DNA from: a virus
Lineage: Duplodnaviria > Caudoviricetes
IMG/VR virus record: IMGVR_UViG_3300021255_002777
Span: 18,750-82,749 of that record
Direction: 5' to 3' (one strand)
DNA length: 64,000 nt
This document shows positions 1 to 64,000 of this stretch, one piece after another (the first letter of the stretch is position 1; each line of letters opens with the position of its first letter). A program made the position numbers and the translations under genes. The notes under the pieces were generated by a model, which was given only the letters and a program-made list of their open reading frames with translations, had not been told where the DNA came from and did not search any database.

Positions 1-4
1 TACG

Positions 5-3000
5 GTGAGAACCATTGCTGGCAAACGTGGTGCTTGGGACCGTGTGCTGATAGGCAGGATGCGTGAACAGGATGAGGAGCGTGAGAAGTTTCTGAACAAC
101 GAGCCAAACCCGTGGCTGATGAACTACAAACCAAAGAAGGACGGAAACCTTACTGACTCAGAGTTCTTTGCACAAAATGACTTCGATGATTGGGGAGCAC
201 CAGAGTTCGGTAACACAAACGACCCATGGGCTGAAGATGACCCTGAAGACTGGGATGAGTTCTCGGCACCTAACCTCGGTAACCTGCCGTCAGTCGAAAA
301 GAACCAGGAACTGCGTGTTGAAAAGAGAGAAGGCGACAAGACCAGCGTAATCTCAGTAACAGATGTGAAGGAGGAGCTTTTCCCGAACAGTGACCAGCCT
401 TCAGGCATCATGTTTATGATTCCCGTACGCAATAACACAGAAAATGTTGAGGAAAGAAAAGCAGAGCTTCTGCGTAACAATGGTGCAGATGGTCAATTCA
501 CTTCCTGGGACGAGGCAGTAGCCAAAGCTCAGGAACTCAACGATGGTCAAAACGAGTTTGTCGCAGTGATAGAAGGTACGGCCAATGACTACAAGATAAC
601 ATTGTACAATTCGACAGACATACAAGCCGCGGAAGTGTGGCGCAGTCAGCGTGGCTCAACAATCATCACGGGTCCAACTGGAATCAACGAAGTGATGAAC
701 GGGTTCGGCGATCCTTCTGTAAACTTTGTTAAGCATGATGATGCCGTAGGACTGAATGAGCTGACAAAACTTATTGATGATGTTGTAGCTTTGCTTAGGG
801 CGATAGAGATGAAGGCAACTCTACCTGCTATGACACCACTTGCTGCACGTGCCATTGTTGCAAAATTCATGAAGAATGATGCAAGGCTGATGGACGAGGT
901 AAAGAATATTGTTGAACAGGCAAGGAACGGTGAAGCTAATGCAAAGGATTTCGTTGAGAGCATGACCAGCATAGCAACGGATTCGTTGACGGATGCCGAA
1001 GTGGAGAATGTTGCAGTTGACTTGCTGAGTGCCATGATGGAGAATGCAGAGGAAGCAAGCAGCAAGCTTAAGCAGAAAAGCATGACATACTTCAAGAACC
1101 AGTTCCAGGCTGGCATCAACAGGATGCGCAACTCTCTTGGTGCAAACAGGAACTCAACACCAGACTTCACTGAGCAGAGGAACAAGCTTCTGCAAATCAA
1201 GCAGAGGGCTATCACGGCAAGTGGCGGTCATGTCCCGAATGCTATAGAGCAAAGGCAGGCTGAACAGGAGCACATGAGGATGACCAACCAGTTCAATGCA
1301 CTGGACAGGCTGTATAAGATAATGCGCAAAGCCTTGGTGATGGAGCAGCGCAAAGAACGCATCCTTATTCAGGACGGGTACTCAGCTGACAAGACAAGGA
1401 AGCGCATTAATATGCTGAGAAGGTATCTCAATAACAACGGCACAGTTGACCCTGCAGGTGTAGTGAATTACCTGATGCAGCTCACAAACGAATACAAAGA
1501 CCTTGAGCAGTTCTTCAATGAGCTGAACAGCGGTGCAGGAGATTACCGCGGTACGCAGAAGCTTGAAAGGCTTGCACAATGTCTGAATGTTGTCCGCTCA
1601 CATGAGGAGATTCTCGACAACTTGCGTGAGTTAATGAGTGATGATTCTTTTGTGCAGAAACTTATACAGTTCAATCTCGCAGACAGCAACGTAGCCACAA
1701 CTATGAAGGAAATGTTTGACAGGGTTGATACTGTTAATCAGCAGATAAAGACACAGTTGAAGAAGCATGCAGGTAATGCTTTCATGGACTTTGTTCGTGA
1801 ATTTGTCGGTGATGTTCCATTGATAACAAACCGTGATGGCAGTGTGATGACCTGGACTGAACTGATGAATGCAGTGGACTCTGACATCAGTCTGATAGAC
1901 CAGTACCTGCGTTCAATGGGTAATACCAACGATCCGGTTGGCCAAATATTCGACCTTGTTGTGAAGAAGCAAAAGGACAAAGCACGTGAGATGGCTATCA
2001 AAGACCAGCAAGGCAAGATAAAGAGACTTGCACAGATGATGACCAGCATGAAGCTGACCAACTTCGAGTTCCTATTTGAGCACGATGAAAACGGTAAGAA
2101 GACCGGATACTATCTCAGCCAGATCAAGTGGGGTCAATTCCACAAAGAGTTCAAACCTGTTGAAGATGCACTGAACAAGGTGCTGAGGAGCGAAACCGCA
2201 ACAGAAGCGGAGAAGGCAACTGCACAGGCAGAGTTTGATAGATGGTGTACACAAAATGATGTCACACGTAACACAGCTGGTATATACACACCGAAGTCAA
2301 CAAGCAGGTGGCTGAATCCTGAGTACACAAGGTTGCAGGATAGTCACCCTGATGAGTTCCGGTTCTACAACGAGTTCATGAGCATCAAGAAGGAGTTCGA
2401 TGAGAGGTTGGGTCAGTTCACCAACCATGAACGTGCCATTCAAAGGCGTATGACTTCAGAGCAGCGATTCCGTGCAAACTTCACACTTGACCCGAATGCT
2501 TTGTGGGAGAATGTGAAGCAAGCTCTCGCATCTGAATACCTTGTGCGTGAAGATGATTATGAGGAATACGGAGAGCGTTCTGCTGTGCTGGACTACGAAG
2601 GCAACGAAAGAACTGTGATACCTGCACCGTTTGTAAGAATGCTGAAGAACCCGGATGAGTTGAGCACTGACCCGATTGGCTGTCTGATTGCCTACTCATA
2701 CACTACGGCAAACTTCGAGATGATGAAGGAGATTGCAAACCCAATGGAGGTGGGTTTCAACGCCTTGGTCAACGACAAAGTGCAATATGACGTGAGAAGC
2801 GGAAGGACTGTGACTGAGACATTCAGGACAGGCGAGAAGCAGAAGGCCGTTGTTAGACAGAGCAGACTGCTGAAGAAAATCCGTGACTTCATGGACTCAC
2901 AGTTGTATATGAAGTACATTGATGATGGTAGAGATACGTTCAAGATATTTGGTCTTGAGTTCCGTAAGTCAAAGGTTATCAATGCTTTCCTGCACATGAG

Positions 3001-4267
3001 TGCAGTGGCTCAGCTTGGCTTTAACTGGCTGGTTGACTTGGCTAACCTGGCTAACGGTATCCTGCAGACCAACATTGAGGCGTTTGGTAGGAAGCACTTC
3101 AGTGGTGCTCAGCTGCTGAAGGCTGACAACATCTACCGCAAAGAGCTTGTGAAGTTCCTGCCTGACTTGGGCAGACCAATCAAGGAAAGCAAGCTGGCTC
3201 TGATTGACGAGAAGTTCAACATCATGCAGAACTTTGATGTTAAGATATATAACAACCGCAGGTATGATTTGCTGTCAAAGTTGTTCAACACTTCCTTTGC
3301 TTTCATGGGCACGGCTGGTGGTAACCATTGGTTGTACAACAGGACAGCGATTGCGATGATGCTCAACACTGAAGTAATCATAAAGAACGGTGACACTGAG
3401 ACAAAGACCAACCTTTGGGATGCACTTGATGTTGTTGACAACGACGAGGGCGGAAAGCAGGTTGTGCTGAAAGACGGAGCCACTGTTGACGGTAAGGCTA
3501 TCGACAACGAATGGCTTGCAGAGTTTGGCAGGAAGATTGCTGATGTGAATCATGGCATTGTCGGCATCTACAACAAAGATGACATGATGATGGCATCACG
3601 TATAAGTTGGTTGAGGCTGTTCATCGCATTCCGCAAACATCTTGTTCCTCTGATGGACAAGCGTTACCGAGGTAAGCATAAGAATGAGCTGACCGGTGAG
3701 GAAGTACAGGGCTATATGAGAACCTTCGGTGAGTATCTGCGCGGCCTGCACAACGCACAATACAATGTGCCTGCTGCATGGAACGAACTCAGTGAAGAAG
3801 AAAAGCAAGATGTGAGGATGGCTCTCACAGACTGTGTACAATTCCTAGGATTGCTGATGCTTTGCCTGCTGCCGTTTGGCGGAGATGACGATGATGACGA
3901 AGATGGCAAGCTGGCGAAGATATGCAAATACTTGCTGGCCCGTGAACGCCATGAGATGGGAAGTATGTTGCCTACTGTGTATATGCCTAAAGAGATTGTG
4001 AACATGGCTGAGCAACCTACCATAGGCACGCCGCAGATTGCTGACATCACAAACTTCGCAACCACAGTGTTCACACCATGGACGTGGGACGACCAAGTGC
4101 AGTCTGGTCCGTTTGCAGGTATGTCAAACTTCGAGATGAGGTTACGCAAACTGCCTGTTCCGCCGTTGACATATTACAGGAACATTGACAAGTCACTAAA
4201 CGGCGTAAACAGCTCAACGTGGTTCTACAACCGTGGCTATGTAGGAGGCGGAGGAAGTAAAGCTTAA
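5..4267 (+). CDS. Giant virion/ejection protein, C-terminal part (crAss-like RNA-polymerase-associated giant protein); 5' end probably lies outside the window
   Basis: Frame is open from the window edge for 1420 aa; helical, low-Cys composition; hydrophobic segment plus acidic GDDDDDED near the C-terminus, as recalled for Crassvirales giant proteins. No DFDxD catalytic motif in the visible part. Confidence 0.6.
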   Translation: MRTIAGKRGAWDRVLIGRMREQDEEREKFLNNEPNPWLMNYKPKKDGNLTDSEFFAQNDFDDWGAPEFGNTNDPWAEDDPEDWDEFSAPNLGNLPSVEKNQELRVEKREGDKTSVISVTDVKEELFPNSDQPSGIMFMIPVRNNTENVEERKAELLRNNGADGQFTSWDEAVAKAQELNDGQNEFVAVIEGTANDYKITLYNSTDIQAAEVWRSQRGSTIITGPTGINEVMNGFGDPSVNFVKHDDAVGLNELTKLIDDVVALLRAIEMKATLPAMTPLAARAIVAKFMKNDARLMDEVKNIVEQARNGEANAKDFVESMTSIATDSLTDAEVENVAVDLLSAMMENAEEASSKLKQKSMTYFKNQFQAGINRMRNSLGANRNSTPDFTEQRNKLLQIKQRAITASGGHVPNAIEQRQAEQEHMRMTNQFNALDRLYKIMRKALVMEQRKERILIQDGYSADKTRKRINMLRRYLNNNGTVDPAGVVNYLMQLTNEYKDLEQFFNELNSGAGDYRGTQKLERLAQCLNVVRSHEEILDNLRELMSDDSFVQKLIQFNLADSNVATTMKEMFDRVDTVNQQIKTQLKKHAGNAFMDFVREFVGDVPLITNRDGSVMTWTELMNAVDSDISLIDQYLRSMGNTNDPVGQIFDLVVKKQKDKAREMAIKDQQGKIKRLAQMMTSMKLTNFEFLFEHDENGKKTGYYLSQIKWGQFHKEFKPVEDALNKVLRSETATEAEKATAQAEFDRWCTQNDVTRNTAGIYTPKSTSRWLNPEYTRLQDSHPDEFRFYNEFMSIKKEFDERLGQFTNHERAIQRRMTSEQRFRANFTLDPNALWENVKQALASEYLVREDDYEEYGERSAVLDYEGNERTVIPAPFVRMLKNPDELSTDPIGCLIAYSYTTANFEMMKEIANPMEVGFNALVNDKVQYDVRSGRTVTETFRTGEKQKAVVRQSRLLKKIRDFMDSQLYMKYIDDGRDTFKIFGLEFRKSKVINAFLHMSAVAQLGFNWLVDLANLANGILQTNIEAFGRKHFSGAQLLKADNIYRKELVKFLPDLGRPIKESKLALIDEKFNIMQNFDVKIYNNRRYDLLSKLFNTSFAFMGTAGGNHWLYNRTAIAMMLNTEVIIKNGDTETKTNLWDALDVVDNDEGGKQVVLKDGATVDGKAIDNEWLAEFGRKIADVNHGIVGIYNKDDMMMASRISWLRLFIAFRKHLVPLMDKRYRGKHKNELTGEEVQGYMRTFGEYLRGLHNAQYNVPAAWNELSEEEKQDVRMALTDCVQFLGLLMLCLLPFGGDDDDDEDGKLAKICKYLLARERHEMGSMLPTVYMPKEIVNMAEQPTIGTPQIADITNFATTVFTPWTWDDQVQSGPFAGMSNFEMRLRKLPVPPLTYYRNIDKSLNGVNSSTWFYNRGYVGGGGSKA

Positions 4268-4286
4268 GTGATATGTGTATAAAGAT

Positions 4287-4312
4287 AAAGCGCGGCAAAT
4301 CACCGCGCTTTT
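4287..4312. terminator. Bidirectional intrinsic terminator between convergent giant genes
   Basis: AAAGCGCGG-caaatca-CCGCGCTTTT: stem with A-tract before and T-tract after, lying between stops at 4267 (+) and 4332 (-). Confidence 0.85.
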
Positions 4313-4331
4313 CTATTATCACTATACACTA

Positions 4332-7300
4332 TTACAGCACACACTTTCTGATGCGTTCCTTGATTGTATCATGCAGCGATTTGTAAACCTTCTCTGAATA
4401 ACCTGCCATACTGAGGAACTCTTTGTCCTGCTCGGTGAGCATATCAAGGTAAGCATGATTAGCCAAGAACATATCATCATGAGTAAGGCTGTACAGCATA
4501 TCAGATGGTGTACTTTGATCGCTTGTTCTATGGCCAGACATAAGTTGTTTCTCAAGTTCTGCAACAGCATCAGCATTATCGACAAGCGACTGAATACCAT
4601 TGCGCAGTTCCTTGAATATAGCGTCTGCTTCAGAATTGCCTGTGGTTCCTGAGTTAAGATAAACACGGAACTGATGTGCGATGTGTGCAGCAAGGTCAGT
4701 GTTTGATTCAACATCACTGACTGTGTTACGAACTGCTGACCATAGTTTGTTGCGCTGCTCTTCATTCAGCACAGTCTTCATAGCATCGACTGCATCTTCA
4801 AGGCTGAAGTAACCACGGGTAAGCTCAGCTGAGAACGCATCAAGCTTAGGTGAAATTCCAGTGAAGGAACGGTCTGTATTAAACCCCATGCCAAGATTAG
4901 TGGCAACAGTGCTGCTAACTTTGCTTGTGTCAACAGACTGAACAGGGATGAACGGCTTGATGCTCTTCGGCCTTGGGTTTAGGCCAACATCTTTGAGTGC
5001 TTGGTCAGTGATATTTGAATCGAGCTTAACGTCAGTATCTGAGATATCATTTTCAGAAACACCCAGATCATTTATCAAGATGTCCTTCACTTCATCAGCA
5101 CTAAGTCCAGTACCGTTACGCAATGCTTCAATGGATACAGTGTTTGATTGCTCTGCCTGTTCAGCACTTGCTGGCTCTGCTTCTGCTTGTTTATTTTCAA
5201 CAATCTCATCAGCTGGTTTCTTCGGGTTGTCAATCATGTCGAAGTTGGAAAGAGGATTGTCACTAAGCATATCACACCACACAAGTTCTTGCATGGTTCG
5301 TGCATACTGACCTGCACCGAACAGACTCTTGATAAAGTCGATGATGGAGTTGACAAGCTTCATCAGCTTCTTCTTGATAGTCTCTCCACTGTCTTCGAGG
5401 TGTGCTTCAATCCATTGTTCACCACGCTGACCAGACAGGTGAGCGAACACTTCCTCGGCAATCAGGTCATCATCGTCAACAAGGTTGCCATGTTCATCAC
5501 GCTTCTTGACAAGGTCTCCATAGGACTCCTTCACACTTTCCCACATCTTCTTTTCACTGCGAAGGTCTTCAACAAGCTTCTTCCAGCGCTTCTTGCCTTC
5601 AGGTGTCCTGCGCATGACATTGCACCACAAGTGCGTATACTCGTGGATAAGTGACTCCATGTTCATTAAGTCTGGGTCGAGATAAATGGAGTTGCTTGCT
5701 GAGTCATAGAAGCCATAAACAATGGTACCATCAGCAGAAAGGAAGTAACGTCTGCCTTGTTCTCTGCCTAACTCAAGCACTGACCTTTCACCGCCTGATT
5801 GTAGTCTATGGTTGGCTTGGTCTACAAGTCGTTGGCCTACGTCTGTTTTTGCTGATATCTCAATACCGTGTGATTTTAGCCTTGTAATAAGTTTATCAAG
5901 TTTACTACGCTTATCGATTGCAGCATCAGTACCACGGTCTTTCAAACTATTCACTATGGCAGCTTTGTCTTCCACACTAATAGCATCAAATGAAGTCTTG
6001 CCTTCACGGATTTCATCAAGCAGGACTTTGAGCTTTGCTTTGTCAACACTATCAAAGAACTCTTTGGCGACAGCATCAATATTGCTACCATTGTAATGCC
6101 TCAGCACAGCAGACAGAACTGACGGCAACTGAGCATCCAGGTCATGCAAAGTATACTGCATACTCTTGTTCTCAGAGAACTTGATTTTGCCGAGGTTGCC
6201 TTGCTGTGGTGTGAACTCATACACGACGCCGTTGAACTCAAAGTAGTTGACTTGACCCCAGCGTGGGTGCATATCAGACTGCATGAATGCTGTAGCAAGT
6301 TTCCTAAGCACACGTTGGTAGTTTGATGGTGTGACTGTGACATCAACAAAGGAACCAGTACCTGATGAAATCTTGATAGACTTAACAGCGGCAATATCAA
6401 ACTTATTTCGTGCAAACTCAACACGAGTTGTTGTGCCCTCATTCGAGTCACGCACCATAACCACACCAGGACTGATAACACGCACATTGCCAGTCTGTTC
6501 GATATAAGGCGATTGAACCTCGGATAAAGTACCGTCACCGTTGCTTAGGAGTTGGTTGACTGTGAAGAAACTGTCATGTGTGTCAGTGTCAGCAAGCTTG
6601 GTGTAGCAAATCTCTTTCAGGAAATCGCTGTAGGATTGTGGCAGATTATCTCCGCCGCGGATTGCCTGCTTATAGTCGGACTCGTCTTGCAGAAACTTGG
6701 CAGACACGTTGCAACGGACATCACCGTAGATTGATATACCGTTACCATCTGTTGCGATGTTAATGGCGGCTTCTACGTTCTGGCCTTGTTCGTTAGTCTC
6801 CCTGAGTTTGATCGCAAGCTGAATGACAGGCTTGTTGACAAGCTGATCATCAACCATAACCTCAGCCTCGGTCTCGCCTTCACGTTGATTGACATAGATG
6901 TTATCACAGTTGAGGAAGTGCTTGAGGAAAGCAATCAACTGCTCTTGGCTCATGTTCTTTGCTGCCTGCTGAAGAACACGTGCAATCATGTCATTGCCGT
7001 ACTTGGCTGATGTAGTGCCGGTGATTGACCTTGTCTTGACAGGGACAGCACGCCACCTTGTCAAGCCGTTGTTGCCAGGTCTTTGTATCAGGATGCAGGG
7101 CTGGCCTTTGGCACCAGAGCCTGTGATTGATATGCCGGAGTTGAGGCCAACGGCTCCTATGATATGGAACCTTGCTGGTTTATCACTGATAGAAGCTACA
7201 GTGACCTCGGCATCAGTACCTTTGTTTGCACCGTTTCTGTATTTCGGAAATCCTGCGAACACATTGGCTACGTGGGTCTTGTGCTTTGACATGACACCGC

Positions 7301-10300
7301 CAAGTGCATCATCATAGGTTCCGTTTTCGTACTCCTCACGGAATACTTGATATATCTGGTACAGGTCTCCGTTGTCAGTTTTGGGACCGTAGTAAGGACT
7401 GTTGAGGTCAGTGACAATCTGACCATTGTGGACGATATAGACTATGAGTCCGAGTTCCTCGTCTTTGGTAATCAGGAACCCAACTTCATCACCACTCTTT
7501 ACATTGCCTTTGTCAATGTAACCAAAGGCACCCTCACGTGAAAGCCTGTTGTAGATAGCCTCACTGCGCTTTGCCAACCTGCGCCATTCAGCGACACTCT
7601 TGGTGCCAAGCTCACCTATAGAATGTAAACTGGTTTCATCAGTTGTTTCAGGCAGTTTAGCAAGATACTCATTGACAATTTCATGATAAGGCTTGTAGGT
7701 AAAGCCACTGCGGTAAGCGAACTCACCAGTATTACTTCTCCAGACAGGACCGAGACGGCCTCTGTCTTCATCGCCTATGTTGATGAACTCCATCATAGCC
7801 TTTTCCTCTTCGGCTTCCGAAGGGTTCTGCAAATGCTGATTCTCCTGTGTTGCAGCAGGGCTTGGTGCTTCTTCGTTGGATGCCTGTTCTTGCTGTGCTG
7901 GTTGTGCTTGCGGAGCAGGACTGTGCTGCTCAGCATCCACAGGCTTGGTGTCAGGCTGACGTGAATTACGCAGTGAATCAAGCCTTGCTTTGACCTTCTT
8001 GAGGATGGCGTTGAACGCTGTGCGCTCAGTCTTTGCTCTTGCCGACTTGTCTTCCTTGATTGTATTGAGCCTCTGTTCAAGTATGCGTTCAAGTTCCTCA
8101 AGTAGGTTAATGAGTGTGTCGGATTCAGCAACCTTTGAGAGCAAATCCTTTGCATACTTGGCAATGGTCTCATAAGTACTGCTTGATGTGACTGCTTCTT
8201 TTGCATTCTGTGCTGCTGTGGTTATGCGGTTCATCCAGTCATGCACACCTTTGATTGCGGCATTCAGACCTTTAAGGAAGTTAGGAGCATCCTTCTTCAG
8301 CTTGTTCAATGCTTTATTGATTTGCTTGCGTTGAGCATCGGTAATACGTGAAACAATAGAACCGTCTTCATCGATGTCTGTGAGCTTGATAAACTCCATA
8401 ATGGTCTGTGCTTCCTCAATGGCATCAACATCGAGGATTGTGGGCTCTTCCTTCTCTGAGTTTGAGTTGATGATACCTTGAATGAAATCCTTGGTTTTTT
8501 CAATCAGCTCTTCCCTGAGTTCAGGATCGGTGATGTCTTTAAAGTAATCTGCAAGTTTATCGTTGTAGAATTTCTCGACAGCCTCGGCGACTTTCTTTGC
8601 AAGGACTTTGGAACGTTGGTAAGCGGAGCTGCGTGCAATGGCTTCATCACCCTTTGCAATGAGTTCATCTACGGTCTGCTTCTTCTGTGCAAGTTTGTCC
8701 TTGGTCTTCTGCCATTTATTAACCAGCCAACGTATTGCTTTCTGCTTTGCATTAAGAAGGTTCTCAGGATTAGCAAGTGCCTCGTCAAAGGCTTTATTGT
8801 ATTCCTGTGCCTTCTCGTAGCACTTAGCAACATCTTCCATATCACGGAGAAAAGCATTGCGGTCAAACTTCTTCATCTTGCCTTCCCTGCGCATAGCCGC
8901 GTCGACAGCGTCCAGTGCTGCGGAAGCGAACCGCTGGCGTGTTTGGTTGATGGTATCCTCATCGGTTTCATCCCAAGTGAGGTATTCATGTTTCAATAAT
9001 CCACGCAGTGCAAACCTAGCAAACTGCTGGTCTGTCATGTCCTTAGTGGAGACTATCGCTTTTGTTTCATCGCTGGGGTCAACTTGAACAGCACTTTCTT
9101 GCAACCCAAAAGCCTCAGCAAGTTTCTTTGCAGCACCCTTAGGTATTGTGACGGTGAACGTTTCAGGCAATATACCACGCCATTTCTGTGTGAGTTCATC
9201 ACCACGATCAAAGTGAGACCGACCTAGGTATTCTGTATACGCAAGATAATCTTCCTGGTCTTTGGAGAAGTAACCACGCGTTTCCCTGTTGATTCTTTCA
9301 ACAGCGTCCTGATACCTCTGCACGGCTTCACGTATCCTGTCTGTGTTATGCTTGATAGATTCTCGTGCAGCCTCGACACTGGCTACATTACCGTTGTCAT
9401 CGACAAGTGAAGAAGGGCCATCCCAGTAAGAGTCAGGTGCAGCATTATCAGCATTGCGCAGCAGTCTTGCACGTTCCTCTTCAAGTTCATCAATTCTTGA
9501 TTTGCTCTCAGGTGACTTCATAGCAAGGTCATAATCTTGCTGTGCCTGCTTGCGTGCATCGATGGCTTGGATAAGTGCCTGAGCAGCATGCTTGACTTCA
9601 GTGTTTCTTGCACGTCTTGCAAGTCTACGCAAGTCATTGACCTTGCGTGAGTCTGTTGCTTTCTCACCAAGCACACCGACAACCTGTTGCCTTACCTGCT
9701 GTTCATTCAGCTTGGCTTGGTCAACATTCCTGCGGAGTGCTCTTTCATCATCAGCACCGTCTTTGAGTTGCTCTGCAATCTGCTTGTCAATATTCTCGTT
9801 GATAGCTTCACGCATCTGCTGCCTTTGCATTTCAGGAGTGATTTCCTTAACAGAGCCGTTGATGATGCTCTGCACCTGCTCATCACTCATGTTCTCTGTA
9901 TGCTGGTCAATCATGGCATACAGGTCATCCATTCTGCCTGCACGAGCAAAGGTGCTGATAAGTGAGAACATAGCTTTGTCGTCTTCGGTTTTCCAGTCGT
10001 TCTGGTTACCTTCCTCAGCAAGCCTGATTTTGTTCTGCTCATGGAAGCTCTGTGCTACAAGATGCTGCAGAAGGTTGGGAAGCCTGTCGTTCTTGAGCTG
10101 GTTGTTCAACTCTTTTGCTGTACGTTTTGCAAAGCGTGTATCACGCCACTCATCACGCATCTCACCGGCACCGAACAGCGCACCAGTTAAACCACCGATG
10201 AAACCTTCCTTCCACCCGTCTGCACTGCCATAGGTTTCTTTGATACCGTAGTTCAATGCACTGAGGAAGTCGTGGCTGCCATCGGCAACAAGGTCAACGC

Positions 10301-11810
10301 TGTCGGGATCAAGCCTTGCCCTCCAGTAGTTGTCAGCATCAGCATATTCGTGGTACTTCTTCGCGCCTGTGCTGGCTGCACCCTGACCCATCTCCTCGTA
10401 GATACCTTCCGAAAACATGGTGCTGCCGATACGCTTTGCATAGTTGCCAGCAAAACTTCTGCTTCCGTAACCTTCTGCAGCATTACCTGTGATGTTGCTC
10501 TGACCCAATGCATTCCTCATATTTATTTCGCCATTGCGCACAGCCCAAGCTCTACCCGCACTACGCTCAGCACTGCGGTATGCCTTGTCGATAAACCTGC
10601 CTGCAAGATTAAGGTTGCTCGGGATAAGGATAGCGAGGTTAAGACCAACTACGGCATTGCCTGCTTTGGTCGCATTTTCTTCAAGCTGCTGGAGTGCTGC
10701 ACCACGTCGGTTCTCATACTGAGCAGTGAGCTGACCGCGCCGCTGCTGATACTGCGCATCCAGCCTTTGCTTGATTTGCTGATATTGAGGACTGCTGCGG
10801 TCATAGCCGAACTGCTGGTCAAGCAAAGCTGTTTGCTGCTGGTATGCGGAATCAAGCTGCTGCACCTGTGGATCAGCCATGATGTGCTGGTCTATAGTGT
10901 CGTTGATACGCTGTGTTTCCTCTTGCACCATTTCACGCTTGGTACTGAGTCCTTCAAGTGCAGCCTCACCCATCGAACTGCTGGCAATGGAAAGATACTT
11001 GACAGCTGGCTGGCCTACATTGTTTACAGCATGGTTGATTGCAGCGTAGGTGTTACGAAGCAGGTTGTTGCCTTGTCTTGCAGCACTACGTGCAGCTGTT
11101 GCAGTTGCACCGCGAAGACCACGAACTGCTGCGCCACCGACACCTGCTCCGACCATAGCCGAACCCATCATGCCTACAGTGAATCCGACATTGGTGAGCA
11201 CGTCATCCATCCACAAGTTCATGCTGTTAATGTTCTTCCACCATTCACCGTTCTCGCTGTTCTGTTTCTGCTTCAGGCTTTGATAGTTGACAAAGTTTTG
11301 ATCAAACCATTCATCTACATCAGCCATAGCATTGGAGAACTCGTTGTCCCACAGATGTGACATGTTCCAGCCTTCGCCAGCAATACCATGGCCAAGGAAC
11401 GAGCCAATACCGTAGATGCCTCCAGCGATGCCATTGATAAAGCTAGTTGCTGCCCTGCCAAGGAACTTTGCAGTTCCGTTGGCAACATTGTCCCACCAAG
11501 GCTGGGCTTCATACCTACGTTGCTGAAGGTCATCGAAACTTGTGACTGGAGTGAGCACATCACTGTCATCGTCATACTGGCTCATGCCACGCTCATAGCC
11601 TGGTGTGCCCGGAGCGTAGTGTTGTGACTCTGTAAAGCTGCCTATCTCTGGTTGGTATGCAACACTTACGCCATGCTTAATACGATTCCTGTCGCTGATG
11701 CGCTGTGCCCACTCAGCATCGTGTGCGTCCATTTCTTCCTGCGTTGCACCTGCTCTATAACGCAATCCGCTTATGGGAGATACCCCATTCTTTCTTGGAT
11801 CTATTGCCAT
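4332..11810 (-). CDS. Giant virion cargo/ejection protein with a C-terminal zincin-like metallopeptidase domain
   Basis: 2492 aa; N-terminal Gly/Ala-rich hydrophobic segments; LIHEYTHLW (HExxH, ~5622-5650) followed by AEEVFA (~5441-5460); last gene of the Crassvirales cargo cluster. Confidence 0.7.
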   Translation of the reverse strand: MAIDPRKNGVSPISGLRYRAGATQEEMDAHDAEWAQRISDRNRIKHGVSVAYQPEIGSFTESQHYAPGTPGYERGMSQYDDDSDVLTPVTSFDDLQQRRYEAQPWWDNVANGTAKFLGRAATSFINGIAGGIYGIGSFLGHGIAGEGWNMSHLWDNEFSNAMADVDEWFDQNFVNYQSLKQKQNSENGEWWKNINSMNLWMDDVLTNVGFTVGMMGSAMVGAGVGGAAVRGLRGATATAARSAARQGNNLLRNTYAAINHAVNNVGQPAVKYLSIASSSMGEAALEGLSTKREMVQEETQRINDTIDQHIMADPQVQQLDSAYQQQTALLDQQFGYDRSSPQYQQIKQRLDAQYQQRRGQLTAQYENRRGAALQQLEENATKAGNAVVGLNLAILIPSNLNLAGRFIDKAYRSAERSAGRAWAVRNGEINMRNALGQSNITGNAAEGYGSRSFAGNYAKRIGSTMFSEGIYEEMGQGAASTGAKKYHEYADADNYWRARLDPDSVDLVADGSHDFLSALNYGIKETYGSADGWKEGFIGGLTGALFGAGEMRDEWRDTRFAKRTAKELNNQLKNDRLPNLLQHLVAQSFHEQNKIRLAEEGNQNDWKTEDDKAMFSLISTFARAGRMDDLYAMIDQHTENMSDEQVQSIINGSVKEITPEMQRQQMREAINENIDKQIAEQLKDGADDERALRRNVDQAKLNEQQVRQQVVGVLGEKATDSRKVNDLRRLARRARNTEVKHAAQALIQAIDARKQAQQDYDLAMKSPESKSRIDELEEERARLLRNADNAAPDSYWDGPSSLVDDNGNVASVEAARESIKHNTDRIREAVQRYQDAVERINRETRGYFSKDQEDYLAYTEYLGRSHFDRGDELTQKWRGILPETFTVTIPKGAAKKLAEAFGLQESAVQVDPSDETKAIVSTKDMTDQQFARFALRGLLKHEYLTWDETDEDTINQTRQRFASAALDAVDAAMRREGKMKKFDRNAFLRDMEDVAKCYEKAQEYNKAFDEALANPENLLNAKQKAIRWLVNKWQKTKDKLAQKKQTVDELIAKGDEAIARSSAYQRSKVLAKKVAEAVEKFYNDKLADYFKDITDPELREELIEKTKDFIQGIINSNSEKEEPTILDVDAIEEAQTIMEFIKLTDIDEDGSIVSRITDAQRKQINKALNKLKKDAPNFLKGLNAAIKGVHDWMNRITTAAQNAKEAVTSSSTYETIAKYAKDLLSKVAESDTLINLLEELERILEQRLNTIKEDKSARAKTERTAFNAILKKVKARLDSLRNSRQPDTKPVDAEQHSPAPQAQPAQQEQASNEEAPSPAATQENQHLQNPSEAEEEKAMMEFINIGDEDRGRLGPVWRSNTGEFAYRSGFTYKPYHEIVNEYLAKLPETTDETSLHSIGELGTKSVAEWRRLAKRSEAIYNRLSREGAFGYIDKGNVKSGDEVGFLITKDEELGLIVYIVHNGQIVTDLNSPYYGPKTDNGDLYQIYQVFREEYENGTYDDALGGVMSKHKTHVANVFAGFPKYRNGANKGTDAEVTVASISDKPARFHIIGAVGLNSGISITGSGAKGQPCILIQRPGNNGLTRWRAVPVKTRSITGTTSAKYGNDMIARVLQQAAKNMSQEQLIAFLKHFLNCDNIYVNQREGETEAEVMVDDQLVNKPVIQLAIKLRETNEQGQNVEAAINIATDGNGISIYGDVRCNVSAKFLQDESDYKQAIRGGDNLPQSYSDFLKEICYTKLADTDTHDSFFTVNQLLSNGDGTLSEVQSPYIEQTGNVRVISPGVVMVRDSNEGTTTRVEFARNKFDIAAVKSIKISSGTGSFVDVTVTPSNYQRVLRKLATAFMQSDMHPRWGQVNYFEFNGVVYEFTPQQGNLGKIKFSENKSMQYTLHDLDAQLPSVLSAVLRHYNGSNIDAVAKEFFDSVDKAKLKVLLDEIREGKTSFDAISVEDKAAIVNSLKDRGTDAAIDKRSKLDKLITRLKSHGIEISAKTDVGQRLVDQANHRLQSGGERSVLELGREQGRRYFLSADGTIVYGFYDSASNSIYLDPDLMNMESLIHEYTHLWCNVMRRTPEGKKRWKKLVEDLRSEKKMWESVKESYGDLVKKRDEHGNLVDDDDLIAEEVFAHLSGQRGEQWIEAHLEDSGETIKKKLMKLVNSIIDFIKSLFGAGQYARTMQELVWCDMLSDNPLSNFDMIDNPKKPADEIVENKQAEAEPASAEQAEQSNTVSIEALRNGTGLSADEVKDILINDLGVSENDISDTDVKLDSNITDQALKDVGLNPRPKSIKPFIPVQSVDTSKVSSTVATNLGMGFNTDRSFTGISPKLDAFSAELTRGYFSLEDAVDAMKTVLNEEQRNKLWSAVRNTVSDVESNTDLAAHIAHQFRVYLNSGTTGNSEADAIFKELRNGIQSLVDNADAVAELEKQLMSGHRTSDQSTPSDMLYSLTHDDMFLANHAYLDMLTEQDKEFLSMAGYSEKVYKSLHDTIKERIRKCVL

Positions 11811-11812
11811 GA

Positions 11813-13567
11813 TTATTTACCGAAAAGATTGATGTTTGAAACTGAGTTAGAACTTCCTATCGAGCCTTGAACACCAAGCAATGCTGTGTTGTAATCATAC
11901 TCAAGGCCCTGCAAAGACTGGTCTGATGGAAGCAGTGAGTAATACTCAGAGCTGCTCAGGCCACGTCTGCGCATTTCATTGTCACGTGCAGTTGCCATGC
12001 TTGACAGTCGTTCAAGATTTGCACGCAGATTTGGATCGCTGATATCTTCCATCTTGATGAAGTAATACTTCTTCTTTCCGCCCTTCGTAACAACAAGCAT
12101 CAACCCTTTGTTAGTTGGAGTCATGCTGACACCTGCCTGAACAGCATCAGCATCCTTATCGTTAAGGATGGAGGCTATGGTTGTCGGGTTGTCTGTATCA
12201 GTACCGTATGAGCCATTCTTGTTTATCTTGTCTATAGAGTATATCTTCTGCGATTTGAATGCAGAATTGTAATCAGTGAGGGATATATCCTGGACTGTGT
12301 GGTAAGAGCCTATTACATTGCGTATCTTATTTGTGTATGCTTTGGCAAGCTCACTCTCGCGTACAGTCTTACCATTCTTGTCCTGGATGACCTGGAAGCC
12401 GTTGATGTCAATAAATTTCCAGCCGTTTTCCTGTGCTATCTCCTGCATAATCTCACCGTTTGACCTCCTGAATGGAATCATTTCTGATACACGCCCCTGA
12501 AAAGCATCTATACCACGACCTATCACAGACGATGCTGGAGCATTGGGATCGTAACGGAACTCATTCTTGTCCTTATCATAGATGAGCCCATTCATAGCTG
12601 CGGAGTTAATAAGTTTATCCATCTCACCCTTGTCAGTAAGACTGTCATCTATAGTAAAGCTGTGGTCATTGGGTCTGCCATAGTCGATGACTGAATCAGA
12701 ATCTGAGCTCTTCTTACCAGCAGCTGCTCTTGCAGCAGCCATCTCAGCGGCATAGACAGGATTCTGTTGTATGCTGACCTTATCCTGACCGGCACCAGCA
12801 GCAAGACCTGTAGACATGGCTTCAATAAGCTCGTTGGTAGTATTGGCATCCCACGTTTCGTTGGCCACACCAAATCCGTTATCATCCATGTTCATTCCGT
12901 TTGCTTTGAGTACTGTGGACATGATGGCTTTGAGTGCAGGAATATTGCGCCAGTTAGCGATTGCATCGGCAGGCAAGCCATACTGTATGATTGTCTCAAG
13001 CATGGAATCGTCAACACCCATAGCCTTCAGTTGTATTGCGGCTTCACCATTCGGGTTCTGCCTGAGCTGGTTCAGATAAGCCTTTGCCATAGTAGCAACC
13101 TGCGCGGTCATTGTTGCTGGGTTGGCTACCTTGAACCCGCCATTGGGATTCTGCACATACCATCCGAGTTTGGTTGTGCCTGCATCACGTGAATATTTCA
13201 GCTCGGGATGCTTGGCTTGCTCAGTGGCTTCGGCTTTACGTGTGTTGAACCCGATCTGAATAGGCATCATATTTCTTGAATAGCTTCCACGAAGGTTGCT
13301 GAACACGTCACGCTGTCCCCAGCCTCCACCTTTTGTAAGCGCATCAGCGGCTGTGTTGAGGTTGTTCATGAAAGCATTGAACATGGGCCTTGCAACCTCA
13401 TCATCTTCATCAATGAGTCGGTCATACATCTGTGTGGTCATGTTCAGCTCGTCATACTTATCCTGCAAAGCCTGGTGATAGTCAGCGGCTTCCTTGACAG
13501 GAACAGCAATCTCTTGATATGTTAGCGGGTCATAGGTGACCCCTGCGACTAAACTGTAATTAGGCAT
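11813..13567 (-). CDS. Virion cargo (internal/ejection) protein
   Basis: 584 aa helical protein between cargo protein 1 and the giant protein, the conserved position in crAss001-like phages. Confidence 0.55.
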   Translation of the reverse strand: MPNYSLVAGVTYDPLTYQEIAVPVKEAADYHQALQDKYDELNMTTQMYDRLIDEDDEVARPMFNAFMNNLNTAADALTKGGGWGQRDVFSNLRGSYSRNMMPIQIGFNTRKAEATEQAKHPELKYSRDAGTTKLGWYVQNPNGGFKVANPATMTAQVATMAKAYLNQLRQNPNGEAAIQLKAMGVDDSMLETIIQYGLPADAIANWRNIPALKAIMSTVLKANGMNMDDNGFGVANETWDANTTNELIEAMSTGLAAGAGQDKVSIQQNPVYAAEMAAARAAAGKKSSDSDSVIDYGRPNDHSFTIDDSLTDKGEMDKLINSAAMNGLIYDKDKNEFRYDPNAPASSVIGRGIDAFQGRVSEMIPFRRSNGEIMQEIAQENGWKFIDINGFQVIQDKNGKTVRESELAKAYTNKIRNVIGSYHTVQDISLTDYNSAFKSQKIYSIDKINKNGSYGTDTDNPTTIASILNDKDADAVQAGVSMTPTNKGLMLVVTKGGKKKYYFIKMEDISDPNLRANLERLSSMATARDNEMRRRGLSSSEYYSLLPSDQSLQGLEYDYNTALLGVQGSIGSSNSVSNINLFGK

Positions 13568-13573
13568 AGTATA

Positions 13574-16500
13574 TTAACCATAAGGATTAAACAAACCATT
13601 AAGAAATGAACCGAAGTTGAACGGCTGGTTCTGGACATAGGGATTGGTCGCCATTGTTGGTCTTTGACCAGCCTGCCTTGTGTTCGGGTTACCCCACCAG
13701 GGTGTACCGTTCTCAAAGGCTCCGTTGTAGATAGGACTGCCATAACGCGGGTCCATACCATAGCCGCCGTTTGCAGGATTGTGGTTGACCATGTTGAAGT
13801 ACATGTTCTCCTTTGCTTTCTTTGCAACAGCATCTGTGAACATCTTGCGGTTGTTGAGCTTGATTGCGTCAACAGCATCCTTTTCAGCTTTGCGTGCCTG
13901 CAAAGCATCCTCCATTCTGTAGCCGAACAGGTTGCGTGCCTGAGCCCAGTTATGGGCATTTTGCGCATCTGCACTGAGTATGCCTTGACTGTTCTGCATA
14001 TCGGTGGTACGGTTAAAGTCAAGCATGTTACGGTACTGATCTGCATTGAACTTCTGACCAGTCTCACCGATAGCGCCGTTGCCTATCATAGCGTTCCTTG
14101 CAAGAGCAACTTGGGCGGCGTTTGCAGCAGCTCCGTTGCCGTTGCTGTTATCTTGGATTGCACGGCTTGCTGTACCATATTGAGCATCTGCGTTGAGCAT
14201 AGGCTGATATGGGTCAAACAGCACTGGCTTCATCCTTTCACCTGAAGGTTTGTAACTTACAGGCATGTAACCTTGTGACTGCCTTGCAAGTTCCTCAAGA
14301 CCATTTGCATATGTATAGTCTGGCTTGGGGGCAAGACCGATGTCGTCAAGCAGACGGGCAAGACCAGCCTCCCAGATAGGAAGGTCACGGCCTGCTGTGC
14401 TAAGCCAAGGCATGGTGTACCTGCCGTCAATGGCTGGGTTGAACTGATAACGGTCATCAGTATCTTCCTCAGGATTAGAGCCGTCACCAACAGGAGTGTA
14501 TGCTTCCTGTTCCTGGTTCTGCAAATCGTCTAACTCACTTTCAGTAAGATATCCTTTATCTGTTGGACTGTTGACAAGTTTATAGCGGTATACGTCACTC
14601 CCTGCAGGAAGGTATGCTTCAATGCCGAGAGTATCACGAATAGTATCGCGGAACTTACCCCAATCGTTGTCACTTTCAGGAATACGAATACCGAAGTTGC
14701 GTAACTTGGTAAGACCACCATTCCAGTTATCAGGAACGAACCGTGTAGGGTTGTCAGTGGTTTGCCGTTTGTATGAACCAGGTTGTATTGCTGTGTTAAA
14801 GAAGTCATCAGTGAAGGCACTGTTCAGACCAAGATCTTGTGCAAGCCTCTGTACTGTGCCATACTTATCATCATACTTAGCGATGCTGAGATCGTCACCG
14901 TAGAGGTTAGCAGCATCGTATGCATCCTGAAGTTCGTTGACCTGTTTTAGGAACGCTTCAACCTCTTCTGGTGATTTGCCATTTAATCCACTGAACAAGT
15001 CACCGATTATTGGGAGCATATACGCTTCCCATGCCCTGTATGCGTTGTAACCATCAGCATATTGGTTTCCTGCAGGCTTGCTACCACGTGTAGCAAACAT
15101 ATTCACAGGCTGGAAGTATCCGCCATTACTGTAGAGGTTACCACCGAAAGAATGCCGTGCTGGAAGCTGAGTCACAACTGGAAAAACAACGTCATCCACA
15201 ATATTGTCAGCTCTTTGCTCCGATAGCGGATATTCTGGGCCGTCACCCCACTCTCCGCCACCACCAGCACCACCAAAGGCACCACCACCAGGTATAGCAG
15301 CTTCGGGATAAGCATCATCCGAATTGAAGTAGTCGACAACTTTGCCAGCAAAGTCTTCAGCCTTGTTCAGACCAGACGCAATCTTTTCAGGAATGCCAGA
15401 ATTTCGAATCCATCTATGTAGTCTTCCATATAAGTATGGATTTGAGTTGAATGCTTGATTAAATTCACCAGGAGTGTTAGGAAACCCTTTAAATGGACCA
15501 GACTCAACAGCACCCAACACAGCATCAGCAGCGCCTGAGCCAGCTGTATAATCGAACAAGCCTTTTATTGCAGGCATAAGCCAAGCAAGGTTGGCGCCAG
15601 TCCAGTATGCGGAGTTAATTGCCTCTTGACTGCCACGACGCTTTCTTCTGTTTTGCTCATTAATCACCTCTCTAGTAGTGGCAATATCAGGCTGCTCCTG
15701 CCTCATCATATAATCGCTAAGATGAGGGATGTCTTCTACGTAGACGTGAGTAGGAGCATATTCAGTATAAGCTGTGCTAAGTGGAACTCTGTTGCCACTA
15801 GGGAAGGAGACAATAGTATCACCATATTCATCAACAAAGCCTCTAGGGATGTCACCGAGGGTGATGAGCCTGCCGCCAGGAGCAAACAGATTGCCTCCGA
15901 ATGCCACCATCGAAGGTTGGGACGTTTCAGGCCCCTGCTGTATCATAGCTGCTTCTGGTGCCTGTTCCTGCATAGCCATTTCACCTTCCTGCTGCATGGC
16001 TTGCTGTGCCATAGCTTGCTGCTGCTCAGGAGGAAGCTGTTGCATAACCTGCTGAGCCATCGCCATCTGTTGCTGTTGTTGCTCAGCCTTGACTTGTTCC
16101 TGCATGTCACGTGCTTCTGCGAGGAACTTCTTGTTTGTATTCTCATGTATCGGGTCATTAGGTGTCTCCCTACTTTCTTTGGTGAATACTTCAACTGCCT
16201 TGGATACGCTGATACCATGAGGCAGATGATACTTGTCTGCAAACTCGTCAGTGATTGTAATGCGGTTGGAGAAAACATAGTCACTGTCACCTCCATCACC
16301 GAGCAATCTCTTAGGCGCGATGACCTCATCTTCCTCAACAACATTGGGAACACCACGGCTGTCATAGCCCATAGGTACGCCTTGATAAGGGTTCTCCTCA
16401 TGAGTGCCACCGTTCTCGATGTAAATGAGACCGTTGGTGAAGTCACTGCCATGGTTGTTCAGTGAACCACCGCCAGAGAAGAATCTGCCACCAAAGCAGA

Positions 16501-17377
16501 ATGGCATACAGCCACCGAAACCATACTGCTTCTGCATGGGTTGCTGCATCTGGTTTTGCTGCTGCATTTGTCCTATCATCTGCTGCTGGTTAGCAAGGTT
16601 CTGTTGCTCTATGCCATAAGCCACAGCACCGCTGCCTGGATGTGAGAATGGGTTATCAAAGTAGCCACCGAAGGCAGCACTGTTCATCAGTAAGTTGTTC
16701 ATCATATTTTTAGATACGTTTGTTTCAGCATTATCATAGTTTGCAGCCATGTAGTTCTGACCGCTTGCCATTGCTTTCTGAAGTTTGTTGTACTCATTCT
16801 CTACTTTGCCTTTAGCTGCCCAGCCCCAACTGCCTATGTCATGGATATCAAACGCGCTACCCCAGTTCTGTGCAGCAGCTTGGTTTGCGATGCTCTCATT
16901 GCTGGAATCAGTAACACGGGTGTTATTCATCTCATTGACATCATTGTTGATAGCATTGATTGTAGCATCGTTGAGGTGATAACCACTAATGCGATTCACG
17001 AGACCACCGACGAGACCAGAGCCTGCCTTGACAATACCGCCCAGCAAAGGATTCACTTTACCAACAATGCCACCGACTGCATTACCTATACCACTGATTG
17101 CTTTTCCTGCACCAGTACCGCGGTCAAACTTGCCTATACCAATAGAGTACAGACCTTGACCCACAGCACCACCTATACTTGTTGCATCAAGCCCGAATTT
17201 ACCAAGACCAGCGGTAATCTTTGAACCCTGTCCTCCAAACACATTACCAAGCTTGCCCGCAGCATCGTTTATGAGGCCACCGATATCATATCTGTTGGTG
17301 TATACATACGGGTCAGCAAAGTACCGCTGAACAGGCACCGTAGTCGGAACATGAATATATTGTGGATAATTATTCAT
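13574..17377 (-). CDS. Cargo protein 1-like ejection protein (crAss001 gp45-like)
   Basis: 1267 aa; Gly-rich hydrophobic N-terminal helices; IENGGTHEENPYQGVPMG...VEEDEVI core; repeated FGG/xxGG motifs; directly downstream of the muzzle gene. Confidence 0.7.
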   Translation of the reverse strand: MNNYPQYIHVPTTVPVQRYFADPYVYTNRYDIGGLINDAAGKLGNVFGGQGSKITAGLGKFGLDATSIGGAVGQGLYSIGIGKFDRGTGAGKAISGIGNAVGGIVGKVNPLLGGIVKAGSGLVGGLVNRISGYHLNDATINAINNDVNEMNNTRVTDSSNESIANQAAAQNWGSAFDIHDIGSWGWAAKGKVENEYNKLQKAMASGQNYMAANYDNAETNVSKNMMNNLLMNSAAFGGYFDNPFSHPGSGAVAYGIEQQNLANQQQMIGQMQQQNQMQQPMQKQYGFGGCMPFCFGGRFFSGGGSLNNHGSDFTNGLIYIENGGTHEENPYQGVPMGYDSRGVPNVVEEDEVIAPKRLLGDGGDSDYVFSNRITITDEFADKYHLPHGISVSKAVEVFTKESRETPNDPIHENTNKKFLAEARDMQEQVKAEQQQQQMAMAQQVMQQLPPEQQQAMAQQAMQQEGEMAMQEQAPEAAMIQQGPETSQPSMVAFGGNLFAPGGRLITLGDIPRGFVDEYGDTIVSFPSGNRVPLSTAYTEYAPTHVYVEDIPHLSDYMMRQEQPDIATTREVINEQNRRKRRGSQEAINSAYWTGANLAWLMPAIKGLFDYTAGSGAADAVLGAVESGPFKGFPNTPGEFNQAFNSNPYLYGRLHRWIRNSGIPEKIASGLNKAEDFAGKVVDYFNSDDAYPEAAIPGGGAFGGAGGGGEWGDGPEYPLSEQRADNIVDDVVFPVVTQLPARHSFGGNLYSNGGYFQPVNMFATRGSKPAGNQYADGYNAYRAWEAYMLPIIGDLFSGLNGKSPEEVEAFLKQVNELQDAYDAANLYGDDLSIAKYDDKYGTVQRLAQDLGLNSAFTDDFFNTAIQPGSYKRQTTDNPTRFVPDNWNGGLTKLRNFGIRIPESDNDWGKFRDTIRDTLGIEAYLPAGSDVYRYKLVNSPTDKGYLTESELDDLQNQEQEAYTPVGDGSNPEEDTDDRYQFNPAIDGRYTMPWLSTAGRDLPIWEAGLARLLDDIGLAPKPDYTYANGLEELARQSQGYMPVSYKPSGERMKPVLFDPYQPMLNADAQYGTASRAIQDNSNGNGAAANAAQVALARNAMIGNGAIGETGQKFNADQYRNMLDFNRTTDMQNSQGILSADAQNAHNWAQARNLFGYRMEDALQARKAEKDAVDAIKLNNRKMFTDAVAKKAKENMYFNMVNHNPANGGYGMDPRYGSPIYNGAFENGTPWWGNPNTRQAGQRPTMATNPYVQNQPFNFGSFLNGLFNPYG

Positions 17378-17383
17378 AATATC

Positions 17384-20300
17384 TTATATAAAATACGTTA
17401 CTATAATGTCGTGTAAAATATGTCTGTACTTACTGAGTTCTGGAGTCAGCTCGAGTTTAATGTGGCACCATGTGTCACGAACACGATCACGTGTTTGTAC
17501 CCAGTTGCCTTCAGCATCTTGCTCTTTAGCCCTCGGCATAGTGGTGTGCCATACCTTGAACTTCTTGCGCAGATTAACAGGTTTTGCTGGATTGTCAAGC
17601 TGCGGTGTATTGTTGTCAGGAGCATCACCATTGACTGCATTGAGTTCCATTTCAAAGCGTTGATAATGGTCATTGCCACTGAGATTGTCAAAAGTCACAA
17701 ACGGTTTATAATCCCAACCATCATTGCGTTCCCAAGCATCAGCTCGCCATTCAAGGTTGTCGAATATCTTATCTGTGCCATAGTCGTTGCCTTGATTGTT
17801 ACTGTTGCAGATAATCTCTACACTTGCTGAGTATTGCTTATTGTAGATGAAGCAGTGCTTGTTGATATTCTTTCTATGCAACCAGATGTGGTCAGTATAC
17901 AACTTACCATTGTACAGATTGATGATTGATTCAGGCGTACTGCGATCAGGAGCAACAGTGAATACTGTATCATTTATTGCAAACATCGCTGTAGTGTTCT
18001 GATAATCATAGAAACTGGTAAACTCACCTGTCATTGTATCAAAGCACAAGCAAGTATCATTCCCGGTAAGGAAAAGTTCACCAGTCGTTTTATCGGAATG
18101 CATGAACAGTCCTTGCCATTCACCTGGATGCCATATTATACCAAGGTCACTTCGGTTTATAAACCAAGTGTACATTCCTTTAGTAGTCGATACGGGTTGA
18201 ATGCCGTCTGCCAACACGTTCATACTGTTTGTTCTTGCATCAACCCAATAGATGCCTGTTGGTTGAACAGCAATACTCCACTTATTCTGACATCCAACTT
18301 CCGTGGTGTAGTAACGCAGTCCTTGCATTCTTCCGCTGTTAGCAAGCTCAAACGGAAGCCCATCTGCTGCTTGCATTTGAGATGTTTCATTAAACAGTAT
18401 CTGAGCAATGCCACTATCCTGGAAGGCTACTAACTGCGTATCAAGTCTGACTATACGGTTAAGTGAACCTTTATTGCCATCACAGTTATACGTAGAAGCA
18501 AGTGTCAGTCTTGTCCACTCATCACGGAGTGCGCCAGCAACTTTGTTCAGTGTCCAAGTAAAGCTGTATTCAAACACATCCAACTGTACTTTCTTTCTAT
18601 TGATAGTGTGATAAGTAAAGAAGTTATCTTGCTGAGAATACACACGGTTCAGTTGGTTAAAGTTTGTTGGTCTGACATGATTGTTGTCACTCAGCCCGCG
18701 GTTCTTATCATACCTACCATCAATATTGATATGCGTTTCGGTCATGAAGGACACAATGTCGATTACCTTGTTTTGGTCTTCTTCTGTAAACGGATAAGTC
18801 CTTAACGCGTCATATCTTTGGTAGTAGGTATCGCCAGCACTCCATTCAAGAGTTGCTGCATTGTCTGACTTAAGATACACAGCCTCGCCAGCAGGGAGCC
18901 ACAGGTTCTGCTCAATAGCTTCTTCCGTAGTTCCACCAAATCTGTTGACAACGGTATCTCTATACAGTTGCCCCAGGTAAAGATAGCCACACAGGTTGTC
19001 TACATAATTGTCAAGTGTAATCTGACCGCTGAAGAACTTAGTATAATTAAAACTACAACTGCCGTAGCTATAAGTTGATAATGTGACTTCCCCAGCATCG
19101 AATACATCATTTGAGTTGAACAGGTCGACAGCCTTGAATTTATCAGCACTTTTGTCCCAGAATGGGTAGCCAGTATTTACCGAGGAATGATTGTATTGCA
19201 CGTATCTGTCAAGACAACTCTGTACTTTATCATTGCCCTCTTTTATATAATCAAGTGCAACAACAATGTGATTACCAGACTTGTACTTGATAGGCACAGA
19301 TGACATGGTTCTGTCAGCACCTTTCTTAAGGTCAGGAAGTTCAACCATCAAAGATATGCCTGTACCCGCAATATAGGAACTCATTGCTGATCCGTTGATT
19401 GTGCTTGCTGCACTAAGCGGTATGTATGGCGTAGAGAAAGCATACTTATTAGGATAGTCATCTTCACCATGTTGTATCGAATGTTGCGCATACGGAATGA
19501 AGGTAACCATCTTAGGATATCCGCCATAGCGTGTAAGCGGATACTTGAATGCATCAGTGACTGCAGTCTCGCTGTCACCGTTAACATCAGTGACAAATCC
19601 GCTTATTGGCGTTATCAACTTATCGACACTGCCGAAGTAGTGAAGAGAGCCAAGTTCACTGTTATCAGGCTCAGTTATGTTGGTAAGAGATACTTGCTGT
19701 TCATCAAGTACAGTCTTTGCTTTTACACTGATGTCATTAGCAACACTGAGATTCTTAATGTAGCAAGTCCTCCAACTGTAGTGCAGGTTCGCAAGAACTT
19801 TGCTTTTAAGTTCTGCTGATATATAGTTATCACCAGTGTTGTTCTTGGATTCTTTCTTGTCTTCCTTTGTGTCAGTTGGATACGTCTTCCTCGAACCAAT
19901 ACTGTCATTGTTCAATGAGCCTTGACATTGCCACGGGTATACAGCAAACCCGACTGGAGTTGCAGCATCGTTCTTATATGACTTTACATCCTCAACGCTG
20001 TTCCACGAGATGTCATCAAACCATAACGGTGCATTGATAAGTGATTTCCAACCTTGTCCAACATCAGTCATCTTCGATCCGACTATCTCGGAAGCATACA
20101 AGCCAGGAGCTATAACCATACCATTGTTCTCTTCTGTATAGAACTTGTTAGGTGGAGTACTGGTCATAATGTCATAGCTGGAAATAAATGAATTGATGGG
20201 TACAAGTCCAACAATACGCATCTTACAATCATCCAACTTGGTTGCCTGCAAAGCATCGTCGAAGTCTATATCCGCAGAGTTCATTGTGAATATACTCTGG

Positions 20301-22963
20301 TCAACGTAGAAGAAGTCTGGCACAGTGCTTGTAAACTTCTTACGCAGTTCATCGGATGAGCCTGTATACGGGAACGTCAACGAATACTTCTGATTCTGTG
20401 TTCCTTGACGTTGCACACTTCTGAAGTTTGGTCTGCGGTTATACATTGTGGGCAACTCACCATTCCTCTGCTGGCTGTCACCAAGCGGATGATTATGTCG
20501 GAACTCTGCCCATGAGCCAAACCTGGTGAACTCATCAAAATCAAATCTTGATTGGTGAGTACTTGCATCGTAAGACACAAACAGTCTCGGGTCTATCGCT
20601 ATTGATGCAAGCATCTTGCCTGAGTCCATTCCTCCGTAAAAGTTGCCTGTGCCATTATCAAATTCAGGTGATGGGATTGTGTAGCCGTTTGTTGTATCCC
20701 AGATGTAGTTCCCATAAGCATCCTTGTTACTGGCACTCAATCCATCTAATGTGAGTGATGTTAAATCAATCGGAGAGAATGGTCTAAGGAACCATGAACT
20801 CTGTGCAAATGGCGCATTACTTGCCCTATCCTTCACGTTATACACAGTAGGATTAAGCAGACCGCTAGTATAGATGTTGCGCTCCCAAGGTTTAGGGTAT
20901 ACAACAACAGGGCGCACCTTCCTGTATCCTTCTTTACGTAGTTTAGTGACTACATTGGTGTTGAGGCTGAATGTGGCATGTACAGTGTTTAACATACCGC
21001 TCTGAAATGTAGGAAATACATCGGAGTTCGTGTAATCCCCAAGCCACCATACATCACTCCACTTTCCTGTTTTATCTTGCGCTTGGAATCCGAACCTGTA
21101 CTCCTCACCACGTTGGAATGATGTGATGTTGTATGAATCAGACTTTAACTGATTCTCGTGGCTGTAGTATCCTGAGAACTTATCAGAGGATATATCAGAT
21201 TTGTGAAGTACGAATTGTACAGACTCGTCTTGCTGACCAAACGGTATTGTGTTCTCCAGAACATCACGCAGATTGTGGAATTGCTGCTTCAGGTTACCAA
21301 GAAACAATGTGTTGCTCTTCTGTTCGAGTGTGTTCGGATAAACACTGATACCACCAAGATACAACAACTCATTGGGGTCAACAACTTCGCCAGTAGTGTT
21401 GGTGTCTGTGAACACTATCGGCGGGTAAGTCCCGTCTGCGTTGGCAGTCGGTACAGGTATATCAGCAACCCTACGTACTGCTACTTCTGCGTCAAATGAA
21501 GTGTGTACTATGTGGTATAGCCTGATGTAGTCAAACCGACCATCAGGTTCATACTTCTTTATTGTGAGCGTAAAGGAGTTTGCACAGTTCTCACCAGGAG
21601 CACCACCACGGTCATCTGGCGAGGAGTAGTGAATAGGACTAATCCATGCGATGTTGCTTTCTGCACCATAACGTTTCATGTAAGTGAAAGCCCACTGCAC
21701 AGTACCGCTAGGGAACATTCCGCCTGTGCTGTTACGCTCAATGGTTACACGTTCTTGCAGATGCAGGATAGGAACAGAGTCAAACAGAAGATTAGATGTC
21801 CACGGTTTATCACCGTTCTTGTCTGCAATGTTCGCATAACGCATCGGATGGATACCGTCAACCCAGTATATCTTTTTTATCTTCTCGTTTTCGAAGTATA
21901 CAGTACTTTCAATGGGATACTCAGTACTGAATCCAAGATTGCCACGGAAGTATTCAAACACGTTGGCAATAATATCATTGTTACCTTCGACAACGCGATT
22001 ACTCTTCTCAGCTGTGATTAGGTAGATGTGGTCACAAACCTTGTCTTGCTTATCCTCATCGTAGTCACAGATTACTGTGTTATCATCTGGGTCAGGAGTC
22101 GGATCAGGTGTCGGTGTTTCGCCACCGTCATCTTCTATAGAAGGAACGTGGATATTTACATTAATATTTGCACCAATAAGCGAACTTGGAACGTTGTCAC
22201 TGGTTTGTACAATGTCGGTAGAGGATAGTGCAACTGAACATGAGTAATCAATAGGATTAGTCCTGTCGACACCATCAGGACGATGAAACCTGATATAGAA
22301 TACGTATGGCTGCCGAGAGGATACAGCATAAGCATCTTTTCTGGATATTTTCAGGTTATACAAATCCTGCGCAGAATTAGGCTTCCTGATAGAGAAATTA
22401 TCTGTACCAGAACCAAGCGTGATATCTATCGATTCATCATCGCCATTGTAGTTATTCGGGTCATAAGCCACACCGAAGAACTTTGTTATGGCTATAGTTA
22501 TTAAAAGTTCTGTATTTGCTGTGGTAGTACTGAGTGATATATTACCGGCAAAGTAAGACTGAGTCACTCCATTGATGAGACAATCAAGCGAGCATAGCAC
22601 TGGATGCAGAGTATTAGGCTTAGCGAATTTAGGCATGTGATCTTCGCTGGTCTCGTCAACCTTAATCAGTTCATCAGGGTTGATGTTGGTAATATAGTCA
22701 ACGCCCTCTTCCTCATGTGTGAACAGCACGGCGGTTTCATTAATTGTGTTAAACCCGATTACCGTACCTTTAATGTTTACTATGTTTTGATCTTTGTCGC
22801 GTGCCTTCAGCGTACCCTCTTCATTGACAAGTGCCGTTAATGTGTTTGTGTCACTGTGCCTCAGCCTCATGTTCTGAAGATGGTAAGCGTGCTGTTTGTC
22901 AGCAGAAGAATCTGCAACATCCTTTTGCATTCCTAATATTTTATATAACGCTTGTTGTCTCAT
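17384..22963 (-). CDS. Tail muzzle / tail stabilisation protein (crAss001 gp44-like)
   Basis: 1859 aa beta-rich; NIKKIYWVDG, QYAF/YRFG-type repeats, WLPAGE..GDTYYQRYD and GCQNKWSI motifs recalled as typical of Crassvirales stabilisation proteins. Confidence 0.8.
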   Translation of the reverse strand: MRQQALYKILGMQKDVADSSADKQHAYHLQNMRLRHSDTNTLTALVNEEGTLKARDKDQNIVNIKGTVIGFNTINETAVLFTHEEEGVDYITNINPDELIKVDETSEDHMPKFAKPNTLHPVLCSLDCLINGVTQSYFAGNISLSTTTANTELLITIAITKFFGVAYDPNNYNGDDESIDITLGSGTDNFSIRKPNSAQDLYNLKISRKDAYAVSSRQPYVFYIRFHRPDGVDRTNPIDYSCSVALSSTDIVQTSDNVPSSLIGANINVNIHVPSIEDDGGETPTPDPTPDPDDNTVICDYDEDKQDKVCDHIYLITAEKSNRVVEGNNDIIANVFEYFRGNLGFSTEYPIESTVYFENEKIKKIYWVDGIHPMRYANIADKNGDKPWTSNLLFDSVPILHLQERVTIERNSTGGMFPSGTVQWAFTYMKRYGAESNIAWISPIHYSSPDDRGGAPGENCANSFTLTIKKYEPDGRFDYIRLYHIVHTSFDAEVAVRRVADIPVPTANADGTYPPIVFTDTNTTGEVVDPNELLYLGGISVYPNTLEQKSNTLFLGNLKQQFHNLRDVLENTIPFGQQDESVQFVLHKSDISSDKFSGYYSHENQLKSDSYNITSFQRGEEYRFGFQAQDKTGKWSDVWWLGDYTNSDVFPTFQSGMLNTVHATFSLNTNVVTKLRKEGYRKVRPVVVYPKPWERNIYTSGLLNPTVYNVKDRASNAPFAQSSWFLRPFSPIDLTSLTLDGLSASNKDAYGNYIWDTTNGYTIPSPEFDNGTGNFYGGMDSGKMLASIAIDPRLFVSYDASTHQSRFDFDEFTRFGSWAEFRHNHPLGDSQQRNGELPTMYNRRPNFRSVQRQGTQNQKYSLTFPYTGSSDELRKKFTSTVPDFFYVDQSIFTMNSADIDFDDALQATKLDDCKMRIVGLVPINSFISSYDIMTSTPPNKFYTEENNGMVIAPGLYASEIVGSKMTDVGQGWKSLINAPLWFDDISWNSVEDVKSYKNDAATPVGFAVYPWQCQGSLNNDSIGSRKTYPTDTKEDKKESKNNTGDNYISAELKSKVLANLHYSWRTCYIKNLSVANDISVKAKTVLDEQQVSLTNITEPDNSELGSLHYFGSVDKLITPISGFVTDVNGDSETAVTDAFKYPLTRYGGYPKMVTFIPYAQHSIQHGEDDYPNKYAFSTPYIPLSAASTINGSAMSSYIAGTGISLMVELPDLKKGADRTMSSVPIKYKSGNHIVVALDYIKEGNDKVQSCLDRYVQYNHSSVNTGYPFWDKSADKFKAVDLFNSNDVFDAGEVTLSTYSYGSCSFNYTKFFSGQITLDNYVDNLCGYLYLGQLYRDTVVNRFGGTTEEAIEQNLWLPAGEAVYLKSDNAATLEWSAGDTYYQRYDALRTYPFTEEDQNKVIDIVSFMTETHINIDGRYDKNRGLSDNNHVRPTNFNQLNRVYSQQDNFFTYHTINRKKVQLDVFEYSFTWTLNKVAGALRDEWTRLTLASTYNCDGNKGSLNRIVRLDTQLVAFQDSGIAQILFNETSQMQAADGLPFELANSGRMQGLRYYTTEVGCQNKWSIAVQPTGIYWVDARTNSMNVLADGIQPVSTTKGMYTWFINRSDLGIIWHPGEWQGLFMHSDKTTGELFLTGNDTCLCFDTMTGEFTSFYDYQNTTAMFAINDTVFTVAPDRSTPESIINLYNGKLYTDHIWLHRKNINKHCFIYNKQYSASVEIICNSNNQGNDYGTDKIFDNLEWRADAWERNDGWDYKPFVTFDNLSGNDHYQRFEMELNAVNGDAPDNNTPQLDNPAKPVNLRKKFKVWHTTMPRAKEQDAEGNWVQTRDRVRDTWCHIKLELTPELSKYRHILHDIIVTYFI

Positions 22964-22972
22964 TATTGTTTA

Positions 22973-23536
22973 TTAACTTGCCATAAGATTAAGTTTCTCT
23001 GGATAACCCGCCGTGATGTCATAGGCTTCGATGTCCTCCACATTGTCCATAGCCATCACCGCAGCCTTGTGTGCCTCGGTGACATTAAGAGCCTCCGCAG
23101 CATAGACCTCAAGTGCGTTAAGCATCTGCAACCATGCGCTTGTCGGGAAAGTGAACTGCTGACCTCCGAACCACTTTGTCACTGTCTCAGCACCAGTGGC
23201 TTGGTAAGCCTCTATGCTTATTCGTAACTGCTGCCTTGTAGGTGCATCCAACCACATGGGGACACCACCAAGATAGAACTCATTGACGTTCTCACTTTCA
23301 TCATATATGTCAATATCTGTAATCTTTCTATTCTTGGCTCGTTCCACCAGTTCTTCTTGTGTAGGTTCAATAACAGGTTCTTCCCACACGAGCCAACCAG
23401 CGGCAAGCATCATCTCCTCAGTTGGGTTGATTGTCGTTACAACTTCAACCTTGCCATCAACTTCTTCAGTGGTCTTCAGTACATTTCCAGTAAAGAAAAC
23501 CTCTTCTCCGTTTATGATTTTATAATACTGTTTCAT
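22973..23536 (-). CDS. DUF4376-like tail-fibre-associated/assembly protein (copy 1)
   Basis: MWLD..R..L, LEVYA, YD.T.GYPEKL motifs; clear paralogue of 39559-40107; ATG at 23536 preferred over the track start. Confidence 0.7.
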   Translation of the reverse strand: MKQYYKIINGEEVFFTGNVLKTTEEVDGKVEVVTTINPTEEMMLAAGWLVWEEPVIEPTQEELVERAKNRKITDIDIYDESENVNEFYLGGVPMWLDAPTRQQLRISIEAYQATGAETVTKWFGGQQFTFPTSAWLQMLNALEVYAAEALNVTEAHKAAVMAMDNVEDIEAYDITAGYPEKLNLMAS

Positions 23537-23538
23537 TA

Positions 23539-24438
23539 TCAACTAGGTATTGCTTGGATTCTACTTGCGTATGAACTCCAATTAGTCGCTGTTTTGTATG
23601 CATCAACGCTTTCCACTGGTACATAAATCGGTGCGTTGTTTGTATTGTTAAACGCGTTTGACCCTAATGTCGGTGGTGTTGTTGCCTGTACTGTGATTTC
23701 TGTTAAGGTTTTCATATAACTGAAAGTGCCAGTTCCGATGCTAGTTACTCCACTCGGGATAACGAGTGTAGTCAACACATTAGAACTAGAAGAAGAATTG
23801 TAACCACAATAATAAAAAGCATAACTACCGATTTTTGTAAGTGTGGATGGGAGTGTTACCTTACTTACATAGTAAGTCATTTCAAAAGCATCAAGTCCTA
23901 TTTCTGTGATACCTTCAGGTATGTCTATAACCGCTCCTTTGGTGCTTGATAAAAAACAACAATAAGAAAAACAAGCATTCGGAATTTTGCCAATCCCTGA
24001 TGGGATATTAAATGTCTTTAGAGACTTTTGGTACTGGAAAGCATTTGTCCCCAAACTTCTCAAAGAACTTGGTAACTGTACCGAAACAATGTTAGCTTCC
24101 CTTTCATTGGCTACAAGTTCAGCAGAAAACGCACGTTTTCCTATAGTAGTGACTCCTTCTGGAATGACCACATTTTGTATACGTGTACGAGCAAATGCGT
24201 AATCACCGATGGTTGTTACTGTGCTTGGTATATCAAATTCGGTAAACATTCGGTTATCCACGAAGGCATATGGAGCAATCTGTGTTACTCCCGATGGCCA
24301 GTTAACTTTCTTGATATAATTCGCTCCAAAGTTTAAATCTGAGCCATTAGGCCACTTTACCTCAAATATGCACTGGTGATCACTATCACCACTGCTGGTG
24401 GTTGAAGTTAGTATTCTACGTCTAGTTAATTCACTCAT
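23539..24438 (-). CDS. BspA-type (LRR_5) leucine-rich-repeat protein, putative receptor-binding/adhesin subunit
   Basis: Repeats of IP.GVT.IG..AF; C-terminal TPPTLGSNAF...IYVPVESVDAYKTATNWSSYASRIQAI, typical of Bacteroidales BspA proteins. Confidence 0.85.
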   Translation of the reverse strand: MSELTRRRILTSTTSSGDSDHQCIFEVKWPNGSDLNFGANYIKKVNWPSGVTQIAPYAFVDNRMFTEFDIPSTVTTIGDYAFARTRIQNVVIPEGVTTIGKRAFSAELVANEREANIVSVQLPSSLRSLGTNAFQYQKSLKTFNIPSGIGKIPNACFSYCCFLSSTKGAVIDIPEGITEIGLDAFEMTYYVSKVTLPSTLTKIGSYAFYYCGYNSSSSSNVLTTLVIPSGVTSIGTGTFSYMKTLTEITVQATTPPTLGSNAFNNTNNAPIYVPVESVDAYKTATNWSSYASRIQAIPS

Positions 24439-24440
24439 AA

Positions 24441-27400
24441 TTAGTAATCTGTCATACTGCCAGTAACATCAATAAGATGAAACTCGCGTTGATAAATATT
24501 AAATTCATATGTATGATTCGCCAAAATTGGAGGATTATTGTCAGCAATGAGGACATTTGCGCGAATACTCAACGGCATATTATCCATCCCAGCAATAAAT
24601 CTTCCTGATATTGGGACTTGGTTCATAAGATTCATATCTTGGGTACAAGTAAGATTTCTGGTCGAAACGGTTCCTTTTATAAGGAAACGTGGTAGACCAC
24701 CATAACCTGTCAAGTCCCAAAATACACAAGGTGTGTACAGCGCGTGTACTTCTGTTAAGATACCACTCTGAGGTGCATAATAACCATAACCGTTATAAAA
24801 ATAACATGTCTCATAAGTGTATTCAGAACTAGCCCATTTATCAACATTCTCAGAGTTGTTAAGCATGGTTATAACCTGATTGAATAATTTCTCTTCATGA
24901 TTAACTGTTTCATGGTACACATGCCTTAAAGAAATAGAATATAACCAAGCTGTCTCATCAAGGCTCCCTAATGTGGTGTTTGGTACTTTCTTATAATGAA
25001 CCAAATTCATTGTAAAATAAATATGGGTACCGAAAATTTGGTCGATTGAGTAAACTTGGGTACTGTCAAAAGTGAAATCACAAACTCTATCAACATCAAA
25101 ACTTGTCATAGTTGCATTTGTGTATCTCATTGAGCACAAATATACCTTATTATTCGCCAAGTCAAAAAATACAGGTTTTCCATATTCTTCATTTATATCA
25201 CCAAACCTGTCTGCCCATATTTTGCCAAGTTCTGTATTGGTCAGCGAATATTCAGCTCCACGAGTATAGATTTCAGTTAAATAACCCGCAAGCGCTGTTG
25301 GTCTACCGCCTGGGTAGTCACTACAAGAGTCCACAAGAAACCAACTAGCATATGAGCCGTAGGGTAATTCAGGGTCACCGCTGCGCATTGTAGTATAATT
25401 TAACCAATCTTCATCTTCAAAGCGCTTCACCTTGTAAGTGTCAATATCTCCAGTACCTACAATACTTTCTCCGTTGATGGTTTTGAATTGAGGACCCACA
25501 GGTATCCATTCTTGGTCCCAGCGATACAGGTTGCCGGTCTGCTTGTCGATGTAGATGATGCCATAAACGGGTTCACCGAGGATAACTTCTCTTCCTACTC
25601 CATAAAGCAGGCTTAGCCTGGGTTTGCCGGTCACAGTATTCTGTACAACGATGATATCCCCTAATTCTGCATCTTTGGTGGACAACGTGGGGTCTATGCT
25701 GTAGAGCAGCACACGGGGCCATTGGTTGGGGGTAAGAACCGATTGACCTATAAGGTCCGCCTTATCACTTACATCAGTTATAACCGTACCCAAATTAATA
25801 ATACCACTTGTACCCTTGCTTGCACCATTCATGGTTATGCCCGTGATAGTGCCAGTATTTGAGGTGAAGCCACTGTCATTAATCAACTGGCTAACCTTCG
25901 TAGGAATAGTAGGTGTTCCATCTAAGTCAGAATATCTATTTGTAACAGCAGCGGGCCCAACAGTACTTACAGGAGTAAGGTAGTTGTACATAACAACATA
26001 GAGAATGGTTCCTGATGCCACACTTCCATTTAATACACTACCACTAAATGTTCCATCTGATGGTATAGTAATTTGTCTAACATCATTAATTTCTCCATTT
26101 GTCGTACTTAAATCATAAGTTATACTGCCAAAATTAAATCTAAACGTATAAGATTGCGTAGCAGATTTTGCATAAATTGATACAAGAAATGTTCCAGATG
26201 TAAGATTAGGTATACAACCTGAGTTACCTTTCACAGTAAAATTACCACTACCATTTACATCATTACGATACAATTTACCAGCAACTGAACCTACTTTAAT
26301 ATCATTAGGTATATGTGTATTACTGGGCAATGCACCTACATCACTAGCACTAAGAGTTAGGTTACTTGACAATGCCTTGCCATTAACAGTGCGGGTTGAT
26401 GGAACATAATTGGCGAAGTCTTCTGCGAATGCAATAGTATGTTCGTTCCCGTCATCAGGAAAGTTCATTATTACCTTTGAACCGAACCAATAATCATCAG
26501 TGAAGGCTAAACTCAATATAGTATTTTCATCGCCTTCTAAATCAACAGCAATCAATCCATCAAGTGTGGAGTCATAAACTTCTAATTTAGAAACTCCAAA
26601 TTTCTCGTTAAGATCACCGTTCTTATTAGCCTTGTCCTCCAACGCGCTATAAATAGCACCACCTTGAACTGGGTTAGTACCATTCTGCGTGATAGTTGAA
26701 TCAACAGTAACAGCAGTTGGGATAACAGGCTTATCTGTCAAGTCATTGTAACTGCCACTTGTCGCAACAGCAGCAAGGTCTGCTTGTTGTATGGCAGTAG
26801 CACCCTTAGATGCCCCACTGCGGATAGTCGCCAAATCACTGATAGCATCCTGCTTGTCTTGCCAACTGTCTATAGCAATCAAATGGTAGTAAGTATTGTA
26901 TATAAATGTCGCAGTGTCACCAGCCTTAATCACTCCTGACGTAATTGCAGCATCCTTATTATAGATAGCCTTTGCACCCTTTGAGTTGATATTAAGAGTA
27001 GCATTTGCAGGAACGTCATAAAGGAACTTAACACTTACAATACCATTAGCGGTCAAAGCATAACTTCCCAAGGTGGCAGTAATGGTAGCGGAAGCAGCAG
27101 AGTTATTTTGTACAGCGTAACCTTGGCCTAGCGCAACATTGCTGTATGTGCTGTTATTATCTACACTGTGCCCCATAAACACCCAATAAGTGCCGTCATA
27201 CACATAGTGCAAATACCTGTTGGCGTAACCAGCATAGGCACTCTTAGCGGATGCCAATACCGCATTGTTGTACCATATTCTGATTGCACCAGTGCCATTA
27301 ACATTCAACTGAGGTGTCGTGCTTGTAGAGGAATTGGTCGCCGTGAACTTGACGACGATCTCAGTGCCTGCATACGGCTTATCATTCTCATCAACGGGAA

Positions 27401-27533
27401 AATCCTCCACCGTGCATACCTTTGGATTGGTTGCAGCAGCCGTAGAGCAAGTGCCTACATACACTCTTTGCCCTTTAGCAGGCTCAAGTTCGTAGGTATC
27501 GTTGTTGATGGATATGTTTCTCGCAATCGCCAT
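24441..27533 (-). CDS. Long mosaic tail fibre protein
   Basis: 1030 aa; two N-terminal VKF...TLN(V/I)N..GA..I modules; shaft motifs AISDLATIRSGA, VATSGSYNDL, NPVQGGAIY, SSKTV-type; variable C-terminal region. Confidence 0.75.
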   Translation of the reverse strand: MAIARNISINNDTYELEPAKGQRVYVGTCSTAAATNPKVCTVEDFPVDENDKPYAGTEIVVKFTATNSSTSTTPQLNVNGTGAIRIWYNNAVLASAKSAYAGYANRYLHYVYDGTYWVFMGHSVDNNSTYSNVALGQGYAVQNNSAASATITATLGSYALTANGIVSVKFLYDVPANATLNINSKGAKAIYNKDAAITSGVIKAGDTATFIYNTYYHLIAIDSWQDKQDAISDLATIRSGASKGATAIQQADLAAVATSGSYNDLTDKPVIPTAVTVDSTITQNGTNPVQGGAIYSALEDKANKNGDLNEKFGVSKLEVYDSTLDGLIAVDLEGDENTILSLAFTDDYWFGSKVIMNFPDDGNEHTIAFAEDFANYVPSTRTVNGKALSSNLTLSASDVGALPSNTHIPNDIKVGSVAGKLYRNDVNGSGNFTVKGNSGCIPNLTSGTFLVSIYAKSATQSYTFRFNFGSITYDLSTTNGEINDVRQITIPSDGTFSGSVLNGSVASGTILYVVMYNYLTPVSTVGPAAVTNRYSDLDGTPTIPTKVSQLINDSGFTSNTGTITGITMNGASKGTSGIINLGTVITDVSDKADLIGQSVLTPNQWPRVLLYSIDPTLSTKDAELGDIIVVQNTVTGKPRLSLLYGVGREVILGEPVYGIIYIDKQTGNLYRWDQEWIPVGPQFKTINGESIVGTGDIDTYKVKRFEDEDWLNYTTMRSGDPELPYGSYASWFLVDSCSDYPGGRPTALAGYLTEIYTRGAEYSLTNTELGKIWADRFGDINEEYGKPVFFDLANNKVYLCSMRYTNATMTSFDVDRVCDFTFDSTQVYSIDQIFGTHIYFTMNLVHYKKVPNTTLGSLDETAWLYSISLRHVYHETVNHEEKLFNQVITMLNNSENVDKWASSEYTYETCYFYNGYGYYAPQSGILTEVHALYTPCVFWDLTGYGGLPRFLIKGTVSTRNLTCTQDMNLMNQVPISGRFIAGMDNMPLSIRANVLIADNNPPILANHTYEFNIYQREFHLIDVTGSMTDY

Positions 27534-27535
27534 AG

Positions 27536-28969
27536 TTATTCAGTCGGGAAGGTGAACGAAATGGTCTCAGTTGTCGAGTCATAGCCGTCATACAAGTCTG
27601 CCAAGGCACTGTACACACCGCCACTCTTGACGGGGTTGGCACTTGTCTTTGTAGGAACATTGTCAAAGGTCAAGGCGTTTTGCTTGTTGTTCCAAGTTGA
27701 CTTCTCGGTATCAGTGACAAGCCTATGTGTTGCATCATCAGTGAGGTCTGCCAACTCTTGTGGTATGCTTTGATATACATCTTCGATGGCTGTATCATAG
27801 TCCGCTTTCTTAACATACACAGGGAGTTGAACTAGACCAAAATGTGATTGTTCGTCGAATTGGATTCCAGTGACAACGGTAAGATTGACATTACCGTCCG
27901 TTGGCGATTGAGGAGTCCCGCTATTAAGACTAACGGTTTGCACCGAAGAAGCGCCCTTCCCCGCTCCACTGCGGATGGTATCAAGATCGTTAATCGCAGA
28001 TTGCTTGTTGCTCCATGCAGTCTTGTTGGCATCTGTAATACTTGCGGCTGGATGAGTGCTATCAAGCACAGTTGCGCTCTTGCCTGTTTCGCTTGTCAAT
28101 GTGATGGTAGTCTTACCTGCATTGGTGCCAGTACCCTTTGACACTGACATTTCGCTCTTGTTAGCCTTGCCGCTAATATCCTGATGCTCAACCACAACGG
28201 TCTGCGATGTGCCAGACTTGAGTTGAATGGTCTTCTTCGTCGTATCGCCAGCGACAGCAGTTACAGTCAACTCGCTCTTGTTAGCCTTGTTATCCAATGC
28301 GCCATTGATAACCTTGTTCTGAACAGGGTTGGTTGACGTGCTGCTCAGTGCCTCATCAACAGTACCGCTGACTGCCTCGATAGCATCAATGCGGTCATTG
28401 ATACCGAGCAACTGGTTGGCTAGCGTGGGGTCTGTCTTGTCAATGCCGTTCAAGAAATTCACAACCTCATTGAATGAGTCGATTGCTGCTGACACATCGC
28501 CAGTGCCTACCAAAGCAGCCAAGTCGTCAGCAACCGCGTCAACCTGGCTCTTTAGGGCAACTTCTCCGCTTGCGCCGACAGGAAGGGTGACCTCTGTTTT
28601 AGCGGTTCCGAGGCTTCCGTCAGCAGTGCTGCCGAATACGAACACTGGTTTGCCATTGACCTTTTTCACGATGATATAAGTCGAGTCAGCAATGCCATCC
28701 TCTATATTATCTATGCCAATCATGGGTGTAGCAACACCCTCTCTTACATAGATTTGTTTCGCTAACAAACCTTCGAGGTTCATATATGAAAGGTCGAAGG
28801 AACCGAGTTCCTGCGTTTTGGCGGCGTCCTTGTAAAACACCAGCCTTGTCTGCAAATCCTCGTCATTATTGACCCTAATCACACTAGCATAGGCAAAGCC
28901 AGCCCTCGCTATAGCATCCTTGATGTCATAACCAGCATTGTTGATTTTAATTTTACTAATGTCTGCCAT
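27536..28969 (-). CDS. Tail fibre shaft protein
   Basis: 477 aa; IDSFNEVVNFL, VDEALSSTSTNPVQNKVI, KANKSE x2 and AINDLDTIRSGA fibre motifs shared with neighbouring genes. Confidence 0.65.
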   Translation of the reverse strand: MADISKIKINNAGYDIKDAIARAGFAYASVIRVNNDEDLQTRLVFYKDAAKTQELGSFDLSYMNLEGLLAKQIYVREGVATPMIGIDNIEDGIADSTYIIVKKVNGKPVFVFGSTADGSLGTAKTEVTLPVGASGEVALKSQVDAVADDLAALVGTGDVSAAIDSFNEVVNFLNGIDKTDPTLANQLLGINDRIDAIEAVSGTVDEALSSTSTNPVQNKVINGALDNKANKSELTVTAVAGDTTKKTIQLKSGTSQTVVVEHQDISGKANKSEMSVSKGTGTNAGKTTITLTSETGKSATVLDSTHPAASITDANKTAWSNKQSAINDLDTIRSGAGKGASSVQTVSLNSGTPQSPTDGNVNLTVVTGIQFDEQSHFGLVQLPVYVKKADYDTAIEDVYQSIPQELADLTDDATHRLVTDTEKSTWNNKQNALTFDNVPTKTSANPVKSGGVYSALADLYDGYDSTTETISFTFPTE

Positions 28970-29006
28970 CGTTTTCTGTTTTTATTGTTTATTGTTAATA
29001 TTGTTG

Positions 29007-29825
29007 TTACCACTCGATATTAAGCGTCTCGCCGCTGACATAGGACTCCTTGCCCATCACATAATCGTGGAATCCAGTCACCACCTTGTTGGCGATGGCT
29101 CGCTCACTGGTGATGTCCCAATTCTGGTCAACAAGCATCTCGATGCCTTTTGTGACACTGAAGGATACCGTGTCTCCATCTGTAAGGAGAAATGTGACGG
29201 TTGTGGAGGTGCTGTCTTCTTCAGTCGTTATTTCAGCAATACCACGGTCAGCATTTCCGCTTGCAAAAAATACAGCGGCATCCAAATACCTGATCTCTCC
29301 AGGGATGTGTTTTATATCATCAGTTACAATATACAGCCTTTGGTTTTCTTTAAAGCGATACTGATTCCCTTCACTGTCTTTACATACGACAGCCATCGAA
29401 TAGACACCAACAGGTATTGAGCCTGAATCCTGCACAACGACATTGTTTCTGTTGTGGGATATTATAAGCTTTATCTGGGATTCACCGTTGTCAAGTACCA
29501 GTGATATCGGATATGAATCTGAAGGAATGAAATCAGCATCTGCCGTTGACAACACACCGTCATCTATGGTTATTGTGCGTATGACAAGAGGAATAATGAA
29601 TCCGAACGGGTTACCTTGGCCGTACACCAGCTTTGATGTCTTGTCCGGAAGGTAAGGTATTGCGTCAGTAACTTTCTCTATTGTCTCACGCAAATCCTTT
29701 GACAAGTCACTGGCAGGAATGCCGTCTGAAGGCTTGCTGTATTTGTTTACAACAAGCTCTCTGGCAACCCTGTCCTTGATGTCATAGGTAACCCCTTTGC
29801 GTTCTATTTTGCTGATTTCCTGCAT
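29007..29825 (-). CDS. Tail fibre/adaptor protein
   Basis: N-terminus EISKIERKGVTYDIKD is similar to 27536-28969; YSKPSDGIPASDL fibre motif; Ig-like middle region. Confidence 0.55.
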   Translation of the reverse strand: MQEISKIERKGVTYDIKDRVARELVVNKYSKPSDGIPASDLSKDLRETIEKVTDAIPYLPDKTSKLVYGQGNPFGFIIPLVIRTITIDDGVLSTADADFIPSDSYPISLVLDNGESQIKLIISHNRNNVVVQDSGSIPVGVYSMAVVCKDSEGNQYRFKENQRLYIVTDDIKHIPGEIRYLDAAVFFASGNADRGIAEITTEEDSTSTTVTFLLTDGDTVSFSVTKGIEMLVDQNWDITSERAIANKVVTGFHDYVMGKESYVSGETLNIEW

Positions 29826-29827
29826 AA

Positions 29828-30718
29828 TCAATTCTCTTTATCATCATCCCATACGAGGGTCTCGTTCTCAACAGTAGGATCATCACCACCTTCATTGATC
29901 TCGATATTCTGAACAACTTCAACAGTGCTCGTAACTTTATCACCACTTTCTGGCTTAGCGTCTTCAGGCTTAATTGTTGCAGGAATAAGATCGAGTACAG
30001 CAGGAACATCTCCGCCATTCTTTGTAGCTTCAAGGTTACCAAGAGCCTCAAATTGACGGTCAAATTCATGCATTCTGGGAATAAGTTGATTCCACATCCT
30101 TGTAATGCTTTCCATCTCACTCAGTGACGGCATCTTGAAGTGTGCACCGAGTCTTCCAGCAGCATATGCATACCTTTTCTCAGCATTTTGGAGCACTGCC
30201 GGTTGCAACTTGCCTTGGTCAAACAGAATTGTAAACACTTCTCTTTTTATATAAGCATCAAGTGCAAGCATATAGATGGGGTCATCTATTAGCATAGGCA
30301 TTCCAGTTTCATCAACAGCAACTGAGAGATATGCTATGCTAATCATTCCGTGTTCAAAAGATGTGAACAAAGTTCTTCCCTGCGTCTTAAAACTTAACTC
30401 GTGGAATCTTCTTCTTTCCCCAAAGTAAGGATGATTCCGCTGCGGGTTAAATACATCAGTCATACTGCGCAGGCTAATACCGCTTTTGCAGTCCTTCACA
30501 AGTTCAATACTTATAAGGTCGCAAGGAAGTTCACAACGGAATGCATCAACTTTTAGAGTTACCTCTTTATGCTGATACATTTGAGGAAGCCCGAATATTC
30601 CTATAAAGTCTATAGTGTATTGCACCACCTGCTCAAGATTAACATCCTGAAGCAATGGGTGCCTTAATGTTCTTGATAAGGCTTCACGTATATTGATATA
30701 TCTAACTTCTTTGTTCAT
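29828..30718 (-). CDS. Tail ring protein 1 / tail tubular protein (crAss001 gp43-like) with C-terminal extension
   Basis: LRHPLLQDVNLEQVVQYTIDFI, CELPCDLISI and MPSLSEMESITRMWNQLIPR match my recollection of gp43. Confidence 0.75.
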   Translation of the reverse strand: MNKEVRYINIREALSRTLRHPLLQDVNLEQVVQYTIDFIGIFGLPQMYQHKEVTLKVDAFRCELPCDLISIELVKDCKSGISLRSMTDVFNPQRNHPYFGERRRFHELSFKTQGRTLFTSFEHGMISIAYLSVAVDETGMPMLIDDPIYMLALDAYIKREVFTILFDQGKLQPAVLQNAEKRYAYAAGRLGAHFKMPSLSEMESITRMWNQLIPRMHEFDRQFEALGNLEATKNGGDVPAVLDLIPATIKPEDAKPESGDKVTSTVEVVQNIEINEGGDDPTVENETLVWDDDKEN

Positions 30719-31194
30719 TGCAAAGTGTATTTTGTTTCTATCTCTCTTACCCTTCCTTTACTTGGTCTGATCTCCAGCATCAATGGCCAGTACCACTGTT
30801 TTCTGCTCCTGCTTATGGTGCTGTGTCTGATACGCAGTATGTTCCTGGTCGGATTTCTGCGGACTAACAGCCTGTCACGGAATGCATCGCTGTCAACACA
30901 CCACCATTCGTGGGTTCGTTTCCAGTCTATAGCCTTCGGCCACCCTATCTTGTTGGGCACAACTTCCATATTGAACAGGAATGGAACTGCAATATGATGA
31001 CCCGCGTAAACATACTCCCAAACTTTCTCACCCACTTTGTTGAGGATTTTATTGAAGATGGTGTACTCGACGTTTATTTGCCCAGCCTTTTTCATGGCAG
31101 CATAGACAGATTTTTTACTGTTGAGGTATTTTGTACCAACGGTTCTGCCTGCCTTGGCGTTCCTGTCTTTTATGTACTGCTCAAACTCTGTCAT
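30715..31194 (-). CDS. IHF/HU-like protein of the Crassvirales tail region
   Basis: Basic 159 aa; helical N-half then GHHIAVPFLFNMEV (HU-like beta arm) and IDWKRTHEWW; conserved position between ring genes. Confidence 0.45.
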   Translation of the reverse strand: MTEFEQYIKDRNAKAGRTVGTKYLNSKKSVYAAMKKAGQINVEYTIFNKILNKVGEKVWEYVYAGHHIAVPFLFNMEVVPNKIGWPKAIDWKRTHEWWCVDSDAFRDRLLVRRNPTRNILRIRHSTISRSRKQWYWPLMLEIRPSKGRVREIETKYTLQ

Positions 31195-31892
31195 TGTTTA
31201 GTGGATTGCGGGGCAGACATACTGCCGAAGTCATCATTTGCGTTGTTGGCTGTGTCTTCTGGACGGTAAACACTGCCAGAGAGTTCCTTCACACACAGCT
31301 CAATCAGAGTGGGAAGCAATGCATTTTCGATAGGGAACTGGCTATCAAGGATGTCACAATGCTTTCCGTTCTCGTCACAGAGTAATTCAGCCGCTGCTTC
31401 TGGGTCGTCAAATATGCCTGTAACTTTGGCTTTCTTCATATACAGATACTGCGGGTTCTGGCTTGTCAGCCACAGATGATTGTCTGGGCCAAGAGCAGAA
31501 TAGATGATGTCCTTCATCCACTTGTTGTACCCGACGAATTTCATCCTGTCCATAGTAACATAGGCAATGCGCTCACCTTTGAAGAAGTTAAGCGGATAAA
31601 CCTTGGTGGATGCTGCTGTAATGGATGCGGGGATTTCCTGCACACTCTTAAGCATATACCCTTCCTCGCAAGGGAACCCATCAAGGGCTTCAACCTTCTT
31701 AAGGTCAAGGCAGATAGTCTGGTAGTTGCTTTCTGGAATATCCTTCTTAATGTCCTTGTAATGTTGTTTCAACAACATGGAACGGTACTTGCTCGCAAGC
31801 CAGATGATGTGCTCCTGCGTAAACACAGCATCGTCACTGAGCAACTTCAGCTCATCAAGGATCATGTATGTAACTTCTCTGTAAGTACTCAT
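31191..31892 (-). CDS. Tail ring protein 2 (crAss001 gp40-like)
   Basis: TYREVTYMILDELKLLSDDA.FTQEHI...KYRSMLLKQHYKDIKK.IPESNYQTICLDL matches my recollection of gp40. Confidence 0.8.
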   Translation of the reverse strand: MSTYREVTYMILDELKLLSDDAVFTQEHIIWLASKYRSMLLKQHYKDIKKDIPESNYQTICLDLKKVEALDGFPCEEGYMLKSVQEIPASITAASTKVYPLNFFKGERIAYVTMDRMKFVGYNKWMKDIIYSALGPDNHLWLTSQNPQYLYMKKAKVTGIFDDPEAAAELLCDENGKHCDILDSQFPIENALLPTLIELCVKELSGSVYRPEDTANNANDDFGSMSAPQSTKQ

Positions 31893-31908
31893 ATCGCGAT
31901 AGTTTATG

Positions 31909-31916
31909 CAAAGATA
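31909..31916 (-). promoter_or_regulatory. Bacteroidetes sigma-A -7 element TATCTTTG
   Basis: Matches the TAnnTTTG consensus, ~17 nt upstream of the ring-2 ATG. Confidence 0.65.
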
Positions 31917-31981
31917 AAAACAACAAACCCACCATCGTATGGAGGTAGTGGATTTGTAATTAAAGGTAAGTAATCTACTAA

Positions 31982-32371
31982 TCAGACAACATCAAACATT
32001 GTATCACCACGGTGCAGTGAACCGTCTTCTTTCTTACGCGGATTATCTACAGATGAGCGCTGTCTGTACTGTTGCGACTGCCTGAGATTGTGTGAATAAG
32101 AGCCATCACGGGGTTTACTAAACCTGAAGTGTGTTGTGCGTCCAATAATGCAGCCATTGTTATATAAGCAATTCAGGGCACGATTAAACGCGGATAAGCC
32201 AGTGTCGTCTAAGTGTTCACTGAGCTGCCCGTTAAACACTGCCTCAGTGATGAACAAATAAATAAGTAGACCTCGCACACCTTCTTTCTTATAGTATCCA
32301 GCCTCTTCAAGTACATGAAAATATCTGGAAATGCTACTATACAAATTATCAGTATGTTCCATGACATCCAC
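31982..32371 (-). CDS. Tail hub protein B (crAss001 gp39-like)
   Basis: ISRYFHVLEEAGYYK...LLIYLFI...ALNCLYNNGCII matches my recollection of gp39. Confidence 0.65.
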   Translation of the reverse strand: MDVMEHTDNLYSSISRYFHVLEEAGYYKKEGVRGLLIYLFITEAVFNGQLSEHLDDTGLSAFNRALNCLYNNGCIIGRTTHFRFSKPRDGSYSHNLRQSQQYRQRSSVDNPRKKEDGSLHRGDTMFDVV

Positions 32372-33350
32372 ATCCTTTACCGCCCATCATACTTGGACCG
32401 AATGATGAGCCTGAATTAAGATAATTGTTCCAGTAGTACAATGCTTGGCAGACATCACCGCATCGTAATGCAAAATCAAAACCGTAGTACTTGAGAATAA
32501 AGTCTTCAAATGCGGATGCACTACTGTCGCTGCAGGATTCACCGAGTGCATTTGCGTACCTTACAGCAGAATCGTAGATAGGTTTGCTGTTATAAACAAC
32601 ACCGGTAATAGTATTCTCATCCCAGCCACAGCCCATAGTTGCAATCTCAACAGCCTTACCGTCAACACGTGCTTCAGCTGTCACGACAAATAATGAACTG
32701 CCAATGTCCGCATTATCAAGATTTATTAGATCAGTACTATTCAGACATAAACGTTTGTGCTGAATCGGTTCTGGACTCTTATATTGCACACTATTGCGGG
32801 AAGGATCGTTAATAATATCTGTATATAGATTGAACAACTCAATGAACTCAGTATATTCATTATCAGTGAACAGACTCTTAGAACTTGTTATGAGGGAATT
32901 AATGTAATCAATGATTACTTTAACATCGAATATATTCTTTTGCCCGTCGTTATTAACATCATACCTGTCTTCCATAGGTATTCGGCCTAGGATTGCATCA
33001 GTAACCAGGATATAATCGTGAAGGTCTACCTTGCCATCAAGATTGACATCATACTTATTAAGCTCGTCTTTGTCTGGACGTAACTTTTTCATGAACATGT
33101 TGAGCCTATTGATCTGCTCAACATCACGTTCAGTAATCTTGCCGTCACCATCCATATCAACGTATGTCAGACCTGAACCGCCTCGGTAAACAACCACACC
33201 GTTACCAGTTCCGTTACAGTAGTCTTCAGCAAGATTAACTGTTACTTTGTCAATATAACACTGCGCATATTCGTCAAAGTTGTCTATTTCAACATCAATA
33301 ACGATATGACTGTTGTCATCAGTAACGTATAGTTCATTAAAATGTAGCAT
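32349..33350 (-). CDS. Tail hub protein A (crAss001 gp38-like) with an inserted dockerin-like Ca-binding domain
   Basis: N-terminus MLHFNEL..IVIDV, C-terminus FEDFILKY...KGCGCHG; three internal DxD/NxDGxxxxxD repeats (aa 65-142). Confidence 0.75.
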   Translation of the reverse strand: MLHFNELYVTDDNSHIVIDVEIDNFDEYAQCYIDKVTVNLAEDYCNGTGNGVVVYRGGSGLTYVDMDGDGKITERDVEQINRLNMFMKKLRPDKDELNKYDVNLDGKVDLHDYILVTDAILGRIPMEDRYDVNNDGQKNIFDVKVIIDYINSLITSSKSLFTDNEYTEFIELFNLYTDIINDPSRNSVQYKSPEPIQHKRLCLNSTDLINLDNADIGSSLFVVTAEARVDGKAVEIATMGCGWDENTITGVVYNSKPIYDSAVRYANALGESCSDSSASAFEDFILKYYGFDFALRCGDVCQALYYWNNYLNSGSSFGPSMMGGKGCGCHGTY

Positions 33351-33360
33351 AGTTTAAAAT

Positions 33361-33392
33361 AGAAAAGGGCGGCGGTTACAGAACCACCGCCC
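33361..33392 (-). terminator. Intrinsic terminator after the auxiliary capsid gene
   Basis: GGGCGGCGGTT-acag-AACCACCGCCC stem preceded on + by an A-tract (U-tail on the minus strand). Confidence 0.75.
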
Positions 33393-33426
33393 AGGTTATA
33401 CAGGATCGAGTAGATTAGGGCTTGGT

Positions 33427-34449
33427 TTAAATAGATGTGGCCACACCATCAGCGATGTAATGGTCAAGCCCTGCAAACGTAGCAACCGTTACTGCAATAG
33501 TATTAAGCGCAACATTATTGGTAGAATCAGCAACAAATACCATATCACGCTCAGACTTCTGCGGACCTTCATTGTCAATATCATCCCAGAAGTGGATGGT
33601 CAGGTAGTTGTACTCCTTGGTGGGATCGACAAGCAAAGAAGCAGGAGTGGTAATACTCAGAGGCCAATCTTTGCCACGATACTGGTCACCGCGCTCACCC
33701 ATGCAGAACCACTCAAGGTCGGCAGTCTCTTTACCGTTACCGATAAAGCCGTTAGCGGCTACCTCTGTTACGGTGGCAGTGCCCCAATCATAGCGCTCAA
33801 GATTGTCAACAACAACGGGAACAAAGTGAACCTTGTAGTCAGGACGGGTCTGCTTCATGCGGCCAAGATTCCAAGGCTGCTCAACTTCGGTAAGGGTAAT
33901 ATCAGAAACGGTTCCAGTGAAGTCCTCCTTCTTGGTTGTGGGCGTTACCTCAACACCGCCTGCAGTGATAGTGAAAGGCATATCAACCTCACGGGAGAAG
34001 TTTTTGGCTGCGCTGATTGCAAGGCTAATGAGCAGGTCACTTGCATTGTTGCTGAATGCACGTGCAGAAGCATACTTCTCGTAGGTATCTTCGTCGCTCA
34101 TTCCAAAATAGTTCTTGAACGCGAAGTTGATAATGTAGTCCTGTCCAATGACAGGGGCACCATTGTTAACTCCAGAGTTCATAGTGATGACAACCTTGCG
34201 CTTGTTCTTCCTTAATGAGGCAGCTGAATTATAGCTTACCCACTTAACTTTGCGCTTCTTGATACGGTCAGTAGCGATTACACCACCATTACCAATATAC
34301 TTGAAGAACATGAACCAGCCATCAGCGGATGTCTGTTGTGCAAGAGTGCCAACAGGGTCATTGGCAGCAAGGGATGCACTGCCACTTTCACCGGGGTCGT
34401 TAACCTTACTAACGACATACAAATGCTTTACTTGATTTACAGAATACAT
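33427..34449 (-). CDS. Auxiliary capsid protein (crAss001 gp36-like)
   Basis: SVNQVKHLYV, PVIGQDYIINFAFKNYFGMSDED, GKETADLEWFCMGERGDQYR match my recollection of gp36. Confidence 0.8.
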   Translation of the reverse strand: MYSVNQVKHLYVVSKVNDPGESGSASLAANDPVGTLAQQTSADGWFMFFKYIGNGGVIATDRIKKRKVKWVSYNSAASLRKNKRKVVITMNSGVNNGAPVIGQDYIINFAFKNYFGMSDEDTYEKYASARAFSNNASDLLISLAISAAKNFSREVDMPFTITAGGVEVTPTTKKEDFTGTVSDITLTEVEQPWNLGRMKQTRPDYKVHFVPVVVDNLERYDWGTATVTEVAANGFIGNGKETADLEWFCMGERGDQYRGKDWPLSITTPASLLVDPTKEYNYLTIHFWDDIDNEGPQKSERDMVFVADSTNNVALNTIAVTVATFAGLDHYIADGVATSI

Positions 34450-34492
34450 AATCGATTAAGTTTTAGTTATACATTATTATTGACTATCTAAG

Positions 34493-35200
34493 TTAACTTG
34501 CTGCGCCGACGTATGCAGCTTTTGCCGCTCTGACAGCGCTGTCCAGGATGATGCGGTGCAGTGATTCGTGAAGCTCGCAACCGAGAGGCCCTGTCTGCTT
34601 ATTGATGGTGTTGTCTGTCAGCTTCTCAAGGATGATGGGCTGCGGATGCCTTATGTACTTTACAAAGTACTTGCTGAGTTCATCCTTTGAAACGACTTCG
34701 ATGACACGGTGTTCATCAACAATACCGACATCGAACCTCAGTGCCCTGCGCTTTGAAGGGCCGCGGAATGGGTCTCCTTTAATCCTATGAAACTCGTCAT
34801 AGGTTGCGGGAACAATCTCCACAGGAAAATTGCGGGCATCAATCTGGCAAGGCTTCTTGTCCTCATTACTGTCTCCTTTGTACTTGGCGGCTTCGTAGAC
34901 AATATACCACAACGAATCATCAAGTTCAAAGAAGGTGCTGTTGCTGGCTATCATAGCATAGTTCAAGCCAGTGGGTTCAAGAACCTCCGACACAAGCAGG
35001 CTGTCAAGACTGCGGCGCATCTGCTCCGTGAGTTCAAATCCACCGTAAGAACCAGCACCTGTATAAAGCGCGGTTACAAGACCCTCCTGCTCATGGGTGA
35101 GAAACACGCTTTTCTCGTACTCATCGAGGCCAGGGGACTGTGACGAGGTGATGTTGTTATACATCAGATCAAACTCGGTGGAAAACTCTTGGATAGTCAT
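34493..35200 (-). CDS. Tail ring protein (crAss001 gp34/gp35-like)
   Basis: EFSTEFDLMYNNI..PGLDEYEKSVFLT; DPFRGPSKRRALR; CELHESLHRIILD.AV. Confidence 0.8.
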   Translation of the reverse strand: MTIQEFSTEFDLMYNNITSSQSPGLDEYEKSVFLTHEQEGLVTALYTGAGSYGGFELTEQMRRSLDSLLVSEVLEPTGLNYAMIASNSTFFELDDSLWYIVYEAAKYKGDSNEDKKPCQIDARNFPVEIVPATYDEFHRIKGDPFRGPSKRRALRFDVGIVDEHRVIEVVSKDELSKYFVKYIRHPQPIILEKLTDNTINKQTGPLGCELHESLHRIILDSAVRAAKAAYVGAAS

Positions 35201-35202
35201 AG

Positions 35203-36102
35203 TTACTGTTTCTGTTCCTTGACAGCTTTTTGTAATGAGAAAAGAAGCTCCTGTTGACGCGGACCCATGAGGTACCTTGCGGCACTGGTCAGTGTGGGGT
35301 CTTCACCACTATTGCACAACGGGGTGTTGTCGGCGGTGTTGTAGTAGAAGTCACCACGACGCGCAATCAGTCCAGCTTTGACGCATTGGCGGATAAGCAA
35401 CTTGTTGGGGAACAACTCATCACGGATAACTTTGAGGAACAACTTCGGGTCTGCTTGGATAAGCTCGTTGATTTTGGTCTGAAGGTATTCCTCCGTGGTC
35501 TTGTAGTCCATTTCGTTGCCTGTGATGGTGAGGATGATAAAGCGCATAGCATCCATATCATGCTCAATCTTTCCGAACTCTTTGTAACTCATCATCGTGT
35601 TGCTCATGTTCTGCTTTGCACTCTTGGTCTCATCATCCGATTTAAGGATAACGAACTGGTAAGTTGCCTTAGGGTGTTCCTCAAGTTCCTCGATACTCGA
35701 AGCAATGAAGTCCTTGTTGGCCAACGCAATCTTGTAACGGATATAATCGTTGGGGTCACTAAGGTCGAGATAGGTATCACCCTTGCGCAACGTGATGCTG
35801 CTGATGCCCCCTGTGTTTGCATCTGACCAGAAGTTGTCCTCACCTTTGGTATACACGGAAAGGGCATTGTATTCAAGGCCCATAACGTGCTCAAGATAAT
35901 TCTTCTCATCATTGGTCAGCACATTAACGAAAGCACCGTTCTTCAACTTAGGGACACAGAAGGTACGTGTGGCACCCTCGCTGAGACCTCCGTAGAGGAC
36001 ATGCTTCGGGTTATCAACAAGACCTGTCTGTTTAGGAATATGCCTGATGACAATCTGTTCATTGCGCAGGCAGTTTTTTAATTCACTCTGTTCTTTTGCC
36101 AT
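35203..36102 (-). CDS. Conserved Crassvirales protein downstream of the major capsid gene
   Basis: About 299 aa from ATG 36102 (MAKEQ); HVLYGGL, LDLSDPNDYIRYKI motifs; syntenic position. Confidence 0.7.
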   Translation of the reverse strand: MAKEQSELKNCLRNEQIVIRHIPKQTGLVDNPKHVLYGGLSEGATRTFCVPKLKNGAFVNVLTNDEKNYLEHVMGLEYNALSVYTKGEDNFWSDANTGGISSITLRKGDTYLDLSDPNDYIRYKIALANKDFIASSIEELEEHPKATYQFVILKSDDETKSAKQNMSNTMMSYKEFGKIEHDMDAMRFIILTITGNEMDYKTTEEYLQTKINELIQADPKLFLKVIRDELFPNKLLIRQCVKAGLIARRGDFYYNTADNTPLCNSGEDPTLTSAARYLMGPRQQELLFSLQKAVKEQKQ

Positions 36103-36224
36103 TCTTTTGTTCTCCTGGGTCCTCCTCCTCCTGCCTGCCTCCGTCACACGATGATACGTGTTCAGGAGGCTGGAAGAAGGCGGCGTTTAACTATTAATTA
36201 TTTATGCATATGAAAAAACTATCC

Positions 36225-37736
36225 TTATGCAGAGAGCATGTTGGGGATAATGCTCATGGTGCGGGTGGGATCGAGAACCATGATTCCAAGCTGTGCCATC
36301 TTGTGGATGACTGCGCTATCCTCATCATAGCTCATGTAGGGATTGTACGAAGTGCCCAGGAACGGATTGCGCATACCTGCTTGATAGCCACGGTACTCAG
36401 GCTTGCCCTTAATCTCACAAATCTGGATGTTGGGCTGGTCCATAGTACCGATATCAAAGATATCATAGCGGTAACTCATTGCAGGGCCTCCAAGGTAGTG
36501 CTCAACCTTGTTACGTACAGGGTCATCATAGAACGGGTCAACCTCGACCTTCAATACCAAGCCGTTGGGAGCACGCCACTCGGTGAACTGGTAGCCGGCA
36601 CTCAGTGAAGTGCTGTGCAGTTCGGAGTTAGTCTTCTTGATGGCACCCATTGCAGTTGCATCCATCTCAAAGGGGAGCCATCCGCTGACATCCTCCTTGA
36701 CGGCCTTGTGGAACTGGGCTGCACCACGCTCACCAGTGCGCATAACGAAATTACGCTCACCGAAATCAAGCTTAGCGGCACTCAGCTGATACAATGCATT
36801 CTCCAGCAGGCGTAGCGAGAAGTCACTGTAGTACATAGTATTGGCGACCTCCATCTGCTCAAACAGACCTGCACCAGTCTTAATGACACCACCGCTGCGG
36901 CCAATGTTGGTGTATTCACCGTTCTTGTTGCGGTTGCTGCGACCAAAGACAAGGGCGTTGTTCTTGTACTCGGAGAACTGCTCCTCGACCTTGTAGTCAA
37001 CGTAGTACATCCAGGTGTCAATAACAGTGTGAGTGTAGCGGCCGTTGGTCTGCTTAACAATAGGCAGACCTACTGCCAATTTCTTGTCAAGCATGTTGCC
37101 GGTCACCTTGTGCTGGATACGTACAGTGCTCCACTCATTGCGCATGGCAACAGGAGTCGAGAAACGTACATCGCCTACCTTGCGGCTCAGCTCACGCTCA
37201 ACGAATGCTGCCTCAATGGAGAAACGCTCACCAGCAAGCAGACGCTCAGCGGGAACACCGTCGGTATTACCACCGCCAAGCTCTACCTTATAGACGGCGC
37301 GAGTACCTTCCATGCGGGCATTCTCAATGATGCGGAACTGGTAAACCTCGTTCAAGTTACCTACAATGTACTCACCGAGAGCGAACCAGTCCTCATCGAA
37401 TACCAGCTCGAAGGGTGCAGTGCCTGCACCAATCATAGCACCGTTGTTGGTGACTTTTACACCGTTCTCATCACGGGCTTCAACCAGAGGAATGTTACGA
37501 CGGCTGGAGCCAATGACGTTCCAATAGAACTCCTCGTCGTTGTCAAACTGCTTGCGAGGCAGGCGATTCAACAGGCTCTCAAGGGTATTGCCTTTCTTGA
37601 AGGCGAGCAGCTCAATCATCGTGTTGGTGGCGAGCTGGGGCTTGCGCTGGAAAATAGCACCCAGGTGGTTGTCTTTGGTCATGCCTTTCCAGGTCTTAAA
37701 GCCGATAGTCTGAAATCTACTAAGTCTTCCTGACAT
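36225..37736 (-). CDS. Major capsid protein (HK97 fold, Crassvirales; crAss001 gp32-like)
   Basis: 503 aa; WKGMTKDNHLGAIFQ, AFVERELSRKVGDVRF, MRNEWS, YRYDIFDIG motifs closely resemble the crAss001 MCP as recalled. Confidence 0.93.
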   Translation of the reverse strand: MSGRLSRFQTIGFKTWKGMTKDNHLGAIFQRKPQLATNTMIELLAFKKGNTLESLLNRLPRKQFDNDEEFYWNVIGSSRRNIPLVEARDENGVKVTNNGAMIGAGTAPFELVFDEDWFALGEYIVGNLNEVYQFRIIENARMEGTRAVYKVELGGGNTDGVPAERLLAGERFSIEAAFVERELSRKVGDVRFSTPVAMRNEWSTVRIQHKVTGNMLDKKLAVGLPIVKQTNGRYTHTVIDTWMYYVDYKVEEQFSEYKNNALVFGRSNRNKNGEYTNIGRSGGVIKTGAGLFEQMEVANTMYYSDFSLRLLENALYQLSAAKLDFGERNFVMRTGERGAAQFHKAVKEDVSGWLPFEMDATAMGAIKKTNSELHSTSLSAGYQFTEWRAPNGLVLKVEVDPFYDDPVRNKVEHYLGGPAMSYRYDIFDIGTMDQPNIQICEIKGKPEYRGYQAGMRNPFLGTSYNPYMSYDEDSAVIHKMAQLGIMVLDPTRTMSIIPNMLSA

Positions 37737-37788
37737 AATTGTATAATTTAAGGATTAAGATATTTCATTTGTCGCCGCCATGAATACA

Positions 37789-38889
37789 TCAGACATCAAG
37801 CTCGAAATCATCAATGAACGAGTTCTGGTCTGTGTTGACTCCTGTGAGCAGGTTCAGGCTCCCATCCGGGTTGCGGCTTGTGCTGTTGATGACACGCTCA
37901 AGGTCTGCCAAGCCTTTGCTGGTTCTGCGGTTGACCTCACCCTTGACAAGATTGTTGATGTTCTTGAACCCATCGGTGAGGACATACAGCAGCCCTACAT
38001 TGCGGCTGAACTGGTCAGGGTCTGAACGCTGCACCCACTGAAGCTCTGTATAATAGTTGCCGTCATTATCGCGTTTAGTCGGCTTCGTTAATGCATCTAG
38101 CACACGGCGGCGGGTAGTACTGTCAACATCAACTGAACCGAACACCTTGTCATCTTCCAACAGAGACTTCTCAAACTTCTTTGCTCTGTCGTCATAGGCT
38201 TTCTTGGCTTGCTCACGCTGCTGTTTTGCATCTTCAAGAACTCTATTGTAACGGTTGCTGAAGAACTGCTTGTTGGCTTCAAACGCATCGCGTGCATCGT
38301 CGATGTCCGTGCCAGCATCCAGGGATTTCTTGATTTCCTTCAGCGCCTTCTCTTGAGAGTAGCCTCTATTCATCAAATCTTGATAGATGAGGCGGCGACG
38401 AAGATCTTCACCCTGTGAGTTCTTGGCTGTGAGCATCTCGTCATTGATTTGCTCAAGGTAAGCCAAAGCACCTTCATACTGTTGAATCTCTGTAGGTTCA
38501 ACACCGTTTGACAAGGCCGCATTGATACGGCGTTGGCGCTCATCGAGACCTGCTTCAATCTGTTTGTCAATCAGGCTGCGGAAACTGCCTGCATCTTTCA
38601 CAGCTGAAAGGGTCTCGTCATCGAGGTCAGGAAAAACCCCCTCCTCACGCAAAGCGGCGGCGATGGAGTTGAACAGGTTTGGCGTAGGAGAACCGGGCTG
38701 CTGCTGGGCAGGGGGTTCATTGTCGTTGCCTACGCTCTCCGAACCTTCATCAAGGTCCTCAACAACGGGTTCTTCTTCCTGATTTTCCTCTTCTTGTACC
38801 TGATCTTCACCTTCGTCAGAGTCGAGATTGGCAAGGATGCTGCCCAGCTCCTCGTCAGTGAAGATGTTGTCTGAATCCAATAATTCCAT
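37789..38889 (-). CDS. Capsid scaffolding protein
   Basis: Very acidic N-terminus plus coiled-coil body; immediately upstream of the MCP gene. Confidence 0.7.
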   Translation of the reverse strand: MELLDSDNIFTDEELGSILANLDSDEGEDQVQEEENQEEEPVVEDLDEGSESVGNDNEPPAQQQPGSPTPNLFNSIAAALREEGVFPDLDDETLSAVKDAGSFRSLIDKQIEAGLDERQRRINAALSNGVEPTEIQQYEGALAYLEQINDEMLTAKNSQGEDLRRRLIYQDLMNRGYSQEKALKEIKKSLDAGTDIDDARDAFEANKQFFSNRYNRVLEDAKQQREQAKKAYDDRAKKFEKSLLEDDKVFGSVDVDSTTRRRVLDALTKPTKRDNDGNYYTELQWVQRSDPDQFSRNVGLLYVLTDGFKNINNLVKGEVNRRTSKGLADLERVINSTSRNPDGSLNLLTGVNTDQNSFIDDFELDV

Positions 38890-38943
38890 GCTTTAATCTC
38901 CTTTGTGTATGTAGTTTAACTGATTCGTGTACAGAATTGATGT

Positions 38944-38952
38944 GCAAATTTA
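38944..38952 (-). promoter_or_regulatory. Bacteroidetes -7 element TAAATTTGC for the scaffold-MCP unit
   Basis: TAnnTTTG match ~55 nt upstream of the scaffold ATG. Confidence 0.6.
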
Positions 38953-39021
38953 CATTGTTAAAAAAGTGACGGTTTGCAGTAAATGTTTTCACTAACAAAC
39001 CGTACACACTTTTAGTAATCA

Positions 39022-39111
39022 TTACAGATTTACAGCATACCCTTTCAGTCCAGCCTTTGGAGACATTGGCTTTGGCCTCGTCGATTTTGATGCTACTCTC
39101 TTTGTTGCCAT
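39022..39111 (-). CDS. Small basic peptide MATKRVASKSTRPKPMSPKAGLKGYAVNL (29 aa; not in the ORF track)
   Basis: ATG 2 nt after the upstream stop (39113); K/R/P-rich; fills the gap before the scaffold promoter. Confidence 0.6.
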   Translation of the reverse strand: MATKRVASKSTRPKPMSPKAGLKGYAVNL

Positions 39112-39112
39112 A

Positions 39113-39559
39113 TCACAAAAATGTCGCTATAAACACTGCAATAATTATACCAAGTTCGCCATTCCATTGAAGCCTGTCTATACCACCTGATGCTGTCAGG
39201 ATAAGCGGGATAAACAGCAACATTGGAGATATTATGGCAAGCCATACAATAGAACCAGCACATGCAATGAACGCACCTGAGTAATGGTAACGTGCATCAT
39301 CACCAGATGCGATTGAAGCACCGCCAGTCAGCAGCAGCCCTGCTCCAATAAAGAACACAAGCCACTGCCATGACTCTGGGGTGATTGTAAACATTTTGGG
39401 TAACACAAGGAAGGTGACTGTCCATATCATGAGCATAAACAACCAACGATTCCAATCAAGCCCAAGCCTAGATAGACTGTTCCTTGTCCCGTAAAACAGT
39501 GTTCCATAACTGATGTATAGGACAAATACAACTATCGCTGTATAGACTAATGTGTTCAT
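39113..39559 (-). CDS. Multi-pass membrane protein
   Basis: 148 aa with 4-5 hydrophobic stretches. Confidence 0.7.
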   Translation of the reverse strand: MNTLVYTAIVVFVLYISYGTLFYGTRNSLSRLGLDWNRWLFMLMIWTVTFLVLPKMFTITPESWQWLVFFIGAGLLLTGGASIASGDDARYHYSGAFIACAGSIVWLAIISPMLLFIPLILTASGGIDRLQWNGELGIIIAVFIATFL

Positions 39560-40107
39560 CAGAAACTCAGTTTTTCAGGATAGCCTTCAGTATAATCATA
39601 GTCACGCACCTTCTTAATAGAAGTGAGTTTGGATACGGCAAGTTTGTGCCTTTCTGTAGTGTTTAACGCTTCTGCCGCATATACTTCCAAAGCGGACAGC
39701 ATCTGAAGCCACGTTGTGCAAGGGAATGTGTATTCAACACCATTGAAGATTTTGGTGCATTCCTCCGCTCCTGTGGCAACATAAGCTTCAACGCTGGTCT
39801 TAACCTGCTGCCTTACCTCATGACTGAGCCACATGGATGTACCATTGATGGTGAATTGTTCAACAGCGTCAGAAGAATCATAGTTCTCGATCTGCTGAAT
39901 CTTTTCCTCTTTAGCGGCCCTGAGTTTCTCTGCTGCCGTAGGCTCTGGAGGTGTCCATTCAAGCCAGCCGGCGTCAATCATATCCTGATCAGTCGGATTG
40001 TAAATTGACATCTTGTATTTTACACCGTCAATCTCTTTTTCGGTATACAACACATTGCCTGTAAACAGGACTTCTTTCTCATCAATTATCTTGTAATACT
40101 GTTTCAT
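39559..40107 (-). CDS. DUF4376-like tail-fibre-associated/assembly protein (copy 2)
   Basis: Same MKQYYKII..EV.FTGNVL start and WLQML.ALEVYAAEALN core as 22973-23536. Confidence 0.7.
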   Translation of the reverse strand: MKQYYKIIDEKEVLFTGNVLYTEKEIDGVKYKMSIYNPTDQDMIDAGWLEWTPPEPTAAEKLRAAKEEKIQQIENYDSSDAVEQFTINGTSMWLSHEVRQQVKTSVEAYVATGAEECTKIFNGVEYTFPCTTWLQMLSALEVYAAEALNTTERHKLAVSKLTSIKKVRDYDYTEGYPEKLSF

Positions 40108-40119
40108 ATGTCATTTTAT

Positions 40120-40458
40120 TTATATTACTGTCCCATTATAGAATGCATATACAGTAATGTATACAACACCAGTCACATTCGGTATATTGATAACCCGTGT
40201 TGAATCCAAATCACTGCCACTGACATACGGTGACCCCAAAACTGTCGGTCCCATCTGCAGTGTGATGTCTAACGTGTTATATTTTGTGGGTCTGCTTACA
40301 GTAAGGTATAACGAACTACTGCCATCTGTTGGCATATAGATGATATCATCTCCTGGAACATTACCATTGCTGTCTGTTATGGATGCGCCGTTGTTGATTA
40401 TAATTACAGAACGGTCATCCTCATGGTAGCCCAACACTCTTCGTCTTAAGTCATTCAT
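40120..40458 (-). CDS. Small Ig-like fibre-tip subunit with L-RRR N-terminus
   Basis: MNDLRRRVL resembles MSELTRRRIL of the LRR protein; beta-rich, ending INIPNVTGVVYITV. Confidence 0.5.
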   Translation of the reverse strand: MNDLRRRVLGYHEDDRSVIIINNGASITDSNGNVPGDDIIYMPTDGSSSLYLTVSRPTKYNTLDITLQMGPTVLGSPYVSGSDLDSTRVINIPNVTGVVYITVYAFYNGTVI

Positions 40459-40463
40459 TGTGG

Positions 40464-41639
40464 TTAGCGTTCATCTTGTTCTGTACCTGTAACAGTCACA
40501 TCAACGTATGACAACACACTGTCAAAAATATGGTATTCGTAAGTGTGTCCTGCTAAAAGAGGCGGATTGGAATCTGCCAAGTTGCAGCCCGTTGCCCACG
40601 AGAGCAATCCAATTTGGAATGGCAATCTTAGTACCAAGAATCTTCCGCACACATCAATCAGATTACCTCCAGGAATGACATCAATAAGCGTGGTATCAAG
40701 ATTGATGCCACCATCGTCCTCCCTCCTAACATAATCTATATATTCGTTAACCTGAAGAACGGTTCTTGGGTTGCCATCTTCAATGCATAAAGTGTTGATG
40801 GACAGTGTCCGCTCAACATTAACAATCACAGGGATGTAGGTTGAAACAATGCTATGTTTAAATCTTAACCATAATCCGTATCTTGGAAAATAATAAATGA
40901 CATCTGGTTCGATATCTCTACGTTTGAGGGATATTGTGCCAGTATTCCCATCGATGGTAATGTCGTAAATAAAGCCGAAGAACTCATTTGGTAAATTAGT
41001 ACGCTTACAGTCAAAACAACTGAATGTCAATGTATTGCCATCAATATCATTACTATCAATATTAAATAGTCCATACTGAGCCAAAACATGATCATTGATC
41101 ACTTCCGTGAATTCATCTGCTGTAAAAGTAAGATTGTCTTTGAAAAAAACACCATTTGCTATAGACTCCTTGTATTCAGGAGTTTCAACGATATTGTATT
41201 TAGTATTTCCAAGAAAAAACGGAGCACCGTATTTACCCATGTTCTCAACAGGATAGCCAGTTGAACCACCTCCACCAGCATTCGTGTCTTTTGCAATACC
41301 ATCTGAAATCTGCAAAGAGAATCCATTGCTGAGACTCGGCTGTGACCCTCCAGCCCAACTGACATCAGGCGGCAGTACAATGGTATTACTGTTCATCACA
41401 CCAGCATCAGCTTCAAGGTAATAGAAACCTTTGCGGTTATGAAGTGTGGGATATAATTCAATCTCTATATCAATGGTTTGCGGATTATGAAGTCTGTACC
41501 AGATGCCTGGCTTAAGTACAAGTTTATTATACTCAGTCCCATACAAATCTTCAATAGGGATTCCGTGTGCTAGTGTTTCCCGCATGGTTTGGTACGACTT
41601 ACCAAGACCTTGGTCTGTTACTATGCTATGTTTTGACAT
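40464..41639 (-). CDS. Fibre/receptor-binding-associated protein
   Basis: C-terminus PPLLAGHTYEYHI...YVDVT parallels PPILANHTYEFNI...LIDVT of the 1030 aa fibre. Confidence 0.5.
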   Translation of the reverse strand: MSKHSIVTDQGLGKSYQTMRETLAHGIPIEDLYGTEYNKLVLKPGIWYRLHNPQTIDIEIELYPTLHNRKGFYYLEADAGVMNSNTIVLPPDVSWAGGSQPSLSNGFSLQISDGIAKDTNAGGGGSTGYPVENMGKYGAPFFLGNTKYNIVETPEYKESIANGVFFKDNLTFTADEFTEVINDHVLAQYGLFNIDSNDIDGNTLTFSCFDCKRTNLPNEFFGFIYDITIDGNTGTISLKRRDIEPDVIYYFPRYGLWLRFKHSIVSTYIPVIVNVERTLSINTLCIEDGNPRTVLQVNEYIDYVRREDDGGINLDTTLIDVIPGGNLIDVCGRFLVLRLPFQIGLLSWATGCNLADSNPPLLAGHTYEYHIFDSVLSYVDVTVTGTEQDER

Positions 41640-41651
41640 ATGTTCTAAATA

Positions 41652-42362
41652 TTAAGCGTCTATAATGTAATAAGTGGCAATCCAATTTAAGATGTGGATC
41701 TGAATACGTTTCCCACCAAGAGTGCTCCAAGTTGGCTCACCTTGCGGCCATACTACGGAGTCCGCTGATACTCGGTTAGTAAATGCTACTGCAGGTTCCA
41801 CATTACTTGGAAAGATAAACTCAAGCCAGTATTCATTGATTTTATGAGAGAACCCACGAAGGGTAACTGTGATTGACGGATAGTTCTCAAATATACAATA
41901 CTGGCCAGACCATGCTAGACCAGAAGGATTGGAATAGCCAGAATCGTAAGTCTCTAGGTGACCCGAATAAAACCGATATTTGCTTGTCAATATGGAACCA
42001 CCACCATAAGGCCCATCTGCTCTTGTTACGACGTCTTCCGGGGAAGTAGGGAACGCATATGAGATAGGCAGACTCTGTTTATCAAATGCACGCAGTTCAA
42101 CCATACCGACGGAATACGCTTCTGGATTTTCACTAAAGGAAATTATGTTACCCTGTTGTGGAAACACAAGATTTACGCTGCCTTTGCCCTCTGGTCCAAC
42201 AAATGAAAGAGCATCAAACCTTTCATCATAGGACATTGTTACTTTGTCACTAACCTTCAATGAACTAACCTCAGCAGCACTACCCTTGCTGATCTTAGTA
42301 TTGATACGATTTAATAAATCGTTATAGATTTTCTTAAGTTGGTCTAACGTTATCAGCTTCAT
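41652..42362 (-). CDS. Fibre-associated protein
   Basis: LITLDQLKKIY N-terminus is similar to LITLGGLQTFY of the upstream gene; C-terminal W.LEF...VVWPQGEP..IHILN domain. Confidence 0.45.
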   Translation of the reverse strand: MKLITLDQLKKIYNDLLNRINTKISKGSAAEVSSLKVSDKVTMSYDERFDALSFVGPEGKGSVNLVFPQQGNIISFSENPEAYSVGMVELRAFDKQSLPISYAFPTSPEDVVTRADGPYGGGSILTSKYRFYSGHLETYDSGYSNPSGLAWSGQYCIFENYPSITVTLRGFSHKINEYWLEFIFPSNVEPAVAFTNRVSADSVVWPQGEPTWSTLGGKRIQIHILNWIATYYIIDA

Positions 42363-42363
42363 A

Positions 42364-43131
42364 TTACTGTGTGATTATGCCACTGATGTCAGTGTCGGTT
42401 GCTATGTCATAAGTAGTATCAGTATCAGGAAGGACAGTTGTGGTTGTCTCTTTGCTGATTTCATTTAACAAACCCGTGTTCATGTCACGGTAATAGAATC
42501 GATCTGTTCCGATACAATAGTACAGAGTGAACGGCATTACCGCGCCAATGAACTCAGTCTCCGAAACAATAGCCATATTTGTTCCAGGGGCGATAGATGT
42601 GTCTGTCACAAGATACAGACCAGTAGATGCGCCGAAGGGGGCTGTTGAAATATTGCTGGATGTCGGAGCAATATAATAAATAAGTTCACCGACAGCAGCC
42701 GTAAACCTAAGGCTAAGACCAACTGTGTTACCGTTTGCATATTGGTTAAACACGCAAGGCATCGGATTTACAGTAAAGTTGTAGTTTGTGCCATTAGTGT
42801 CAACAAGCACTTTCCTATCAGCCTTCCCGTCAAGCTGTACCGAATCCACAAGGTCTCCTCCAGTCAACGGAATACGGGTAATGTTACCATCACACGTAAT
42901 CATAATGTAAGTCGGGTTGTTTGGAATCGTAGTCTTCATGATACTGAAGATGGCTTGTGTATCCGACTCATTTAACGTCATAACCTTTGTGTTGAAAGGT
43001 TGAGTAACATCGCCATTTAATTTGGCATACTTACTATCGGCAGTAGCAGTATTCATGAACTTAGTGCGCAGAGCATTGTAAAACGTCTGCAATCCGCCAA
43101 GAGTAATAAGAGCATTTGTATTTTCTGCCAT
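42364..43131 (-). CDS. Fibre-associated protein
   Basis: LITLGGLQTFY..L N-terminus; LNGDVTQPF motif; ends IATDTDISGII (compare ATNEQILNILN of the upstream gene). Confidence 0.45.
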   Translation of the reverse strand: MAENTNALITLGGLQTFYNALRTKFMNTATADSKYAKLNGDVTQPFNTKVMTLNESDTQAIFSIMKTTIPNNPTYIMITCDGNITRIPLTGGDLVDSVQLDGKADRKVLVDTNGTNYNFTVNPMPCVFNQYANGNTVGLSLRFTAAVGELIYYIAPTSSNISTAPFGASTGLYLVTDTSIAPGTNMAIVSETEFIGAVMPFTLYYCIGTDRFYYRDMNTGLLNEISKETTTTVLPDTDTTYDIATDTDISGIITQ

Positions 43132-43138
43132 AATATAA

Positions 43139-43585
43139 TTAGTTTAAAATGTTCAGTATTTGTTCATTAGTAGCTGCAGTCGGGAAAGGATACTTACCGT
43201 AGATAATGTCAATCAACCCGCCTAAAGCACCGGCTACAGTTGTTGATGATATAGCGCTGTTACTGAAGGTAATGGCACTTGCCGTTAATGGAGCTCCTTC
43301 ATAAGTAGTCTTAGTCGAAGCTAACGAGTACAATTCGTTAAGCGCACTGATTAGATCAGTTGCCTCCAACCCTTCAACGTCAACATCAGTAGACAACACA
43401 TCAACAGAGTTAGCAACGTATGCTGCCAACATAGGTAAATCAACTCTTACATTCTTGCCGTCAGACACGACAACAACTGTAGAGTCGTCGTCAATATATT
43501 CCGCCTTCGGGAACTCACTGTCACGAACAGAAATCCGCGACAGGTACCTGGCTATATCCTGATAATTTTGCTTTGTTAGAACCAT
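43139..43585 (-). CDS. Head/tail fibre anchor-like protein
   Basis: LTKQNYQDIARYL...VRDSEF..VVVVSDGKNVRV resembles a recalled Crassvirales fibre N-terminal module. Confidence 0.4.
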   Translation of the reverse strand: MVLTKQNYQDIARYLSRISVRDSEFPKAEYIDDDSTVVVVSDGKNVRVDLPMLAAYVANSVDVLSTDVDVEGLEATDLISALNELYSLASTKTTYEGAPLTASAITFSNSAISSTTVAGALGGLIDIIYGKYPFPTAATNEQILNILN

Positions 43586-43596
43586 ATTATCTTATA

Positions 43597-46500
43597 TTAA
43601 TTTGTAACAGTATTACCAGTGGCATCAACAAACTCAAGACCTGCATCAGTGAACTCGCGCAATGCCATATTCGGTGTCTTGCGATAGATTGCTTTGCCAA
43701 GCGTGGTATCAAAGTACGCAGCACCTTGACGTGTAAACCAGGGCCTTTCCGCACTTGAACCGGATTTGGCATCTGGAATGTGGGGCGCGGCACTGCCTGC
43801 TGAGCCCTTGGCAAGTTTTGCAGATACTCTGTTGTCGGAAAAGACGAAGTACATCTTGTTGCTTGGCATCGTGAAGTTGAAGATATAGTTTCCGTCGATT
43901 TCAAAGTCACACCGATTAAACTCCAGATGGGCCGTTGCCGGATTGGTAGCATTCAACACACCAGTAGCAACCATATGGGTCTCTGTCGATGACCCGACTT
44001 TTACTGTGGTTGACTCTGCGTTGCCTTCATTGTAGGTGTAATCAATACCAGCCTTGGCGAGGTTGGTGAAGTCGATGGCATCGCCAGCAGCAAACGTGGT
44101 CACTCCGTCAGCAACGCTTTTGCGGATATAATATTTGCCTGCGGTGGTGTCATGATATACTTCCGCATCAGTGATGTCGTTAATTGCGCTAAACGTGCCG
44201 GACTGCTTCGACGATTTGCCATGCAGCGTGCAACACTCAAAGCGGTAGGTGATGTCCTTGTACCACTTTGCACTATCATACCAAGCAAATTTTTTAGGAG
44301 CAGCCATGTAGTTTTGGTAACAGAACGATGACGATATGTTCTCCAACGAGATATCACAGCCCACAAAATGAACGACAAACTTATATCGCGGGTCGGTTAT
44401 ATTGCCGTTGCTATCCTTGTTGCGGTATTTTGCGTATGGCGCAGCAACTTGTGACAGCAGATTCATTCCGCGCACATTAATCGCATACAGATGAATCGTA
44501 TCCGTCCCATTGCCATCTGATCCGCACAACTTGAAAGCACTGTTATTGAGCCTGCAATTCTCAATGCGGTTGACATACCAGTTGGTGCCTCCTTCGATGT
44601 AACTGTTGGTCAGCGTTTCAAAGTAGGCGGTACTGTTACTCAAGAACTTGATATGACAGTTATCGTAGTGCCTGTGCAACCTGAAGCCAGACATGATAGC
44701 CTTGCTATGAGCAGGCTCCACATTGCTATTGTCACGAATCTCGATATAGCAGTTTTTGATGTTATAGTAGGTATTGTATCTTACCGAATACTTTGGAGCG
44801 GAACACGAGATATAAGTGTTGTTGGTGTAATTCAACACTCGGCGCATCAGACTCTTGGGAACACTCGACACATTATGACCCCAGTTGCTGTATGAACTCG
44901 ATACTGATGTATCATAGAACTTGTTGCCGTCTATGTTGGCGACGAAGCAGTTGCCGATAGCGGGATTACAGCCATAGCAGATGTTGTTGCGGAAATCCAG
45001 ACGCATGATGGTCGGGAACAACAGTTTGCCTGTGCTCTGACCAGAGAAGAAGATACAGCCCTCTATGGTGCAGTGGTTGCTGGCCGCATCCTCAAAGTCG
45101 ATGTGATAATTGGTATTATCCGCCGTGAACACGGGTAATGCACCCTGGTCAGCTGAGGTTGTGTTGTACTGCTGCTTGCCGAAAATGCAGTTACGCATCA
45201 CCACATTGCAGGCACCGCCACTGATTCCTCCGCGGGCATTGTCATGGATATAGCATTTCTCAATGAATACATTCTCGTTCAACTTCACGACAACATGCAT
45301 CTTCGGTCCTGGGTTGCCAACATCGCTGACAAGGGTGTCTTCCGAAAATTCGGGGTCTTCAATGTCGTCATCAGGCAACACTTCGGCTGGATCGGTGCCA
45401 CCAGGGGCATCGGTGTCGCCAGTCTCGTCTTCCGACAAGCCGCCAAAGTAAGCGTCTACCTTGTCGTCATCTGTGTCAGAAATACGGTACTCGTTTTTCA
45501 GCAGGCCGTTCTCGTTGAGGAACTGGAACCTGACGTAGGTCTCGTTGTCATACAGATGGAAGTTCTCACAATAGCCGGTGTCGATGATTCGCAGGGGCTT
45601 CGTGTCTGCCGTAGCGTTGCCGCTTGCATAAGTCAGAACTTGGACATGAGGAGCATAGGCATTAATAACACGTGTAAAGCCCAAGTTGCCGTGGAGACTG
45701 AAGTTCCTCTTGGCTGCCTCTTTGCGGACATACTCAGGATACTTGCTGTCCATGCACCAATTGCCTATTTTATGCAAACCGCTCAAGCCAAGCCTGTTAT
45801 TGGATTTATTACCACCACTGTCGGTCATATTTGATTGCTTTACAATGTCACTATTGTCCGGCCTCCATCCAAAACCGAAGTTCTTCACACCTTTCACATA
45901 CTGATAAGAGGTACCAAGCACCCTCGGGTTTGAGTTGCTATTATAGCGGCCATCCCAGAAGGGCTCGGTATACACACGCATCGACCTTGGGTTGCTGGTA
46001 ATGAAGTCGCCGCTGAAACCGCTGCCTTCAAGACCCTCTAACTTCACATTGAAGGTGAACGGGGCAATGCCCACGCTGATACCATAACAACTCTCTTGTT
46101 TCTTTTCGTTGAGGTCTGTGAAACTGCGAGTGTACCAGTCACCGCGGAACACACCGTTCTTAATGGTGATGTTCTTGCTCTGGCCAACACCGATCATGGT
46201 GGTTTTATACCACACCGTCGAACTGCTGCTGATGTTATAATACCTCGACTTTTGAGTACTGTCAACCATAAGGTGGAAGGTGCTGCCACCCAGGTCAAAC
46301 TCAAGGCCGACGGTGTTCAGAATCCAAATCAGCGACGGGTTCAGGTCGATGGATGCAGGGTCATTGCCGACGTTATACACAGGAGTGAAACAATAGTCGC
46401 CTTTCGGAACAAGAACCTTAGTGTAACCGTTATCGCGAGCATATTCCAATGCCCTGGTAAAGCCAACGGCATTGTTGTACATCGCGGTGTATTGCTCAGC

Positions 46501-47238
46501 TGTGTAATGCCTATCACCGCCCTTTGTAATCTTACCTTCCGTGATACCAAATCGGCTAAGCTCCACAATATACGTAGAACCTTGCTCTCCTTCCACAACA
46601 GTCGGAATCTGACTTCCTCCCTGCTCAGGAATTGTTACAGATATCACACCGTTGTTGATTGATACGTTTTCACCAGGAGTGAGCATATCCTGTTTGCCGT
46701 TGAGAGCATTCTGCATCTGTTGGAACCTTGCTGTGATGGCGCGGTTTGTGACGGCATTATCACTGTTTAGATTGAGTGCCGAATCAATAGACAGATTATA
46801 TGACGCACTTATAATACCGTTGTCAATGGTAATTCCAGTACCAGGAGTCAGTTTTTGCTGATATCCAGCAAGAGCAGTATCAAGTGCTTTTGTAAGATCC
46901 GACTCGGTAAAGCACTGGTTCACTCTACGCTTAACTTCATCAATGCTCTGAAGCAACCCTGTCACATCAGGGATATCGGCCTTAGTGACATACGAAGCAA
47001 GTTGAGCCTTAACGAAGGCACGCATGTTAACCTGAGCCTTGCTAAAAGCATCTAAAGTGACGTACTCACTCTTCTTTTGTGCTACATTCAGTCCTCCGAC
47101 TGGAGACCACTTGCCGTTAACAAAATCATACAACGTGCTGACTCCGTTCTTTGTCTGGAGCCACAGATGCGCAGTTGTCTGCGGTTCTGTAGGAGACTGC
47201 AATATCCTACGCTCATTTACTTTTCTGAAAAGACTCAT
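43597..47238 (-). CDS. Tailspike / polysaccharide depolymerase with right-handed beta-helix
   Basis: ATG 47238 overlaps the spanin stop (ATGA); fibre shaft, then ITIKNGVF, FIEKCYIHDNARGGISG, CTIEGCIF beta-helix repeats; C-terminal RP...YFDTTLGK.I...VDATG motif. Confidence 0.75.
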   Translation of the reverse strand: MSLFRKVNERRILQSPTEPQTTAHLWLQTKNGVSTLYDFVNGKWSPVGGLNVAQKKSEYVTLDAFSKAQVNMRAFVKAQLASYVTKADIPDVTGLLQSIDEVKRRVNQCFTESDLTKALDTALAGYQQKLTPGTGITIDNGIISASYNLSIDSALNLNSDNAVTNRAITARFQQMQNALNGKQDMLTPGENVSINNGVISVTIPEQGGSQIPTVVEGEQGSTYIVELSRFGITEGKITKGGDRHYTAEQYTAMYNNAVGFTRALEYARDNGYTKVLVPKGDYCFTPVYNVGNDPASIDLNPSLIWILNTVGLEFDLGGSTFHLMVDSTQKSRYYNISSSSTVWYKTTMIGVGQSKNITIKNGVFRGDWYTRSFTDLNEKKQESCYGISVGIAPFTFNVKLEGLEGSGFSGDFITSNPRSMRVYTEPFWDGRYNSNSNPRVLGTSYQYVKGVKNFGFGWRPDNSDIVKQSNMTDSGGNKSNNRLGLSGLHKIGNWCMDSKYPEYVRKEAAKRNFSLHGNLGFTRVINAYAPHVQVLTYASGNATADTKPLRIIDTGYCENFHLYDNETYVRFQFLNENGLLKNEYRISDTDDDKVDAYFGGLSEDETGDTDAPGGTDPAEVLPDDDIEDPEFSEDTLVSDVGNPGPKMHVVVKLNENVFIEKCYIHDNARGGISGGACNVVMRNCIFGKQQYNTTSADQGALPVFTADNTNYHIDFEDAASNHCTIEGCIFFSGQSTGKLLFPTIMRLDFRNNICYGCNPAIGNCFVANIDGNKFYDTSVSSSYSNWGHNVSSVPKSLMRRVLNYTNNTYISCSAPKYSVRYNTYYNIKNCYIEIRDNSNVEPAHSKAIMSGFRLHRHYDNCHIKFLSNSTAYFETLTNSYIEGGTNWYVNRIENCRLNNSAFKLCGSDGNGTDTIHLYAINVRGMNLLSQVAAPYAKYRNKDSNGNITDPRYKFVVHFVGCDISLENISSSFCYQNYMAAPKKFAWYDSAKWYKDITYRFECCTLHGKSSKQSGTFSAINDITDAEVYHDTTAGKYYIRKSVADGVTTFAAGDAIDFTNLAKAGIDYTYNEGNAESTTVKVGSSTETHMVATGVLNATNPATAHLEFNRCDFEIDGNYIFNFTMPSNKMYFVFSDNRVSAKLAKGSAGSAAPHIPDAKSGSSAERPWFTRQGAAYFDTTLGKAIYRKTPNMALREFTDAGLEFVDATGNTVTN

Positions 47239-47648
47239 CTTCGTCCGTATATTAAAAATGAAATAATTAATCCTATCGAGAATATTCCTCCGACCCAACA
47301 TAATGCTTCTTGCCACCAATGTTGCTTATACACTACTTTATCCACTGGAACTTCCTTTATAGTCGTCACTGTATCTGTCATAACACATGGGACTTCGCGG
47401 CTACGGTAGACGGTATCGAATCTTGTTTTCCAGCGATACTCTGTACGCCACTTTTCACTGAACACGGTGTCCCCTTTCATGTGGATAAATACGCTATCGT
47501 GCAAAGTGATACTGTCGCGAATGTGCTGAACAGTATTGACTGTATCATGTACTTCGACTGGCTGATAATGCACAGTTTCGATATACTTTGTCTTACATGA
47601 GCATACCGTAAGCAAAAACAGCACTATGACAGCAACAAGCTTTCTCAC
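47235..47648 (-). CDS. Unimolecular spanin (u-spanin)
   Basis: Lipoprotein signal (LLTVCSC), beta-rich DT/DS-V repeats, C-terminal TM helix followed by RR; adjacent to the holin. Confidence 0.75.
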   Translation of the reverse strand: MRKLVAVIVLFLLTVCSCKTKYIETVHYQPVEVHDTVNTVQHIRDSITLHDSVFIHMKGDTVFSEKWRTEYRWKTRFDTVYRSREVPCVMTDTVTTIKEVPVDKVVYKQHWWQEALCWVGGIFSIGLIISFLIYGRR

Positions 47649-47914
47649 TCTTCTTCAATGTGTTTATGATTGCCATTGATGTACTCATCCATCCTGGTTT
47701 CCATCTCAGAGAACCTGCGTTTGGTATATAAGGTTATGCCGAAAATACCACCTGAATACAACAGACTCTGACCGAGAACCCAAAGTACGCTGTCATCAAT
47801 TTGACCAAGCGGATCAACAATAAAACCAGCACAAGTAAGAACAACACCAAATACCAGCATAAAAACAGCTGATAACGTAGCAAGTGTGTCTTTATCTTCC
47901 TTTGAAATCTTCAT
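47645..47914 (-). CDS. Holin (two TM helices)
   Basis: 89 aa; TM1, IVDPLGQIDDSVLW loop, TM2, charged C-terminus; ATGA overlap with the spanin. Confidence 0.7.
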   Translation of the reverse strand: MKISKEDKDTLATLSAVFMLVFGVVLTCAGFIVDPLGQIDDSVLWVLGQSLLYSGGIFGITLYTKRRFSEMETRMDEYINGNHKHIEEE

Positions 47915-47965
47915 AATAGTATCGTGTTAATATGTTTGACTTGTCATCTCCTACGCCTTAGTGGT

Positions 47966-50386
47966 TTAGCTGCTTGAGTTCTTGTGGGCATTGATGGACT
48001 GCTTCTGCAATTCTTCATTGCGCCTGTTAGACCTCTCCTGTTCACGCTGCTTTCTCTCATCCAAGGCTAGGCGGCGGTCAAACTGCCGGATACTTTCCTG
48101 AAGTTTAAGCCTCTGGTCTTCCGTCTGCGGGGCCTCAATGCCGTCGTCAAGGTGGTCTGCCTGTAGTTTGACGGCTGCGGCCTGTATGTAACCCTCTGCC
48201 TCAAGCCGCGAAGCAAGGACACGACTGTCGTTGTCCCTCTGGTTCATCTTATCCTTGAGTGCAAGCTCTTCCTCATGCTGCTGCATTTGCATCTCCAGAG
48301 CCTGCTGCTGTTGCTGCATTGCCTGCTGTTGTTGCTGTTGTGCCTGCTGTTGCTGCCTGCGTTCAGCGTTCTCAATCATACGCTGTTTCTGTGACAACGA
48401 CGCGGAGCCATACAGCTTCATCATGCTTGAGAATGTAAGTAACTGGTTCTGAAGACCAGCCTGTGCCAAGCCTTCGAGATTCTGACTAAGTTTCTGTGTA
48501 CCTGTGCTGTTGTCGACAACAAGTCCATAATCATTTTCACAGAATTGGTCACCGTCAATCTCAACGAGCTCGTAACTGCCGTCATCCAGTAGGAACCTGA
48601 ACTTTAGCTTTCTGCCACGTACAGCGATCTTGGCTGTCTCAAGAAATGCAGTGAGTACACGCTTTTTAAGATCATCGTGCATAGAAAACAGCCACTCGGT
48701 AATGTGTGTACTCTGCAATGTACTGCGCTCAACACCACCGACAGTCTCTCTGGAAGAAATCTGTCCGATACGCTGTTTGGTGATGCCGGTCACATCACCG
48801 ATTTCCTGCTTGATGTACTCAAGGATATTCATATGCTGCTGGATGATATCACCTGTCTCGGCATCAATCACAGCAGAGTAGTTGTTATTCATGGCGCCAA
48901 CCATAAGGCCGTTTGGCCCTTCCTGCATACTGTTGTAAACTGCAAGATTGTTGGCGCGTGCATAGTAAATCCATTTATCTATCTCCCATCCATGCGGAAC
49001 CTTTGCAAGGTCAAGCGGGATAATCTTGCCCCAGTTACGGGCAATGAGTTTATTAAGCCTGTCATGCACAGCATCATACAGGTAAGAGAATGGCTTCATC
49101 ATATCCACCATAGAATATGGATGGGAGTCATTGAAGTTATAGACAGAACCTATGATACCGAAATGGCAACGGCTGGGGTTGCTGAGACTGTTGTACTGAA
49201 CGGGACACGGGCCCATGTTGACATAGATGTCATCACCGATTTTCACACCTTCCCAAGCCTGGTTAATCCAGAATGTTTCTTCGGTTTCGCCAGCAGCCTC
49301 GTCAATCACATATTGCTCAGTGTAGAAGTGGAACTCCTCTTTACCTTCCTCGTTATACGATTTAACCTTCTTGATTCTGCGCCTTGACTTCCAGTACATT
49401 TGTATAACGCGGATGTTGCCTGCAAGATCATAAGGCAACAACCTATCGTAACCGTCAAGATCACCAAACAGGTCAGAGTAGAACATGCCGCCAACGTCAG
49501 ACTGGTCAGTAATCATGAAATTGGGAAGGAACGAATGGCGTTCATCAATCTGGTCCATAGAGTTCACAGCACCTTTGCCGACACTGCGCGGAAGCTCCTC
49601 AAGATGCAGAACCTGCTTTGGTGTAAGCTGTTCGCCATAGATGTCAACAATCTTTCCAGGCGAGATGTAGTCCTCAATGACAACAATATCAGCGTCTTCA
49701 ATACGACGGCTATTGCCAGCCATAAACACCCTGACCTTCATAGGATTAAGGCGTTTAAGCACTGGTTCCCCACCCTCTATAGTGCATTGATAGATTTCCT
49801 CACCGACTGTTAAGGCATCCATGAATCCGTCATTGAATATCTGCGGAAAGTTCTGTTCACGCCAATAGTGGGTAAGTAGCCTGTTGGCACGAAGCTCACG
49901 CATATCTTTCCAGGTAAACTGGAAATAATCACCAAGCTCTTCCATTCTTGCATTGTAGGCATTCTCATCCTGAGCGTTCTGTTGCAGAGTTGTTTGCAGC
50001 GCGGCCAGCGCAGCATCACGTTTACTTAACTCAATATCAGAAACCGCGTCAGGATTGGTCACAACCACCTGGTAATCAAAAACACGGGCAAGCTCCTCAC
50101 CGCGCAGCACGTTAAGGCTGGCGTTGATGATGGGGTAATGCTGAATCTTTTCTGGTATGTATTCACTACGTATCCTGTCAGGGTTGAGCATATACTCAAG
50201 GTCCTCCATATACAGGACACCGTTGACTAAGTCATAGTTTATCTTCTTCCGCTGCACACTCTTGCGCACAGGACTGAAATTGAACAAAGACTTGTCATCT
50301 GCCCAGTCCAGGTGTTGCTTCCTCCATTTCTTCGTCTTACTCTTGTAGGGAAGCTGTTGGCGCGGTATGTCTACATTGTACGGCAT
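47966..50386 (-). CDS. Portal protein (crAss001 gp20-like)
   Basis: 806 aa from ATG 50386; IQHYPIINASLNVLRGEE, RETVGGVERS motifs; poly-Q coiled-coil crown; next to terL. Confidence 0.9.
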   Translation of the reverse strand: MPYNVDIPRQQLPYKSKTKKWRKQHLDWADDKSLFNFSPVRKSVQRKKINYDLVNGVLYMEDLEYMLNPDRIRSEYIPEKIQHYPIINASLNVLRGEELARVFDYQVVVTNPDAVSDIELSKRDAALAALQTTLQQNAQDENAYNARMEELGDYFQFTWKDMRELRANRLLTHYWREQNFPQIFNDGFMDALTVGEEIYQCTIEGGEPVLKRLNPMKVRVFMAGNSRRIEDADIVVIEDYISPGKIVDIYGEQLTPKQVLHLEELPRSVGKGAVNSMDQIDERHSFLPNFMITDQSDVGGMFYSDLFGDLDGYDRLLPYDLAGNIRVIQMYWKSRRRIKKVKSYNEEGKEEFHFYTEQYVIDEAAGETEETFWINQAWEGVKIGDDIYVNMGPCPVQYNSLSNPSRCHFGIIGSVYNFNDSHPYSMVDMMKPFSYLYDAVHDRLNKLIARNWGKIIPLDLAKVPHGWEIDKWIYYARANNLAVYNSMQEGPNGLMVGAMNNNYSAVIDAETGDIIQQHMNILEYIKQEIGDVTGITKQRIGQISSRETVGGVERSTLQSTHITEWLFSMHDDLKKRVLTAFLETAKIAVRGRKLKFRFLLDDGSYELVEIDGDQFCENDYGLVVDNSTGTQKLSQNLEGLAQAGLQNQLLTFSSMMKLYGSASLSQKQRMIENAERRQQQQAQQQQQQAMQQQQQALEMQMQQHEEELALKDKMNQRDNDSRVLASRLEAEGYIQAAAVKLQADHLDDGIEAPQTEDQRLKLQESIRQFDRRLALDERKQREQERSNRRNEELQKQSINAHKNSSS

Positions 50387-50404
50387 AGTAATATTATTCC
50401 GTGA

Positions 50405-50412
50405 CAAAATTA
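50405..50412 (-). promoter_or_regulatory. Bacteroidetes -7 element TAATTTTG for the portal unit
   Basis: TAnnTTTG match 19 nt upstream of the portal ATG. Confidence 0.55.
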
Positions 50413-50471
50413 ACGCCTATTTACAGGCGTTCAGAAGGTGTTACGAGGATTGTAATAAGTGATTAACGGAT

Positions 50472-52823
50472 TTATTTCCTAAGTGAACTGAAGTCTATTG
50501 CAGGGCCGAGGCCGTCATAGTCATCAACAATATCAGGCATTCCACCACCAAACCTACTGTCGTAATTATCCTTGAAATACTTGTCATTCGCCATCGGGTC
50601 TTCTGGAGGAGTGTATTTCTCTGTACGTTTACCTATGGACACGAGTCTGTCTTCGCGTAATAGCATAAGCATGATGTTGGCGCTTACACGATCAAAGTTA
50701 CCTTGTGGATTCCATTGCGACAATTCTTGAAGATAAGCCCTGTTACGGATAGTGAATAAGCGCGGAACTTTGATAGTATTCTCCTCTCCGTTGTCTTTTG
50801 TAGTAACATCAACAAGTTCACGCAAAAAATGGTCAATAAGGTCTCGGCCATACTTATTCACTGCTTCCAGCGCCTTTGTGCCCTTAGCGGTGTTACCGTA
50901 GGTTGGGGCCTTGATGAGCATCTTATCACGGAGAATCTTCAAAGTGTCCGTCAACAGATAAACACTGTGCATCTTTGAGAAATAGCCAAACAAGCCCTTC
51001 TTATCATTCTCGTAGTTGAGTCTTGCATCATAAAACAGGCACAACCTTCTGCAGGTCTCGTAAAAATCCTCGGCAAGCATCGGTCTGCCAGTGTACTCAG
51101 CAACTATCCTGTCAGTCCATGTATCAAGAATGAAGATGCTCCCTAATGAGGTGGTGCCACTGACATCATCATCATAAGGGTCAGCACCAGCAATATAACG
51201 CATAGGGAACGGTTTACCGTCTTTGCCTTTCTCAGGCATCTCAAAGATTTCAATAGCACCTGCCATACCTTTATTATCCTTATGCGGAAAGAACCTGATA
51301 GGCTCAGCAGAAGTAGGTTTGAATACAACCTCACCTGCTGGGTTGATGGCCAGCTCACCAGAGTAAGCATTGTCATAAAACCTGGGATTGCTGTCAATCT
51401 GCAGCAACCTTTCCATAATATCGGTGACAGGAAACTTAGAGTAGGTTGTTCTGATAATGGCCTCAGCTGGGGTAATCGGCATCTCAGCGGTAACCTTAAC
51501 AATCTTCTGTGGGTCTCCTGTCTGATACTTAGCCTTGTATCTCTCATTGAGAACAAACAGGAGAGAGGAGACAACGTCGCTCACACCGTCTTTGTTGTAC
51601 CTACCTTTGATATTGGCATAAGCAGGGGAAAAGTAGGCAAAGTACGGTCTGCCTTGGTTTGGTCTGTCCCACACGTTAGGAAGTGCATACACATCATAGC
51701 CTATCGGGTTGTATAGGATCTCCTGTGCTCCAAAGAAGTCACTATCGCTGTCACCAGCGGTACCCAATGCATAGAAAAAGCCATACTTCAAATCACCCTC
51801 CTCCATACCGTATTTGGCAATGTTGACTGTATCAATGAAGTTGGGAAACGAACCGAACTCCTCAAAGAGCAACACACCACGCTTACCACGAACCTTCTCA
51901 GGGTCATTGTCGACGGCTATGCCAGAAACAGAGTTAAGTGTGCCTGAACGTGTACCAGTAGTCTTGTCCACAAAACCCATGACCCAGTTCAGTTTGTTTG
52001 GTGAGTTAACTACACGGTGCCTCGGGAACTGCGTGTTCTTCGCGCAAAAGTCGATGTTTGGGACAAACTTGGTCAGTGTACCATCAGTACCAGTAAGGTA
52101 GGTCCAGTTGGCTGCAATGACAAACGTAGTGAAACGCCTTGATGATTCGGCATCCTCGCCTAAGATGAAGTTCCTTGCAGCGATACAGGCCAGTGAGAAC
52201 GACTTACCACTGCCACGCTTTGACAACTCAACAGCATAATTACCGCCTTCAAAGTTGTTGTACTTACCACCATACCTGGCCTGCTCAAGGTAATGGAATC
52301 TCCAGTAAGCAATTTCCCAAGGCTCAGGAAAGCCTTCAGTACGTGAACCGACCTTACTCTTCCCTTCTTTGGCTTTGGTAACCATGATAGGGCAATAGTT
52401 CAAGTAAAAGTACAAGTAACCAGGAACCCACTCACCGTCCTCAGGCCTGACCATGCCTTCCCAACACCTGCGCACCTCCTCATCAAGCCATTTCCTGAAC
52501 GGGGAATTGGGGTTGCTGTTTGGCTTCAGTCTTGTATAGCAGCCGTATGTTTCATAGTGTATGGCAGCCTGCCTGAAATAATCCATGTTCTCCAGGATAT
52601 GCGGATGCACCAAATCAACAATGATTCTCCCTTTGCTGTCACGGGGAAGGTCACGGGCACGTTTCCTGTCAGGGGAAATGAGACTCTGGATAAACGGTAC
52701 AGAGGACACAAACTCCATGAACTGCTCACGAACCTCTTGCGGTTGCTTGGACAGTAGCTCTTCAGTAATTGGTGTCTGATACTTATTGGTGGGTATTATG
52801 ACATTATCCGTAGTACTCGTCAT
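50472..52823 (-). CDS. terL: Terminase large subunit
   Basis: Walker A SKRGSGKS, Walker B LLFEEFG, RNase H-like YIAGADPYDDD, NFDRVSA; no intein or intron evident. Confidence 0.93.
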   Translation of the reverse strand: MTSTTDNVIIPTNKYQTPITEELLSKQPQEVREQFMEFVSSVPFIQSLISPDRKRARDLPRDSKGRIIVDLVHPHILENMDYFRQAAIHYETYGCYTRLKPNSNPNSPFRKWLDEEVRRCWEGMVRPEDGEWVPGYLYFYLNYCPIMVTKAKEGKSKVGSRTEGFPEPWEIAYWRFHYLEQARYGGKYNNFEGGNYAVELSKRGSGKSFSLACIAARNFILGEDAESSRRFTTFVIAANWTYLTGTDGTLTKFVPNIDFCAKNTQFPRHRVVNSPNKLNWVMGFVDKTTGTRSGTLNSVSGIAVDNDPEKVRGKRGVLLFEEFGSFPNFIDTVNIAKYGMEEGDLKYGFFYALGTAGDSDSDFFGAQEILYNPIGYDVYALPNVWDRPNQGRPYFAYFSPAYANIKGRYNKDGVSDVVSSLLFVLNERYKAKYQTGDPQKIVKVTAEMPITPAEAIIRTTYSKFPVTDIMERLLQIDSNPRFYDNAYSGELAINPAGEVVFKPTSAEPIRFFPHKDNKGMAGAIEIFEMPEKGKDGKPFPMRYIAGADPYDDDVSGTTSLGSIFILDTWTDRIVAEYTGRPMLAEDFYETCRRLCLFYDARLNYENDKKGLFGYFSKMHSVYLLTDTLKILRDKMLIKAPTYGNTAKGTKALEAVNKYGRDLIDHFLRELVDVTTKDNGEENTIKVPRLFTIRNRAYLQELSQWNPQGNFDRVSANIMLMLLREDRLVSIGKRTEKYTPPEDPMANDKYFKDNYDSRFGGGMPDIVDDYDGLGPAIDFSSLRK

Positions 52824-53010
52824 AAAGTTCTCTGATTACCTGCTCCATCGGGTCATCATTGTATGGTTTCTCGTATGATGAATATTGGGTATCTGCGTTG
52901 TCTAACGACGAATCATAGTCATTCACGATATCGTCAAGATTGTGGAACCCGCGTCTTACATAATCTTTGATGAGCTCAAACTTCTCATCCTGTCTCAAAT
53001 CTGACCACAT
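52804..53010 (-). CDS. Small protein (68 aa) upstream of terL
   Basis: MWSDL..EKFELIKDYV..G..NLDDI..Y helical module; overlaps the terL start. Confidence 0.55.
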   Translation of the reverse strand: MWSDLRQDEKFELIKDYVRRGFHNLDDIVNDYDSSLDNADTQYSSYEKPYNDDPMEQVIRELYDEYYG

Positions 53011-53012
53011 AG

Positions 53013-53315
53013 TTAGTATATTATATCATTTTTCTGCGTTAACATATCTGCACGCGCAGCATTGAGAAGACTTGCTATAAAGTCAGCAGTAACACTGCGC
53101 CAGGCTGCATTTTCATCAACTTGACTTGTGTTAACCTGATGCATAAATCTGAAACTCAAGTCAAGCGGCCTACTGTCAGCAATTACTGAGTACGTGGTAA
53201 TGACAGGAAACTTGGTGTTTTTCCTGCTAGAACCGTAAACAACAAACTCAGCATCAGGAAAAGCAATATTAAGTGCATCATTAATGCAGTTTAAAAAATC
53301 AGTGTACGTTAGCAT
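53013..53315 (-). CDS. Hypothetical protein
   Basis: 100 aa ORF, ACTATG start context, tightly packed with neighbours. Confidence 0.6.
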   Translation of the reverse strand: MLTYTDFLNCINDALNIAFPDAEFVVYGSSRKNTKFPVITTYSVIADSRPLDLSFRFMHQVNTSQVDENAAWRSVTADFIASLLNAARADMLTQKNDIIY

Positions 53316-53410
53316 AGTTTAACACAATTAGTTTTGTATGAGTGAACAGACCATATATTTTACCTAAGGTTAGATAATCTTAATACTACGAAGCTTTCAC
53401 CTTACCCGCT

Positions 53411-53500
53411 GCTGTGCGCAGAATGCGCATAGCTGTTAAACGCAAAGCTGTTTAACGTAGACATATTACACTATGCATAGTGCTCGGCTGGGCTCGGCTG
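53411..53500. repeat. Cluster of inverted and direct repeats in an intergenic region
   Basis: GCTGTGCGCA-gaa-TGCGCATAGC; GTTAAAC-8-GTTTAAC; perfect palindrome CACTATGCATAGTG (53469-53482); GCTCGGCTGG x2. Confidence 0.8.
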
Positions 53501-53531
53501 GGGCCGTTTCATGGAAAGGGAAAAGCATTGT

Positions 53532-54074
53532 TTATTCCACATCCATTATCGAGAGTTCTGAACTGCCTACGGCAGATTCAGTCTCTCTCAACTGTTCATT
53601 CAACAGCTTCTCCGCATTATCAAGGTCTCGCACCAGGCTTGGTACCTGCTTAATCGTTGCTGTTATCACATTCAAAGTGTAGATTGGCTTGCCATTCTTG
53701 TCTTTCTCATCCAAGTTAATGTCACGCAACAATGTGCGCAGCTTATCCACAGCGTATCTCGTATCCTGTAACAGCAAAGCAGAAGTTGTTGTAAAGGAAA
53801 GGTAGAGTTCAATAGCTTTCTTCAGTTCCTTATCTGGCTTCCATTTAGCAGGCAGACCAAGCCCTTCTTTCACTGCTTTATCCCTGTCTTCGTCATCTAC
53901 TATGTACTGGTACTCTGAACGGGGATCGGCATAGAAGTATATATAGGCAAACTCTGTCACTGCTTTGTCCTTGTTCTTGGACCTGTCACGTGACCACAAA
54001 ACCTTGAATGGTTTCAGTGCAAGTGCTTCAGGTGACACTTTCACCTTATATCCTTCATAAGTCAGCAGTTTCAT
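53532..54074 (-). CDS. Conserved Crassvirales protein (possible terminase small subunit)
   Basis: AYIYFYADPRS.Y, WKPD, helical C-half; upstream of terL. The TerS role is inferred from position only. Confidence 0.5.
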   Translation of the reverse strand: MKLLTYEGYKVKVSPEALALKPFKVLWSRDRSKNKDKAVTEFAYIYFYADPRSEYQYIVDDEDRDKAVKEGLGLPAKWKPDKELKKAIELYLSFTTTSALLLQDTRYAVDKLRTLLRDINLDEKDKNGKPIYTLNVITATIKQVPSLVRDLDNAEKLLNEQLRETESAVGSSELSIMDVE

Positions 54075-54481
54075 TGCAGGATAGTCGGTGCAGGTGCGAT
54101 GTACAGTGAAGGTAAATCCTCAACCTCCTCAAACTTATCCATGATAAACTGTATATCAGTATCATATATAAGCAGATGGTCTTTGCCATCGAGGTTGATT
54201 ACAGGGATGTTGTAGGCAACAATAGGATTGTCGCTGACAACACCGTCTTTTAATGAGCCATCCTGATGTTTCATCACAGCGTAACGTGTTGGATTAATCA
54301 TAATGACATCACCAGGCTTGCATACTTTCACAGTGGAACCGACAGCAATAACACGCTGATATTCCTTTACAGTTCCTGCCGTCTTTACAATCATACCATT
54401 GTCCATCACATCCTTATCGTAGGTATGTTTGGTGGTCAGGATATGGTTGAACACAGGTGTAATCTTTTTCAGTTTAAGCAT
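54071..54481 (-). CDS. GroES-like co-chaperonin
   Basis: ITPVFNHIL, RVIAVGSTVKVCKPGDVIMIN, LLIYDTDI match the Cpn10 fold pattern. Confidence 0.7.
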   Translation of the reverse strand: MLKLKKITPVFNHILTTKHTYDKDVMDNGMIVKTAGTVKEYQRVIAVGSTVKVCKPGDVIMINPTRYAVMKHQDGSLKDGVVSDNPIVAYNIPVINLDGKDHLLIYDTDIQFIMDKFEEVEDLPSLYIAPAPTILQ

Positions 54482-54483
54482 AG

Positions 54484-54858
54484 TTATTCAATATTTTCTG
54501 TATTATTATTCATCTTTCGTCTGGCATTCTTGATTGCATCATGCACTTTATGCCAATGCCATAGGCTTCTTTCGGTTACCTCAAGGGACGCTATTTTAGG
54601 TATGTGCATGATGCGCCTCGGAGAGAGTAGTTTTTCATCAGAAATGTCACGCGGATTTCCCTCGGGAAACATCATGCACAATGATTGTGCAATAAAGTCT
54701 TTGTAGATGCGTGCAATTTCATTGCCTGAAATACCAAGTTCTTTGCCAACTTCGTCGCAGGCTTTGTAGAACATGGCATAGTCAGGCAACGGGATACGTT
54801 CACCGCCATCAAAGGCTTCGTACCTGTCACTGGATCTTCTCTTTGTTCCTTTTGGCAT
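54484..54858 (-). CDS. HU/IHF-like DNA-binding protein
   Basis: EVGKELGIS..EIARIYKDF helical pair, then IMHIPKIASLEV beta arm; start reassigned to ATG 54858. Confidence 0.45.
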   Translation of the reverse strand: MPKGTKRRSSDRYEAFDGGERIPLPDYAMFYKACDEVGKELGISGNEIARIYKDFIAQSLCMMFPEGNPRDISDEKLLSPRRIMHIPKIASLEVTERSLWHWHKVHDAIKNARRKMNNNTENIE

Positions 54859-55249
54859 GGCTGAAATCGAAGAAAAGCAGCACAGAGAATGCTTTGCCTG
54901 ATTCATCAGGCTTGATGTCAGGAATGAACTTAGGATTAAGCCTGTCTTCCAGAACAACACCAGACCTGCGCAATCTGGTAAGTATAGTGTTCATGTAGCC
55001 ATGCTTCAGGTTAAGGCGTTTTTCTATCACTGAACGTGAGTCTGCATTGAGCACAAGTTTGTCAAGCAGCACAGGGTCGGCTACAGTCTTGCTCAGTTCG
55101 AACCTTCTGTGGAACAAAGCCGCGGCCACATCCATTTCGCGGTCAGTTAAAGCATGAAATGGTGTGAGGAAGCGTATCCACCAATGGAAAAAGGTACCGT
55201 CATCAACAGACGATGGCACCTTAATCAGGCATGAAGGCTTGAGGCTCAT
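54827..55249 (-). CDS. Putative winged-helix DNA-binding regulator
   Basis: LTDREMDV...IEKRLNLKHGYMNTILTRLRRSGVV, an HTH-like pattern. Confidence 0.5.
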   Translation of the reverse strand: MSLKPSCLIKVPSSVDDGTFFHWWIRFLTPFHALTDREMDVAAALFHRRFELSKTVADPVLLDKLVLNADSRSVIEKRLNLKHGYMNTILTRLRRSGVVLEDRLNPKFIPDIKPDESGKAFSVLLFFDFSHAKRNKEKIQ

Positions 55250-55488
55250 TGCTTATCAGGAGCTCCTTCCTCCTTAGGCACTGGGACAAGCCTGTCAAGG
55301 AAGTTGACCACTTTCTGCTTCAATTCGGCAGGAAGTTGTTCGCCACACTTGAGCATCTCGATGCAGAGATAGGCCATCTCGCGGATCTCATTAACACGGC
55401 CCACCTCGTTGAGCCTGCCTTGCAACTCAGCACATACATGCTCAAGCTGTTCATAACTTAATTTTTTGTCTTTCTGTTCGTTGTCCAT
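55246..55488 (-). CDS. Hypothetical coiled-coil protein
   Basis: KLSYEQLEHVC.EL helical pattern; ATGA overlap with the downstream gene. Confidence 0.6.
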   Translation of the reverse strand: MDNEQKDKKLSYEQLEHVCAELQGRLNEVGRVNEIREMAYLCIEMLKCGEQLPAELKQKVVNFLDRLVPVPKEEGAPDKQ

Positions 55489-55515
55489 CTTGAATATCAA
55501 TTAACATTAACTATA

Positions 55516-55737
55516 TCAGTCATTCTTTCCGCCACGGAGAATGGCACGTTTGTGGTTGACGTAAGGCTCACCGTACTTTTTCTCGTACACCTCTTCCCAG
55601 ATGTAGATATTGGGCAGTTCACCTATGTCAGTACTTCCGCAGTGTTTGCAGAAATCCTGGCCCATCTCCGATTCGATGCCCAAACTCAAGCAGCGACGGC
55701 AATAAAAAACAGGGTCTGTGTCTTCTTTCCTAATCAT
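55516..55737 (-). CDS. Small zinc-ribbon protein
   Basis: PVFYCRRCLSL...FCKHCGST (two CxxC pairs). Confidence 0.75.
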   Translation of the reverse strand: MIRKEDTDPVFYCRRCLSLGIESEMGQDFCKHCGSTDIGELPNIYIWEEVYEKKYGEPYVNHKRAILRGGKND

Positions 55738-55907
55738 CGGTAGTACAAAAGCACATACCCGCCTTGAATCGGAGTCAGTGAAACAAACTCCTTATCAGTG
55801 ACACGTAGCATGTTTGCACGGTCAACACAGCCAAGCACTGAGTTCTCAACAACAACCCTCAGCGCTTTTGTTTCCTTCTCCTTAGTATCTTTTGCGGTAT
55901 TGTCCAT
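55734..55907 (-). CDS. Small hypothetical protein (first gene of the late unit)
   Basis: MDNTAK...YVLLYYR; ATG 55907 lies downstream of the promoter at 55926-55933. Confidence 0.6.
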   Translation of the reverse strand: MDNTAKDTKEKETKALRVVVENSVLGCVDRANMLRVTDKEFVSLTPIQGGYVLLYYR

Positions 55908-55924
55908 ATATGCAATAATTTCCC

Positions 55925-55933
55925 GCAAAGTTA
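55925..55933 (-). promoter_or_regulatory. Bacteroidetes -7 element TAACTTTGC at the head of the late operon
   Basis: TAnnTTTG match in the gap between the integrase stop and the first late gene. Confidence 0.6.
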
Positions 55934-55990
55934 ATGAAGTGTGTTTAATTATGCAAGTTTTAGATTAATTTTTGCATATAAATTTTGTTA

Positions 55991-57148
55991 CTATACATTC
56001 TTTCCCAGAACATAGTCAATCACGGCCCTGTTCGCTTTGTCGACTTTACTATGGTCAAATGTGATATAGATATCAGTCACAGTGATGTTGGAATGACCAA
56101 GTGCAGCAGCTATAGTTTCCTTAGGTATGTCAAGGCTTGCTGCGATTGTTGCCCAGGTGTACCTTGCACAGTATGTTGTCAATGAATTGTATCCGACCTT
56201 TTTTCCAATGTGTTTCAACAATCTGTTTATCATTATAACAAGGCTGTGTGCATTCTTGTAATGCTTGACCCAGTTCATGACGGAGAGCAGCGCTCTGGCT
56301 TCGGGCTGCAGTGAAAACTCATAAGGCTTCCCTGTTTTCTGTCTGAAGTATTTCACCTTCCTACCGTTGCATTCTAGTAGTATCAGGTCTGCCATGTTGA
56401 TTCCAATCATGTAGAAGGAAAGCATGAAACAATCCCTTGCATTAGCCTCAGAACCAGTCAGTTTTATGTTGATTAGTTTTCTCAATACATCAACAGGTAA
56501 TGCTCTTGGTTTAGTTGGCTCTCCACGTATCTTGAACTTTCTGAACGGATAGTTGAGTGTCAATCCATCGTCAATGGCTGCATTGAATATCGTTCTGAGG
56601 TTCCTGAAATGCACAGACCTTGCATTCATCGAAGGGCAGCCATGCTCGGATAACCACTTGTCAAACCTACGCAGCCATGTCGGGTTCACGGCGTCAAAGA
56701 CCAGGCTCTCTACTTTGGGATTAAACTGTGTCATCCTGCTGATTGTGGAACGGTACACGGACTTTGTGTTCTTCTTCGATTTCATCTCCATGTACTGCCT
56801 CATATAATTCAGCACAAGTTTAGTGGATATGTCCGGGGTAACCAAAGACTGCATAACTAGATCACGCAGTTGCACAGAATCAATCACACCGGCATCAAAG
56901 CCGTCAGAGATTTTGAGCAGGGCGTCCTGTGCTTTGATGAGCAGTCTATGTGCTTCAAGTGTCAGCTTTCCGGCATCAGGGTGACGTATCACGCATTGCT
57001 GCTTTTTGTCCCATTGTTGTTTGGTCAGTTTGATTCCAGTCTGTGCATAGCTTGTCTTACCACAGGAAGAGAATGCCAGCATCAATGTACGTACACTGTC
57101 TTTGGTGTACCTGTTGTTGTCAGGCAGATGTAGAGATATCTTTGCCAT
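55991..57148 (-). CDS. int: Tyrosine integrase, Bacteroidetes (IntDOT-like) family
   Basis: N-terminal arm-binding region, SAM-like core (KNTKSVYRSTI..M..F), catalytic GINMADL, YFRQKTG, TTYCARYTWAT, ALGHS, TDIY; start at ATG 57148. Confidence 0.92.
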   Translation of the reverse strand: MAKISLHLPDNNRYTKDSVRTLMLAFSSCGKTSYAQTGIKLTKQQWDKKQQCVIRHPDAGKLTLEAHRLLIKAQDALLKISDGFDAGVIDSVQLRDLVMQSLVTPDISTKLVLNYMRQYMEMKSKKNTKSVYRSTISRMTQFNPKVESLVFDAVNPTWLRRFDKWLSEHGCPSMNARSVHFRNLRTIFNAAIDDGLTLNYPFRKFKIRGEPTKPRALPVDVLRKLINIKLTGSEANARDCFMLSFYMIGINMADLILLECNGRKVKYFRQKTGKPYEFSLQPEARALLSVMNWVKHYKNAHSLVIMINRLLKHIGKKVGYNSLTTYCARYTWATIAASLDIPKETIAAALGHSNITVTDIYITFDHSKVDKANRAVIDYVLGKNV

Positions 57149-57175
57149 AGTATTTTGGTTTAGGTTAACGGTACC

Positions 57176-57184
57176 GCAAAGATA
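57176..57184 (-). promoter_or_regulatory. Integrase promoter -7 element TATCTTTGC
   Basis: TAnnTTTG match 28 nt upstream of the int ATG, abutting the arm-type repeats. Confidence 0.7.
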
Positions 57185-57254
57185 GTAAATCATTCACTAT
57201 TTTTTCACTATTTCAGATAGTGAATCGCCATTAAGCATAGTGTTGCACAGTGTA

Positions 57255-57290
57255 CAAAAACAAAGGACAGAAGTCACGTAAACTTCTGCC
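57255..57290 (-). terminator. Intrinsic terminator downstream of the tRNA-Ser fragment
   Basis: Minus strand: GCAGAAG-tttacgtga-CTTCTGT then cctttgtttttg. Confidence 0.6.
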
Positions 57291-57295
57291 CATCA

Positions 57296-57358
57296 GCGGA
57301 GTGACCGAGATTCGAACTCGGGATACGCTTTTGACGTATACACGCTTTCCAGGCGTGC
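57296..57358 (-). mobile_element. attP-like core: 3' portion of tRNA-Ser(GGA)
   Basis: Minus strand: anticodon arm CACGC-CTGGAAA-GCGTG, long variable arm, T-arm CCGAG-TTCGAAT-CTCGG, acceptor 3' strand TCACTCC-G. No 5' acceptor strand (GGAGTGA) or D-arm upstream. Confidence 0.88.
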
Positions 57359-57429
57359 ATATTGATTTTATAATGCACTGAATTACAACACCGTGAATAC
57401 ACAGCAGATAACATTTCACTATTTTTTCA

Positions 57430-57830
57430 GCATAGTCTCTGCTCACAGTACCTTTACGTTTATTTAACATAGTCCCCCCCCCCACCTTTGCATAGCGTTG
57501 CATTGCCCCCCACCCAGTTGTTGTGCAGAAAGACTGCACAGGTCAGACTCATTTTACGAAGCATAGTAAAATAAGCATGTAAATCTTTGCTTAGTTTGCA
57601 GCGCATTTCAGCATAGCTTTTTACACTATGCATAGTACAGAGTTTGCACAGTTCTTTGCTTTGTTTTGCAACGTGTATGTGCAGAGCATAGTGAGGTCAG
57701 TTTTGTGAAAATCAGCAATGTCTCTGCAAAGGGGAGATAGTCCCCCCATACCCCACCCTATTACAGCGTTAAGGTAACCATCCCCCCTTAACGTGACTTA
57801 CTTTAACCCAGGGGAGCAGATCAAACTACA
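57430..57830. other. Non-coding strand-switch region with GCATAG repeats and C-tracts
   Basis: GCATAG at 57430, 57490, 57561, 57611, 57630, 57686 (also 57235); C10 at 57474-57483; further C-runs at ~57496-57505, 57742-57758, 57782-57787. Confidence 0.7.
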
Positions 57831-58130
57831 ATGAAAACTACTGATTTCTTTGCACAGTACACCGAGTTAGTCAGCCGCATCACGTACTCATCAATGGACA
57901 AGGACACTGGCATCATGAGGACTGAGACCTACGTGGTATTCGTCAACGGACAGACCAAGGCCAGGATGCGTGAGCAGGAGTACACAATGGCCAAGCAGAA
58001 CCCTGCAGCGTACCAGATCATCCTGAGCCCTGCATCGCAGAGCAAGCCTTGGCTGAAGCAGGCTGAACTCGGCTTCGCACCGCAGCCTGAGAAGAAGACC
58101 AAGGCTGAGAAGGCTGAGAAGACTGCGTAA
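57831..58130 (+). CDS. First early gene, hypothetical
   Basis: 99 aa; A-rich leader; followed by a strong terminator. Confidence 0.75.
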   Translation: MKTTDFFAQYTELVSRITYSSMDKDTGIMRTETYVVFVNGQTKARMREQEYTMAKQNPAAYQIILSPASQSKPWLKQAELGFAPQPEKKTKAEKAEKTA

Positions 58131-58151
58131 CTAACTGATTAACAACTTCAT

Positions 58152-58171
58152 GGGGCTTCGGCCCCTTTTTT
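58152..58171 (+). terminator. Intrinsic terminator
   Basis: GGGGC-TTCG-GCCCC-TTTTTT. Confidence 0.9.
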
Positions 58172-58325
58172 GCTCAATCCCATCAGCCAGACTTAGTTCT
58201 TTACTTTGAATTATCCTGGCTGAACTAACACAACAGTACTGGCGGCTTACTGTGCATAAAAGCGGCTATTTTTGCATCGAAAACAACAACAAAACAATAA
58301 TAAATCAACTAAGGAGGACAAAACT

Positions 58326-58511
58326 ATGAGTATTTTAGAAGAACTTAACAGCTTTATCAGCGATATGAACGAACAAGGTATCAACGTAAAGATTGACCTC
58401 AATCCAGAGGAAGAAATGCAACGTAGCATTGACACTGCACGTGCCTATGGGGTACCCGAAGAGGACATCATACATGATGAAAATGACCTTAACGCGCTGC
58501 TCGGCTGGTAA
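58326..58511 (+). CDS. Small acidic hypothetical protein
   Basis: MSILEELNSF...AYGVPEEDII; start reassigned to ATG 58326. Confidence 0.7.
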   Translation: MSILEELNSFISDMNEQGINVKIDLNPEEEMQRSIDTARAYGVPEEDIIHDENDLNALLGW

Positions 58512-58547
58512 TTGCTAGACGCAGTATGCGAAGCCTCAAGTCTAAGT

Positions 58548-58582
58548 AATGAGCACCTGACTATGATTGGGTGCTCATTTTT
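58548..58582 (+). terminator. Intrinsic terminator
   Basis: AATGAGCACC...GGTGCTCATT followed by TTT. Confidence 0.65.
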
Positions 58583-58883
58583 ATTCTATTCCATCAGCAA
58601 GGCGACTGTGTCTAAGTGCGCAACACAGCGACTGCCTCAACCAGCGCACATTAACCGAGCAAATGAGCTACTACATCCTCGCTGACGGCTCTTTGTCCTA
58701 CTGCACTGCAGAAGATGCGCAGCATTTTCGTGCAGAATACATGGACAAATAAGCCATTGCAACCACGAGTAAGACTCCGAGTGTGACGAGCTTGGGAACA
58801 GAAATCATCTACAACATCCCATCAGCTAAGCACTTTTTTGTATAGTTATACTGCATTTGTGTACGTTTTTGCATATCTTTGCA

Positions 58884-58892
58884 GTGACTATA
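58884..58892 (+). promoter_or_regulatory. Bacteroidetes -7 element TATCTTTGC upstream of the tRNA pair
   Basis: TAnnTTTG match with a TTTG upstream at 58856-58859. Confidence 0.65.
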
Positions 58893-58951
58893 CATATTGT
58901 TTTTATATTCATTGTTTATTCCAGCTCATGTTGTGAAACACGGCTGGTTTC

Positions 58952-59025
58952 GGTCCTATAGCTCAGTTGGTTAGAGCACCTGACTCATAATCAGGGGGTC
59001 CTTGGTTCAAGTCCAAGTGGGACCA
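58952..59025 (+). tRNA. tRNA with CAT anticodon, probably tRNA-Ile2 (lysidine type) rather than Met
   Basis: Full cloverleaf, loop CTCATAA; acceptor C4-G69 and C5-G68 (TilS determinants in E. coli); CCA not encoded. Confidence 0.85.
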
Positions 59026-59121
59026 CAACTTTGAGGTTACTTTTTTACCATTGAGCTGCATCTCCGCTGTGAAGCGCATGGTGCAGTATTTTATCTGATT
59101 TCATCAGTTAAACACACACAA

Positions 59122-59196
59122 GGTTCTGTAGTTCAACGGATAGAATGGTTGTCTCCTAAACAGCAGATACGGGTTCGATTCCCGTCAGAATCACCA
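59122..59196 (+). tRNA. tRNA-Arg(CCT)
   Basis: GGTTCTG/CAGAATC acceptor stem, GTTGT-CTCCTAA-ACAGC anticodon arm, GTTCGATT T-loop, encoded CCA. Confidence 0.9.
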
Positions 59197-59228
59197 TTAT
59201 TTATTAACCATTTAATTTAAATAACAGA

Positions 59229-59585
59229 ATGAAAAACTTTATTCTTTTATCGGCCACTGAGTCCAAGACTCCTGTGGCTAGGTTTGCTGCGCTTAATGAC
59301 GATTGGAAAGCTATGTCCATTGTTGAGCGCACAGAGATGTTGAGCCGCATATTGAAAGCGGTTATGACCTTCGAGCCCTCAGATGCAAGCAAGCTGCAGG
59401 CATTTGTTGCACAGGGATACTCAAGCACCATGCTTGGCACGCTTGAAATCACTAAGACTCAACACGACGGCTGTGTCGTGTTCGTGGTGAGCAAAGTCCT
59501 CGTAAGCCCACAGCGTATTAGTGATGTAACCGCCGAGAGCTTTGACCACTTTATCGAAGACTGTAACGACGAAGTAACAAAGTAA
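59229..59585 (+). CDS. Hypothetical protein
   Basis: 118 aa ORF with AT-rich leader. Confidence 0.7.
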   Translation: MKNFILLSATESKTPVARFAALNDDWKAMSIVERTEMLSRILKAVMTFEPSDASKLQAFVAQGYSSTMLGTLEITKTQHDGCVVFVVSKVLVSPQRISDVTAESFDHFIEDCNDEVTK

Positions 59586-59594
59586 CAACTAGCA

Positions 59595-60029
59595 ATGCCA
59601 GGTGGTGACAGCGCCTGGCTTGCACAAATCCCATCAGTTATGAACAATCTGCAATCACCAGTATTTAACAAAGAAAAAGAGGCTACTCGTAGATGCCTTC
59701 TTAACACTATTTGCGCTGAACTGGATACTATTCACGGAGATGAACGCAATGCGTTCAACCTTGTTCACAAAGGAACAAGCAGAGAAGCTTATGTATTCTT
59801 TAAAGAACAGAATCCAGAGGCAATACAGGAAGAACTTTTAAAATCCACAAATACACATAAACATGAGGCTAAGTATTGCATTGAGTACTATCATTTGCAG
59901 CATCTCCTGGAAACATACTCAGCACAACTTGTTCAATCCTGTTACGGCTCTAACGAGAAAGACGCAATGCAGTGCATGCGAGATTTCAGCAAATTTGGCT
60001 TAAACTGGAGAATTTTGTTATTCTCTTAA
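59595..60029 (+). CDS. Hypothetical protein
   Basis: 144 aa ORF; start may be ATG 59640. Confidence 0.65.
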   Translation: MPGGDSAWLAQIPSVMNNLQSPVFNKEKEATRRCLLNTICAELDTIHGDERNAFNLVHKGTSREAYVFFKEQNPEAIQEELLKSTNTHKHEAKYCIEYYHLQHLLETYSAQLVQSCYGSNEKDAMQCMRDFSKFGLNWRILLFS

Positions 60030-60149
60030 ATCCAAGTGCAGTGGCTGTCCCGTTGCAAAGTACTGCGGTACAGCAGTTCAGTCACTGCGCTTGTGTAATT
60101 TATACAATGACAATACCGCAGACTAAATCAATCAAAACAAATAAGAACA

Positions 60150-60338
60150 ATGAGTATTTTAGAAATGACCCAACTCGCTTGCCAAAAGGCGAGCATCAAA
60201 TTCAACAACATGGCTGCAACCGCCACTAAGTGGGACGAGTCCCAAACTCGCAAAAGCCTTGAGCGCACTCAGAAGCGCTTGGCAAGGTTGCGCAACAAGT
60301 TGGTGAAGCCACTTCCCCAACGCATTGAGACAGCTTAA
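60150..60338 (+). CDS. Small basic coiled-coil protein
   Basis: 62 aa; A-rich leader. Confidence 0.6.
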   Translation: MSILEMTQLACQKASIKFNNMAATATKWDESQTRKSLERTQKRLARLRNKLVKPLPQRIETA

Positions 60339-60504
60339 CAATTTACTAATCTTATCTAAAGGCTTCGGTGGTCACAAAGTAACTGTAAAGTTCTTTGACG
60401 GCACTTCAAAAGAGTGTAATAATCTCTGGTGTCAGGGTGACATCACCGATGCTCATCCGCATTGGCGTGAACTGATGCCAGACAATGCAACAATCATTTG
60501 GTAA
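60325..60504 (+). CDS. Short ORF or gene remnant (GFGGHKVTVKFFDG...NLWCQGDI...PDNA); not in the ORF track
   Basis: Open frame 60307-60504 with a TTG at 60325; the motif resembles the C-terminal half of a common phage hypothetical family (recalled). Confidence 0.45.
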   Translation: MRQLNNLLILSKGFGGHKVTVKFFDGTSKECNNLWCQGDITDAHPHWRELMPDNATIIW

Positions 60505-60575
60505 TTCAAAAAACAGAAAACAATGAAGTACATAACAGTAATCCCTATTAGCGAAGAAAAGGCGACCATTGTAGT

Positions 60576-60710
60576 ATGAAACCGTCTAACCGCCAGCTGT
60601 TCGGCTGGATTATCACAATCGCAAGCGTGGTGTTCATCGTGAGCACCATGCCAGTGATTGTAGCTATTGCCGGACTAATCCTCGGATGGTGGCTCATTAA
60701 GAAGGGCTAA
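60576..60710 (+). CDS. 44-aa two-TM membrane peptide (not in the ORF track)
   Basis: MKPSNRQLFGWIITIASVVFIVSTMPVIVAIAGLILGWWLIKKG; ATGA-coupled to an 18-aa ORF at 60523-60579. Confidence 0.65.
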   Translation: MKPSNRQLFGWIITIASVVFIVSTMPVIVAIAGLILGWWLIKKG

Positions 60711-60734
60711 TCATCATAGCACTAAATCAATCAG

Positions 60735-60773
60735 AGCAGGTGACCCAATGACGTGGAGGGTCACCTGCTTTTT
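60735..60773 (+). terminator. Intrinsic terminator
   Basis: Perfect 12-bp stem AGCAGGTGACCC/GGGTCACCTGCT followed by TTTT. Confidence 0.85.
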
Positions 60774-60809
60774 CTATATAATCCCGTCAGTTAATTCAAA
60801 GAAACAGAA

Positions 60810-61052
60810 ATGGCACAAGAACAAGATGCTATTATCCGCCGACCTGTATCCTATGAAGAGCTGCTGCTGGAGAAGTTTCTCCGTGACAGACAGTATGCCC
60901 TTTACTGGAAGACACGTGACGGCCAGAAAATCACGCTCTCGAAGCTAAGTGATTTCCACCTTGAGAGAATTATCAACTTTATCAACCGCAACCGGGAAGC
61001 CGCAGAACATCTTGAAGACTGTGACATCCTGGACAAAGATTACAACGAGTAA
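60810..61052 (+). CDS. Hypothetical protein
   Basis: 80 aa; WKTRDGQKI.LSKLSDFHLERII motif. Confidence 0.7.
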   Translation: MAQEQDAIIRRPVSYEELLLEKFLRDRQYALYWKTRDGQKITLSKLSDFHLERIINFINRNREAAEHLEDCDILDKDYNE

Positions 61053-61054
61053 CT

Positions 61055-61417
61055 ATGAAGAAGGTATTAATAGCATTATTTTTACCATCGATGATAGGTC
61101 TTGCCGTTTTCCTGTGGCCTAGACCAGTCAAGACTGAACCGATAGAAGAGGTGTACCACGAAAAGGTCATTAACGGCCTATTTGACCTAGTTGTAGAGTC
61201 AGAGCCCCTCAGTCAGGAGCTACTGAATGCCAATCCGAAGTTGTATAACTTTGTAATGGAGCACAAGGATTGTCTTACCTGCAAAGCTATAGCTCTGCTT
61301 GCTTTGCGTCAGAATGACGACAGCTGGGCAGATACCTTGGGCGAATACATCGATGACAACGAGCTTGACTCCTGCATCGTTAAGGTGTTGTTTGACGCAG
61401 AATGTGAGAAGTTATGA
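61055..61417 (+). CDS. Membrane-anchored hypothetical protein
   Basis: MKK plus a hydrophobic N-terminal helix. Confidence 0.7.
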   Translation: MKKVLIALFLPSMIGLAVFLWPRPVKTEPIEEVYHEKVINGLFDLVVESEPLSQELLNANPKLYNFVMEHKDCLTCKAIALLALRQNDDSWADTLGEYIDDNELDSCIVKVLFDAECEKL

Positions 61418-61611
61418 CAAATGGCTGCATATCAGGTGCTGCGCATAACTTCATCAAGTATGCGTACTTGCTCCCAAAGGACGTATTGCCTGAGTACGTA
61501 TTTGACACACGTAATCATGATGTAGTAGATGAAATCACCGAAACCCAAGGGATTGAAAGCCCAGAAGAACTTATCTACCACCTCTACGAAGGCACGTGGC
61601 TCGAAGAGTAA
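61414..61611 (+). CDS. Small hypothetical protein
   Basis: 65 aa; ATGA overlap with the upstream gene. Confidence 0.6.
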   Translation: MTNGCISGAAHNFIKYAYLLPKDVLPEYVFDTRNHDVVDEITETQGIESPEELIYHLYEGTWLEE

Positions 61612-62089
61612 ACCGCATGTGTTCATCTATACAGTCGGTGAACAGAACAAAGCCCCTTACGTATCTTATCTGTTACAGAAAATATGGGACAGAAGGTACG
61701 TCTGCTTCTGCCCGGATATGAAGACTGCCCGTGAGTTGTATACAAACAACCCATTGGGCAGTTGTTGTGTCGCGTCATGTACAAAGAACAACAAGAGACT
61801 GAAGTCATTCAACGACTACAATCATGATCATTTGCTGCTCACAAAAGCTGTCAATGCTGATGCTGAGTATAAGGATGTTGAGTGTCTTGTGTTCGTCAAT
61901 CCTGATGCGGCACCATATACCGTACAGACATTCACCAAAAAATTGTGTTCCGCTGACAAGAAGATCTACTTCTTTGTACACGGAGATACAGAACGTGAAA
62001 ATGCCGAATTTCTTAGCAGCCTAACAGGTTGCACAGCTTTAACAAGGTTTTATTTCAGACCGGAAATTTTAAACAACAAACAGTTATGA
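61529..62089 (+). CDS. Stand-alone degenerate SF2 helicase C-terminal (RecA2)-like domain
   Basis: YVCFCPDMKTAREL and LLLTKAVNADAEYKDVECLVFV align to helicase motifs IV and V; motif VI (QxxGRxxR) absent; start may be GTG 61619. Confidence 0.5.
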   Translation: MKSPKPKGLKAQKNLSTTSTKARGSKSKPHVFIYTVGEQNKAPYVSYLLQKIWDRRYVCFCPDMKTARELYTNNPLGSCCVASCTKNNKRLKSFNDYNHDHLLLTKAVNADAEYKDVECLVFVNPDAAPYTVQTFTKKLCSADKKIYFFVHGDTERENAEFLSSLTGCTALTRFYFRPEILNNKQL

Positions 62090-62295
62090 ACGGATATATT
62101 GTCCACACGAAAGAAGGTTTCTTCCTTGGAGCCTTCATCACGTTTAATGAGGCCCATAAGTTTGCCTATAACCACCAGCAAGACACGGGTACCCGTGTGT
62201 TCGTATCAAAGGAGCGCAAATTCCGAGAGCGCTACATCAAGCAAGCAGGGCTCGAAGAACGGATCCTTAACCGCACATTAAGCTTTTTGTCATGA
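62086..62295 (+). CDS. Small hypothetical protein
   Basis: MNGYIVHTKEG...; ATGA overlaps with both neighbours. Confidence 0.65.
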   Translation: MNGYIVHTKEGFFLGAFITFNEAHKFAYNHQQDTGTRVFVSKERKFRERYIKQAGLEERILNRTLSFLS

Positions 62296-62534
62296 GCACC
62301 GAGTATCCCGTTAGGATTGTGCGTGACACCCGAGTAAAAGCGTTCACGTACAGGACTGCCAAACAGTACCTGAAAGAGAAAAACATTCTTTCTGTATATT
62401 GCCCGTTTACTGAAACAGTGTGGGAGATTATACAGCAAGACCCAGAGCAAGAGCTTGTACAGGCTTACGAAGACATCGCAATGGCAGAAGCCTACGGCGC
62501 TGAAGACAGGTTTCTTGCATTTTGTTCGTATTAA
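62292..62534 (+). CDS. Small hypothetical protein
   Basis: 80 aa; ATGA overlap. Confidence 0.65.
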   Translation: MSTEYPVRIVRDTRVKAFTYRTAKQYLKEKNILSVYCPFTETVWEIIQQDPEQELVQAYEDIAMAEAYGAEDRFLAFCSY

Positions 62535-62571
62535 ATTACGCAAAAACTGTGTAAATCTGCAAAACTATTGG

Positions 62572-62580
62572 TAAATTTGC
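62572..62580 (+). promoter_or_regulatory. Bacteroidetes -7 element TAAATTTGC for the helicase unit
   Basis: TAnnTTTG match 22 nt before the helicase ATG, inside a 3 x 20-bp imperfect repeat. Confidence 0.65.
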
Positions 62581-62601
62581 AAAAATAATCCAAAAACAGA
62601 T

Positions 62602-63819
62602 ATGGAGAAATCCCTCCTAAGCAGAACAATGGACGGGATGCAGAAAAATAGAGAGCGCCTGGATAAGGGCGAGATCAACTGCATCCCGTATCCTTTCGCC
62701 AGAAGCCAGAAAATGTTTCCCGGCATGGAGCGTGCTGAGTATATAGATATCCTGGCAGCCACAAAGGTAGGAAAATCACAGTTCCTGTGTAACCTGCTCT
62801 TTGAGGCCCTCATGGAGCTCTATTGGGGCAAATCAATATTTGACATCAATATCATCTATTTTGCCCTAGAGGAAACCCCAGAGCGCATCATGCAGCGCTT
62901 CATGAGCTGGTTGTTATACCGCGAGAGCAATGGAAAGATACGTGTATCTCCATTGGAGCTCAGAAGCACCATGAAGAAATGTCCGCAAGAAGCAATGGAC
63001 TTCCTCGAACAAGCCTACATTCAGGACATCCTTGAGTTCTTCGAGGCGCATATCACATTCCCGCCACGCAGTGAGAGCAACCCGACAGGCATTTACAACT
63101 ACTGCCGTGATTGGGCTGAAGCCCGTGGAAAGAGAGTGGAAAAGGAATACGAAGAGATGCCTGGCATCATCAAGAAGTCCTTTGACCACTATGAGCCCGA
63201 CGATCCAAACGCGTTCAACATTATTGTCATTGACACCATCAACCTTGTTGAGGGTGAACGTGACATGCGTGAACATGAGAAACTGCGCAAAATTTCAGAG
63301 TATTGCTGCAAGTATCTGCGCAACGACTATTTCTTTACTATCCTTGCCATTCAGCAGCTGAACTTTGAGAGCTACTCACTTGAAGCCTCAAAGCAGAAAA
63401 GGTTTGAACCAAATCTTGGTTCTGCAGGAAACAGTAAGGAAGTGCTGCGTGATTTTGATACAGCTATTGCTCTGTACAAACCGTATGAGTACGAGCCGGA
63501 TACCCAGTATTGCGGTTATGATATCCGCAAGCTCAACAAACGTGGCATCTTTGCGAAGTACATGTTCAATCGCAATGGCGAAAGCGGTGGCGTAACTCCG
63601 TTGTTTTTTGATGGAGCAGTATCCCATTTCTGGGAATTGCCAAGACCGAAAGACACTGGTGCCATCACCGCCGTCTATAACTATTGTGACCAGATGCTCC
63701 TTCCGCACACAAGCGAGGAGCTGGCCAACCTGAACCCATTCCTCAAAAAGGAGGAACCCAAGAAAGAGAAAAAGGAGACTATCACATTCCTTAACCTATT
63801 ATTCAACCACAAGAAATGA
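62602..63819 (+). CDS. DnaB-like replicative helicase (Crassvirales type)
   Basis: INCIPYPF, Walker A AATKVGKSQF, IIYFALEE, Walker B IIVIDTINL, IQQLN, KYMFNRNG. Confidence 0.85.
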   Translation: MEKSLLSRTMDGMQKNRERLDKGEINCIPYPFARSQKMFPGMERAEYIDILAATKVGKSQFLCNLLFEALMELYWGKSIFDINIIYFALEETPERIMQRFMSWLLYRESNGKIRVSPLELRSTMKKCPQEAMDFLEQAYIQDILEFFEAHITFPPRSESNPTGIYNYCRDWAEARGKRVEKEYEEMPGIIKKSFDHYEPDDPNAFNIIVIDTINLVEGERDMREHEKLRKISEYCCKYLRNDYFFTILAIQQLNFESYSLEASKQKRFEPNLGSAGNSKEVLRDFDTAIALYKPYEYEPDTQYCGYDIRKLNKRGIFAKYMFNRNGESGGVTPLFFDGAVSHFWELPRPKDTGAITAVYNYCDQMLLPHTSEELANLNPFLKKEEPKKEKKETITFLNLLFNHKK

Positions 63820-64000
63820 GAAAGAAGAAACAACCGACAACCAACGGCATTTCCCTTCTGCCGTTCCTTGAAGAGTTCCACGCCAAAGCGGGAACAACAG
63901 ATCTGTACGCAATGATTGATGACGCCTTGATCTCACTCCAGCAGGCGGGATACATCAAGCAACCGCGTAAACAGCTGAGTTACGGCAAGTTTGTCATTAA
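63816..64000 (+). CDS. Hypothetical protein, 3'-truncated by the window edge
   Basis: ATG 63816 overlaps the helicase stop; frame stays open to the end of the window. Confidence 0.55.
   Translation, partial: MRKKKQPTTNGISLLPFLEEFHAKAGTTDLYAMIDDALISLQQAGYIKQPRKQLSYGKFVI

Follow-up and report, generated by a model that had tools for sequence, protein, structure and literature searches.

The 64,000-nucleotide stretch of viral DNA analysed here, referred to below as the window, very probably carries at 55734-57429 an entire integration cassette of the lambda type, present in its excised (attP) form and belonging to a Steigviridae-like crAss phage of the ruminant gut. We observed the anatomy of the cassette, its exact match to a host tRNA gene, its conservation across lineages, and the attP, attB, attL and attR forms for one member of the clade to which it belongs. 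The features, in window coordinates, are as follows.

55734 to 55907, minus strand: a 57-aa ORF directly downstream of int, conserved with int and a member of the cassette
55991 to 57148, minus strand: tyrosine integrase gene (int), 385 aa from the ATG at 57148, three domains
57177 to 57184, minus strand: putative Bacteroidota-type -7 promoter box TATCTTTG, read from the sequence, 29 nt ahead of the int start codon
57193 to 57224, no strand assigned: P' arm with three ATAGTGAA sites, two in tandem with 11-bp spacing and one inverted, including the first copy of TTCACTATTTTTTCA
57255 to 57291, minus strand: intrinsic terminator supplied by the phage, an 11-bp stem followed by a T run, which would serve the rebuilt tRNA gene
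57296 to 57358, minus strand: attP core, the 3' part of tRNA-Ser(GGA), 63 nt, identical to the host gene
57415 to 57429, no strand assigned: P arm with one ATAGTGAA site, which is the second copy of TTCACTATTTTTTCA, about 72 nt from the core

By its proteins and gene order, the phage meets the description of a Steigviridae-like member of the Crassvirales, with a crAss-type MCP, portal and TerL; no formal genome-wide taxonomy was attempted. PHROG matches were obtained for the MCP (8.6e-106), portal (5.1e-131) and TerL (2.4e-99), and the placement in the Steigviridae was made because the MCP is 70% identical to that of Kahnovirus oralis (70.4%; Steigviridae, Asinivirinae); its identity to the crAss001 MCP is 65.5%. 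TerL, portal and MCP genes lie on one side of the cassette and a DnaB-like helicase gene on the other. The tRNA-Met and tRNA-Arg of the window sit 1.6 kb from the tRNA-Ser fragment. With 55900-57700 as the query, blastn matched nothing in the GenBank phage collection.

The integrase ORF at its longest covers 55991-57193 on the minus strand (400 aa), and we place the true start at ATG 57148, which yields the 385-aa protein, because the 60 aligned homologues all begin MAKI(S/T)L and because of the -7 box TATCTTTG. The CTTTGC core of this box is kept in three diverged lineages, and its promoter function is inferred by analogy with the known Bacteroides promoter consensus, TAnnTTTG. Three Pfam domains were detected in the protein: the N-terminal arm-DNA-binding domain Arm-DNA-bind_5 (PF17293; 26.6 bits against a cut-off of 22.6), the SAM-like core-binding domain Phage_int_SAM_5 (PF13102; 62 bits) and the catalytic domain Phage_integrase (PF00589), which at 24.6 bits falls just short of its gathering cut-off of 27.1. 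The PHROG annotation of the ORF is 'integrase'. A sequence search of the PDB matched the SAM-like domain alone (2KEY), and an NCBIfam search returned only weak Xer-type matches, far under the cut-offs. The AlphaFold model, built with a 62-sequence alignment, has a pLDDT of 90.4, and the PDB structures that match it best are those of Tn1549 Int, Brujita Int, XerA, lambda Int and Cre; lambda Int aligns with it at full length over 385-396 columns, and the solved integrases have just 12-19% sequence identity to the window Int.

Among 62 homologues, Y326-x-x-R329, H352 and Y361 are invariant, K271 is kept in 90% or more, and R238 is the majority residue at its position; the first His of the catalytic signature is replaced by the invariant Tyr326 across the whole family. 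As judged from this R-K-H-R-H/W-Y set and the predicted catalytic fold, the protein satisfies the definition of a member of the tyrosine recombinase/phage integrase superfamily. It also fits that of a lambda-type heterobivalent (arm-binding) integrase, given its N-terminal arm domain and arm-type repeats apart from the core, with the reservation that arm binding is predicted and no binding data exist.

The attP core extends from the base before the anticodon stem through the anticodon GGA (57350-57348), the variable arm, the T arm and the 3' acceptor strand to the discriminator and one further base; it lacks the D arm and the 5' acceptor strand, and neither ARAGORN nor Rfam called a tRNA at 57296-57358. 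The core lies upstream of int, 148 nt from ATG 57148 and 103 nt from the start of the longest ORF. Over 55 nt it matches 55 species-representative genomes exactly, all ruminant-gut or gut Bacteroidales of the Muribaculaceae/Sodaliphilus type, and the identity ends 8 nt further 5', at the anticodon stem; the host is a ruminant-gut Muribaculaceae (Sodaliphilus-like) bacterium. Since attP holds the 3' part of a host tRNA gene in the orientation that would restore the gene, the cassette meets the description of a tRNA-gene-targeting integrative element. An overlapping ORF, 57231-57539 on the minus strand, was rejected as spurious, its 'homologues' being translated tRNA DNA.

A preliminary description of this DNA had reported a full-length tyrosine integrase with its own promoter, an anticodon-to-3' fragment of tRNA-Ser(GGA) without a 5' half about 150 bp upstream of it, and phage genes on both sides, and had predicted that 57296-57358 would match Bacteroidales genomes; the intact 385-aa ORF with its three domains, the -7 box at 57177-57184 (its function being inferred), the 63-nt fragment 148 nt from the ATG, the flanking TerL/portal/MCP and DnaB-like helicase genes and the exact tRNA-Ser(GGA) match in 55 species genomes bear out each of these points. 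Two findings that would have undermined that description were not made: there is no full-length tRNA-Ser in the whole 82.7-kb record, and a chimeric assembly at 55950-57450 is ruled out by the recurrence of the window arrangement, junctions included, in ENA and Logan assemblies that are independent of it and 99.85-100% identical. Sheep-rumen runs (SRR873598 and those behind ERZ28612978) contain the phage. The identical 15-bp repeat TTCACTATTTTTTCA said to flank the fragment is indeed present in exact copies (57193-57207 and 57415-57429), and is best read not as the ends of an element but as arm-type integrase sites. The 64 kb contain seven ATAGTGAA sites, against 2.7 expected for the whole window, and four of them fall within 230 bp around the tRNA fragment. 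In other lineages, repeats stand at the same offsets as in the P' arm of the window (+63, +84, +95) with lineage-specific sequences; their position is fixed and their sequence changes in step with the integrase lineage, and the repeats are kept between the window and L161, whose Int is 90% identical. The arm-site function itself is inferred. At the position of the terminator, related phages have their own, differing hairpin and T run, one per phage.

The 57-aa ORF is kept at 40-84% in 12/12 int-bearing lineages tested, and was not detected in the int-less relatives L080, L109 and L089; int-bearing and int-less phages alike keep the ORF that follows (55516-55737). It received no assignment from Pfam, PHROGs or the Atlas, whose search gave nothing usable, and that it is an accessory or directionality factor is inference only. 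No repressor or excisionase was recognised with Pfam and PHROGs among the neighbouring small ORFs. Regulator-related candidates are limited to the int-linked 57-aa ORF and a GCATAGY site array.

We infer that the N-terminal domain of Int binds the arm-type ATAGTGAA repeats, which stand about -72 and between +72 and +97 from the core, that its SAM-like and catalytic domains bind the core, and that Int recombines attP with the tRNA-Ser(GGA) gene on the chromosome of a Muribaculaceae (Sodaliphilus-like) host, which serves as attB. The position of the crossover is inferred; it would fall among the 63 identical nt, the likeliest place being the anticodon loop or the 3' anticodon stem. After integration, the tRNA gene at attL would be intact, combining the promoter and the 5' 26 nt of the host with the 3' 63 nt and the terminator of the phage; int would come next, then the genes for packaging and structure, and at attR the displaced host 3' fragment would adjoin the phage replication module.

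The integrases form a discrete clade: some 30 clusters share 60% identity or more, and below them identity drops to about 42%. Each clade member examined either has int flanked by TerL-side genes and the replication module, on crAss-like contigs, or is a short contig that begins at the core. All of those that include the upstream flank show 100% conservation of the tRNA block within diverged flanks, and a host-identical block of 57-69 nt is perfectly kept in at least six diverged flank contexts. A scan of JGI metagenomes with the integrase alignment gave seven loci, with 6/6 close relatives found as attP. The cassette is absent from this position in TerL relatives of 60% identity or less.

The integrated forms were found in a mosaic relative, P0022. 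Compared with the window, this clade member has 61% aa identity in Int, 79% in TerL, 83% in the portal and 99.8% in the helicase. Its attP form is L162. The attL form (L163, 72,090 nt, and L165) contains a full tRNA-Ser(GGA) called by ARAGORN, in the order host flank, intact tRNA (host 5' part and phage 3' part), int, TerL and portal; the host flank is collinear, at 80-84% nt identity, with what precedes tRNA-Ser in over 20 MAGs, and the phage side is 99.98% identical to attP from 2 nt before the core. The attR form (L168, 36,751 nt with 27.5 kb of host DNA, L170 and L172) runs from the phage replication module through a 3' tRNA fragment into host DNA whose identity to the sequence following tRNA-Ser in L004 is 85.8%. 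In the same MAGs, integrases of 34-40% identity immediately follow tRNA-Ser, tRNA-Gly and tRNA-Arg genes. A conventional prophage in G001:C2 has this attB as its target too, and from the differences between its attL and attR its crossover can be narrowed to CCTGGAAAGCGTGTA.

P0022 is thus inserted at tRNA-Ser(GGA) in Muribaculaceae chromosomes, and this branch of a phage order commonly regarded as non-lysogenic does integrate, on evidence that rests on metagenome assemblies alone. The prophage layout anticipated in the preliminary description, with an intact tRNA-Ser at attL, a 3' duplicate at attR and crAss-like genes between them, is therefore met by P0022, with its 99.98% match to attP. The proposal of a temperate Crassvirales phage integrating at this gene held for the mosaic relative, and for the phage of the window itself, seen as attP only, integration remains an inference.

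Look-ups of its own Int and of the first gene across attP found the window lineage (the window, L178/L184 and L161) in the attP form only. An IMG/VR scan for a full-length tRNA (the attL form) produced no contig. No crAss genes lay beside the tRNA when the window ORFs were compared with the 55 host tRNA loci (8 kb each), the sole matches being one 28% integrase and a host LRR gene, and no crAss-type MCP was detected in 401 sampled genomes of the host family, a sample that does not demonstrate absence. A Logan contig starting inside the core (L185) was rejected as a sign of integration, since a k=31 break at a core shared with host tRNA genes explains it; L164, L166, L167 and L190-L192 were rejected on the same grounds.

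The absence of any form other than attP in the window lineage, together with the lack of a recognised repressor or excisionase, is what would be expected if the clade integrates and this lineage has lost the competence to do so, for example through mismatched arm sites or lost regulators, leaving the cassette a relic in a phage with a lytic life. We regard this as unlikely. The Int ORF is intact with every family-invariant residue present, the core matches the host tRNA at 100% identity, the window and its 90%-Int relative L161 have their arm repeats in common, and the terminator and the promoter, whose function is inferred, are intact.

It is less credible still that the clade never integrates, that its module does something else such as multimer resolution, and that the P0022 attL and attR contigs are assembly chimeras joined through the 58-nt tRNA repeat common to phage and host. 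A false join through that repeat would give exactly such attL-like and attR-like contigs, and Logan k=31 contigs do break at the core; however, both junction types recur in several assemblies and with two assemblers. Moreover, L165 and L172 are k141 contigs, and MEGAHIT contigs with a k-mer longer than the repeat need spanning reads; their k-mer exceeds the 58-nt repeat, and from what is generally known of the assembler, junction-spanning reads were therefore required. The attL and attR forms share samples and attP was found in another, and a resolution site cannot explain the perfect host-identical 57-69-nt block in at least six diverged flank contexts. That the tRNA fragment is merely a decayed phage tRNA gene unrelated to the integrase can be set aside: crAss001-like relatives do carry a 22-tRNA array in the same intergenic zone (L089) and tRNA-Met and tRNA-Arg are only 1.6 kb away, but decay would neither keep 100% host identity in every lineage and end at the anticodon stem each time, nor provide a fixed distance from int and an own terminator, and the attL and attR forms switch exactly at the tRNA block.

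The neighbouring replication genes of the window and P0022 are 96-100% identical while their Int proteins are only 61% identical, and because of this we argue that clade members exchange whole modules. We conclude that a genus-level ruminant-gut clade of the Steigviridae (beta crAss-like) is likely to be truly temperate, having acquired its three-part cassette (attP, int and the 57-aa ORF) from among the tRNA-targeting integrases of resident Muribaculaceae prophages, and to lysogenise Sodaliphilus-like hosts at tRNA-Ser(GGA).

Lambda-type heterobivalent integrases with a P-core-P' attP at tRNA 3' parts are known from HP1, P4 and P22-type elements, and an anticodon-loop sublocation class of tRNA-targeting integrases was reportedly defined by Williams in 2002. 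The cassette resembles these lambda-type systems in its three-domain Int fold and arm-type repeats on both sides of the core, in a tRNA part of attP that runs from the anticodon stem to the 3' end, so that the attL gene stays intact, and in the position of int directly downstream of the tRNA in the prophage. It differs from them in the Tyr that replaces the first catalytic His, in the lack of a recognisable Xis or CI, and in its carrier, a crAss-like podovirus of roughly 95-100 kb. Integrases of the same family (31-42% identity) occur in the Bacteroides phages BS-TP2, Bacuni_F1/F2/F4 and Versailles, in the HK97-type prophage G001:C2 and in the IMG/VR records L194 and L196; the last three share the tRNA-Ser(GGA) core of the window. 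Compared with those of temperate non-crAss Bacteroidales phages, the crAss Int clade is separate (60% identity or more, with a clear gap beneath), and the virion and replication modules are unrelated. No GenBank phage record has an integrase more than 42% identical to the window Int. MT835494.1 (99.8 kb, Int 35%) was rejected as a crAss-like phage with an integrase, having no crAss MCP.

The cultured Steigviridae PhiCrAss001 (Kehishuvirus), the crAssBcn phages and Kahnovirus oralis cr85_1 have MCPs 65-70% identical to that of the window, and their portal and TerL families and gene order match; unlike the window, they have no integrase, and cultured Steigviridae are described as non-lysogenic (PMC6235969, PMC10354031). 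The literature on crAss lysogeny offers hints only: Carjivirus communis was proposed to be a phage-plasmid (PMC10983915), epsilon crAss-like phages have genes for a repressor and an anti-repressor, with partial prophages in Parabacteroides (PMC11054128), and at the level of catalogues there are reports of 'crAss-like prophages' or of integrase enrichment (PMC12454387, PMC13503771, PMC11923282), a mouse catalogue rarely detecting integrase modules in the Steigviridae (PMC13503771). The other non-lytic lifestyles proposed for crAss phages address the same question, persistence without killing the hosts; here the answer would be classical chromosomal integration in a Steigviridae-like lineage, with the four att forms defined to the nucleotide.

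Why crAss-like phages are highly abundant and yet do not wipe out their hosts is a long-standing question, and the explanations so far have been a carrier state, host phase variation and a plasmid-like state of the prototype, the cultured members being without lysogeny genes (PMC6235969, PMC10354031, PMC10983915). A named host group, a defined target gene and all four att forms make crAss lysogeny directly testable. Int with its attP of roughly 300 bp is a natural tool for inserting DNA into Muribaculaceae chromosomes, and in virome surveys cassette-bearing crAss-like contigs should not be counted as virulent. If our interpretation is correct, it would open a route to crAss lysogens and engineerable crAss vectors, and integrative lysogeny would be a living strategy inside the Crassvirales.

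The IMG/VR record from which the window comes (bases 18750-82749) is linear, 82,749 bp long and 82% complete according to CheckV. Three of its structural and packaging genes bear on the identity of the phage:
36225-37736, crAss-type major head protein (PHROGs, E 8.6e-106)
47966-50407, portal (PHROGs, E 5.1e-131)
50472-52823, large terminase, TerL (PHROGs, E 2.4e-99)
The head protein is 70.4% identical to that of Kahnovirus oralis cr85_1 (Crassvirales; Steigviridae; Asinivirinae) and 65.5% identical to that of PhiCrAss001. On the three assignments and these identities, the phage is, as judged from its predicted proteins, a Steigviridae-like crAss phage. The putative integration cassette consists of the following features:
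55734-55907, ORF of 57 aa, directly downstream of int
55991-57193, minus strand, tyrosine integrase ORF (Pfam and PHROG 'integrase')
57177-57184, Bacteroidota -7 box TATCTTTG, 29 nt ahead of ATG 57148
57193-57207 and 57415-57429, exact copies of a 15-bp repeat
57193, 57204, 57217 (inverted) and 57415, ATAGTGAA sites around the core
57291-57255, 11-bp hairpin and T run, directly after the tRNA block
57358 to 57296, minus strand, tRNA block (attP core), 63 nt

The integrase ORF matched Arm-DNA-bind_5, Phage_int_SAM_5 and Phage_integrase in Pfam, the last slightly below the cut-off. Because all homologues begin with MAKI(S/T)L and the -7 box precedes ATG 57148 by 29 nt, the gene was taken as 55991-57148, with a predicted product of 385 aa. 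An AlphaFold model (62 homologues, pLDDT 90.4) matched Tn1549 Int, full-length lambda Int, XerA and Cre. R329, H352 and Y361 are invariant in the 62 homologues and K271 is kept in at least 90% of the family, in which the first catalytic His position is occupied throughout by an invariant Tyr326. The preliminary description of a full-length tyrosine integrase is thus supported by Pfam, PHROG and the model, and its account of the tRNA-Ser(GGA) fragment upstream, reaching from the anticodon to the 3' end without a 5' half, was equally accurate: the block starts one base ahead of the anticodon stem and continues through anticodon GGA, a long variable arm and the T arm to take in the 3' acceptor strand. 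As it has no D arm and no 5' acceptor strand, neither ARAGORN nor Rfam called a tRNA at 57296-57358.

The identical 15-bp repeat reported to flank the fragment was also found, in two exact copies. Regarded as the ends of an element, these copies are explained less well than as arm-type sites, given their fixed offsets and lineage-specific sequence. ATAGTGAA occurs at seven sites in 64 kb, four of them within 230 bp around the core, and other lineages have repeats at matching offsets (about -75; +63, +84 and +95) with a different sequence, namely AAATACGGAG in clade contig L162, AAGATTGAAGA in L156 and other motifs in L155. Because the positions are fixed, the sequence is lineage-specific and the integrase has an arm-binding domain, the ATAGTGAA repeats are arranged as P and P' arm sites would be, a reading inferred from sequence alone.

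The non-coding DNA beside attP contains further motifs. GCATAGY is present in eight copies within 460 bp (57235-57692) between attP and the first early gene, seven of the eight on one strand, and in four copies within 170 bp of a second non-coding stretch (53312-53481); the whole window has 30 copies versus 19.4 expected, and the enrichment is also seen in clade contig L161, not in other lineages. The palindrome ACTATGCATAGT is located at 53470 and 57625. Both motifs may serve an unknown regulator as operator or promoter sites. The divergent intergenic region also contains, at 57466-57512, two homopolymer tracts rich in C (CCCCCCCCCCACC and CCCCCCACCC), and Logan contig L180 begins at the first of them; the tracts could be variable, or simply hard to sequence.

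About 30 clusters in the protein database are 60-90% identical to the window integrase, the next level down being about 42%. All clade members examined either occupy one position in crAss-like contigs, with the replication module on one side and the small genes found upstream of TerL on the other, or lie on a short contig starting at the core. The same tRNA block precedes each integrase wherever the upstream flank is present, and it is 100% identical over 57 to 69 nt in all the clade contigs examined (L073/L076, L078, L154-L159, L161 and L162); the DNA on either side has diverged beyond alignment, and the terminator hairpin is lineage-specific. Among 80 TerL-related IMG/VR loci, the cassette was detected only in the two that had both a TerL identity of at least 76% and enough upstream flank, and TerL relatives at 60% identity or less had no cassette at this position. 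The 57-aa ORF was found in 12 of 12 int-bearing lineages tested and is absent from int-less relatives, and the next ORF is common to both groups, so that the acquired unit, as inferred from gene content, is attP, int and the 57-aa ORF.

When compared with Bacteroidales genomes, the block did have a tRNA-Ser(GGA) match: a 55-nt part of it is exact in 55 species-representative genomes, named as Muribaculaceae, Sodaliphilus, or uncultured Bacteroidales, 'Prevotellaceae' and 'Porphyromonadaceae', most of the names indicating samples from the gut of ruminants or other animals. At 51 of the 56 matched loci the 55-mer lies within a full tRNA-Ser(GGA) with 5' context GGAGTGATGCTCGAGTGGCTGAAGAG, and at three further loci the same gene is truncated by a contig or locus end. 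Phage-host identity reaches 8 nt 5' beyond the 55-mer, ending at the anticodon stem, and stops on the 3' side right after the discriminator. Host locus L016 has a tRNA-Ser copy from which only the 5' acceptor strand is missing, and in one Sodaliphilus MAG the 55-mer within the tRNA is the exact point at which one contig stops and another starts (L011 and L012); these may reflect other elements at the site or strain heterogeneity.

Prophage junctions with an intact tRNA-Ser at attL and a 3' duplicate at attR were found for a clade member whose integrase, P0022, is 61% identical to that of the window and occurs in attP, attL and attR contexts. The attP layout is carried by L162, a 52-kb contig. 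The attL contigs L163 (72,090 nt) and L165 contain a full-length tRNA-Ser(GGA) called by ARAGORN, in the order host upstream context, tRNA, phage terminator, int, TerL, portal. The 4.7 kb upstream of this tRNA encodes a PIF1 helicase and Endonuclease_1, and is collinear (80-84% nt) with the tRNA-Ser upstream region in more than 20 host loci; L163 matches L162 at 99.98% identity across 11,360 nt, beginning 2 nt before the core. The attR contigs L168 (36,751 nt, host part 27.5 kb), L170 and L172, which bear the first phage gene on the other side of attP, have the order phage left arm, core, host terminator, host genes (GSCFA, Mur-ligase/Ala-racemase, LRR_5, deaminase, esterase), and on the host side they match the tRNA-Ser downstream region in host locus L004 at 85.8% identity. 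The attL and attR forms co-occur in the same samples, and attP was in another sample. A false join through the 58-nt shared repeat is unlikely for L165 and L172, since these are k141 contigs and the k-mer exceeds the repeat.

The P0022 phage is 79% identical to the window phage in TerL and 83% in portal, and 99.8% in the DnaB-like helicase and 96-100% in neighbouring replication genes; the two are mosaic members of a single gene pool. Mosaicism is strong at 60700-63819, where the replication module is 96-100% identical in amino acids to L162 and L168, and L161 displays the reverse pattern (Int 90%, TerL 97%, helicase merely 60%). In crAss001-like relatives (L089:878-7116) a 22-tRNA array lies upstream of the same small-gene block as in the window, which keeps in this zone only tRNA-Met and tRNA-Arg (58952-59196). 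A 299-aa repeat-bearing phage protein (23539-24438, minus strand) shares 27-40% identity with a host LRR_5 (BspA-like) gene, which in many host genomes is no more than a few kb away from the tRNA-Ser attB (loci such as L003, L010 and L040; L168:620-1768).

Descriptions of crAss-like phages in culture report no lysogeny genes (PMC6235969, PMC10354031). Published evidence for temperate members amounts to hints: repressors in epsilon phages and partial prophages in Parabacteroides (PMC11054128), tool-predicted 'crAss-like prophages' (PMC12454387, PMC11923282), and, in a mouse catalogue, integrase enrichment in Intestiviridae and Zeta, with integrase modules rare in Steigviridae (PMC13503771). We found no paper in which att sites of Steigviridae-like phages are resolved. 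For the lineage of the window itself (L178/L184 at 99.85%; L161, Int 90%), attP was the only form seen; the attL form was not present in IMG/VR, a search of 401 genomes sampled from the host's family gave no crAss head protein, and no repressor or excisionase was recognised. We conclude that the cassette is genuine and intact, a lambda-type integration module in attP form, and that tRNA-Ser(GGA) of Sodaliphilus-like Muribaculaceae is where the clade integrates. The original proposal of a temperate crAss lineage, captured here as attP, is supported for the clade through the P0022 attL and attR; that the window's exact phage integrates there too is very likely, but has not been shown directly.

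Integrases 34-40% identical to that of the window are found directly downstream of tRNA-Ser(GGA), tRNA-Gly(CCC) and tRNA-Arg(TCT) in the same MAGs, and the family targets several tRNA genes; those at tRNA-Gly(CCC) and tRNA-Arg(TCT) (L071:11385-12910 and L072:399-2106) are 34-36% identical. In a MAG (G001:C2, 1-70632; L067-L070), a 70.5-kb HK97-type tailed prophage with TerL, portal, tape measure and an integrase 36% identical, unrelated to the window phage, is bounded by a full tRNA-Ser at one end and a 3' fragment at the other. Two compensatory variable-arm changes in its attL tRNA are missing from the attR fragment; together with the left edge of identity, they confine its crossover to CCTGGAAAGCGTGTA, which comprises the anticodon loop and the 3' stem. 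Placing the crAss crossover in the same stretch is an inference from homology. Two non-crAss contigs, L194 (IMGVR_UViG_3300032038_000817) and L196 (IMGVR_UViG_3300028591_000473), have a few tail-fibre-like genes in common with the window (26-40% identity). They carry the identical tRNA-Ser core and integrases 31-35% identical, and therefore several kinds of phage in these hosts compete for a single attB. Given same-family integrases and the same core in non-crAss prophages and contigs, the crAss lineage most likely captured its cassette from resident temperate phages.
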